DNA from: Heterodontus francisci
Lineage: Eukaryota
NCBI RefSeq assembly: GCF_036365525.1
Contig: NC_090378.1
Span: forward strand, 119,893,593-119,957,592
Length of the DNA: 64,000 nucleotides
Reading direction: 5' to 3'
In this document: positions 1 through 64,000 of the stretch, in pieces
Layout: each line of letters opens with the position of its first letter
Position numbering within the stretch: the first letter of the stretch is position 1
Position numbers and translations under genes: made by a program
Notes under the pieces: model-generated
What the model saw: the letters and a program-made list of their open reading frames with translations, nothing else
Told to the model about the DNA's origin: nothing
Database searches by the model: none

Positions 1-1104
1 TCAGACTATCCCAGTTGATATTCGGTAAGTTGAAATCCCCTACTAAAGGTTGTGACTGGGATCGGGGCAGCAATGACAGTCGCTCTGGGTCTGAAGTACA
101 ACAGGGAGATGGAGCAGAGGCTATGGAGAGGGAAAACTGCATGCCATCCCCTCTGCATAGTTGGAGCTGGACTCCTCCATGCTCCTCGACAGTGACAGGA
201 AGCTGTCTGGCAGGTCGGCCAATGCAACCAGCATCTTAGTGTGCGTGCCCATTCAGCACTTCCCGTAGCCGCCCCATCTGAGACCTCTGCAGCAGTACTT
301 GTCTGCCACATTTCCCTCTGTTGAATTTGCACATGAAACATGGTTTACCCCTGGCCTGCTTGGAGGCCACTCATGCCCGGTGACTCACCACTTGCCTCCA
401 AGATACATGCAATGCCAATATCTGAGCTGGTGGCTGCAAGTGTCAGATCAAGTGTCAGGACATCTTCATTAGTGCTGCACTGTTGCTGTCTTTCCTCTTC
501 CTGTGGCTGGACCACTAACAGTTCTTGACTGTCTAAAGCATGGACTCAGAAAAGGAAGGTTGGTGTTAGGGAACGGGGATTCGGTGGGAAGCAAGAGATT
601 CATGGTCACACCATCAGCAGCTTGCTCATCATGCCTGTAGCAGGATGAGGGTTTGCTGGGAGATGGGAAGGGCCATAAGGCAGGAATATACAGCCATCCT
701 CAATGTTCTCCATGATGCCAGATGCCAAGGGCCCCATTGCAACCAATCCATAGGGCTCAGGAGATGCAGGCGTCTTATTCTGCCACTGGATTTGCCCATG
801 CTCCATTCTATTGTGTACTACCTTGTCTTGCAAGAGAGAGGTCAGAATGTCACTGCTTGTGTAGCACTGTATTTGGGTGATGTGTCTGCCATAGCTGAAT
901 AGCTGGAGATATGTGAAGGCAGTGAGAGGTGGGTGTGAGGCTGGCAGCATTGTTAGGTGTGTGAAGGTTGTGGTGGAATATCTGATTATTAGACCTGAGT
1001 CCTGAGTGCCAGCGAATGTTGTCAGATGAGTGATGGGGATGCATTGAGCAGCGTGAAGTGTTGATGGTGTGGTGGGTCGGAGATTTCATGTGCTGACCAA
1101 CTGC

Positions 1105-1300
1105 ATGAGCTCATTAGACTTCTTGCGATGCTGCTATCAGGTCCTTGGGTCCAGACTCTGAGAGTTGACCTTTCTGGCCACCAGCTCCCACTTCCATCTG
1201 AGGGGTGTCCTTGAGGGTCTCCTAGCTCCCTGCAGAACCATGGAGTCTCTCCTCCTTCTCACCTGCTCCACTGAAACTTCCAGCACTGCATCTGTCACTC
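1105..1300 (-). pseudogene. Degenerate Myb/SANT-like DNA-binding ORF, PIF/Harbinger transposon remnant
   Basis: The minus frame reads VTDAVLEVSVEQVRRRRDSMVLQGARRPSRTPLRWKWELVARKVNSQSLDPRT**QHRKKSNEL, matching the W..VA..VN..S..PRT..QCRKK.NDL pattern of Harbinger-type Myb/SANT proteins, with two in-frame stops. A TIR-like end (aaattctagccc) lies near 1644. Confidence 0.65.
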
Positions 1301-2078
1301 TGGAATCCTCTGTCTACCTTGGTCTTTACGTTATACTAATTTGCATTGCACAAAAATAATGATGCAGCTTTCCTTTAAGAGGGACAGACTGCCTTTAAGA
1401 AGAGTAAGCTGGCTGGGCAATGTGACCTACAAACAATGCTGCTGGGCCCTCCTGCTGTGTGTAGGGGCCACAGGCAGTGTTCAGGATCAGACAGCAATGC
1501 GGAAACTGCTCAGGCCAATGCCATAATCTTTCAGTTGAGGTGGCGACATGATGTTTGTGTTGTCCACCTTGAACTGAATGGACGCAGACAGGTCACAAGT
1601 CATGACCTCCATGTCCAAAAATTGGGGCTAACCAAATTCTAGCCCCATATGTTCTACCAAAGTGCCCCAAACAACTCGTGCAAACACGCAGCTGATATGT
1701 GACTCATTTGATGGCCATCATGGAACACAGCAGCATGAAAGGGATATGTGCAAGAAAGAAGATAATGTGAAACAGCAACATGGCCCATTGAAATGAGTAT
1801 GACGGAACCTTAGCAAAGGCCAGCAGTGGGCAAAGTTCCCTGCATTTTCATTTATACCAAGTTTATAGTTCGAAGCAATAAAGTTCAGCAAGACAATCCA
1901 GATCGACACGTCTCCCTCTGCCTGCTCCAACACTCAGGTCACAGACACCACCTCCCCCAATGCTGCTCTGGCTGTACACTTTGTTTCCAGGTGACCCTGT
2001 CTTCCATGTCGACCCAGCCTCTTGAAACAGGCGGCCGTTTAAGTACCAAATCTGAAATACCAAGCCTAAGGGGTGTGA

Positions 2079-2282
2079 CTACCTCCTTGAACAAAGTGTC
2101 CAGGTAACTTTCCCCCACTCCCTGATGCCTCGCAGTGTCTGAATCTCGAACTCCAGCTCGTCAACTCTGAGCTGAAGTTCCTCGAGCTGCAGACACTTAC
2201 TGCAGATGTGGTTGCAGTGAATCACACTGGTGTCCATCAGCTTCCACTTGCTACAGCTGCAACACATCACCTGCCCTGACAT
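2079..2282 (-). mobile_element. CR1 LINE ORF1 N-terminal fragment (zinc finger / leucine zipper)
   Basis: MSGQVMCCSCSKW…HICSKCLQLEELQLRVDELEFEIQTLRGIRE: a CxxC…CxxC pair followed by heptad leucines, typical of CR1 ORF1. Confidence 0.75.
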
Positions 2283-2431
2283 CTCGATTGTGTTTCAAGT
2301 TTAAAAATATTACTGAATGATAATTTGTAGTTATATTAATTTGTTTAACTCATTAAGCTACAAGTTTATACATTACTTATATTTCCCCAGTACCAGTTTG
2401 CACTGCCCCATTTTAGAAAGAAGAAAAATAC

Positions 2432-5195
2432 TTTTTTTTATTCTATCACGGGATGTGGGTGTCGCTGGCTCAGCCAGCATTTATTGCCCATCCCTAATTG
2501 CCCTTGAGAAGATGGTGGTGAGCCTCCTTCTTGAACCGCTGCAGTCTTTGTGGTGTATGTACACCCACAGTGCTGTTGTAAAGGGAGTTCCAGAATTTTG
2601 ACCCAGCAACAGTGAAGCAACAGCAATATAGTTCTAAGTCAGGATGGTGTGTGCCTTGGAGGGGAACTTGCAGGTGGTGGTGTTCCCATGCATCTGCTGT
2701 CCTTATCCTTCTAGGTGATATAGATTGTAGATTTGGAAGGTGCTGTCAAAGGAGCCTTGGTACTTTGCTGCAGTGCATCTTGTAGATGGTACATACAGCT
2801 GCCAGTGTGCGTCAGTGGTGGAGGGAGTGAATGTTTGTGGATGGGGTGCCAATCAAGTGGGCTGCTTTGTCCTGGATGGTGTCAAGCTTCTTAATTGTTG
2901 TTGGAGCTGCTCTCATCCAGGCAATTGGAGGGTATTCCATCACACTCCTGACATATGCCTTGTATATGGTGGAGAGCCTTTATGGAGTCAGGAGGTGAGT
3001 TACTCACTGCAGAATTCCTAGCCTCTGACATGTTCTTGTAGCCATAGTACTTATGTGGCTGGTGCAGTTCATTTTCTGGTCAATGCTAACCCCCAGGATG
3101 TTGATTGTGGGGGATTTTGCGATAGTAATGCCATTGAATGTCAAGGGAAGATGGTTAGATTCTCTCTTGTTTGATGTGATCAGTACCTAGCATTTGTGTG
3201 GCACAAATGTAACTTGTCACTTATCAGCACAAGCCTGAACGTTGTCCAGGTACTGCTTCAGTCTCTGAGGAGTCACGAATGGTGTTGAATATTGTTCAAT
3301 CGTCAGCAAACATCTTCACTTCTGACCTTAAAGTGGAGGGAAGGTCATTGATGAAAGAGCTGAAGATGGTTGGGCCTAGGACACTACCCTGAGGAACTCC
3401 TGCAGAGATATCCTAGAACTGAGATGATTGACCTCCAACAACCACAACCATCTTCCTTTATGCTAGGTCTGAATCTAACCGGTGGAGAGTTTTTCCACTG
3501 ATTCCCATTGACTCCAGTTTTACGAGGGCTCTTTGATGCCATACTCGGTCAATAGTGTCAAAGGCAGTCACTCTCACCTCACCTCTGGAGTTTAGCTCTT
3601 TTGTCCATGTTTCAATCAAGGCTGCAATGAGGTCAAGAGTTGAGTGGCCCTGGCAGAACCCAAACTGAGTGTCAGTGAGCAGGTTATTGCTGAGCAAGTG
3701 CCACTTGATAGCACTGTCGACGACCCCTTCCATCACTTTGCTGATGATTGTGAGTAAACTGATAGGGCAGTAATTGGTTGGGTTGAATTTGTCCTGCTTT
3801 TTGTGAACAGGACACACCTGGCCAATTTTCCACTTTGTCGGATAGATGCCAGTGCTGTAGCTGTTCTGGAATAGCTTTGTTAGGGGCGCTGATTGTTCTG
3901 GAGCACAAGTCTTCAGTTCTATTGCCGAAATGTTGTCAGGGCCCATAGCCTTTGCTCTATCCAGTGCCTTCAGTCGTTTCTTGATATCACATGAAGTGAA
4001 TCAAATTGGCTGAAGACTGGCATCTATGGTGTTCAGGACCTCAGGAAGAGGCCAAGATGAATCATTGACTTCTAGCTGAAGATGGATGCAAATGTTTCAG
4101 CCTTGTCTTGCACACAGAGGTGCTGGGCTCCCCCAAAGTTGAGGATGGGGATGTTTGTGGAGCCTGTCACAGACCTTTAATTATTTTTCTTCTCAGATTA
4201 AAAACAGTGTGCGTGCCTTTAAGACGCTGTTAACAACAGTGTACCTCCAAGGGAGAGAATGTTTTAGAATTCCTGGAGACACAGTGCACCAGCTGCATTT
4301 TTGTTAAAATGGGCAACAGCAGGAGAGAGAAAGGTCACATGGTAATGTTTCCATTTTAACTGTGTGTGAAACTGGCAGAAACCGGCTGAGACCAGTTAGT
4401 TTTTGAGAGACTTTCCAGTGAGGCGATCTGAAGAAAAGGAGCTGTATTATTTTCTCTCAGAAAAATTCTGCAAGGTGCTACAAGCCACGTTCATTCCTGA
4501 GTAAAGAAGAAAAGCTTTTCTTCCTCAATAAATTATTTGTATTGCTGTGCTCATCATTCAAAGAACTGTTTAATGCGTGCTACAGCCGAAGAGTTGAATG
4601 CCTATCTTCTGAAGGACTGTTTTCACCAGATCCATGTGAAGACCGCAAATGACCTTTGACTATTTTCACTTTAGAAGACCTCATCCACCAGGAACATAAT
4701 CCACAAACACTTTCTTATTTTATTTATACTTAAGAGACAGCTAATTTTAAAAAATTCCACTTTAATAAAAAAAACAGTTAACTATTGTTACTTCTGAGTA
4801 TATGTGTGTGAATGTGGGAGTTAGATTAATATAAGTTATAAGGTCTTTCGAATAGGTTTATCTTAATAGTGTTTAAGATTGCATTTTAATAAATAGTTAA
4901 TTTATTGTTGTCTAAACATGTCTGGTTTGGTCTGTTTCATTCTGGGGTTACTGTTTAATTTGGCAGTTTTCCGATTGGGTGTGAAAGCTTAATAATATGC
5001 TGCAACCTGCAGAGTGAAGGGACTAAATTAACAGTGTGTTGCTCCCACTACAGTTGTAACAAGCCTCCTCGCCCAGTTAGTTGTTTAATTGTCCACCGTC
5101 ATTCACGAGTAGATATGGCAGCACTGCAGAGCTTAGATCTGATCCTTTGCTTGTGGGATCATTTATCTCTATCACATGCTGCTTCTGCTGTTCGA
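2432..5195 (-). mobile_element. CR1/L2-group LINE, decayed RT region and 3' end, interrupted by a solo LTR
   Basis: ORF 3458-3946 has RT-proximal motifs GPDNI, WK…V.PVHKK, NY.PISLL, QFGF. A-rich 3' tail at about 2432-2441. Sequence resumes after the 4165-5061 insertion. Confidence 0.85.
4165..5061 (+). mobile_element. Solo LTR (897 bp) with 4-bp target-site duplication
   Basis: Termini TGTCACA…TGTAACA (imperfect inverted, TG..CA), flanked by AGCC at 4161-4164 and 5062-5065; internal AATAAA. Confidence 0.85.
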
Positions 5196-5460
5196 CACGC
5201 CTGAACTCCTGGCTCCATAGCATTGGACGGGCTGCAGTCTCAGCAGTGGCCACCACTCCCAGTGGAGCTGCTGGGACTAAGAGCTGCCGGCCCACTGATT
5301 GGTCGGCAAGTTACTGAGGCAGGATCTCCTCCCTCAAGTGGGTGGAAGTCCTGCCTCGGAACAATTAAATCCCAGGGACCCGTAAAATGCAGGTCGGATC
5401 CCCGGGCTATGCGTAAAAGTCAGTGGTGAAGTCTCGTCCGCCTACGGTAAAATCCAGCCC
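5196..5460. mobile_element. Probable non-autonomous DNA transposon fragment (Harbinger-like end)
   Basis: GC/CpG-richer block ending in ggtaaaatccagccc, similar to the aaattctagccc end near 1644; it sits at the junction where both the LINE and the Gypsy pol break off. Confidence 0.35.
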
Positions 5461-7890
5461 ACTGAGTGAATCTCACACACTACTGCTTTGTTGAGCCGCG
5501 TTAAATCCACACATATTCGCAGAGTTTCATTTGGCTTCAGGACAGGAACCATGGCTAATCACCAGTTCATTGGTTGCCTTACCAGAGAGATAATGCCCAT
5601 TCTTGTCACCTCCTCCAATTGTTTTTGGGCTTTGTTTAATAAGGGATGAGGTATTCCTCTTTGTGTGAAGATACACACTGATTTGTCCCCTTCCTTCAGA
5701 GTGATCCTGTACTCCGTCTTTAGTTTTCTGAGCCCTTTGAACAGCTTCAGGAATTCTGTTTGAAAGGAATTGTTAGCCTTTGTTTGCTTGACTTTGGCTA
5801 CATTTTTAATCAACTGCAGTTGTAAGCAGACATTCCTGCTTAGTAAAGAAAATGCTTGATTGTGCAAGAAATGCAAGTTCTCTACCAGTTGTCTGCCGCT
5901 GTGCTGAAGAGTTTCTTGGAGTTTGCCTTTTACTCACAGTTATGTCCTGCCAGGACCGTGCAATTGTATATCTGTCAGTTGCAGGTAATGTCTCTTCACC
6001 CAAGGATCTTGGTCAGACAATACCATGATACTCGCCCCTGTGTCAAGCTTAAACTTCATGAGGCGTCCATTCACAGAGATGTCTGCTGTCCAGAAATTTT
6101 GGTCTGGATTATTGATTTCTCCCAAGAGCTCTCCTGGTACTTGCCCTTGTGGATATTGCTGTACTTGATTCACTGCTGTTTGTGTGAAGGTTTTCTGCTT
6201 TGTACTTTTAAGTGCAGAGATTTTGCTGTGGCACATCTTCCCATAATTAAAACACTCAGCTTTACTTGCTGGGCACTGCTCTCGTCTGTGGGTCTTCTTG
6301 GCTCCACAACATTGACAAGGTTTTCCTGTGTCATGCATCTTCTCACCTGGATGTTTTTTTCTGTTCCTCAAAGTTTTTCCCTGGCTTTGGCTTCACCAGT
6401 TGGTTGGGAATTGGACTCCTTCTCATCCACAGCTTGTCTTCAGCTCGTAGAATGTCCCTATTCTGTTTGTGAACCTCAGCCTGTCTTATAATTTGAATGG
6501 CCTTTTCCAGTGTAAGGTCTTCCTTGGATTGCAACAGGTCTGACAAGGATTCATCCGCTGTGCCGATGACTATCCTGTCTCTGATTAGTTCTGCTTTTCA
6601 TTCACTGTGTTCACAACCTTCTGACAATTTATACAGGTCATTAATATATGAATCTACAGACTCTCCAATCATCTGCACCCACTTATTAAATTTGACTCTT
6701 TTCAAAATTTCATTGGTAGGCAGATTAAAATATTTATCAAAAGCTTGGAGTACTTTTTGAATTTATCAGAAGCCTCATTGATCCCTTGTCGGACAGTTAC
6801 ATTGTCTGCTATTGCACCTACTGAATACAGGAGGGTGTTCACTTGCTCCATTTCAGATTTGGTCTGGAGTTGAGAAGCAACTCTGAATATTAAGAACCTT
6901 ATTCTCCATATTAGCCAATTTTGGACCTGATTGAGACCTTCTTGGTTCTGGAAACTCTCAGGCATTCCCAATTTTGGATCCATATTGCTTCCTTTCGTTT
7001 TTTAGACTTTGCTAAGGTGGTCCTTGGCTCGAGGTGTTTGCGTTCTGTTTGGGGCTTTCCCACGCTCTCCGACCTTTCACGCACTTTCTGACAAATACCA
7101 AGCTTTTTTCCCTCGGTGAGGCTGAGCAATGGCTGCCACTGTACTCGCCTCTCGTCGCCGATTCGACTGAGATCGCTTTCTGCACCTGATTTTTTTCCCA
7201 GTGCACCGTTTAAACAAATGGCCAATTTCACTGTCCCACCGATCCTGGATCGTCGTCTGGCATGAAGACTCGGACCCAACCGCAGGATGTGCTGGATGTA
7301 CTGACGCAGAGTCTCCCATTGCTGTGGTGTGGTCTCCAGAGCCTCTTCACAGCCTCTTCTGCCAGTAAGTCATTTTCTTACTGTACTGGACCAGTATTTA
7401 TCTTTAAATTTCTCTGCTTTACCCCTGGTGTTCCTTCAAAAGGTAAGGAGATCTTCAAATTCTCCTATAATAATAGCAAAATACTGCGGATGCTGGAAGT
7501 CTGAAATAAAAACAAGAAATGCTGCAACCACTCAGCAGGTCTGGCAGCATCTGTGGAAAGAGAAGCAGAGGTAACGTTTCGGGTCACTGACCCTTCTTCA
7601 AATTCTCCTGATCCCTTTCACAGCAGCCACCATATTGCGTTGTCGTGTTTGTATTAGTAGTGTTTAAGGGCGTTCTACAGAAAGTCTTCAATTCCGGTAA
7701 AGGTTAACAATAACTCTTTATTATTCACAGTTACTATATACACTCTCCACAAGCCACTTAAACTAGTATCCTTCGTGCTGCTATACCTTCTCCTTCTCAA
7801 GTCTATCTCATGTGACTGTTACATCATCACTTGCACAGTGGGAGGGGTCTCATTGTCTTTGGTATTAACTCTTTACATCCTTATACTACA
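5461..7890 (-). mobile_element. Ty3/Gypsy LTR retrotransposon, 5' half (LTR, PBS, gag, protease, start of RT), frameshifted
   Basis: LTR about 7633-7890 starting TGTAGTAT on the minus strand, followed by PBS-like TGGTGGCTGCTGTG. Gag fragments at 6702-6983 and 6343-6546 (LTLEKAIQI), zinc knuckles C..CG….H….CPA, protease KLDTGAS (5940-6371), and RT N-terminus GII…NW..AMVPVLKPN.TLRICVDLTRLNK. Confidence 0.9.
7467..7594 (-). mobile_element. Short Penelope-like retroelement terminal fragment with 15-bp TSD, inserted in the Gypsy 5' UTR
   Basis: Direct repeat TCTTCAAATTCTCCT at 7452-7466 and 7595-7609. The insert begins on the minus strand with hammerhead-like (T)TGAAGA-A-GGGTC-AGT-GACCC-GAAA-CGTTA. 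Confidence 0.65.
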
Positions 7891-8136
7891 CCTCGGTTGA
7901 TGCTGGAGGTCTGTCCAGTTTCATTCCTTTTAGACTTTTCTTTTGTGATTTGGTACAACTGAATGGCTTGCCAGGCCATTTCAGAGGGCATTTAAGAGTC
8001 AACCACATTGCTGTGGGTCTGGAGTCATACATAGGCCAGACCAGATAAGGACAGCAGATTTCCTTCCCTAAAGGACATTAGTGAACCAGATGGGTTTTTA
8101 TGACAATCTACAATGGTTTCATAGTCACCATTACCG
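7891..8136 (-). mobile_element. Retroposon 5'-region fragment sharing sequence with the SINE at 53708-54424
   Basis: 7985-8130 (ggcatttaagagtcaaccacattgctgtgggtctggagtc…ggacattagtgaaccagatgggtttt) closely matches 53789-53933. Confidence 0.7.
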
Positions 8137-10945
8137 AGAACATACGGACATACAAATTCAGAGCAGGAGTAGACCACTCGACCCCTCGAACCTGCTCCGC
8201 CATTCAATAAGTTCATGGCTGAACTGATTACTCCACATTTCCACCTACCTCCGATAACCTTCCACCCCCTTGCTTATCAAGAATCTATCTACCTCTTCCA
8301 TAAAAATATTCAAAGACTCTGCTTCCACTGCCTTTTGAGGAAGAGAATTCCAAAGACTCACGATCCTCTGAGAGAAAAGATTTCTCCTCATCTCTGTCTT
8401 AAATGGGCGACACCTTATTTTTAAACAGTGACCCCTAGTTCGAGATTCTTCCACAAGGGGAAACATCCTTTCCACATCCACCCTGTCAAGACCCCCCAGG
8501 ATCTTATATGTTTCAATCAAGACGCCTCTTACTTTTCTAAATTCCAGCGGATACAACCTAGCCTGTCCAATCTTTCCTCGTAAGACAGGCCACCCATTCC
8601 AGGTATCAGTCTAGTAGACCTTCTCTGTACTGCCTCCAAAGCATTTACATCCTTCCTTAAATAAGGAGACCAATACTGTACACAGTACTCCAGATGTGGT
8701 TTCACCAATGTCCTGTATAGCTGAAGCATAACCTCCCTACTTTTGTATTCAATTCCCCTTGTGATAAATGATAACATTCTATTAGCTTTCCTAATGACGT
8801 GCTGTATCTGCATACTAACTTTTGCGATTCATTGACTCATGCACTAGGACACCCAGATTCCTCTGCATCTCAGAGCTCTGCAATCTCTCACAATTTAGAT
8901 AATATGCTTCTGTTTTATTCTTCCTGCCAAAGTGGACAATTTCCCACTTTCCCACTTTCCCACATTATCCTCCATTTCCCAGGTCTTTGCCCACTCACTT
9001 AACCGATCTGTATTCCTTTGTAGCCTCCTTATGTCCTTTTCACAAGTTACTTTCCTACCTATCTTTCTGTCCTCAGCAAATTTAGCGACCATACCTTCAT
9101 CTAAGTCATTTATATAAATTGTAAAAAGTTGAGGCCCCCAGCACAGATCCCTGTGGCACACCACCTGTTACGTCTTGCCAACCAGAAAATGACCCATTTA
9201 TGCCGACTGTCTGTTTGCTGTTAGCTCACCAATCTTCGATCCATGCCAATATGTTACCCTCTACACTATGAGCTTTTATTTTCTGCAATAACCTTTGATG
9301 TAGCACCTTATCAAATGCCTTCTGGGAATCCAAGTACAATACATCCACTGGTTCCCCTTTATCCACAGCACATGTAACTCCCTCAAAGAACTCCAATAAC
9401 TTGGTTAAACATGATTTCCCTTTCACAAAACCATGTTGAGTCTTCCTGATTACCTTGAATTTTTCTAAATACCCTGCTATAACATCTTTAATAATAGCTT
9501 CAAACATTTTCCCTAAGACAGATGTTAAGCTAACTGGCCTGTAGTTTCCTGCTTTCTGTCTCCTTCCCTTTTTGAATAAAGGAGTTACATTTGCTATTTT
9601 CCAATCTAAAGGAACCTTCCCTGAATCTCGGGAAATTTGGAAAATTAAAACTAACGCATCAACTATCTCACTAGCCACTTCTTCTTATACCCTAAGATGA
9701 AGTCCATCAGGACCTGGGGACTTGTCATCCCGCAGCTTCAACAATTTGTTCAGTACCACGTCCCTGATGATTGTAATTTTCTTGAGTTCCTCCCTCCCTT
9801 CCATTTCCTGACTTACAGCTAATACTAGGATGTTACGTGTATACTCAGTAGTGAAGACTGATACAAAATAGCTTTTCAATTCATCTGCCATCTCCTTATT
9901 ATCCATCAATAATTCCCTAGACTCACTTTTTATAGGACCAATGCTCACTTTGTTAACTTTTTTCTTTTTAATATATTTATAGATGCTCTTACTATCTTTA
10001 TATTTCTAGCTAGCTTTCTCTCGTACTCTAACTTTACCTTCCTTATCAATCTTTTAGTCCTTCTTTGCTGTTTTTTATATTCCGTCCAATCTTCTGGCCT
10101 GCCTCCCATCTTTGCACAATTTTAGGCTTTTTCTTTACGCTTTATATATCTTTAACTGTTTTACTTAACCACGAATGGCGGGTCCCACCCTTGGAATTTT
10201 TCTGTCTCGTTGAAATGTACCTATTCTGCATATTCTGAAATATCCCCTTAAAAGTCTGCCACTGCATCTCTATTGACCTATCCCTAAACCTACTTTGCCA
10301 GTTCACTTCAGCTCGCTCTGCTTTCATTCCCTCATAATTGCCCTTATTTAAGTTTAAAATACTAGTCTTGGACCCACTCTTCTCTCCTTCAAACTGAATG
10401 TAAAATTCAATCATATTCTGATCGCTGCTACCTAGGGGCACTTTAACTATAAGGTCATTAATTATTCCTATCACATTCCACAATACTAGGTCTAGTATAG
10501 CCTGCTCTCTGGTTGGATCCAGAACGTATTGTTCCAAGAAATTATCCCAAAATCATTTCATGTACTCATCTAGAGGCTACCTCTGCCCATCTGATTTTTC
10601 CAGTCTATATGTAGGTTAAAATCCCCCACAATTATCACTATACCTTTCTGACAAGCTGCCATTATTTCTTCCTTTATACCCCTTCCCACAGTGTAGTTAA
10701 TGTTAGGTAGCCTGTGCACCACTCCCACATGTGACTTCTTGTCTTTATGATTTCTCATCTCTACCCAAACTGCTTCATCATCCTGGTCTCCTGAACTTAG
10801 GTCATCCCTCTCTATTGCGCTAATGCCATCATTAATTACAGAGCTACCCCTCCACCATTTCCTAGCTTCCTGTCCTTCCTAAATGCCAGATATCTTTGAA
10901 TATTCAGGTCCCAATCAATGTCGTCCTGTAGCCTGTAATGGCTAT
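8137..10945 (-). mobile_element. CR1 LINE ORF2 (APE endonuclease + RT), decayed and 5'-truncated
   Basis: Fragments GDFNL..DW, PTREQAILDLVL, LGSSD, KSPGPDG, WKIANVTPLFKKG, NYRPVSLTS, QHGFVKGKSCLT, AFDKV, FTIYINDL, KFAED, PHLEYCVQYWSP; 3' tail near 8137-8160. Confidence 0.95.
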
Positions 10946-13900
10946 CTTCTTTGGCCTCCTTGTCTCGGGAGATAATGGGTAAGCGCCTGGAGGTGGTCAG
11001 TGGTTTGTAAAGCAGCGCCTGGAGTAGCTATAAAGACCAATTCTAGAGTGACAGACTCTTCCACAGGTGCTGCAGAAAAAATTGGTTGTCGAGGCTGTTA
11101 CACAGTTGGCTCTCTCTTTGCGCTTCTGTCTTTTTTCCTGCCAACTGCTAAGTCTCTTTGACTCGCCACACTTTAGCCCCGCCTTTATGGCTGCCCGCCA
11201 GCTCTAGCGATCGCTGGCAACTGACCCCCACGACTTGTGATCAATGTCACAGGACTTCATGTCGCGTTTGCAGACGTCTTTAAAGCGGAGACATGGACGG
11301 CCGGAGGGTCTGATACCAGTGGCGAGCTCGCTGTGCAATGTGTCCTTGGGGATCCTGCCATCTTCCATGCGGCTCACATGGCCAAGCCATCTGAAGCGCC
11401 GCTGACTCAGTAGTGTGTATAAGCTGGGGATGTTGGTCGCCTCGAGGACTTCTGTGTTGGAGATACGGTCCTGCCACCTGATGGCAAGGATTCTCCGGAG
11501 GCAGCGAAGATGGAATGAATTGAGACGTCGCTCTTGGCTGACATACGTTGTCCAGGCCTCGCTGCCGTAGAGCAAGGTATTGAGGACACAGGCTTGATAC
11601 ACTCGGATTTTTGTGTTCCGTGTCAGTGCGCCATTTTCCCACATTCTCTTGGCCAGTCTGGACATAGCAGTGGAAGCCTTTCCCATGCGCTTGTTGATTT
11701 CTGCATCGAGAGACAGGTTACTGGGGATAGTTGAACCACTTCCAGAGTGTGGTCGCCGATATTGATGGATGGAGCATTTCTGACGTCCTGTCCCATGATG
11801 TTCATTTTCTTGAGGCTGATGGTTAGGACAAATTCATTGCAGGCAGCCGCAAACTTGTCGATGAGACTCTGCAGGCACTCTTCAGTGTGAGATGTTAAAG
11901 CAGCATCGTCAGCAAAGAGGAGTTCCCTGATGAGGACTTTCCGTACTTTGGTCTTCGCTCTTAGACAGGCAAGGTTGAACAACCTGCCCCCTGATCTTGT
12001 GTGGAGGAAAATTCCTTCTTCTGAAGACTTGAACGCGTGTGAGAGCAGCAGAGAGAAGAAAATCACAACCAGTGTAGGTGCGAGAACACAGCCCTGTTTC
12101 ACGCCACTCAGGATAGGAAAGGGGTCTGATGAGGTGCCGCTATGCTGAATTGTGCCTTTCATATTGTCATGGAATGAGGTGATGATACTTAGTAGCTTTG
12201 GTGGACATCCAATCTTTGTTAGTAGCCTGAAGAGACCACGTCTGCTGCCGAGGTCAAAGGCTTTGGTGAGATCAATGAAAGCAACATAGAGGGGCATCTG
12301 TTGTTCACGGCATTTCTCCTGTAGCTGACGAAGGGAGAACAGCGTGTCAATGGTCGATCTCTCTGCTCGAAGGCCACACTGTGCCTCAGGTTAGACACGC
12401 TTGGCCAGCTTCTGGAGCCTGTTTAAAGCGACTCGAGCGAAGACTTTCCCCACTATGCTGTGCAGGGAGATTCCACGGTAGTTGTTGCAGTCACCGCGGT
12501 CACCCTTGTTCTTATAGAGGGTGATGATATTGGCATCGCGCATGTCCTGTGGTGCTGCTCCCTCGTCCCAGCACAGGCAAAGCAGTTCGTAGAGTGCTGA
12601 GAGTTTGGCAGGCTTAGCACTCTTGCTTATTTCAGGGATAATGCCGTCCTTCCCAGGGTCTTTTCCGCTGGCTGGAGAATCAGTGGCATCACTGAGTTCT
12701 GATTTTGTTGGCTGTATGTCCAGCTCATCCATGACTGGCAGAGACTGGGCTGCATTGAGGGCGGTCTCAGTGACAACATTCTCCCTGGAGTACAGTTCTA
12801 GGTAGTGCTCCACCCAGCGGTCCATTTGCTTGCTTTGGTCAATGATTGTGTCCCCTCATTTAGATTTGAGGGGGGCGATCTTCTTGATGGTTGGCCCAAA
12901 AGCTCTCTTAATGCCATCATACATTCCAATGATGTTTCCGGTGTCAGAGGCCAGCTGAATATGACTGCATAGGTGTTGCCAGTAGTCATTTGCGCAGCGC
13001 CTGGCTGTTCTTTGTGCAGCGCTTCTGGCTGTTTTAAGTGCTACGGATGTTAACTCGCTGGGGGCTTTTTTGTAGTTCAGCAGTGCAATGCGCTTAGTGG
13101 CTATGACAGGTTCCAGCTCTTCAATGTGAGATTGAAACCAGTCTGCATTCCGCTTCACACGTTTGCCATAGGTGGTCATGGCTGACTCATAAATGGCGTC
13201 TCTGATGTGGGCCCACTTGGTCTCTGCATCCCCTGTGGGAGTGTTTTGAAGGGCTTTTCCAAGTGAATTTAGAAATTTTTGTAACAGCTGTGGATAAGAA
13301 ATTCTGCTCGTGTTGATGCGCGGGTGGCCCTTCTGCTTGGAGTGATGCAGCTTCTTTGGTTTGAGTCTAACCTTGCTGCACACCAGGGAGTGGTCGGTGT
13401 CGCAGTCCGCACTGTGGAAGCTGCATGTGATTTGAACACAGTTTAAGGAGGCTCGCCTTGTGACGATGAGGTCCAGCTGGTGCCAACGACGTGATCTTGG
13501 GTGCCTCCAAGAAACCTGGTGACAGGGTTTAGTGTGAAAGAACGAGTTGGTGATGCAGAGGTTATGATAGGTACACAACTCAAGCAGTCTCTGTCCATTC
13601 TCATTCATCCTTCCAACGCCATAGCGCCCAAGGCAGGAGGGCCATGAGTCATGGTCGGCCCCAACCCTGGCATTAAAGTCCCCCAGCAGGAACAGATGTT
13701 CGGTATTTGGGATGCTACCAATGATATTATGGAGTTCCTCGTAGAACTGGTCTTTATCTTCATGTGGGGAGCAGAGTGTTGAAGCATAGATGCTGAGTAG
13801 GTGTACTGGACCAGAGGTGGTGAGCAGTCGGATGGACAGTATGCGTTCTGAGCCATTTGAAGGTGGCTCTATCATGCTGAGCAAAGAGTTTCTGATGGCG

Positions 13901-14720
13901 AAGCCCACTCCATGCTGTCTTAGTTCTTCAGGAACCCTACCCTGCCAGAAGAAGGTGTAGTCTTGCTCTGTTAGAGATCTGCTCGCTGGGAGGCATGTCT
14001 CCTGAAGTGCTGCAATGTCCACATTGAGTCTACTGAGCTCGTTGTTAATGATGGCGGTCTTCCGAGAATCGTTGATTTGTGTAAGGTCTTCCGACAGGCC
14101 AGGACACATAGTTCTGACGTTCCAGTTTGCAAAACGAAGGGCTGGTACCTTCTTTCCTTTTTTCGTGCTGTTTGGTGCAGTGTTGCAGTCCGCTTTTCGG
14201 GCAATAACCCTGAGCTCCAAGCACCCATTGAAGCAGGTGGACTGTGGGGGGACAGAACCTTATTGACTGGGGGCTTCCCGGTTTGAGGCGGGCGGTAGCT
14301 GTCCACTGAGGTGCGATGACCTCTTCCACTGACAAAGGCAACCCGTGGCGCCCAATCTCTACGCCAATTGAGCTGGACTTATAACCTGTAACTGTTGCCT
14401 TCCGTGTTGTTTCGGTTGCTGTGAGGCGACTTTGGAGTGACCTCTCCATGGCGCTTGCCTGGGTGAATGTATGGAGGTTGTGAGTTGCCCAAGCGTCAAA
14501 ACCCCCCTCTCGGCCTTCTGGTGGGGTCCAAAGGAGTGCAGAGCACGATATTTGGCACCGGTATGGCTGCAGGAACTGCCGGAAACATGCCTAAAGTGAC
14601 ACATGACCGCCTACGGGGTTCCGCTCCGGATTTCTGTTAGGGTTTACTGCCTTAGCCTTGGACTCTCCCAAGACGCCAACAAGGCAGTGGGGTTGTTAGG
14701 GCCCCTGCTCAGGGCTAGGT
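10946..14720 (-). mobile_element. RTE-clade LINE, near full length, a few frameshifts
   Basis: EN ORF 12856-14220 (WNVRT, IAALQET, GVGFAI, LLGDFNARVG, WHQLD, DTDH). RT ORFs 12391-12825 and 11623-12297 (NYRGISL, FIDLTKAFD, GVKQGCVLAP, LLFADD). C-terminus 11204-11686 (LLYGSEAW, RWLGHV.RM). Confidence 0.93.
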
Positions 14721-14727
14721 GGATGCC

Positions 14728-14962
14728 GGTGGGAGGAGGGGGTGCGAGGGGGAGGGGTGGAGGGAAGGGGGTGCGAGGGGGAGCTGGGAAGGGGGCTGTA
14801 GAGGGGTGGGGGGGTTCAGGCGAAGGGGGTGCAGGGGGAAGATGGTGCAAGGGGGGAGCTGGGAAGGGGTTGCGAGGGGGGAGGGGGTGGGGTAAGAGGG
14901 TGCTGGGGGGGGTGAGCTGGGAGGGGGGAGCTGGGAAGGGGAAGCGGGGGGAGTGAAGGGGA
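14728..14962 (+). repeat. G-rich low-complexity tract (G-quadruplex-prone)
   Basis: Dense G3-G8 runs with repeated gggggagctgggaagggg / gcgagggg units. Confidence 0.85.
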
Positions 14963-14999
14963 TGCAGGTAATAAAACATTTCATCAGTTCCCACCATCC

Positions 15000-15272
15000 A
15001 TGCCGGGAAAGCTCAACCGCGTCCTCCGGGAGGTGGGTGACAGCCTCGGGCGCCAGTACCAGCAGGAATTCGTAGACATTGAGCTGACAGTATTGGAGGC
15101 TGCAGGGAGCTGGCAGTATTGGAGGGTACAGGGAGTGGCAGTATTGGAGGGTACAGGGAGTGGCAGTATTGGAGGGTACAGGGAGTGGCAGTATTGGGGG
15201 GGGGGAGCAGGGAGCTGGCAGTATTGGGGGGGCGGAGCAGGGAGCTGGCAGTATTGGGGGAACAGGGTCTAA
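15000..15272 (+). other. Short ORF whose N-terminal part resembles a Bcl-2-family BH3 helix (gene fragment or micro-gene)
   Basis: MPGKLNRVLREVGDSLGRQYQQEFVDI fits L-x-x-x-G-D-x-hydrophobic-x-R-x-Y-x-x-(D/E)-F. The rest of the ORF is minisatellite-derived. Confidence 0.4.
15085..15266. repeat. 24-29-bp minisatellite, about 7 copies
   Basis: Repeated (c)tggcagtattggagggtacagggag and variants. Confidence 0.9.
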
Positions 15273-15489
15273 CAGTCCTGTGAGTCCAGGTATTTTGGAT
15301 TTAAATATCCTGTTTCATCCACTTTCAAACCTCCTGTTTCCAATTTCTCCTGTCTTCCCACCGTCAGCGTTTCTCTGTCTCTGTTCAGGAGGTGATTGAC
15401 TGCAAAACCATGAATTTCCAGTATACAATGTTTTCTGTCCAATGAAACAGAATAAAATCTATTATTTTACACCATTGCTGTCTCTCAGT

Positions 15490-15945
15490 GTTGTTTGCCA
15501 GAATGAGTTCCACATTCTAACCTCTCTCTGGTTAAAAAAGTTGCTCCTGAATTCCCTATTGGATTTAATGTTGATTATTGTATGTTCTGATCTCACCCAC
15601 AATTGGAAGAATCTTCTCAACATCTACTCTCTCAAACCTCTTCATATCCTGAAAGACATTCATGAGGTCACCAAAGAGCCCCAGCCTGTTTAGCCTTTCC
15701 TGATCAGTTTATCCTCTCAGTTCTGGTAAATCTATTTTGCACCTTCTCCACTGGCTCGAGATCCTTTTCAGAATATGGAGGCTCGAACCGTTCAGTGTAC
15801 GTCAAGTGTGGCCTCACCAACATTGGACAGCAGTTCAACAGAAATTCACTGCTTTTCAGTTCGAAGCCTCTAGAAATAAATCCAGCTGCTTGATTTGCTT
15901 TGTTTAAGTCTTTATTCACCTGTGTCACTACTTTTAGTGATTTTT
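15490..15945 (-). mobile_element. Old CR1 LINE 3' fragment
   Basis: KANQAAGFISRGFELKS…LVRPHLTY…KVQNRFTR is a degenerate version of the CR1 ORF2 C-terminal motif seen at 8529-8813. Confidence 0.75.
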
Positions 15946-16096
15946 CATATTTTTGCCTCATTGTTCCTATTATCCACAAATCTTCATTGAATTTCTCCAA
16001 TCAGGTTATCAGCCCTGTCACATCACCATAACGGCTGGAACCAGTGACACATGGACTCATCTGTGACTTCAATCCTGGAGCATTATCCGTCTTCAA

Positions 16097-19000
16097 CACA
16101 CACCCACAGTACTGGGTAACACACCCACACTCAGAGACACTCACCTACAGACAGTACTGGGTAACGCACCCACATTCAGAGACACTCACCTACAGACAGT
16201 ACTGGGTAACGCACCCACACCCAGAGACACTCACCTACAGACAGTACTGGGTAACGCACCCACATTCAGAGACACTCACCTACAGACAGTACTGGGTAAT
16301 ACACCCACACTCAGAGACACACCTACAGACAGTACTGGGTGACACACCCACACTCAGAGACACTCACCTACAGACAGTACTGGGTAACGCACCCACACCC
16401 AGAGACACAGACCTACAGACAGTACTGGGTAATACACCCACACTCAGAGACACACCTACAGACAGTACTGGGTGACACACCCACACTCAGAGACACTCAC
16501 CTACAGACAGTACTGGGTAACGCACCCACACCCAGAGACACTCACCTACAGACAGTACTGGGTAACGCACCCACATTCAGAGACACTCACCTACAGACAG
16601 TACTGGGTAACGCACCCACACCCAGAGACACTCACCTGCAGACAGTACTGGGTAACGCACCCACATTCAGAGACACTCACCTACAGACAGTACTGGGTAA
16701 TACACCCACACTCAGAGACACACCTACAGACAGTACTGGGTGACACACCCACACTCAGAGACACTCACCTACAGACAGTACTGGGTAACGCACCCACACC
16801 CAGAGACACTCACCTACAGACAGTACTGGGTACCACACCCACACTCAGAGACACACACCTACAGACAGTACTGGGTAACACACCCACACTCAGAGACACA
16901 CACCTACAGACAGTACTGGGGAACGCACCCACTCTCAGAGACACTCACCTACAGACAGTACTGGGTAACACATCCACACTAAGAGACACACACCTACAGA
17001 CAGTACTGGGGAACGCACCCACTCTCAGAGACACACACCTGCAGACAGTCCTGGGTAACACACCCACACTCAGAGACACACACCTACAGACAGTACTGGG
17101 TAACACACCCACACTCAGAGACACACACCTACAGACAGCACTGGGGAACGCACCCACTCTCAGAGACACACACCTACAGACAGTACTGGGTAACACACCC
17201 ACACTCAGAGACACACACCTACAGACAGTACTGGGTAACACACCCACACTCAGAGACACACACCTACAGACAGTACTGGGTAACACACCCACACTCAGAG
17301 ACACACACCTACAGACAGTACTGGGTAATACACCCACACTCAGAGACACACACCTACAGACAGTACTGGGTAATACACCCACACTCAGAGACACACACCT
17401 ACAGACAGTACTGGGGAACGCACCCACTCTCAGAGACACACACCTGCAGACGGTCCTGGGTAATACACCCACATTCAGAGACACACACCTACAGACAGTA
17501 CTGGGTAACACACCCACACTCAGAGACACACACTGACAGACAGTACTGGGTAACACACCCACATTCAGAGACACTCACTGACAGACAGTACTGGGTAACA
17601 CATCCACACTCAGAGACACGCACCTACAGACAGTACTGGGTAACACACCCACACTCAGAGACACGCACCTACAGACAGTACTGGGTAACACACCCACATT
17701 CAGAGACACTCACTGACAGACAGTACTGGGTAACACATCCACACTCAGAGACACGCACCTACAGACAGTACTGGGTAACACACCCACACTCAGAGACACA
17801 CACCTACAGACAGTACTGGGGAACGCACCCACTCTCAGAGACACACACCTGCAGACAGTCCTGGGTAATACACCCACATTCAGAGACACACACCTACAGA
17901 CAGTACTGGGTAACACACCCACATTCAGAGACACTCACTGACAGACAGTACTGGGTAACACATCCACACTCAGAGACACGCACCTACAGACAGTACTGGG
18001 TAACACACCCACACTCAGAGACACACACCTACAGACAGTACTGGGGAACGCACCCACTCTCAGAGACACACACCTGCAGACAGTCCTGGGTAACACACCC
18101 ACACTCAGAGACACACACTGACAGACAGTACTGGGTAATACACCCACACTCAGAGACACACACCTACAGACAGTACTGGGTAACGCACCCACATTCAGAG
18201 ACACTCACCTACAGACAGTACTGGGTAATACACCCACACTCAGAGACACACACCGACAGACAGTACTGGGTGACACACCTACACTCAGAGACACACACCT
18301 ACAGACAGTACTGGGGAACGCACCCACTCTCAGAGACACTCACCTACAGACAGTACTGGGTAACACATCCACACTCAGAGACACACACCTACAGACAGTA
18401 CTGGGGAACGCACCCACTCTCAGAGACAGACACCTGCAGACAGTCCTGGGTAACACACCCACACTCAGAGACACACACCTACAGACAGTACTGGGTAACA
18501 CACCCACACTCAGAGACACACACCTACAGACAGCACTGGGGAACGCACCCACTCTCAGAGACACACACCTACAGACAGTACTGGGTAACACACCCACACT
18601 CAGAGACACACACCTACAGACAGTACTGGGTAACACACCTACACTCAGAGACACACACCTACAGACAGTACTGGGTAACACACCCACACTCAGAGACACA
18701 CACCTACAGACAGTACTGGGTAATACACCCACACTCAGAGACACACACCTACAGACAGTACTGGGTAATACACCCACACTCAGAGACACACACTGACAGA
18801 GAGTACTGGGTAACACACCCACATTCAGAGACACTCACTGACAGACAGTACTGGGTAACACATCCACACTCAGAGACACGCACCTACAGACAGTACTGGG
18901 TAACACACCCACACTCAGAGACACGCACCTACAGACAGTACTGGGTAACACACCCACATTCAGAGACACTCACTGACAGACAGCACTGGGTAACACATCC

Positions 19001-22000
19001 ACACTCAGAGACACGCACCTACAGACAGTACTGGGTAACACACCCACACTCAGAGACACACACCTACAGACAGTACTGGGGAACGCACCCACTCTCAGAG
19101 ACACACACCTGCAGACAGTCCTGGGTAATACACCCACATTCAGAGACACACACCTACAGACAGTACTGGGTAACACACCCACATTCAGAGACACTCACTG
19201 ACAGACAGTACTGGGTAACACATCCACACTCAGAGACACGCACCTACAGACAGTACTGGGTAACACACCCACACTCAGAGACACACACCTACAGACAGTA
19301 CTGGGGAACGCACCCACTCTCAGAGACACACAACTGCAGACAGTCCTGGGTAACACACCCACACTCAGAGACACACACTGACAGACAGTACTGGGTAATA
19401 CACCCACACTCAGAGACACACACCTACAGACAGTACTGGGTAACGCACCCACATTCAGAGACACTCACCTACAGACAGTACTGGGTAATACACCCACACT
19501 CAGAGACACACACCGACAGACAGTACTGGGTGACACACCTACACTCAGAGACACACACCTACAGACAGTACTGGGGAACGCACCCACTCTCAGAGACACT
19601 CACCTACAGACAGTACTGGGTAACACATCCACACTCAGAGACACACACCTACAGACAGTACTGGGGAACGCACCCACTCTCAGAGACACACACCTGCAGA
19701 CAGTCCTGGGTAACACACCCACACTCAGAGACACACACCTACAGACAGTACTGGGTAACACACCCACACTCAGAGACACACACCTACAGACAGCACTGGG
19801 GAACGCACCCACTCTCAGAGACACACACCTACAGACAGTACTGGGTAACACACCCACACTCAGAGACACACACCTACAGACAGTACTGTGTAACACACCT
19901 ACACTCAGAGACACACACCTACAGACAGTACTGGGTAACACACCCACACTCAGAGACACGCACCTACAGACAGTACTGGGTAATACACCCACACTCAGAG
20001 ACACACACCTACAGACAGTACTGGGTAATACACCCACACTCAGAGACACACACTGACAGACAGTACTGGGTAATACACCCACACTCAGAGACACACACCT
20101 ACAGACAGTACTGGGGAACGCACCCACTCTCAGAGACACACACCTGCAGACAGTCCTGGGTAATACACCCACATTCAGAGACACACATCTACAGACAGTA
20201 CTGGGTAACCCACCCACACTCAGAGACACACACTGACAGACAGTACTGGGTAACACACCCACATTCAGAGACACTCACTGACAGACAGTACTGGGTAACA
20301 CATCTACACTCAGAGACACGCACCTACAGACAGTACTGGGTAACACACCCACACTCAGAGACACGCACCTACAGACAGTACTGGGTAACACACCCACATT
20401 CAGAGACACTCACTGACAGACAGTACTGGGTAACACATCCACACTCAGAGACACGCACCTACAGACAGTACTGGGTAACACACCCACACTCAGAGACACA
20501 CACCTACAGACAGTACTGGGGAACGCACCCACTCTCAGAGACACACACCTGCAGACAGTCCTGGGTAACACACCCACACTCAGAGACACACACTGACAGA
20601 CAGTACTGGGTAATACACCCACACTCAGAGACACACACCGACAGACATACTGGGTGACACACCTACACTCAGAGACACACACCTACAGACAGTACTGGGG
20701 AACGCACCCACTCTCAGAGACACACACCTGCAGACAGTCCTGGGTAACACACCCACACTCAGAGACACTCACCTACAGACAGTACTGGGTAATACACCCA
20801 CATTCAGAGACACACACCTACAGACAGTACTGGGTAACACACCCACACTCAGAGACACACACCTACAGACAGCACTGGGGAACGCATCCACTCTCTGAGA
20901 CACACACCTACAGACAGTACAGGGTAACACACCCACACTCAGAGACACACACCTACAGACAGTACTGGGTAACACACCCACATTCAGAGACACTCACTGA
21001 CAGACAGTACTGGGTAACACATCCACACTCAGAGACACGCACCTACAGACAGTACTGGGTAACACACCCACACTCAGAGACACACACCTACAGACAGTAC
21101 TGGGGAACGCACCCACACTCAGAGACACACACCTGCAGACAGTCCTGGGTAATACACCCACATTCAGAGACACACACCTACAGACAGTACTGGGTAACAC
21201 ACCCACATTCAGAGACACTCACTGACAGACAGTACTGGGTAACACATCCACACTCAGAGACACGCACCTACAGACAGTACTGGGTAACACACCCACACTC
21301 AGAGACACACACCTACAGACAGTACTGGGGAACGCACCCACTCTCAGAGACACACACCTGCAGACAGTCCTGGGTAACACACCCACAATCAGAGACACAC
21401 ACTGACAGACAGTACTGGGTAATACACCCACACTCAGAGACACACACCTACAGACAGTACTGGGTAACGCACCCACATTCAGAGACACTCACCTACAGAC
21501 AGTACTGGGTAATACACCCACACTCAGAGACACACACCGACAGACAGTACTGGGTGACACACCTACACTCAGAGACACACACCGACAGACAGTACTGGGG
21601 AACGCACCCACTCTCAGAGACACTCACCTACAGACAGTACTGGGTAACACACCCACACTCAGAGACACACACCTACAGACAGTACTGGGTAACACACCCA
21701 CACTCAGAGACACACACCGACAGACATACTGGGTGACACACCTACACTCAGAGACACACACCTACAGACAGTACTGGGGAACGCACCCACTCTCAGAGAC
21801 ACACACCTGCAGACAGTCCTGGGTAACACACCCACACTCAGAGACACTCACCTACAGACAGTACTGGGTAATACACCCACATTCAGAGACACACACCTAC
21901 AGACAGTACTGGGTAACACACCCACACTCAGAGACACACACCTACAGACAGCACTGGGGAACGCATCCACTCTCTGAGACACACACCTACAGACAGTACA

Positions 22001-25000
22001 GGGTAACACACCCACACTCAGAGACACACACCTACAGACAGTACTGGGTAACACACCCACATTCAGAGACACTCACTGACAGACAGTACTGGGTAACACA
22101 TCCACACTCAGAGACACGCACCTACAGACAGTACTGGGTAACACACCCACACTCAGAGACACACACCTACAGACAGTACTGGGGAACGCACCCACACTCA
22201 GAGACACACACCTGCAGACAGTCCTGGGTAATACACCCACATTCAGAGACACACACCTACAGACAGTACTGGGTAACACACCCACATTCAGAGACACTCA
22301 CTGACAGACAGTACTGGGTAACACATCCACACTCAGAGACACGCACCTACAGACAGTACTGGGTAACACACCCACACTCAGAGACACACACCTACAGACA
22401 GTACTGGGGAACGCACCCACTCTCAGAGACACACACCTGCAGACAGTCCTGGGTAACACACCCACACTCAGAGACACACACTGACAGACAGTACTGGGTA
22501 ATACACCCACACTCAGAGACACACACCTACAGACAGTACTGGGTAACGCACCCACATTCAGAGACACTCACCTACAGACAGTACTGGGTAATACACCCAC
22601 ACTCAGAGACACACACCGACAGACAGTACTGGGTGACACACCTACACTCAGAGACACACACCGACAGACAGTACTGGGGAACGCACCCACTCTCAGAGAC
22701 ACTCACCTACAGACAGTACTGGGTAACACATCCACACTCAGAGACACACACCTACAGACAGCACTGGGGAGCGCACCCACTCTCAGAGACACACACCTAC
22801 AGACAGTACTGGGTAACACACCCACACTCAGAGACACACACCTACAGACAGTACTGGGTAACACACCCACACTCAGAGACACACACCTACAGACAGTCCT
22901 GGGTAACACACCCACACTCAGAGACACACACCTACAGACAGTACTGGGTAATACACCCACACTCAGAGACACACACCTACAGACAGTACTGGGTAATACA
23001 CCCACACTCAGAGACACACACCTACAGACAGTACTGGGGAACGCACCCACTCTCAGAGACACACACCTGCAGACAGTCCTGGGTCACACACCCACACTCA
23101 GAGACACACACTGACAGACAGTACTGGGTAATACACCCACACTCAGAGACACACACCTACAGACAGTACTGGGTGACACACCTACACTCAGAGACACACA
23201 CCTACAGACAGTACTGGGGAACGCACCCACTCTCAGAGACACACACCTGCAGACAGTCCTGGGTAACACACCCACACTCAGAGACACTCACCTACAGACA
23301 GTACTGGGTAATACACCCACATTCAGAGACACACACCTACAGACAGTACTGGGTAACACACCCACACTCAGACACACTCACCTACAGACAGTACTGGGTA
23401 ACACATCCACACTCAGAGACACACACCTACAGACAGCACTGGGGAGCGCACCCACTCTCAGAGACACACACCTACAGACAGTACTGGGTAACACACCCAC
23501 ACTCAGAGACACACACCTACAGACAGTACTGGGTAACACACCCACACTCAGAGACACACACCTACAGACAGTCCTGGGTAACACACCCACACTCAGAGAC
23601 ACACACCTACAGACAGTACTGGGTAATACACCCACACTCAGAGACACACACCTACAGACAGTACTGGGTAATACACCCACACTCAGAGACACACACCTAC
23701 AGACAGTACTGGGGAACGCACCCACTCTCAGAGACACACACCTGCAGACAGTCCTGGGTCACACACCCACACTCAGAGACACACACTGACAGACAGTACT
23801 GGGTAATACACCCACACTCAGAGACACACACCGACAGACAGTACTGGGTGACACACCTACACTCAGAGACACACACCTACAGACAGTACTGGGGAACGCA
23901 CCCACTCTCAGAGACACACACCTGCAGACAGTCCTGGGTAACACACCCACACTCAGAGACACACACCTACAGACAGTACTGGGTAATACACCCACATTCA
24001 GAGACACACACCTACAGACAGTACTGGGTAACACACCCACACTCAGAGACACACACCTACAGACAGCACTGGGGAACGCATCCACTCTCTGAGACACACA
24101 CCTACAGACAGTACAGGGTAACACACCCACACTCAGAGACACACACCTACAGACAGTACTGGGTAACACACCCACATTCAGAGACACTCACTGACAGACA
24201 GTACTGGGTAACACATCCACACTCAGAGACACGCACCTACAGACAGTACTGGGTAACACACCCACACTCAGAGACACACACCTACAGACAGTACTGGGGA
24301 ACGCACCCACACTCAGAGACACACACCTGCAGACAGTCCTGGGTAATACACCCACATTCAGAGACACACACCTACAGACAGTACTGGGTAACACACCCAC
24401 ATTCAGAGACACTCACTGACAGACAGTACTGGGTAACACATCCACACTCAGAGACACGCACCTACAGACAGTACTGGGTAACACACCCACACTCAGAGAC
24501 ACACACCTACAGACAGTACTGGGGAACGCACCCACTCTCAGAGACACACACCTGCAGACAGTCCTGGGTAACACACCCACACTCAGAGACACACACTGAC
24601 AGACAGTACTGGGTAATACACCCACACTCAGAGACACACACCTACAGACAGTACTGGGTAACGCACCCACATTCAGAGACACTCACCTACAGACAGTACT
24701 GGGTAATACACCCACACTCAGAGACACACACCGACAGACAGTACTGGGTGACACACCTACACTCAGAGACACACACCGACAGACAGTACTGGGGAACGCA
24801 CCCACTCTCAGAGACACTCACCTACAGACAGTACTGGGTAAAACATCCACACTCAGAGACACACACCTACAGACAGCACTGGGGAGCGCACCCACTCTCA
24901 GAGACACACACCTACAGACAGTACTGGGGAACGCACCCACTCTCAGAGACACACACCTGCAGACAGTCCTGGGTCACACACCCACACTCAGAGACACACA

Positions 25001-28000
25001 CTGACAGACAGTACTGGGTAATACACCCACACTCAGAGACACACACCGACAGACAGTACTGGGTGACACACCTACACTCAGAGACACACACCTACAGACA
25101 GTACTGGGGAACGCACCCACTCTCAGAGACACACACCTGCAGACAGTCCTGGGTAACACACCCACACTCAGAGACACTCACCTACAGACAGTACTGGGTA
25201 ATACACCCACATTCAGAGACACACACCTACAGACAGTACTGGGTAACACACCCACACTCAGAGACACTCACCTACAGACAGTACTGGGTAACACATCCAC
25301 ACTCAGAGACACACACCTACAGACAGCACTGGGGAGCGCACCCACTCTCAGAGACACACACCTACAGACAGTACTGGGTAACACACCCACACTCAGAGAC
25401 ACACACCTACAGACAGTACTGGGTAACACACCCACACTCAGAGACACACACCTACAGACAGTACTGGGTAACACACCCACACTCAGAGACACACACCTAC
25501 AGACAGTCCTGGGTAACACACCCACACTCAGAGACACACACCTACAGACAGTACTGGGTAATACACCCACACTCAGAGACACACACCTACAGACAGTACT
25601 GGGTAATACACCCACACTCAGAGACACACACCTACAGACAGTACTGGGGAACGCACCCACTCTCAGAGACACACACCTGCAGACAGTCCTGGGTCACACA
25701 CCCACACTCAGAGACACACACTGACAGACAGTACTGGGTAATACACCCACACTCAGAGACACACACCGACAGACAGTACTGGGTGACACACCTACACTCA
25801 GAGACACACACCTACAGACAGTACTGGGGAACGCACCCACTCTCAGAGACACACACCTGCAGACAGTCCTGGGTAACACACCCACACTCAGAGACACACA
25901 CCTACAGACAGTACTGGGTAATACACCCACATTCAGAGACACACACCTACAGACAGTACTGGGTAACACACCCACACTCAGAGACACACACCTACAGACA
26001 GCACTGGGGAACGCATCCACTCTCTGAGACACACACCTACAGACAGTACAGGGTAACACACCCACACTCAGAGACACACACCTACAGACAGTACTGGGTA
26101 ACACACCCACATTCAGAGACACTCACTGACAGACAGTACTGGGTAACACATCCACACTCAGAGACACGCACCTACAGACAGTACTGGGTAACACACCCAC
26201 ACTCAGAGACACACACCTACAGACAGTACTGGGGAACGCACCCACACTCAGAGACACACACCTGCAGACAGTCCTGGGTAATACACCCACATTCAGAGAC
26301 ACACACCTACAGACAGTACTGGGTAACACACCCACATTCAGAGACACTCACTGACAGACAGTACTGGGTAACACATCCACACTCAGAGACACGCACCTAC
26401 AGACAGTACTGGGTAACACACCCACACTCAGAGACACACACCTACAGACAGTACTGGGGAACGCACCCACTCTCAGAGACACACACCTGCAGACAGTCCT
26501 GGGTAACACACCCACACTCAGAGACACACACTGACAGACAGTACTGGGTAATACACCCACACTCAGAGACACACACCTACAGACAGTACTGGGTAACGCA
26601 CCCACATTCAGAGACACTCACCTACAGACAGTACTGGGTAATACACCCACACTCAGAGACACACACCGACAGACAGTACTGGGTGACACACCTACACTCA
26701 GAGACACACACCGACAGACAGTACTGGGGAACGCACCCACTCTCAGAGACACTCACCTACAGACAGTACTGGGTAAAACATCCACACTCAGAGACACACA
26801 CCTACAGACAGCACTGGGGAGCGCACCCACTCTCAGAGACACACACCTACAGACAGTACTGGGGAACGCACCCACTCTCAGAGACACACACCTGCAGACA
26901 GTCCTGGGTCACACACCCACACTCAGAGACACACACTGACAGACAGTACTGGGTAATACACCCACACTCAGAGACACACACCGACAGACAGTACTGGGTG
27001 ACACACCTACACTCAGAGACACACACCTACAGACAGTACTGGGGAACGCACCCACTCTCAGAGACACACACCTGCAGACAGTCCTGGGTAACACACCCAC
27101 ACTCAGAGACACTCACCTACAGACAGTACTGGGTAATACACCCACATTCAGAGACACACACCTACAGACAGTACTGGGTAACACACCCACACTCAGAGAC
27201 ACTCACCTACAGACAGTACTGGGTAACACATCCACACTCAGAGACACACACCTACAGACAGCACTGGGGAGCGCACCCACTCTCAGAGACACACACCTAC
27301 AGACAGTACTGGGTAACACACCCACACTCAGAGACACACACCTACAGACAGTACTGGGTAACACACCCACACTCAGAGACACACACCTACAGACAGTCCT
27401 GGGTAACACACCCACACTCAGAGACACACACCTACAGACAGTACTGGGTAATACACCCACACTCAGAGACACACACCTACAGACAGTACTGGGTAATACA
27501 CCCACACTCAGAGACACACACCTACAGACAGTACTGGGGAACGCACCCACTCTCAGAGACACACACCTGCAGACAGTCCTGGGTCACACACCCACACTCA
27601 GAGACACACACTGACAGACAGTACTGGGTAATACACCCACACTCAGAGACACACACCGACAGACAGTACTGGGTGACACACCTACACTCAGAGACACACA
27701 CCTACAGACAGTACTGGGGAACGCACCCACTCTCAGAGACACACACCTGCAGACAGTCCTGGGTAACACACCCACACTCAGAGACACTCACCTACAGACA
27801 GTACTGGGTAATACACCCACATTCAGAGACACACACCTACAGACAGTACTGGGTAACACACCCACACTCAGAGACACACACCTACAGACAGCACTGGGGA
27901 ACGCATCCAATCTCTGAGACACACACCTACAGACAGTACAGGGTAACACACCCACACTCAGAGACACACACCTACAGACAGTACTGGGTAACACACCCAC

Positions 28001-31000
28001 ATTCAGAGACACTCACTGACAGACAGTACTGGGTAACACATCCACACTCAGAGACACGCACCTACAGACAGTACTGGGTAACACACCCACACTCAGAGAC
28101 ACACACCTACAGACAGTACTGGGGAACGCACCCACACTCAGAGACACACACCTGCAGACAGTCCTGGGTAATACACCCACATTCAGAGACACACACCTAC
28201 AGACAGTACTGGGTAACACACCCACATTCAGAGACACTCACTGACAGACAGTACTGGGTAACACATCCACACTCAGAGACACGCACCTACAGACAGTACT
28301 GGGTAACACACCCACACTCAGAGACACACACCTACAGACAGTACTGGGGAACGCACCCACTCTCAGAGACACACACCTGCAGACAGTCCTGGGTAACACA
28401 CCCACACTCAGAGACACACACTGACAGACAGTACTGGGTAATACACCCACACTCAGAGACACACACCTACAGACAGTACTGGGTAACGCACCCACATTCA
28501 GAGACACTCACCTACAGACAGTACTGGGTAATACACCCACACTCAGAGACACACACCGACAGACAGTACTGGGTGACACACCTAAACTCAGAGACACACA
28601 CCGACAGACAGTACTGGGGAACGCACCCACTCTCAGAGACACTCACCTACAGACAGTACTGGGTAACACATCCACACTCAGAGACACACACCTACAGACA
28701 GCACTGGGGAGCGCACCCACTCTCAGAGACACACACCTACAGACAGTACTGGGTAACACACCCACACTCAGAGACACACACCTACAGACAGTACTGGGTA
28801 ACACACCCACACTCAGAGACACACACCTACAGACAGTCCTGGGTAACACACCCACACTCAGAGACACACACCTACAGACAGTACTGGGTAATACACCCAC
28901 ACTCAGAGACACACACCTACAGACAGTACTGGGTAATACACCCACACTCAGAGACACACACCTACAGACAGTACTGGGGAACGCACCCACTCTCAGAGAC
29001 ACACACCTGCAGACAGTCCTGGGTCACACACCCACACTCAGAGACACACACTGACAGACAGTACTGGGTAATACACCCACACTCAGAGACACACACCGAC
29101 AGACAGTACTGGGTGACACACCTACACTCAGAGACACACACCTACAGACAGTACTGGGGAACGCACCCACTCTCAGAGACACACACCTGCAGACAGTCCT
29201 GGGTAACACACCCACACTCAGAGACACTCACCTACAGACAGTACTGGGTAATACACCCACATTCAGAGACACACACCTACAGACAGTACTGGGTAACACA
29301 CCCACACTCAGAGACACACACCTACAGACAGTACTGGGTAACACACCCACATTCAGAGACACTCACTGACAGACAGCACTGGGTAACACATCCACACTCA
29401 GAGACACGCACCTACAGACAGTACTGGGTAATACACCCACATTCAGAGACACACACCTACAGACAGTACTGGGTAACACACCCACACTCAGAGACACGCA
29501 CCTACAGACAGTACTGGGTAACACACCCACATTCAGAGACACTCACTGACAGACAGCACTGGGTAACACATCCACACTCAGAGACACGCACCTACAGACA
29601 GTACTGGGTAACACACCCACACTCAGAGACACACACCTACAGACAGTACTGGGGAACGCACCCACTCTCAGAGACACACACCTGCAGACAGTCCTGGGTA
29701 ATACACCCACATTCAGAGACACACACCTATAGACAGTACTGGGTAACACACCCACATTCAGAGACACTCACTGACAGACAGTACTGGGTAACACATCCAC
29801 ACTCAGAGACACGCACCTACAGACAGTACTGGGTAACACACCCACACTCAGAGACACACACCTACAGACAGTACTGGGGAACGCAACCACTCTCAGAGAC
29901 ACACAACTGCAGACAGTCCTGGGTAACACACCCACACTCAGAGACACACACTGACAGACAGTACTGGGTAATACACCCACACTCAGAGACACACACCTAC
30001 AGACAGTACTGGGTAACGCACCCACATTCAGAGACACTCACCTACAGACAGTACTGGGTAATACACCCACACTCAGAGACACACACCGACAGACAGTACT
30101 GGGTGACACACCTACACTCAGAGACACACACCTACAGACAGTACTGGGGAACGCACCCACTCTCAGAGACACTCACCTACAGACAGTACTGGGTAACACA
30201 TCCACACTCAGAGACACACACCTACAGACAGTACTGGGGAACGCACCCACTCTCAGAGACACACACCTGCAGACAGTCCTGGGTAACACACCCACACTCA
30301 GAGACACACACCTACAGACAGTACTGGGTAACACACCCACACTCAGAGACACACACCTACAGACAGCACTGGGGAACGCACCCACTCTCAGAGACACACA
30401 CCTACAGACAGTACTGGGTAACACACCCACACTCAGAGACACACACCTACAGACAGTACTGTGTAACACACCTACACTCAGAGACACACACCTACAGACA
30501 GTACTGGGTAACACACCCACACTCAGAGACACACACCTACAGACAGTACTGGGTAATACACCCACACTCAGAGACACACACCTACAGACAGTACTGGGTA
30601 ATACACCCACACTCAGAGACACACACTGACAGACAGTACTGGGTAATACACCCACACTCAGAGACACACACCTACAGACAGTACTGGGGAACGCACCCAC
30701 TCTCAGAGACACACACCTGCAGACAGTCCTGGGTAATACACCCACATTCAGAGACACACACCTACAGACAGTACTGGGTAACCCACCCACACTCAGAGAC
30801 ACACACTGACAGACAGTACTGGGTAACACACCCACATTCAGAGACACTCACTGACAGACAGTACTGGGTAACACATCTACACTCAGAGACACGCACCTAC
30901 AGACAGTACTGGGTAACACACCCACACTCAGAGACACGCACCTACAGACAGTACTGGGTAACACACCCACATTCAGAGACACTCACTGACAGACAGTACT

Positions 31001-34000
31001 GGGTAACACATCCACACTCAGAGACACGCACCTACAGACAGTACTGGGTAACACACCCACACTCAGAGACACACACCTACAGACAGTACTGGGGAACGCA
31101 CCCACTCTCAGAGACACACACCTGCAGACAGTCCTGGGTAACACACCCACACTCAGAGACACACACTGACAGACAGTACTGGGTAATACACCCACACTCA
31201 GAGACACACACCGACAGACATACTGGGTGACACACCTACACTCAGAGACACACACCTACAGACAGTACTGGGGAACGCACCCACTCTCAGAGACACACAC
31301 CTGCAGACAGTCCTGGGTAACACACCCACACTCAGAGACACTCACCTACAGACAGTACTGGGTAATACACCCACATTCAGAGACACACACCTACAGACAG
31401 TACTGGGTAACACACCCACACTCAGAGACACACACCTACAGACAGCACTGGGGAACGCATCCACTCTCTGAGACACACACCTACAGACAGTACAGGGTAA
31501 CACACCCACACTCAGAGACACACACCTACAGACAGTACTGGGTAACACACCCACATTCAGAGACACTCACTGACAGACAGTACTGGGTAACACATCCACA
31601 CTCAGAGACACGCACCTACAGACAGTACTGGGTAACACACCCACACTCAGAGACACACACCTACAGACAGTACTGGGGAACGCACCCACACTCAGAGACA
31701 CACACCTGCAGACAGTCCTGGGTAATACACCCACATTCAGAGACACACACCTACAGACAGTACTGGGTAACACACCCACATTCAGAGACACTCACTGACA
31801 GACAGTACTGGGTAACACATCCACACTCAGAGACACGCACCTACAGACAGTACTGGGTAACAAACCCACACTCAGAGACACACACCTACAGACAGTACTG
31901 GGGAACGCACCCACTCTCAGAGACACACACCTGCAGACAGTCCTGGGTAACACACCCACAATCAGAGACACACACTGACAGACAGTACTGGGTAATACAC
32001 CCACACTCAGAGACACACACCTACAGACAGTACTGGGTAGCGCACCCACATTCAGAGACACTCACCTACAGACAGTACTGGGTAATACACCCACACTCAG
32101 AGACACACACCTACAGACAGTACTGGGTAACGCACCCACATTCAGAGACACTCACCTACAGACAGTACTGGGTAATACACCCACACTCAGAGACACACAC
32201 CGACAGACAGTACTGGGTGACACACCTACACTCAGAGACACACACCTACAGACAGTACTGGGGAACGCACCCACTCTCAGAGACACTCACCTACAGACAG
32301 TACTGGGTAACACATCCACACTCAGAGACACACACCTACAGACAGTACTGGGGAACGCACCCACTCTCAGAGACACACACCTGCAGACAGTCCTGGGTAA
32401 CACACCCACACTCAGAGACACACACCTACAGACAGTACTGGGTAACACACCCACACTCAGAGACACACACCTACAGACAGCACTGGGGAACGCACCCACT
32501 CTCAGAGACACACACCTACAGACAGTACTGGGTAACACACCCACACTCAGAGACACACACCTACAGACAGTACTGTGTAACACACCTACACTCAGAGACA
32601 CACACCTACAGACAGTACTGGGTAACACACCCACACTCAGAGACACTCACCTACAGACAGTACTGGGTAATACACCCACACTCAGAGACACACACCTACA
32701 GACAGTACTGGGTAATACACCCACACTCAGAGACACACTCTGACAGACAGTACTGGGTAATACACCCACACTCAGAGACACACACCTACAGACAGTACTG
32801 GGGAACGCACCCACTCTCAGAGACACACACCTGCAGACAGTCCTGGGTAATACACCCACATTCAGAGACACACACCTACAGACAGTACTGGGTAACCCAC
32901 CCACACTCAGAGACACACACTGACAGACAGTACTGGGTAACACACCCACATTCAGAGACACTCACTGACAGACAGTACTGGGAAACACATCTACACTCAG
33001 AGACACGCACCTACAGACAGTACTGGGTAACACACCCACACTCAGAGACACGCACCTACAGACAGTACTGGGTAACACACCCACATTCAGAGACACTCAC
33101 TGACAGACAGTACTGGGTAACACATCCACACTCAGAGACACGCACCTACAGACAGTACTGGGTAACACACCCACACTCAGAGACACACACCTACAGACAG
33201 TACTGGGGAACGCACCCACTCTCAGAGACACACACCTGCAGACAGTCCTGGGTAACACACCCACACTCAGAGACACACACTGACAGACAGTACTGGGTAA
33301 TACACCCACACTCAGAGACACACACCGACAGACATACTGGGTGACACACCTACACTCAGAGACACACACCTACAGACAGTACTGGGGAACGCACCCACTC
33401 TCAGAGACACACACCTGCAGACAGTCCTGGGTAACACACCCACACTCAGAGACACTCACCTACAGACAGTACTGGGTAATACACCCACATTCAGAGACAC
33501 ACACCTACAGACAGTACTGGGTAACACACCCACACTCAGAGACACACACCTACAGACAGCACTGGGGAACGCATCCACTCTCTGAGACACACACCTACAG
33601 ACAGTACAGGGTAACACACCCACACTCAGAGACACACACCTACAGACAGTACTGGGTAACACACCCACATTCAGAGACACTCACTGACAGACAGTACTGG
33701 GTAACACATCCACACTCAGAGACACGCACCTACAGACAGTACTGGGTAACACACCCACACTCAGAGACACACACCTACAGACAGTACTGGGGAACGCACC
33801 CACACTCAGAGACACACACCTGCAGACAGTCCTGGGTAATACACCCACATTCAGAGACACACACCTACAGACAGTACTGGGTAACACACCCACATTCAGA
33901 GACACTCACTGACAGACAGTACTGGGTAACACATCCACACTCAGAGACACGCACCTACAGACAGTACTGGGTAACACACCCACACTCAGAGACACACACC

Positions 34001-37000
34001 TACAGACAGTACTGGGGAACGCACCCACTCTCAGAGACACACAACTGCAGACAGTCCTGGGTAACACACCCACAATCAGAGACACACACTGACAGACAGT
34101 ACTGGGTAATACACCCACACTCAGAGACACACACCTACAGACAGTACTGGGTAACGCACCCACATTCAGAGACACTCACCTACAGACAGTACTGGGTAAT
34201 ACACCCACACTCAGAGACACACACCGACAGACAGTACTGGGTGACACACCTACACTCAGAGACACACACCGACAGACAGTACTGGGGAACGCACCCACTC
34301 TCAGAGACACTCACCTACAGACAGTACTGGGTAACACATCCACACTCAGAGACACACACCTACAGACAGCACTGGTGAGCGCACCCACTCTCAGAGACAC
34401 ACACCTACAGACAGTACTGGGTAACACACCCACACTCAGAGACACACACCTACAGACAGTACTGGGTAACACACCCACACTCAGAGACACACACCGACAG
34501 ACATACTGGGTGACACACCTACACTCAGAGACACACACCTACAGACAGTACTGGGGAACGCACCCACTCTCAGAGACACACACCTGCAGACAGTCCTGGG
34601 TAACACACCCACACTCAGAGACACTCACCTACAGACAGTACTGGGTAATACACCCACATTCAGAGACACACACCTACAGACAGTACTGGGTAACACACCC
34701 ACACTCAGAGACACACACCTACAGACAGCACTGGGGAACGCATCCACTCTCTGAGACACACACCTACAGACAGTACAGGGTAACACACCCACACTCAGAG
34801 ACACACACCTACAGACAGTACTGGGTAACACACCCACATTCAGAGACACTCACTGACAGACAGTACTGGGTAACACATCCACACTCAGAGACACGCACCT
34901 ACAGACAGTACTGGGTAACACACCCACACTCAGAGACACACACCTACAGACAGTACTGGGGAACGCACCCACACTCAGAGACACACACCTGCAGACAGTC
35001 CTGGGTAATACACCCACATTCAGAGACACACACCTACAGACAGTACTGGGTAACACACCCACATTCAGAGACACTCACTGACAGACAGTACTGGGTAACA
35101 CATCCACACTCAGAGACACACACCTACAGACAGTACTGGGTAACACACCCACACTCAGAGACACACACCTACAGACAGTACTGGGGAACGCACCCACTCT
35201 CAGAGACACACACCTGCAGACAGTCCTGGGTAACACACCCACACTCAGAGACACACACTGACAGACAGTACTGGGTAATACACCCACACTCAGAGACACA
35301 CACCTACAGACAGTACTGGGTAACGCACCCACATTCAGAGACACTCACCTACAGACAGTACTGGGTAATACACCCACACTCAGAGACACACACCGACAGA
35401 CAGTACTGGGTGACACACCTACACTCAGAGACACACACCGACAGACAGTACTGGGGAACGCACCCACTCTCAGAGACACTCACCTACAGACAGTACTGGG
35501 TAACACATCCACACTCAGAGACACACACCTACAGACAGTCCTGGGTAACACACCCACACTCAGAGACACACACCTACAGACAGTACTGGGTAATACACCC
35601 ACACTCAGAGACACACACCTACAGACAGTACTGGGTAATACACCCACACTCAGAGACACACACCTACAGACAGTACTGGGGAACGCACCCACTCTCAGAG
35701 ACACACACCTGCAGACAGTCCTGGGTCACACACCCACACTCAGAGACACACACTGACAGACAGTACTGGGTAATACACCCACACTCAGAGACACACACCG
35801 ACAGACAGTACTGGGTGACACACCAACACTCAGAGACACACACCTACAGACAGTACTGGGGAACGCACCCACTCTCAGAGACACACACCTGCAGACAGTC
35901 CTGGGTAACACACCCACACTCAGAGACACTCACCTACAGACAGTACTGGGTAGTACACCCACATTCAGAGACACACACCTACAGACAGTACTGGGTAACA
36001 CACCCACACTCAGAGACACTCACCTACAGACAGTACTGGGTAACACATCCACACTCAGAGACACACACCTACAGACAGCACTGGGGAGCGCACCCACTCT
36101 CAGAGACACACACCTACAGACAGTACTGGGTAACACACCCACACTCAGAGACACACACCTACAGACAGTACTGGGTAACACACCCACACTCAGAGACACA
36201 CACCTACAGACAGTCCTGGGTAACACACCCACACTCAGAGACACACACCTACAGACAGTACTGGGTAATACACCCACACTCAGAGACACACACCTACAGA
36301 CAGTACTGGGTAATACACCCACACTCAGAGACACACACCTACAGACAGTACTGGGGAACGCACCCACTCTCAGAGACACACACCTGCAGACAGTCCTGGG
36401 TCACACACCCACACTCAGAGACACACACTGACAGACAGTACTGGGTAATACACCCACACTCAGAGACACACACCGACAGACAGTACTGGGTGACACACCT
36501 ACACTCAGAGACACACACCTACAGACAGTACTGGGGAACGCACCCACTCTCAGAGACACACACCTGCAGACAGTCCTGGGTAACACACCCACACTCAGAG
36601 ACACTCACCTACAGACAGTACTGGGTAATACACCCACATTCAGAGACACACACCTACAGACAGTACTGGGTAACACACCCACACTCAGAGACACACACCT
36701 ACAGACAGCACTGGGGAACGCATCCACTCTCTGAGACACACACCTACAGACAGTACAGGGTAACACACCCACACTCAGAGACACACACCTACAGACAGTA
36801 CTGGGTAACACACCCACATTCAGAGACACTCACTGACAGACAGTACTGGGTAACACATCCACACTCAGAGACACGCACCTACAGACAGTACTGGGTAACA
36901 CACCCACAATCAGAGACACACACCTACAGACAGTACTGGGGAACGCACCCACACTCAGAGACACACACCTGCAGACAGTCCTGGGTAATACACCCACATT

Positions 37001-40000
37001 CAGAGACACACACCTACAGACAGTACTGGGTAACACACCCACATTCAGAGACACTCACTGACAGACAGTACTGGGTAACACATCCACACTCAGAGACACG
37101 CACCTACAGACAGTACTGGGTAACACACCCACACTCAGAGACACACACCTACAGACAGTACTGGGGAACGCACCCACTCTCAGAGACACACACCTGCAGA
37201 CAGTCCTGGGTAACACACCCACACTCAGAGACACACACTGACAGACAGTACTGGGTAATACACCCACACTCAGAGACACACACCTACAGACAGTACTGGG
37301 TAACGCACCCACATTCAGAGACACTCACCTACAGACAGTACTGGGTAATACACCCACACTCAGAGACACACACCGACAGACAGTACTGGGTGACACACCT
37401 ACACTCAGAGACACACACCGACAGACAGTACTGGGGAACGCACCCACTCTCAGAGACACTCACCTACAGACAGTACTGGGTAACACATCCACACTCAGAG
37501 ACACACACCTACAGACAGCACTGGGGAGCGCACCCACTCTCAGAGACACACACCTACAGACAGTACTGGGTAACACACCCACACTCAGAGACACACACCT
37601 ACAGACAGTACTGGGTAACACACCCACACTCAGAGACACACACCTACAGACAGTCCTGGGTAACACACCCACACTCAGAGACACACACCTACAGACAGTA
37701 CTGGGTAATACACCCACACTCAGAGACACACACCTACAGACAGTACTGGGTAATACACCCACACTCAGAGACACACACCTACAGACAGTACTGGGGAACG
37801 CACCCACTCTCAGAGACACACACCTGCAGACAGTCCTGGGTCACACACCCACACTCAGAGACACACACTGACAGACAGTACTGGGTAATACACCCACACT
37901 CAGAGACACACACCGACAGACAGTACTGGGTGACACACCTACACTCAGAGACACACACCTACAGACAGTACTGGGGAACGCACCCACTCTCAGAGACACA
38001 CACCTGCAGACAGTCCTGGGTAACACACCCACACTCAGAGACACTCACCTACAGACAGTACTGGGTAATACACCCACATTCAGAGACACACACCTACAGA
38101 CAGTACTGGGTAACACACCCACACTCAGAGACACACACCTACAGACAGTACTGGGTAATACACCCACACTCAGAGACACACACTGACAGACAGTACTGGG
38201 TAATACACCCACACTCAGAGACACACACCTACAGACAGTACTGGGTAACACACCCACATTCAGAGACACTCACTGACAGACAGTACTGGGTAACACATCC
38301 ACACTCAGAGACACACACCTACAGACAGTACTGGGGAACGCACCCACTCTCAGAGACACACACCTGCAGACAGTCCTGGGTAATACACCCACATTCAGAG
38401 ACACACACCTACAGACAGTACTGGGTAACACACCCACATTCAGAGACACTCACTGACAGACAGTACTGGGTAACACATCCACACTCAGAGACACGCACCT
38501 ACAGACAGTACTGGGTAACACACCCACACCCAGAGACACACACCTACAGACAGTACTGGGGAACGCACCCACTCTCAGAGACACACACCTGCAGACAGTC
38601 CTGGGTAATACACCCACATTCAGAGACACACACCTACAGACAGTACTGGGTAACACACCCACACTCAGAGACACAGACTGACAGACAGTACTGGGTAACA
38701 CACCCACATTCATTGACACTCACTGACAGACAGTACTGGGTTACACATCCACACTCAGAGACACGCACCTACAGACAGTACTGGGTAACACACCCACACT
38801 CAGAGACACGCACCTACAGACAGTACTGGGTAACACACCCACATTCAGAGACACTCACTGACAGACAGTACTGGGTAACATCCACACTCAGAGACACGCA
38901 CCTACAGACAGTACTGGGTAACACATCCACACTCAGAGACACACACCTACAGACAGTACTGGGGAACGCACCCACTCTCAGAGACACACACTGACAGACA
39001 GTACTGGGTAATACACCCACACTCAGAGACACACACCGACAGACAGTACTGGGTGACACACCTACACTCAGAGACACACACCTACAGACAGTACTGGGGA
39101 ACGCACCCACTCTCAGAGACACACACCTGCAGACAATCCTGGGTAACACACCCACACTCAGAGACACTCACCTACAGACAGTACTGGCTAATACACCCAC
39201 ATTCAGAGACACACACCTACAGACAGTACTGGGTAACACACCCACACTCCGAGACACACACCTGCAGACAGCACTGGGGAACGCATCCACTCTCTGAGAC
39301 ACACACCTACAGACAGTACTGGGTAACACACCCACACTCAGAGACACACACCTACAGACAGTACTGGGTAACACACCCACACTCAGAGACACTCACCTAC
39401 AGACAGTACTGGGTAATACACCCACACTCAGAGACACACACCGACAGACAGTACTGGGTGACACACCTACACTCAGAGACACACACCAACAGACAGTACT
39501 GGGGAACGCACCCACTCTCAGAGACACTCACCTACAGACAGTACTGGGTAACACATCCACACTCAGAGACACACACCTACAGACAGTACTGGGTAATACA
39601 CCCACATTCAGAGACACACACCTACAGACAGTACTGGGTAACACACCCACACTCAGAGACACACACCTACAGACAGCACTGGGGAACGCACCCACTCTCA
39701 GAGACACACACCTACAGACAGTACTGGGTAACACACCCACACTCAGAGACACACACCTACAGACAGTACTGGGTAACACACCCACACTCAGAGACACACA
39801 CCTACAGACAGTACTGGGTAACACACCCACACTCAGAGACACACACCTACAGACAGTACTGGGTAATGCACCCACTCTCAGAGACACTCACCTACAGACA
39901 GTACTGGGGAACGCACCCACTCTCAGAGACACACACCTGCAGACAGTCCTGGGTAACACACCCACACTCAGAGACACTCACCTGCAGACAGTACTGGGTA

Positions 40001-43000
40001 ATACACCCACATTCAGAGACACACACCTACAGACAGTACTGGGTAACACACCCACACTCAGAGACACACACCTACAGACAGCACTGGGGAACGCATCCAC
40101 TCTCTGAGACACACACCTACAGACAGTACAGGGTAACACACCCACACTCAGAGACACTCACCTACAGACAGTACTGGGTAACACACCCACTTGCAGAGAC
40201 ACTCACTGACAGACAGTACTGGGTAACACATCCACACTCAGAGACACGCACCTACAGAAAGTACTGGGTAACACACCCACACTCAGAGACACACACCTAC
40301 AGACAGTACTGGGGAACGCACCCACTCTCAGAGACACACACCTGCAGACAGTCCTGGGTAATACACCCACATTCAGAGACACACACCTACAGACAGTACT
40401 GGGTAACACACCCACATTCAGAGACACTCACTGACAGACAGTACTGGGTAACACATCCACACTCAGAGACACGCACCTACAGACAGTACTGGGTAACACA
40501 CCCACACTCAGAGACACACACCTACAGACAGTACTGGGGAACGCACCCACTCTCAGAGACACACACCTGCAGACAGTCCTGGGTAAAACACCCACACTCA
40601 GAGACACACACTGACAGACAGTACTGGGTAATACACCCACACTCAGAGACACACACCTACAGACAGTACTGGGTAACGCACCCACATTCAGAGACACTCA
40701 CCTACAGACAGTACTGGGTAATACACCCACACTCAGAGACACACACCGACAGACAGTACTGGGTGACACACCTACACTCAGAGACACACACCTACAGACA
40801 GTAATGGGGAACGCACCCACTCTCAGAGACACTCACCTACAGACAGTACTGGGTAACACATCCACACTCAGAGACACACACCTACAGACAGTACTGGGGA
40901 ACGCACCCACTCTCAGAGACACACACCTGCAGACAGTCCTGGGTAACACACCCACACTCAGAGACACACACCTACAGACAGTACTGGGTAACACACCCAC
41001 ACTCAGAGACACACACCTACAGACAGCACTGGGGAGCGCACCCACTCTCAGAGACACACACCTACAGACAGTACTGGGTAACACACCCACACTCAGAGAC
41101 ACACACCTACAGACAGTACTGGGTAACACACCCACACTCAGAGACACACACCTACAGACAGTACTGGGTAACACACCCACACTCAGAGACACACACCTAC
41201 AGACAGTACTGGGTAATACACCCACACTCAGAGACACACACCTACAGACAGTACTGGGTAATACACCCACACTCAGAGACACACACTGACAGACAGTACT
41301 GGGTAATACACCCACACTCAGAGACACACACCTACAGACAGTACTGGGGAACGCACCCACTCTCAGAGACACACACCTGCAGACAGTCCTGGGTAATACA
41401 CCCACATTCAGAGACACACACCTACAGACAGTACTGGGTAACACACCCACACTCAGAGACACACACTGACAGACAGTACTGGGTAACACACCCACATTCA
41501 GAGACACTCACTGACAGACAGTACTGGGTAACACATCCACACTCAGAGACACGCACCTACAGACAGTACTGGGTAACACACCCACACTCAGAGACACGCA
41601 CCTACAGACAGTACTGGGTAACACACCCACATTCAGAGACACTCACTGACAGACAGTACTGGGTAACACATCCACACTCAGAGACACGCACCGACAGACA
41701 GTACTGGGTAACACATCCACACTCAGAGACACACACCTACAGACAGTAATGGGCAACGCACCCACTCTCAGAGACACACACTGACAGACAGTACTGGGTG
41801 ATACACCCACACTCAGAGACACACACCGACAGACAGTACTGGGTGACACACCTACACTCAGAGACACACACCTACAGACAGTACTGGGGAACGCACCCAC
41901 TCTCAGAGACACACACCTGCAGACAGTCCTGGGTAACACACCCACACTCAGAGACACTCACCTACAGACAGTACTGGGTAATACACCCACATTCAGAGAC
42001 ACACACCTACAGACAGTACTGGGTAACACACCCACACTCAGAGACACACACCTACAGACAGCACTGGGGAACGCATCCACTCTCTGAGACACACACCTAC
42101 AGACAGTACTGGGTAACACACCCACACTCAGAGACACACACCTACAGACAGTACTGGGTAACACACCCACACTCAGAGACACTCACCTACAGACAGTACT
42201 GGGTAATACACCCACACTCAGAGACACACACCTACAGACAGTACTGGGTAACACACCCACACTCAGAGACACACACCTACAGACAGCACTGGGGAACGCA
42301 CCCACTCTCAGAGACACACACCTACAGACAGTACTGGGTAACACACCCACACTCAGAGACACACACCTACAGACAGTACTGGGTAACACACCTACACTCA
42401 GAGACACACACCTACAGACAGTACTGGGTAACACACCCACACTCAGAGACACACACCTACAGACAGTACTGGGTAATGCACCCACACTCAGAGACACACA
42501 CCTACAGACAGTACTGGGTAACACACCCACACTCAGAGACACACACCTACAGACAGCACTGGGGAACGCATCCACACTCAGAGACACTCACCTACAGACA
42601 GTACTGGGTAATACACCCACATTCAGAGACACACACCTACAGACAGCACTGGGGAACGCACCCACTCTCAGAGACACACACCTGCAGACAGTCCTGGGTA
42701 ATACACCCACATTCAGAGACACACACCTACAGACAGTACTGGGTAACACACCCACATTCAGAGACACTCACTGACAGACAGTACTGGGTAACACATCCAC
42801 ACTCAGAGACACTCACCTACAGACAGTACTGGGTAACACACCCACACTCAGAGACACACACCTGCAGACAGTCCTGGGTAACACACCCACACTCAGAGAC
42901 ACTCACCTGCAGACAGTACTGGGTAATACACCCACATTCAGAGACACACACCTACAGACAGTACTGGGTAACACACCCACACTCAGAGACACACACCTAC

Positions 43001-46000
43001 AGACAGCACTGGGGAACGCATCCACTCCATGAGACACACACCTACAGACAGTACAGGGTAACACACCCACACTCAGAGACACTCACCTACAGACAGTATT
43101 GGGTAACACACCCACTTGCAGAGACACTCACTGACAGACAGTACTGGGTAACACATCCACACTCAGAGACACGCACCTACAGACAGTACTGGGTAACACA
43201 CCCACACTCAGAGACACACACCTACAGACAGTACTGGGGAACGCACCCACTCTCAGAGACACACACCTGCAGACAGTCCTGGGTAATACACCCACATTCA
43301 GAGACACACACCTACAGACAGTACTGGGTAACACACCCACATTCAGAGACACTCACTGACAGACAGTACTGGGTAACACATCCACACTCAGAGACACGCA
43401 CCTACAGACAGTACTGGGTAACACACCCACACTCAGAGACACACACCTACAGACAATACTGGGGAACGCACCCACTCTCAGAGACACACACCTGCAGACA
43501 GTCCTGGGTAACACACCCACACTCAGAGACACACACTGACAGACAGTACTGGGTAATACACCCACACTCAGAGACACACACCTACAGACAGTACTGGGTA
43601 ACGCACCCACATTCAGAGACACTCACCTACAGACAGTACTGGGTAATACACCCACACTCAGAGACACACACCGACAGACAGTACTGGGTGACACACCTAC
43701 ACTCAGAGACACACACCTACAGACAGTACTGGGGAACGCACCCACTCTCAGAGACACTCACCTACAGACAGTACTGGGTAACACATCCACACTCAGAGAC
43801 ACACACCTACAGACAGTACTGGGGAACGCACCCACTCTCAGAGACACACACCTGCAGACAGTCCTGGGTAACACACCCACACTCAGAGACACACACCTAC
43901 AGACAGTACTGGGTAACACACCCACACTCAGAGACACACACCTACAGACAGCACTGGGGAGCGCACCCACTCTCAGAGACACACACCTACAGACAGTACT
44001 GGGTAACACACCCACACTCAGAGACACACACCTACAGACAGTACTGGGTAACACACCCACACTCAGAGACACACACCTACAGACAGTACTGGGTAACACA
44101 CCCACACTCAGAGACACACACCTACAGACAGTACTGGGTAATACACCCACACTCAGAGACACACACCTACAGACAGTACTGGGTAATACACCCACACTCA
44201 GAGACACACACTGACAGACAGTACTGGGTAATACACCCACACTCAGAGACACACACCTACAGACAGTACTGGGGAACGCACCCACTCTCAGAGACACACA
44301 CCTACAGACAGTCCTGGGTAATACACCCACATTCAGAGACACACACCTACAGACAGTACTGGGTAACACACCCACACTCAGAGACACACACTGACAGACA
44401 GTACTGGGTAACACACCCACATTCAGAGACACTCACTGACAGACAGTACTGGGTAACACATCCACACTCAGAGACACGCACCTACAGACAGTACTGGGTA
44501 ACACACCCACACTCAGAGACACGCACCTACAGACAGTACTGGGTAACACACCCACATTCAGAGACACTCACTGACAGACAGTACTGGGTAACACATCCAC
44601 ACTCAGAGACACGCACCGACAGACAGTACTGGGTAACACATCCACACTCAGAGACACACACCTACAGACAGTAATGGGGAACGCACCCACTCTCAGAGAC
44701 ACACACTGACAGACAGTACTGGGTGATACACCCACACTCAGAGACACACACCGACAGACAGTACTGGGTGACACACCTACACTCAGAGACACACACCTAC
44801 AGACAGTACTGGGGAACGCACCCACTCTCAGAGACACACACCTGCAGACAGTCCTGGGTAACACACCCACACTCAGAGACACTCACCTACAGACAGTACT
44901 GGGTAATACACCCACATTCAGAGACACACACCTACAGACAGTACTGGGTAACACACCCACACTCAGAGACACACACCTACAGACAGCACTGGGGAACGCA
45001 TCCACTCTCTGAGACACACACCTACAGACAGTACTGGGTAACACACCCACACTCAGAGACACACACCTACAGACAGTACTGGGTAACACACCCACACTCA
45101 GAGACACTCACCTACAGACAGTACTGGGTAATACACCCACACTCAGAGACACACACCTACAGACAGTACTGGGTAACACACCCACACTCAGAGACACACA
45201 CCTACAGACAGCACTGGGGAACGCACCCACTCTCAGAGACACACACCTACAGACAGTACTGGGTAACACACCCACACTCAGAGACACACACCTACAGACA
45301 GTACTGGGTAACACACCTACACTCAGAGACACACACCTACAGACAGTACTGGGTAACACACCCACACTCAGAGACACACACCTACAGACAGTACTGGGTA
45401 ATGCACCCACACTCAGAGACACACACCTACAGACAGTACTGGGGAACGCACCCACTCTCAGAGACACACACCTGCAGACAGTCCTGGGTAACACACCCAC
45501 ACTCAGAGACACTCACCTACAGACAGTACTGGGTAATACACCCACATTCAGAGACACACACCTACAGACAGCACTGGGGAACGCACCCACTCTCAGAGAC
45601 ACACACCTGCAGACAGTCCTGGGTAATACACCCACATTCAGAGACACACACCTACAGACAGTACTGGGTAACACACCCACATTCAGAGACACTCACTGAC
45701 AGACAGTACTGGGTAACACATCCACACTCAGAGACACTCACCTACAGACAGTACTGGGTAACACACCCACACTCAGAGACACACACCTACAGACAGTACT
45801 GGGTAACACACCCACATTCAGAGACACTCACTGACAGACAGTACTGGGTAACACATCCACATTCAGAGACACTCACCTACAGACAGTACTGGGTAATACA
45901 CCCACACTCAGAGACACACACCGACAGACAGTACTGGGTGACACACCTACACTCAGAGACACACACCTACAGACAGTACTGGGGAACGCACCCACTCTCA

Positions 46001-46905
46001 GAGACACGCACCTACAGACAGTACTGGGTAACACACCCACACTCAGAGACACACACCTACAGACAGTACTGGGTAATACACCCACACTCAGAGACACACA
46101 CCTACAGACAGTACTGGGGAACGCACCCACTCTCAGAGACACACACCTGCAGACAGTCCTGGGTAACACACCCACACTCAGAGACACACACTGACAGACA
46201 GTACTGGGTAACACACCCACATTCAGAGACACTCACTGACAGACAGTACTGGGTAACACATCCACACTCAGAGACACGCACCTACAGACAGTACTGGGTA
46301 ACACACCCACACTCAGAGACACACACCTACAGACAGTACTGGGTAATACACCCACATTCAGAGACACTCACTGACAGACAGTACTGGGTAACACATCCAC
46401 ACTCAGAGACACGCACCTACAGACAGTACTGGGTAACACACCCACACTCAGAGACACACACCTACAGACAGTACTGGGTAAAACACCCACACTCAGAGAC
46501 ACACACCTACAGACAGTACTGGGTGACACACCCACACTCAGAGACACACACCTACAGACAGTACTGGGTGAGACACCCATACTCAGAGACACACACCTAC
46601 AGACAGCACTGGGTGACACACCCACACTCAGAGACACTCACCTACAGACAGTACTGGGTAACACACCCACACTCAGAGACACACACCTACAGACAGTACT
46701 GGGTAACACACCCACACTCAGAGACACACACCTACAGACAGTACTGGGTAACACACCCACACTCAGAGACACACACCTACAGACAGTACTGGGTAACACC
46801 CCCACACTCAGAGACACTCACCTACAGATAGTACTGGGTAATACCCCCACACTCAGAGACACTCACCTACAGACAGTACTGGGTAACAGTCACACCCACA
46901 CTCAG
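16097..46905. repeat. 45-bp satellite array, about 685 units, with higher-order repeat structure
   Basis: Consensus ACAGACAGTACTGGGTAACACACCCACACTCAGAGACACACACCT repeated continuously, with recurring blocks of variant units. Confidence 0.99.
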
Positions 46906-47178
46906 GGTCATGTACACAATGATACCCTGACTGCTCCTCTCTCTAAACTGAGACCTCACTTGGTTCAGTTTTGTACTGTTACCATGAGGCATTGGTTAAG
47001 GTGGGAGAAATGAACATTGTGAGTGTGGCCTCCAGCCCTGAGATTGTCCCAGGCTCATTTCAGGTATTACTCAGCAGTCAGCACAGAGTGCACAGTGCGA
47101 TCCCACCAGCTGGGGCTACACCAACACCTCCAGTGTGAAGAGTGAAGTGTGAATGCTGGGATTGTGATGATTTAATTC

Positions 47179-47376
47179 CAGCTGCTTTCAGTTTCTGTTT
47201 TTAATCTTGTAATCTCAAGGGATTTGAGATAAAACTGATCATTTTAATATGATTTACAATTGGCTATGAATCAATTCTGCTTCTGACATGTTATTGATTG
47301 ACAGGTCAACCAGCCAATCATCAGATTCACTTGCTGAAATGCAGCCAATCAGCTGACAGGAAGGTGGGACATTTCC
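47179..47376. promoter_or_regulatory. Candidate 3' enhancer motif cluster downstream of C
   Basis: E-box CAGCTG (47179-84) next to IRF/ISRE-type TTTCAGTTTC (47186-95); CCAAT boxes; E-box CAGCTG (47350-55), ETS core AGGAAG and kB-like GGGACATTTCC (47366-76), all within 200 bp of apparently unique sequence. Confidence 0.3.
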
Positions 47377-47508
47377 AAAGCACTCCCAAGACATTTACTG
47401 AATATTCTTAATGTTTATTACCTTTTACTGATTTACCTTTACAGAAAAAAGACTTGAATAAACAGCCCAGCGAGAGGTAGCTGGAGAAATTCACAGGGAG
47501 AATGGAGG

Positions 47509-47514
47509 TTTATT
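47509..47514 (-). terminator. Probable poly(A) signal of the light-chain transcript
   Basis: First AATAAA that I see on the minus strand downstream of the C stop codon (about 500 nt); a second one lies at 47419-47414. Confidence 0.5.
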
Positions 47515-47707
47515 AAAACAGTTGTGGCGATTTTCTCAATAACATGAGAATCCTGTCGCTTTAAACAGAGACTAAACTTTAAATTGTAACTGCAGAGTGA
47601 GCAGGAAGGAGGTCTGGTTTACTGAGCGGCGAATTCTGAGGTTCACATTATTTTAGCTCAGCTGACAGTCTTCAGCATCTTAGAGAGGTTTTACTTGGCA
47701 TCACGAG

Positions 47708-47854
47708 TCTACATTGTCCAATCAAACACTCCCAGGGCAGGTACAGTACGGGTTAGATACAGAGTAAAGCTCCGTCTACATTGTCCAATCAAATACTCCC
47801 AGGGCAGGTACAGTACGGGTTAGATACAGAGTAAAGCTCCCTCTACACTGTCCC
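47708..47854. repeat. 67-bp tandem repeat (about 2.2 copies) in the predicted light-chain 3' UTR
   Basis: tctacattgtccaatcaaa(c/t)actcccagggcaggtacagtacgggttagatacagagtaaagctcc(g/c), starting at 47708, 47775 and (partial) 47842. Confidence 0.9.
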
Positions 47855-48010
47855 AATTTCGAGCCTTAACCCCTGATCCTCAGAAGTGTCTCAGACCCAG
47901 TCACGAGAAGGAAGAGAGTTGAAATTCCGTGTTGAAAATTACCTTTATCCTCCCAGCTCACCCCTGTTATATTTAAAGTTGTGTCTCCTCTGCGGACTGT
48001 CTCTAACACT

Positions 48011-48339
48011 CTACACACATTCTGATCTGCTCACACTCTTACTGAGGGGAGAGGAGAGGGTCTCATGGATCAGGGCACAGGAGAAGCGGGCGTTGGACTC
48101 CCAGTCAGAGCCAGAGAGGGTCAGCAGGCTGCTGACACTGTAGGTGCTATCCGAAGCTCGCAGGTAGTTGCTGGTCTGAACCCCGGCCGAAATGGCTGCA
48201 CCGTCCTTCTTCCACTCTACCCCCACTTCATCGGGATAGAAGTGATCGGCAAGGCACACCAGGGTGGCAGTGCCCTTGGCCTTGACCTCCTCCTCCGAGG
48301 GGGGCAGCAGGGTCAGTGTGGGTTGAGACTTCTCTCGGC
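48011..48339 (-). CDS. IGKC: Immunoglobulin light-chain constant exon, kappa class (shark type III / NS4-like), intact
   Basis: A polypyrimidine tract plus AG acceptor (ttctcttctctttcag, AG at 48341-48340) precedes a phase-1 exon reading (S)REKSQPTLTLLPPSEEEVKAKGTATLVCLADHFYPDEVGVEWKKDGAAISAGVQTSNYLRASDSTYSVSSLLTLSGSDWESNARFSCALIHETLSSPLSKSVSRSECV*. Ig C1-set hallmarks are present (ATLVC, FYP, W, YSxSSxL, FSCxxxH), plus the penultimate Cys for the H-L disulfide. From memory it closely resembles shark type III/kappa light-chain C regions. Confidence 0.97.
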
Positions 48340-48372
48340 CTGAAAGAGAAGAGAAAAACTGTTAATCACTGC

Positions 48373-49685
48373 ATGTTTGTGTGCTCGGTGTATATATTTG
48401 TGTGTTGTGGGTATATGTGTTCTTTGTGCATTTTTGCATATTCTGTGTATATCTGTGTTTCCTGTGTGTATATTTGTGTGTTCTGTGTGTATATTTATGT
48501 GTTCTATATATATTTGTGTGTTCTATAAATATTTATGTATTCTGAGTATATATTTATTTGTTCTGTGTATATGTGTGTGTTCTGCATATTGTTACAAGAG
48601 ATTTATTTTTGTACTAAAATCTTAGAATTCTGTGTGTTTTTAAAAATTGAAAACAGGATTTCCAGTGGACATGGACACCTGCAACTAGCTGAAATTTTTG
48701 GATGTTGACTTTGTATACAAGAATAGGAAAAGCAAACCGTTTCAAGGAAGCCTGCCAAGGGGTTTTTGACCTCCTCAGAGCATCACTTTGAATGACAGTG
48801 GATACTCTATGTCTGGTCATGTGATTGGCTCAGGAAGGTTTACTGTCACTTCAGACCCTTTTAAAATCCAATGAGTTAGACAAAAAGCAGGCATTTGAAA
48901 TTTGGTTGCTGATCTGCCTTGAGATCAAAGTTGAAGACCAAAAAAGACCTCTCTCTGTAAAGGATACTTGCATCTCTTGAAAAGAAACCTTGTATTTGAA
49001 AGGTGGCAGATTCCGATTGCCTCCTGTCTCTGAAGAATTCCTGCATCCAGCATGGTTCCTGTTGCCTGCTGTGTTTTGGGAAATCCTGGAACCTGAAGAA
49101 AGCTTCTACTGCAATACTGCTGCTGTGAGCCCTCAGCAGACCTGTTGCTACACCCCTGCCAAAAGTCCTGTGTGACGCCTACTGTAGCCGAATTGCCCTG
49201 AACGCCGACCCATCACAGACTGTTCATCAACTTCTCCTGGAGAGACTTTGAGTGGCATCCGACTATTCAACTCTGGGACACCTCATTCAACTAAAGAACT
49301 TCATATCAAGAACGTGACAAACTGATTTATTTTATTATTCCTTCTATTCCTAAGAAACAGCTGTGACCCGTGAAGAAGTGGGACTGAATTAATATTTATT
49401 TCTTCCACCTTGGTCGGAACAATATATATTATTTTGTTCTTTGTGTATTTGTGTGCTCTTTGTGTATTTATGTGTTTCAGTGTATATTTGTATTATCTGT
49501 GCATTTTTGTGTTCTATGTCTATGCTTCTGTGTTCTCTATATATTTTTGTAAATTCTGTGTTCATATTTGTGTGTTCTGTGTGTTTATATTTCTGTGCTG
49601 TGTGTTTGTGTATTCTGTGTTTATTTGTATGTTTTGAGTCTATTTGAGTGGTCTATGTGTATATTCGTCTGTGTCTCTCTGTGGG
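48373..49685. repeat. TG/TA-rich low-complexity tract (split by the solo LTR)
   Basis: Degenerate tgtgtatatttgtgtgttc repeats at 48373-48589 and 49422-49685. Confidence 0.85.
48590..49421 (+). mobile_element. Solo LTR (832 bp) in the J-C intron
   Basis: TGTTACA…GGAACA termini with an ATAT duplication (48586-89 and 49422-25). It splits a TG/TA-rich low-complexity tract, and its 3' end resembles that of the 4165-5061 LTR (gctg.gacc.g…gggact.aattaa). Confidence 0.75.
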
Positions 49686-50794
49686 TGTTTCTACATTGGA
49701 ATTCACATTGGATAACAGACAGCTGGGTTGATGAACTCCTGTTTGTGTTTAACCATTAGAGGTGAGAACCATTAATTCTTGATTTCCTTCTGTTTTGCCT
49801 AGCTTGCTAAGTTTAGTCTAAATATAAATACATTGAATCGTTTGATGTTTAGATGGTTAAATCGTGTTGGACAGTTTTTTAAATCTGTAATGAAGGGTTA
49901 CCACAAATTCAGCACTGAAATGGTTATAGTAAGAGTGTTTGAAGACTCAGTGTCCCTTTAAGACACTGTTAACCTGACAGGAAGCTCGAACTATAGATCA
50001 GTCTATCTGGAGGAAACAGGCTCAGTGTTAACAAATCTCAGATCACACATACACATCGGGAGAACTTTCTCCGGAACACTGGAACAGACTTGTCTCAACA
50101 CACTTCAGAAATAACAACAACCAAAACAATAACTTGTATTTATATGTTCAGTGATTGCTTTTAAGAATAATGTACCTTTAAGATCTTTGTATGCTAATGA
50201 GGTGAGCACCACTATTTGAGATCTTCAACAGCCAGATCTCCACATACCTCAATAATGTTGCATCAGACAACATAAAAAGCTTCTCATTACATGGTGGCAG
50301 CTGTGGTGTATAGCGCCTTTAATCTCATTAAGCCCTTAAAACCTCTCAATGCGCTTCACAGGAGCATTATAAAACAGAAATATGACACTGAGCCACAAAT
50401 GGAGATAAAGGAGGAAAGTGAGGTAGATGATGAGCAGATGAGCTGAGCAGGGACACAGTCGTGTGATGTTACTGCGGTGGAAATAGGGGGTCTTAGTGAT
50501 GGTCGGAACATGAGGTCAGAAATATGACACCAAGGCTGTGAACAGTCTGGTTTAGTCTCAGACGGGGGAGAAGGATGGAGGGATGGAGAAGGGTTGGGTG
50601 TCAGTGTAGAAGGTTCTAGATGTCATTTAAAACCTTCCTGCCCAGCACTGGGGTGAGGTCAAGGGTGAGGCTATAATTAGTCTCAGTGCACTGGGGTCAG
50701 GCAGGGTCACTGCTCCGAATGATCCCATGACCCCTGGAAGGTGAGAGTGTGCGGACAATGGGCGAGGGTCAGGATCAGGAGCCTCCAACCTCAA

Positions 50795-51190
50795 AGAAAG
50801 ACTTGCATTTCTATAGCGCCTGTCACCACCTCAGCATATCTTCAAGTATTTTACAGCCAACTGTTCACAGTAAGATCCCAGACAGCTGAGTGATAATGAG
50901 CAGATAATCTGATTTTTAATGGTGTTGGTTGAGTGATAAACATTGTCCAGGACACCGAGGAGAATTCCCCTGCTCTTCTAATAGCGCAGTGGGATCCTTT
51001 ACATCCACCTGAGAGGGCAGACGTCAGTTTGTCTCATCTGAAAGACAGCACCTCTGACAATGCAGCACTCCCTCAATACTGCACTGCAGTGTCAGCCTGG
51101 ATTATGTGCTCCAGTCTCTGGAGTGGGACCTGAAGCCACAACATTCTGACTCAGAGGTGAGAGTGCTACCCACTGAGACAACACTAACAC
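50795..51190 (-). mobile_element. tRNA-derived SINE, probably Deu-domain (SacSINE1/AmnSINE-like); a second partial copy lies at about 51590-51795
   Basis: Minus-strand head with ctcagtgggtagcactctc…ctgagtcaga…gcttcaggtccc (A/B-box-like), then gacagcacctctgacaatgcagcactccctcaatactgcact. The tail aaagacttgcattt.tatagcgcc is shared with 51595. Confidence 0.55.
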
Positions 51191-52314
51191 CTCACAGTCG
51201 AATAGCCTGCCATTCTCAACCTCCCGGCTCACACTTGGAGGAATGAGGCCACTTGGGGAGGGTAGAGCTGTGACCCAGCCAGAAATAGTGCCTTCAGGAG
51301 AGAGATGGAGAGCAGATTGTGGGAGACCTGTAGTCTAGAGGGGTGACATTTAACCAGTCGATGGCAGGTGCTGAGCCCTTTCCCCGTAAGTATTTTGTAA
51401 GTCGATGGGGAAAGTGGGAGGGGCACTAGAGTAACACCTTTGTTGCTGCTGAAACTCTTGCTATCTGCTCAGTCATGTCTAATAAACACACAGACAAATC
51501 AGACAAACATTAGTCAGTTTTCTGTGGATTTTCTGCTGGGTTCAGCTTTAATCAACAGGGTATTGTGGGAGCTCCCGGTTAATAAAAAGAAAAGAAAGAC
51601 TTGTATTTATATCGAGTATTTCACACCTCAGGACCTCCCAAAGTCATTTACAGACAATGAAGGACTTGTTTAAAGAGCAGTCACTGTTGGAATGTCGGAA
51701 ATGTGGCAGACAATTTGTGCACAGCAAGATCCCACAAACAGCAGTGAGATAAATGAGCATTTTTAGCAATGTCGGTTCAGAGATAAATATTGGCCTGAAC
51801 TTCACCCAAAGAGAAAGCAACTGAGAGTCTCCCCAAAACCCTGGAACACTGAAGCCACTGGATTGGGAGCCCTGCTGTCACTGTTTGTCATCAGAACTTT
51901 GACAAGAGATAAGCAGGGAGTGGACAGAGCAGAGTTAAAGCTGGGGGAGGTGGGACCTCGGTATCTCACTGTGCTGGTGCTGAGATCAGTTATATCAGAG
52001 ACTGTGACAGAGACCCAGAGCTCACACTGAGACTGGCAGGAGTCTAGTGAGGGATTTCACTCCATGGAGCAGGAATGTGACCACAGTCTGCAAACGTCCA
52101 GATCTCCTCTACACACTCGGTAAAAGTTGGTTACTTATATCTTGCTGGTTAAAGGGGGAATGTAACTAAAGAAATACAGCTGGGCACCCTGTTATACACA
52201 GTGCTCTTCAATGAACCATTTCATTGACTGCAGCTCCTTCCACTATTCAGCATTTGTGTTTTAGAAAGTTTCAGTATTTAAAGGATTAATAACGGAGGAT
52301 TGAGGTTTACTTAC

Positions 52315-52349
52315 TCAGTCTGAGCTTGGTTCCTTTACCAAACGTTAAC
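52315..52349 (-). CDS. IGKJ: Immunoglobulin light-chain J gene segment (germline, unrearranged)
   Basis: The minus strand reads G TTA ACG TTT GGT AAA GGA ACC AAG CTC AGA CTG A|gtaagt = LTFGKGTKLRL, with the FGxGTKL motif and a perfect GTAAGT donor (52314-52309). The phase-1 A joins GC of the C exon to give in-frame Ser (…KLRL-S-REKSQP…). Confidence 0.96.
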
Positions 52350-52388
52350 CACACTGACAGCTTCCAGTGCAGGGGCTGTACAATATCC
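52350..52388 (+). other. 23-bp-spacer recombination signal sequence of the J segment
   Basis: It abuts the J coding end: heptamer CACACTG (52350-52356, 6/7 to CACAGTG), an exactly 23-bp spacer (52357-52379), and nonamer ACAATATCC (52380-52388, 7/9 to ACAAAAACC). J-23 is the kappa-type configuration. Confidence 0.92.
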
Positions 52389-52399
52389 TCTGCTCTCTG

Positions 52400-53496
52400 T
52401 TTCACTCACTCACTCTCACACTCTCTCTGTCTTTCACTGTCACTGTGTCTCTCTCTCTCTGTCTGTATTTGTGTGTGTGTGTGTGTGTCTCTCTTTCTCT
52501 CTCTCTGTGTTTCTTTCCCTGTGTGTGCCTCTGTGTGTGTGTCTGTCTCTCTGTCTGTATTTGTGTGTGTCTCTCTCTCTCTGTTTCCTTCTCGGTGTGT
52601 GCCTCTGTGTGTGTCTCTCTCTCTGTCTGTATTTGTGTGTGTGTGTCTCTCTGTGTTTCCTTCTCGGTGTGTGCCTCTGTGTGTGTGTGTCTCTCTGTCT
52701 GTATTTGTGTGTGTGTCTCTCTCTGTGTTTCCTTCTCGGTGTGTGCCTCTGTGTGTGTGTCTGTCTCTCCGTCTGTATTTGTGTGTGTGTCTCTCTCTGT
52801 GTTTACTTCCCGGTGTGTGCCTCTGTGTGTGTGTCTGTCTCTCCGTCTGTATTTGTGTGTGTCTCTCTCTCTGTGTTTCCTTCCCTGTGTGTGCCTCTGT
52901 GTGTGTGTCTCTCTCTGTCTGTATTTGTGTGTGTGTCTCTCTCTGTGTTTCCTTCTCGGTGTGTGCCTCTGTGTGTGTGTCTGTCTCTCCGTCTATATTT
53001 GTGTGTGTGTCTCTCTCTGTGTTTCCTTCCCTGTGTGTGCCTCTGTGTGTGTGTCTCTCTCTGTCTGTATTTGTGTGTGTGTCTCTCTCTGTGTTTCCTT
53101 CTCGGTGTGTGCCTCTGTGTGTGTGTATGTCTCTCCGTCTGTATTTGTGTGTGTGTCTCTCTCTGTGTTTCCTTCCCTGTGTGTGCCTCTGTGTGTGTGT
53201 CTCTCTCTGTCTGTATTTGTGTGTGTGTCTCTCTCTGTGTTTCCTTCTCGGTGTGTGCCTCTGTGTGTGTGTCTGTCTCTCCGTCTGTATTTGTGTGTGT
53301 GTCTCTCTCTGTGTTTCCTTCCCTGTGTGTGCCTCTGTGTGTGTGTCTCTCTCTGTCTGTATTTGTGTGTGTGTCTCTCTCTGTGTTTCCTTCTCGGTGT
53401 GTGCCTCTGTGTGTGTGTCTGTCTCTCCGTCTGTATTTGTGTGTGTCTCTCTCTGTGTTTACTTCCCGGTGTGTGCCCCTGTGTCTCTCTCTCTCT
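52400..53496. repeat. Compound (CT)n/(GT)n minisatellite with ~60-bp units, immediately upstream of the J RSS
   Basis: Repeated ctctctctgtgtttccttc(t/c)c(g/t)gtgtgtgcctctgtgtgtgtgtct…gtctgtatttgtgtgtgtgt. Confidence 0.95.
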
Positions 53497-53706
53497 TCGG
53501 GTAAGAATGGATCTGACCCAGATAAATTCAAGAACTGTAACTGAACAATGGGCTGCTTTTAAAGAAGAGATATTTCGGGCAAAACCAAGGTGTATTTCCA
53601 CGAAGGGGAAACGTGGGGCAAACAAATCCAGAGCTCCCTGGATGACAAAAGAGATGGAGGTTAAGATAAAGAAGAAAAAGTCTGCTTATGATAAATGTCA
53701 GGTGGA

Positions 53707-54424
53707 TTTTCTTTTGTTATTTGTTCATGGGATATGGGCGTCACTGGCTAGGCCAGCATTTATTGCCCATCCCGAATTGCCCACTGAAGGCATTTAAGAG
53801 TCAACCACATTGCTGTGGGTCTGGAGTCACATGAAGGCCAGACCAGGTAAGGCCTGCAGATTTCCTTCCCTGAAGGACATTAGTGAACCAGATGGGTTTT
53901 TACAACAATCGACAATGGTTTCATGGTCACCATTCCACCAGCTTTTAATTCCAGATTTATTAATTGAATTCAAATTTCACTATCTGCCATGGTGGGATTC
54001 AAACACATGTCCCCAGAATGGCACAGTGGCGCAGTGGTTAGCACCGCAGCCTCACAGCTCCAGCGACCCGGGTTCAATTCTGGGTACTGCCTGTGTGGAG
54101 TTTGCAAGTTCTCTCTGTGTCTGCGTGGGTTTCCTCCGGGTGCTCCGGTTTCCTCAAACATGCCAAAGACTTGCAGATTGATAGGTAAATTGGCCATTAG
54201 CAATTGCCCCTAGTATAGGTAGGTGGTAGGGAAATATGGGTACAGGTGAGGATGTGGTAGGAATATGGAATTAGTGTAGGATTAGTATAAATGGGTGGTT
54301 GATGGTCGGCACAGACTCGGTGGGCCGAAGGGCCTGTTTCAATGCTGTATCTCTAAAAAAAAAATTAGCCTGGGCCTCTGGATTACTGGTCAAGTGACAT
54401 TACCACTACACCATCACCTCCCCC
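53707..54424 (-). mobile_element. tRNA-headed SINE whose 3' tail matches the LINE at 2432
   Basis: Minus-strand head TGGTGTAGTGG (A box) … GTTTGAATCC (B box). Tail 53720-53783 matches 2440-2503 (gggat.tggg.gtc.ctggct..gccagcatttattgcccatccc.aattgccc). Confidence 0.75.
54019..54364 (+). mobile_element. V-SINE (HE1-like) nested within the head of the previous SINE
   Basis: A box TGGCGCAGTGG, B box GGTTCAATTC, V-domain gtgtggagtttgca.gttctc…gcgtgggtttcctccgggtgctccggtttcctc, CR1-type tail gggccgaagggcctgtttc and an A-run. Confidence 0.85.
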
Positions 54425-56351
54425 TACAATCGAGAACCAGGCTGAATGTAGAAGGCTCAGAGGGGAATTTAAAAGGCAAAGGGAAGAAAAGAGAGAGTAT
54501 GAAAAGAGACTGGCAGCTAATACAATAGTGGATCTAATAATCTTGTATCAGCATGTATATAGTAAAAGAGTGGTAAAAGGAGCAGTGGGGCGTATAGGGA
54601 CCAAAAAGGGGATTTACACATGGAGGTAGGAGCATGGCTGAGGTATGAAATGAATACTTTCCATCTGTCTTTATCAAGGGAGAAGATGCTGCACAGGTCA
54701 TAGTGAAAGAGAAGGTAATTCAGACACCAGATGGGTTTAAAATTGATAAAGAGGAGTTATTGGATAGGCTGTCTGTACTTAAAGTGGATTAAACACCAGG
54801 ACCGGATGAGATGCACCCAAGGATACTGAGGGAGTGAGAGTGGAAATTGCAGAGCCACTGGCCATAATTTTACAGTCTTCGTTAAACTCAGGGATGGTGG
54901 CAGAGAATTGGAGAATTGTAAATGTAACACCCTTGTTCAAAAAAAGGGTGTAAAGATAAGCCCAGCAATGTCAAGCCAGTCAGTTTAACATCAGTGGTGG
55001 GGAAACTTCTAGAAAGAATAATTCGGGACAAGATTAATAGTCACATGGACAAGTGCAAGTTAGTTAAGGAAAGCCAGCAATGATTTGTTCAGGGCAAATC
55101 ATGTTTAACTAACTTGTTGGAGTTTTTGATGAGGTAACAGAGAGAGTTGATGAGGGCAATGTTGTTGCTGTTGATGTTGTGTACATGGACTTTCAAAAGG
55201 TGTTTGATACAGTGCCACACAACAGACTGGTGAGCAAAGTTCTAGCTCATGGAATAAAAGGGACAGTAGCAACATGGATACAAAATTGGCTGAGTGACAG
55301 GAAAAAGAGAGTAGTTAATGGATGTTTTTCAGGCTGGAGGAAGATTTGTAGTGGAGATCCTCAGGGATCAGTGTTGGGACCCTTGCTTTTCCTAATATAT
55401 ATTAATGACCTAGACCTTGGTGTGCAGGGCACAATTTCAAAATTTGCAGATGATACAAAACTTGGAAGTATGTGAACTGTGAGGAAGACAGTGTAGAACT
55501 TCAAAAGGATACAGACAGGTTGGTGGAATGGGCTGACAAGTGGCAGATGAAATTTAAATGCAGAGAAGTGTGATGTGGTAGAGAGAATGCGGAGAGACAA
55601 TATAAAATAAAGGGTATAATTCTAAAGGGGGTACAGGAGCAGAGGGACCTAAGTGTGCGGAAGTCATTGAAGGTGGCAGGACAGGTTGAGAGAGAGGTTA
55701 ATAAAGCATACAGTATCCTGGGCTTTATTAATAGGGGCACAGAGTACAAGAGCAAGGAGGTTATGTTAAACTTGTATAAAACACTAGTTCAGCCTCAACT
55801 GGAGGACTGTGTCCAGTTCTGGGTGACACAATTTAGGAAGGAAGTGAAGGCATTAGAGAGGGTGCAGAAAGGATTCACAAGAATCGGTCCAGGGATAGTT
55901 ATGTGGATAAATTGGAGAAGCTGGGACTATTTCCTTGGAGATGAGAAGGTAGAGAGGAGATTTGATGGGGGTATTCAAAATCATTAGGGCTCTGGACAGA
56001 GTAGATAGGGAGAAACTATTACCATTGGTGGAAGGATCGAGAACCAGAGGGCAGAGATTTAAGGTAATTGGCAAAAGATGCAATGGTGACATGAGGAGAA
56101 ACTTTTTCACACAGGGAGTAGTTCGGATCTGGAATACACTGCCTGAGAGTGTGGTGGAGGCAGGTTCAATTGATGCATTCAAAAGGGAATTGGATTATTC
56201 TCCTAAAAGGAAGGATATGCAGGATGACGGGGAGAAGGTGCCGGAGTGTCACGAGGTGAATTGCTCTTTCAGAGATCCAGCACAGAAATAATGGCCTGAA
56301 TGGCCTTCTTCTGTGCTGTAACCATTCTATAATTCTATCATTTTTTTTCAA

Positions 56352-56572
56352 AGTCTGTATTTGTCTCTCATTGCCTGCGTGTCTCCCGTTGTGTGTGTGT
56401 GGATGTGAGTGTCTCTTTCCTTCTGTCTCTCTCTCAATGTCTGTGTGCATGTCTCTGTGCCTCGACGCATATCTCCCTGTCCCTCTCCCACCTTCTCTCA
56501 CTCATTCTGTCTCTCCCTTGGTCTGTATCTCTCTCACAGTCTGCCTCTCACTGTTTCTGTGTCTTGCTGTGT
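56352..56572. repeat. CT/GT low-complexity tract
   Basis: Degenerate ctctctgtgtct repeats. Confidence 0.7.
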
Positions 56573-56770
56573 CCAAGCTGCATGCAGCAGTGCTCGGGAG
56601 AGTTGGAATCCCAATTCAATGAAAATATTTTCAGCATCTCTTCATATGTGCACATGGAGTGTTCGAGGAACAACTTAAGCCTTCAATGAGCAGTGGGCAC
56701 CACAGGGGCAGTGGGGTGTAGTGGACAGTGAACATAATGTCATGGTTTAATTTGATCAGTTTACGTTCTT

Positions 56771-59700
56771 CATTAATTATATTACATATATAAATGTGGG
56801 ATGTGTCAGTACAGGAGGTGGGACTGTGTGTCCATTATTATATATTATATATAACTGTGGGATGTGTCAGTGCAGGAGGTGGGACTGTGTGTCCATTATT
56901 ATATATTATATATAACTGTGAGATGTGTCAGTCCAGGAGGTGGGACTGTGTGTCCATTATTATATATTATATACAACTGTGGGATGTGTCAGTACAGGAG
57001 GTGGGACTGTGTGTCCATTATTATATATTATATATAACTGTGAGATGTGTCAGTACAGGAGGTGAGACTGTGTGTCCATTATTATATATTATATATAACT
57101 GTGGGATGTGTCAGTGCAGGAGGTGGGACTGTGTGTCCATTATTATATATTATATATAACTGTGAGATGTGTCAGTCCAGGAGGTGGGACTGTGTGTCCA
57201 TTATTATATATTATATACAACTGTGGGATGTGTCAGTACAGGAGGTGGGACTGTGTGTCCATTATTATATATTATATATAACTGTGAGATGTGTCAGTAC
57301 AGGAGGTGAGACTGTGTGTCCATTATTATATATTATATATAACTGTGGGATGTGTCAGTACAGGAGGTGGGACTGTGTGTCCATTGTTATATATTATATA
57401 TAACTGTGGGACATGTCAGTACAGGAGGTGGGACTGTGTGTCCATTGTTATATATTATATATAACTGTGGGACATGTCAGTACAGGAGGTGGGACTGTGT
57501 GTCCATTATTCTATATTATATATAACTGTGGGATGTGTCAGTCCAGGAGGTGGGACTGTGTGTCCATTATTATATATTCTATATAACTGTGGGATGTGTC
57601 AGTACAGGAGGTGGAACTGTGTGTCCATTATTATATATTATATATAACTGTGGGATGTGTCAGTACAGGAGGTGGGACTGTGTGCCCATTATTATATATT
57701 ATATATAACTGTGGGATGTGTCAGTCCAGGAGGTGGGACTGTCTGTCCATTATTATATATTATATATAACTGTGGGATGTGTCAGTGCAGGAGGTGAGAC
57801 TGTGTGTCCATTATTATATATTATATATAACTGTGGGATGTGTCAGTCCAGGAGGTGGGACTGTGTGTCCATTATTATATATTATATATAACTGTGGGAT
57901 CTGTCAGTCCAGGAGGTGGGACTGTGTGTCCATTATTATATATTATATATAACTGTGGGATGTGTCAGTCCAGGAGGTGGACTGTGTGTCCATTATTATA
58001 TATTATATATAACTGTGGGATGCGTCAGTCCAGGAGGTGAGACTGTGTGTCCATTATTATATATTATATATAACTGTGGGATGTGTCAGTCCAGGAGGTG
58101 GGACTGTGTGTCCATTATTATATATTATATATAACTGTGGGATGTGTCAGTCCAGGAGGTGAGACTGTGTGTCCATTATTATATATTATATATAACTGTG
58201 GGATGTGTCAGTCCAGGAGGTGGGACTGTGTGTCCATTATTATATATTATATATAACTGTGGGATGTGTCAGTATACAGGAGGTGGGACTGTGTGTCCAT
58301 TATTATATATTACATATAGCTGTGGGATGTGTCAGTACAGGAGGTGAGACTGTGTGTCCATTATTATATATTATATATAACTGTGGGATGTGTCAGTATA
58401 CAGGAGTTGGAACTGTGTTTCCATTATTATATATTATATATAGCTGTGGGATGTTTCAGTACAGGAGGTGAGACTGTGTGTCCATTATTATATATTATAT
58501 ATAACTGTGGGACGTGTCAGTACAGGAGGTGGGACTGTGTGTCCATTATTATATATTATATATAACTGTGGGACGTGTCAGTACAGGAGGTGGGACCGTG
58601 TGTCCATTATTATATATTATATATAACTGTGGGATGTGTCAGTCCAGGAGGTGGGACTGTGTGTCCATTATTCTATATTATATACAACTGTGGGATGTGT
58701 CAGTCCAGGAGGTGGGACTGTGTGTCCATTATTATGTATTATATATAACTGTGGGATGTGTCAGTACAGGAGGTGGAACTGTGTGTCCATTATTATATAT
58801 TATATATAACTGTGGGATGTATCAGGACAGGAGGTGGGACTGTGTGTCCATTATTATATATTATATATAACTGTGGGATGTGTCAGTCCAGGAGGTGGGA
58901 CTGTGTGTCCATTATTCTATATTATATACAACTGTGGGATGTGTCAGTCCAGGAGGTGGGACTGTGTGTCCATTATTATGTATTATATATAACTGTGGGA
59001 TGTGTCAGTACAGGAGGTGGAACTGTGTGTCCATTATTATATATTATATATAACTGTGGGATGTATCAGGACAGGAGGTGGGACTGTGTGTCCATTATTA
59101 TATATTATATATAACTGTGGGATGTGTCAGTCCAGGAGGTGGGACTGTGTGTCCATTATTATATATTATATATAACTGTGGGATGTATCAGGACAGGAGG
59201 TGGGACTGTGTGTCCATTATTATATATTATATATAACTGTGGGATGTGTCAGTCCAGGAGGTGGGACTGTGTGTCCATTATTATGTATTATATATAACTG
59301 TGGGATGTGTCAGTACAGGAGGTGGAACTGTGTGTCCATTATTATATATTATATATAACTGTGGGATGTATCAGGACAGGAGGTGGGACTGTGTGTCCAT
59401 TATTATATATTATATATAACTGTGGGATGTGTCAGTCCAGGAGGTGGGACTGTGTATCCATTATTATATATTATATACAACTGTGGGATGTGTCAGTCCA
59501 GGAGGTGGGACTGTGTGTCCATTATTATATATTATATATAACTGTAGGATGTGTCAGTCCAGGAGGTGGGACTGTGTGTCCATTATTCTATATTATATAT
59601 AACTGTGGGATGTGTCAGTCCAGGAGGTGGGACTGTGTGTCCATTATTATATATTCTATATAACTGTGGGATGTGTCAGTACAGGAGGTGGAACTGTGTG

Positions 59701-62700
59701 TCCATTATTATATATTATATATAACTGTGGGATGTGTCAGTACAGGAGGTGGGACTGTGTGCCCATTATTATATATTATATATAACTGAGGGATGTGTCA
59801 GTCCAGGAGGTGGGAGTGTCTGTCCATTATTATATATTATATATAACTGTGGGATGTGTCAGTCCAGGAGGTGGGACTGTGTGTCCATTATTATATATTA
59901 TATATAACTGTGGGATGCGTCAGTGCAGGAGGTGAGACTGTGTGTCCATTATTATATATTATATATAACTGTGGGATGTGTCAGTCCAGGAGGTGGGACT
60001 GTGTGTCCATTATTATATATTATATATAACTGTGGGATGTGTCTGTCCAGGAGGTGGGACTGTGTGTCCATTATTATATATTATATATAACTGTGGGATG
60101 TGTCAGTCCAGGAGGTGGACTGTGTGTCCATTATTATATATTATATATAACTGTGAGATGCGTCAGTCCAGGAGGTGAGACTGTGTGTCCATTATTATAT
60201 ATTATATATAACTGTGGGATGTGTCAGTCCAGGAGGTGGGACTGTGTGTCCATTATTATATATTATATATAACTGTGGGATGTGTCAGTATACAGGAGGT
60301 GGGACTGTGTGTCCATTAGTATATATTACATATAGCTGTGGGATGTGTCAGTACAGGAGGTGAGACTGTGTGTCCATTATTGTATATTATATATAACTGT
60401 GGGATGTGTCAGTACAGGAGGTGGGACTGTGTGTCCATTGTTATATATTATATATAACTGTGGGATGTGTCAGTCCAGGAGGTGGGACTGTGTGTCCATT
60501 ATTATATATTATATATAACTGTGGGATGTGTCAGTCCAGGAGGTGGGACTGTGTGTCCATTATTATATATTATATATAACTGTGGGATGTGTCAGTACAG
60601 GAGGTGGGACTGTGTGTCCATTATTTTAAATTATATATAACTGTGGGATGTGTCAGTACAGGAGGTGGGAATGTGTGTCCATTATTATATATTATATATA
60701 ACTGTGGGATGTGTCAGTCCAGGAGGTGGGACTGTGTGTCCATTATTATATATTATATATAACTGTGGGATGTGTCAGTCCAGGAGGTGGGACTGTGTGT
60801 CCATTATTATGTATTATATATAACTGTGGGATGTGTCAGTACAGGAGGTGGAACTGTGTGTCCATTATTATATATTATATATAACTGTGGAATGTGTCAG
60901 GACAGGAGGTGGGACTGTGTGTCCATTATTATATATTATATATAACTGTGGGATGTGTCAGTCCAGGAGGTGGGACTGTGTGTCCATTATTCTATATTAT
61001 ATACAACTGTGGGATGTGTCAGTCCAGGAGGTGGGACTGTGTGTCCATTATTATATATTATATATAACTGTAGGATGTGTCAGTTCAGGAGGTGGGACTG
61101 TGTGTCCATTATTCTATATTATATATAACTGTGGGATGTGTCAGTCCAGGAGGTGGGACTGTGTGTCCATTATTATATATTCTATATAACTGTGGGATGT
61201 GTCAGTACAGGAGGTGGAACTGTGTGTCCATTATTATATATTATATATAACTGTGGGATGTGTCAGTACAGGAGGTGGGACTGTGTGCCCATTATTATAT
61301 ATTATATATAACTGTGGGATGTGTCAGTCCAGGAGGTGGGAGTGTCTGTCCATTATTATATATTATATATAACTGTGGGATGTGTCAGTACAGGAGGTGG
61401 GACTGTGTGCCCATTATTATATATTATATATAACTGAGGGATGTGTCAGTCCAGGAGGTGGGAGTGTCTGTCCATTATTATATATTATATATAACTGTGG
61501 GATGCGTCAGTGCAGGAGGTGGGACTGTGTGTCCATTGTTATATATTATATGTAACTGTGGGATGTGTCAGTCCAGGAGGTGGGACTGTGTGTCCATTAT
61601 TATATATTATATATAACTGTGGGATGTGTCAGTCCAGGAGGTGGGACTGTGTGTCCATTATTATATATTATATATAACTGTGGGATGTGTCAGTACAGGA
61701 GGTGGGACTGTGTGTCCATTATTTTAAATTATATATAACTGTGGGATGTGTCAGTACAGGAGGTGGGACTGTGTGTCCATTATTATATATTATATATAAC
61801 TGTGGGATGTGTCAGTATACAGGAGGTGGGACTGTGTGTCCATTATTATATATTACATATAGCTGTGGGATGTGTCAGTACAGGAGGTGAGACTGTGTGT
61901 CCATTATTATATATTATATATAACTGTGGGATGTGTCAGTATACAGGAGGTGGGACTGTGTGTCCATTATTATATATTATATATAACTGTGGGATGTGTC
62001 AGTACAGGAGGTGGGACTGTGTGTCCATTATTTTAAATTATATATAACTGTGGGATGTGTCAGTACAGGAGGTGGGACTGTGTGTCCATTATTATATATT
62101 ATATATAACTGTGGGATGTGTCAGTATACAGGAGGTGGGACTGTGTGTCCATTATTATATATTACATATAGCTGTGGGATGTGTCAGTACAGGAGGTGAG
62201 ACTGTGTGTCCATTATTATATATTATATATAACTGTGGGATGTGTCAGTATACAGGAGGTGGAACTGTGTTTCCATTATTATATATTATATATAGCTGTG
62301 GGATGTGTCAGTACAGGAGGTGAGACTGTGTGTCCATTATTATATATTATATATAACTGTGGGATGCGTCAGTGCAGGAGGTGAGACTGTGTGTCCATTA
62401 TTATATATTATATATAACTGTGGGATGTGTCAGTCCAGGAGGTGGGACTGTGTGTCCATTATTATATATTATATATAACTGTGGGATGTGTCAGTCCAGG
62501 AGGTGGGACTGTGTGTCCATTATTATATATTATATATAACTGTGGGATGTGTCAGTCCAGGAGGTGGACTGTGTGTCCATTATTATATATTATATATAAC
62601 TGTGGGATGCGTCAGTCCAGGAGGTGAGACTGTGTGTCCATTATTATATATTATATATAACTGTGGGATGTGTCAGTCCAGGAGGTGGGACTGTGTGTCC

Positions 62701-64000
62701 ATTATTATATATTATATATAACTGTGGGATGTGTCAGTCCAGGAGGTGAGACTGTGTGTCCATTATTATATATTATATATAACTGTGGGATGTGTCAGTC
62801 CAGGAGGTGGGACTGTGTGTCCATTATTATATATTATATATAACTGTGGGATGTGTCAGTATACAGGAGGTGGGACTGTGTGTCCATTATTATATATTAC
62901 ATATAGCTGTGGGATGTGTCAGTACAGGAGGTGAGACTGTGTGTCCATTATTATATATTATATATAACTGTGGGATGTGTCAGTATACAGGAGGTGGAAC
63001 TGTGTTTCCATTATTATATATTATATATAGCTGTGGGATGTGTCAGTACAGGAGGTGAGACTGTGTGTCCATTATTATATATTATATATAATTGTGGGAC
63101 GTGTCAGTACAGGAGGTGGGACTGTGTCTCCATTATTATATATTATATATAACTGTGGGATGTGTCAGTACAGGAGGTGGGACTGTGTGTCCATTATTAT
63201 ATATTATATATAACTGTGGGACGTGTCAGTACAGGAGGTGGGACTGTGTGTCCATTATTATATATTATATATAACAGTGGGATGTGTCAGTACAGGAGGT
63301 GGGACTGTGTGCCCATTATTATATATTATATATAACTGTGGGATGTGTCAGTACAGGAGTTGGGACTGTGTGTCCATTATTATATTATATATAACAGTGG
63401 GACATGTCAGTACAGGAGGTGGGACTGTGTGTCCATTATTATATATTATATATAACAGTGGGATGTGTCAGTACAGGAGGTGGGACTGTGTGTCCATTAT
63501 TATATTATATATAACAGTGGGACATGTCAGTACAGGAGGTGGGACTGCGTGTCCATTATTATATATTATATATAACTGTGGGATGTGTCAGTACAGGAGT
63601 TGGGACTGTGTGTCCATTATTATAATATATATATAACTGTGGGATGTGTCAGTACAGGAGTTGGGACTGTGTGTCCATTATTATATTATATATAACAGTG
63701 GGACATGTCAGTACAGGAGGTGGGACTGTGTGTCCATTATTATATATTATATATAACTGTGGGATGTGTCAGTACAGGAGGCGGGACTGTGTGTCCATTA
63801 TTATATATTATATCTAACTGTGAGACGTGTCAGTGCAGGAGGTGGGACTGTGTGTCCATTATTATATATTATATATAACTGTGGGACGTGTCAGTCCAGG
63901 ATGTGGGACTGTGTGTCCATTATTATATATTATATATAACTGTGAGACGTGTCAGTGCAGGAGGTGGGACTGTGTGTCCATTTTTATATATTATATAGAA
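56771..64000. repeat. 61-bp satellite array, about 118 units, runs off the window end
   Basis: Consensus GGACTGTGTGTCCATTATTATATATTATATATAACTGTGGGATGTGTCAGT(A/C)CAGGAGGTG; some units are 59, 60 or 63 bp. Confidence 0.99.

What the first reader, a model, noticed from the sequence alone, without database searches (positions are those of the whole stretch)
14961..15470. Orphan Bcl-2-family BH3-like reading frame with gene-like splice and poly(A) signals, hidden between an RTE and the giant satellite
Seen: a ~90-bp CpG-rich, non-repetitive stretch encodes (QFPPS)MPGKLNRVLREVGDSLGRQYQQEFVDI. The ORF stops at 15270-72. Seven nt later comes a GTGAGT donor (15280), then a 109-bp intron-like segment with a long polypyrimidine tract ending TTCAG (15388), then AATAAA at 15451. 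A G-rich tract lies upstream. Known: the BH3 core is LxxxGDx(F/L/I); Bcl-2 has VHLTLRQAGDDFSRRYRRDFAEM and Bak has RQLAIIGDDINRRYDSEF. The match here extends beyond the core to R-x-Y-x-x-(D/E)-F in the same register. Inference: this is either a captured fragment of a bcl2-family exon or a small BH3-only-like transcript convergent on an Ig light-chain cluster. A spliced apoptosis-regulator micro-gene travelling with shark IgL clusters would be new to me. BH1, BH2 and BH4 are not visible, so a dead fragment is at least as likely.
Basis: partly seen in the sequence, partly recalled or inferred. Interest (0 to 1): 0.7.

Follow-up and report, generated by a model that had tools for sequence, protein, structure and literature searches.

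The report
Shark LINE carries reversed BCL2 exon
The "BH3 micro-gene" is a real scrap of the fish's own cell-survival gene BCL2 lying backwards in the front end of a jumping gene copied to many hundreds of places; it was likely picked up by RNA splicing and then flipped, and it likely makes no protein.

Summary
The BH3 resemblance is real homology, but this is not an orphan micro-gene. Window 15002-15086 is 90.6% identical to the first coding exon of the genome's BCL2 gene. It lies antisense inside the 5' end of an RTE-type LINE (10945-15086, minus strand), with 1012 candidate copies genome-wide; 26 of 32 copies picked by LINE body carry it. Longer copies run through BH1; none reach BH4. The ATG is a CpG mutation (3 of 21 copies), the ORF tail is satellite, the piece decays near-neutrally, and the youngest subfamily has lost the BH3 core. 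The light-chain link is one insertion duplicated with 8 of 28 C exons. Rare copies join the BCL2 splice donor exactly to an AG in the LINE 5' end; other host first exons (slc35e3, a DCX gene) are also carried. Best model: splice capture, then inversion (inferred), like SVA_F1/MAST2 but in an autonomous LINE at about tenfold the copy number. No source element lies in the 169-kb BCL2 intron. The scan found this family before on other DNA of this genome.

The parts
10945..15086 (-). RTE-type LINE copy, broken by stops and frameshifts, 5'-truncated at 15086 against a satellite; no target-site duplication seen
   Evidence: Dispersed copies align over 10945-15086 at 89-92%; (GAA)n-type 3' ends at 10945; ORF pieces
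12856..14259 (-). Endonuclease part of the LINE ORF
   Evidence: Pfam Exo_endo_phos E 1.3e-10
11623..12390 (-). Reverse transcriptase part of the LINE ORF
   Evidence: Pfam RVT_1 E 2.8e-20
14728..14949 (-).
   Evidence: Tandem rows; present in dispersed copies between body and 5' motif
14960..14997 (-). Conserved LINE 5' motif to which the various captured pieces are joined
   Evidence: Shared by 45 of 47 main-type loci and by slc35e3-type copies
14998..15086 (+). Captured piece of host BCL2 first coding exon (L034:1476-1563, BH3 helix), antisense to the LINE; 1-nt insertion at about 15016
   Evidence: 90.6% over 15002-15086 to L034:1480-1563; L034 protein identical to P0001 'apoptosis regulator Bcl-2'; insertion in 20 of 21 copies of this subfamily
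15000..15002 (+). ATG made by CpG decay of ACG; not a subfamily feature
   Evidence: 3 of 21 and 0 of 24 copies
15081..15267 (.). Remnant of a 25-26-bp satellite; supplies the rest of the 90-aa ORF
   Evidence: TRF; more than 8 kb of the same array abuts this site in paralog L090; ORF ends in three frames among 8 copies
15268..15470 (+). Cluster-specific flank holding the stop, GTGAGT, pyrimidine tract/TTCAG and AATAAA; use not shown
   Evidence: 10 of 10 matches lie in C8:115.7-124.8 Mb; donor reads CTGAGT in L090
48014..48337 (-). Ig light-chain-type constant exon, convergent with the piece (neighbour, not part of the element)
   Evidence: Pfam C1-set E 1.6e-22; 28 matches on C8

Best explanation
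The stretch is a piece of the host BCL2 first coding exon carried backwards in the 5' end of an RTE-type LINE family with many hundreds of copies, likely acquired by splicing and a later inversion, and likely non-coding cargo. Shown: identity to BCL2, antisense position flush with the LINE 5' motif, copy number, target-site duplications enclosing it in some copies, near-neutral decay. Inferred steps: (1) the BCL2 exon donor, which precedes a 169-kb intron, was spliced to an AG in the 5' end of a LINE RNA (in trans, or in cis from an insertion since lost); (2) the chimera retrotransposed; (3) twin priming inverted the BCL2 part; (4) internal deletions brought it flush with the 5' motif and successive source elements amplified it; (5) one copy landed beside a satellite near a light-chain C exon, lost its 5' end, gained an ATG by CpG decay and was duplicated eight times with the cluster. 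Whether the CpG-rich piece serves as the LINE's promoter is untested.
For: Identity and single donor. Inside the LINE: 20 of 20 dispersed copies fetched; 45 of 47 main-type loci antisense and 0-5 nt from the 5' motif, 2 without the motif; 26 of 32 copies picked by LINE body alone; 9-12-bp duplications at the homology boundary in L021, L024, L030, of 20 testable loci. Splice capture: of 40 slc35e3-type copies, 17 keep the CTGG start; 14 are preceded by TCAG and 3 by GACTGG, the BCL2 exon end (48 and 58 nt of BCL2 in L110 and L118, only about 7 nt in L117); 0 of 3 copies with the exon end go on into intron or last exon; contigs in X1-X3 join this donor to the last exon. Inversion: sense and antisense forms of the same exon coexist. 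No protein: ATG in 3 of 21 and 0 of 24; 10 replacement to 2 silent fixed changes plus a 1-nt insertion in the window's subfamily; private changes 35 silent/94 replacement against 38.0/88.7 expected; BH3 core replaced by about 85 foreign nt in the youngest subfamily, 18 copies at 1.1% divergence; 0 of 8 copies with the upstream exon part reach the ATG or BH4.
Against: No source element was found: the whole 168.6-kb BCL2 intron holds only a 226-nt LINE 3' piece on the opposite strand. The splice junction rests on two clear copies. The tree of 54 LINE bodies is star-like (3 of 51 forks well supported), so the order of events is not fixed by phylogeny. The older subfamily shows a mild silent excess, 77/136 against 62.6/148.6, possibly from copies keeping the host base at two silent sites (not tested). 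slc35e3 is carried antisense with no sense form seen, which splicing alone does not explain. The donor, acceptor and AATAAA motifs each occur at 0.5-1.0 per kb per strand, so finding all three within 200 nt is uncommon.
Confidence: 0.72

Rival explanations
1. Same passive cargo, but captured without splicing: the reverse transcriptase switched templates to BCL2 mRNA, or a second priming event copied BCL2 mRNA directly in the opposite direction.
For: L056 carries a one-off chain of a DCX-gene exon, then BCL2 tail, joined in mid-exon; most forms are antisense with mid-exon ends; PMC13174262 (passages) ascribes antisense mRNA/L1 chimeras to twin priming; no intronic source.
Against: Three of three copies with the exon end stop at or just before the donor and two join it exactly to an AG site.
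Confidence: 0.15
2. The piece is functional for the LINE: the CpG-rich host exon is a recruited internal promoter, or a decoy that makes silencing the LINE costly because small RNAs would also hit BCL2.
For: Kept in 26 of 32 copies and through subfamilies from 4.4% to 1.1% divergence; CpG observed/expected 1.14 in the captured part; three identified donors are all first coding exons; contigs with LINE-type junctions occur in X1-X3, one sample, strand unknown; precedent in SVA_F1 (PMC6139936, passages).
Against: Copies with other 5' pieces also amplified (497 candidates); the youngest subfamily has disrupted the piece; about half of private changes are CpG transitions. This rival adds to the best explanation and is not exclusive of it.
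Confidence: 0.2
3. One reading: in these eight cluster copies a new ATG turned the piece into a small spliced BH3-only transcript driven from the G-rich tract.
For: All 8 cluster copies keep the ATG and L-x-x-x-G-D-x-L; stop, donor, acceptor and AATAAA lie in order.
Against: The 8 copies are 99-100% identical duplicates of one insertion; their ORFs are 89-140 aa and end in three frames; two thirds of the ORF is satellite; the donor is absent in the older paralog.
Confidence: 0.05

Closest known systems
SVA_F1 (MAST2 exon 1, human, 84 copies) and pt_SVA_D6 (STK40 exon 1, chimpanzee, 94 copies); PMC6139936, passages read
   Same: A GC-rich early host exon joined at its splice donor to an acceptor in the element's 5' region founds a subfamily; further host exons are added serially.
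   Different: Here the carrier is a LINE with its own endonuclease and reverse transcriptase, in a cartilaginous fish; the amplified form is antisense; candidates number 723-1012; promoter activity is not shown.
mRNA/LINE-1 chimeras (17 mRNAs; RAP1GDS1/L1PA2); PMC13174262, abstract and passages read
   Same: Exons ending at splice donors before long introns, usually no intronic source (15 of 17 loci there; none here, 169-kb intron), antisense forms ascribed to twin priming.
   Different: Those are single insertions or a pair; here the chimera became the majority 5' end among the sampled copies and lasted through several subfamilies.
Host BCL2 (L034; P0001; human BCL-2 best PDB match)
   Same: BH3 helix and, in longer copies, BH1 sequence, 91-99% identical as DNA.
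   Different: No BH4, start codon, BH2 (except one copy) or membrane anchor; reversed; frameshifted and decaying.
BH3-only proteins; L1 antisense ORF0 (both recalled, not from a call)
   Same: Short BH3 motif; antisense frame in a LINE 5' UTR.
   Different: No conserved start, stop or reading frame across copies.

Membership tests
Bcl-2 family (sequence origin) | Homology to BH3-BH1 region | tested here: met
   90.6% DNA identity to BCL2; longer copies pass the PF00452 cut-off
BH3-only gene | BH3 motif L-x-x-x-G-D-x-(F/L/I) | tested here: met
   LREVGDSL
BH3-only gene | Conserved start, frame and purifying selection | tested here: not met
BH3-only gene | Expressed, spliced transcript and binding to Bcl-xL/Mcl-1 | not testable with these tools
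   Only unstranded contigs of one sample were available; binding not tested
RTE-clade LINE | Endonuclease and reverse transcriptase in one ORF region, no ORF1 | tested here: met
RTE-clade LINE | Microsatellite-like 3' end and short target-site duplications | tested here: met
   (GAA)n-type ends; 9-12-bp duplications in some copies; feature as in PMC6007223, passages
RTE-clade LINE | Placement in the RTE clade by a reverse-transcriptase tree with reference elements | not tested
   Clade name rests on anatomy and recalled motifs
Splice-mediated 5' transduction (SVA_F1 type) | Host exon ends at its donor and joins an AG of the element | tested here: met
   L110 and L118 clear, L117 short
Splice-mediated 5' transduction (SVA_F1 type) | Exon in sense orientation in the amplified subfamily | tested here: not met
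   Main families antisense, 45 of 45; sense forms are minor
Splice-mediated 5' transduction (SVA_F1 type) | Source element inside the donor gene's intron | tested here: not met
   Whole intron read
Splice-mediated 5' transduction (SVA_F1 type) | Captured exon acts as promoter | not testable with these tools
   Needs reporter or start-site data
Twin-priming inversion | Inverted 5' part joined to a forward 3' part within one insertion | tested here: inconclusive
   Inverted copies are common (L016, L017, L027, L031, L054), but the founding BCL2 inversion was not caught inside one duplication

The most novel reading that the evidence does not exclude
An autonomous shark LINE renews its 5' end by trapping host first exons, and kept a reversed BCL2 exon because it works: as its promoter, and as a source of antisense or small RNA from about a thousand loci that ties silencing of the LINE to the level of the host's main anti-death gene.
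Probability: 0.13. Interest if true: 0.78.

Novelty: new variant of a known kind. Interest (0 to 1): 0.5.

Why it matters
How LINEs gain new 5' UTRs is an open question that mammals show only as rare single chimeras. This family preserves intermediates (sense spliced, inverted, deleted, replaced) of a capture that founded whole subfamilies, so the steps can be studied. Practically, at least 150 places pass the Pfam Bcl-2 cut-off in this genome and most are LINE cargo, which would fake a Bcl-2 family expansion and confound BCL2 read mapping. If the reversed exon is transcribed in the germline it could affect BCL2 itself.

Tried and rejected
HDV-like or other ribozyme at 15086: Rfam gave nothing near threshold, and 15086 proved to be a truncation point, not the family's 5' end. 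BAK as donor: only E 0.026, no DNA match. Intronic source element: none. Ordering subfamilies by tree: unresolved; 12 of 66 loci were dropped for under 600 aligned nt. Expression: no RNA holder listed; three contig sets of one sample, RNA by guess, gave no cover at 15287-15474 and no 15279-15389 joint, which is no evidence either way. Protein search with a LINE-derived frame found only 5 host-type Bcl-2 proteins, none LINE-derived, so spread to other species was not tested here. The pN/pS ratio printed for the window's subfamily used a shifted site count and is replaced. One search hit a neighbouring piece by a coordinate slip (it revealed the DCX exon); the intended search is. No complex prediction was run, as binding is not claimed. 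Literature searches without a report of this capture (listings only): RTE, retrotransposon, bcl-2, shark; RTE, non-LTR, gene fragment, capture, vertebrate; horn shark, Heterodontus, genome, transposable, RTE; terms from the label on P0001; bcl2, retrotransposon, cartilaginous, LINE, captured. Repeat libraries, subscription journals and supplements were not seen.

Full report
1. Observation. The 37-aa piece alone has no Pfam hit and a best PDB match to a BAK peptide at E 0.026. It is not unique: a search of the window's genome G000 gave 1012 candidates, 40 scored, 8 near-identical on C8 and 32 dispersed over 18 contigs at 92-94%.

2. It is inside the LINE. In 20 of 20 dispersed copies fetched, the piece is continuous with the element at window 10945-15086, minus strand, which has endonuclease and reverse transcriptase domains and a (GAA)n-type 3' end. 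Other copies extend beyond 15086, where the frame runs on to NWGRVVAF; the window copy is cut there by a satellite. Of 32 copies picked by the LINE body alone, 26 carry the piece, 5 are truncated before the 5' motif and 1 at it; this sample leans to window-like subfamilies. Duplications of 9-12 bp sit at the outer homology boundary in L021, L024 and L030, of 20 loci with both ends (10 more lacked a same-strand 3' end), so the piece moved with the element.

3. The donor is BCL2. Pfam Bcl-2 gave 290 candidates, 150 scored, all over the cut-off, most covering only model positions 1-62. One locus, L034 on C2, is an intact exon from ATG through BH4, BH3, BH1 and BH2; its protein is identical to P0001, named Bcl-2 by its source, with shark, ray and chimaera relatives at 77-94%, and its best solved matches are BCL-2. 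Window 15002-15086 matches L034:1480-1563 at 90.6%, and none of 7 other family loci. The main cargo is L034:1476-1680, antisense and 0-5 nt from the LINE 5' motif in 45 of 47 loci, 2 lacking the motif. The older subfamily's majority is 99.0% identical to the host exon, so this is capture from this gene, not deep homology.

4. It does not behave as a gene. The ATG is present in 3 of 21 copies of the window's subfamily and 0 of 24 of the older one; most read ACG. The window's subfamily has a 1-nt insertion (20 of 21) and 10 replacement to 2 silent fixed changes. Private changes are 35 silent, 94 replacement against 38.0 and 88.7 expected from CpG, transition and transversion rates; the older set gives 77 and 136 against 62.6 and 148.6, a mild silent excess that I did not resolve. 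The youngest subfamily (18 copies, 1.1% from its majority, against 3.3%, 4.4% and 4.7% for the others, on 180 nt of body) has the BH3 core replaced by about 85 foreign bases. Only 8 copies hold exon sequence upstream of 1470, none reaching the start or BH4.

5. The gene-like signals and the light-chain link. 15081-15267 is a remnant of a 25-26-bp satellite that runs for more than 8 kb in paralog L090, where no LINE abuts and the donor reads CTGAGT. The flank 15268-15500 occurs only in 10 places on C8. Of 28 C exons there, the 8 that are 100% alike lie 5-33 kb from the 8 copies: one insertion, duplicated. Their ORFs are 89-140 aa and end in three frames. Each motif occurs at 0.5-1.0 per kb per strand, so the three together in 200 nt are uncommon; the acceptor and AATAAA are also in L090 and so likely predate the insertion. 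A young plus-strand transcript is not excluded, only unsupported.

6. How it was captured (inferred). Three copies hold the end of the exon and none passes the donor at 1800. Contigs in X1-X3 (one sample) join that donor to the last exon, found 168.6 kb away. A sister subfamily (497 candidates) has a longer 5' end with 62 nt of the slc35e3 first exon antisense. In 40 such copies, 17 keep the site; 14 read TCAG|CTGG and 3 read GACTGG|CTGG, the BCL2 exon end set exactly on the AG (clear in L110 and L118, about 7 nt in L117). That is a donor-to-acceptor junction. Antisense forms with inner ends at 1405, 1474 and 1476, joined ever closer to the 5' motif, and minor sense forms fit inversion by twin priming followed by deletions; inverted copies are common in this family. 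Against: the intron, read whole, has no source element, and the tree of 54 bodies does not order the forms. Trans-splicing or a lost allele would fit; direct template switching remains a rival, and L056 shows such mid-exon joins.

7. Comparison. It works like SVA_F1/MAST2 and pt_SVA_D6/STK40 (84 and 94 copies; PMC6139936, passages) and like mRNA/L1 chimeras before long introns (17 mRNAs, 15 loci without intronic L1; PMC13174262, abstract and passages). It differs in carrier (a LINE with its own enzymes, in a cartilaginous fish), orientation and scale. RTE 3'-end features follow PMC6007223 (passages); the clade itself was not tested by tree. Searches (listings) showed no report of this capture; repeat libraries, subscription journals and supplements were not seen.

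8. Earlier notes. After my reading was fixed, look-ups showed four notes on the same family at other places of this genome; they agree and are not independent support. One says the repeat occurs in runs of three organisms; I could not check this. Added here: the body-picked fraction, loss of the BH3 core in the youngest subfamily, the empty intron, and the account of the light-chain link.

9. Verdict. Real BCL2 homology, wrong gene model. New variant of a known kind; interest 0.5. The boldest open reading, a functional promoter or antisense decoy, gets 0.13.

Noticed in passing
L056 / G000:C7:39.75 Mb: One-off chain: 134 nt of a DCX-domain gene's first coding exon ending at its donor (host L058), then BCL2 exon tail, slc35e3 piece and LINE.
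   Followed up: partly
L110-L129, L147-L166; host L130:1546-1607: A subfamily (497 candidates) carries 62 nt of the slc35e3 first coding exon antisense, 88-97% identical, plus several unidentified CpG-rich or exon-like pieces.
   Followed up: partly
L151, L154, L156, L158-L161, L164; L142, L145: Minor subfamilies carry the BCL2 BH3 helix in sense on the LINE RNA (host 1469-1581, or 1404-1616); I saw no in-frame ATG by eye.
   Followed up: partly
L169, L170: A 55-bp unit of the LINE's outer 5' piece is amplified into a tandem array of 13-16 copies.
   Followed up: no
L021, L022, L025: Short internally deleted copies (about 0.5-1.3 kb) keep the 5' cargo and the 3' end, with different breakpoints.
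   Followed up: no
G000:C8:115.7-124.8 Mb: 28 light-chain-type C exons, minus strand below about 120.6 Mb and plus strand above 121.0 Mb, with mirror-placed near-identical pairs: looks like a large inverted duplication.
   Followed up: no
window 16106-46888 and 56771-63997: 45-bp satellite of 684 units and a 61-bp satellite; the gap between this LINE copy and the C exon varies 5-33 kb among duplicates.
   Followed up: partly
window about 52320-52395, minus strand: J-segment-like sequence with a recombination-signal-like flank upstream of the C exon (read by eye).
   Followed up: no
L033, L035-L040: Other Bcl-2-family exons of this genome (one Bcl-xL-like by eye), none matching the cargo.
   Followed up: partly
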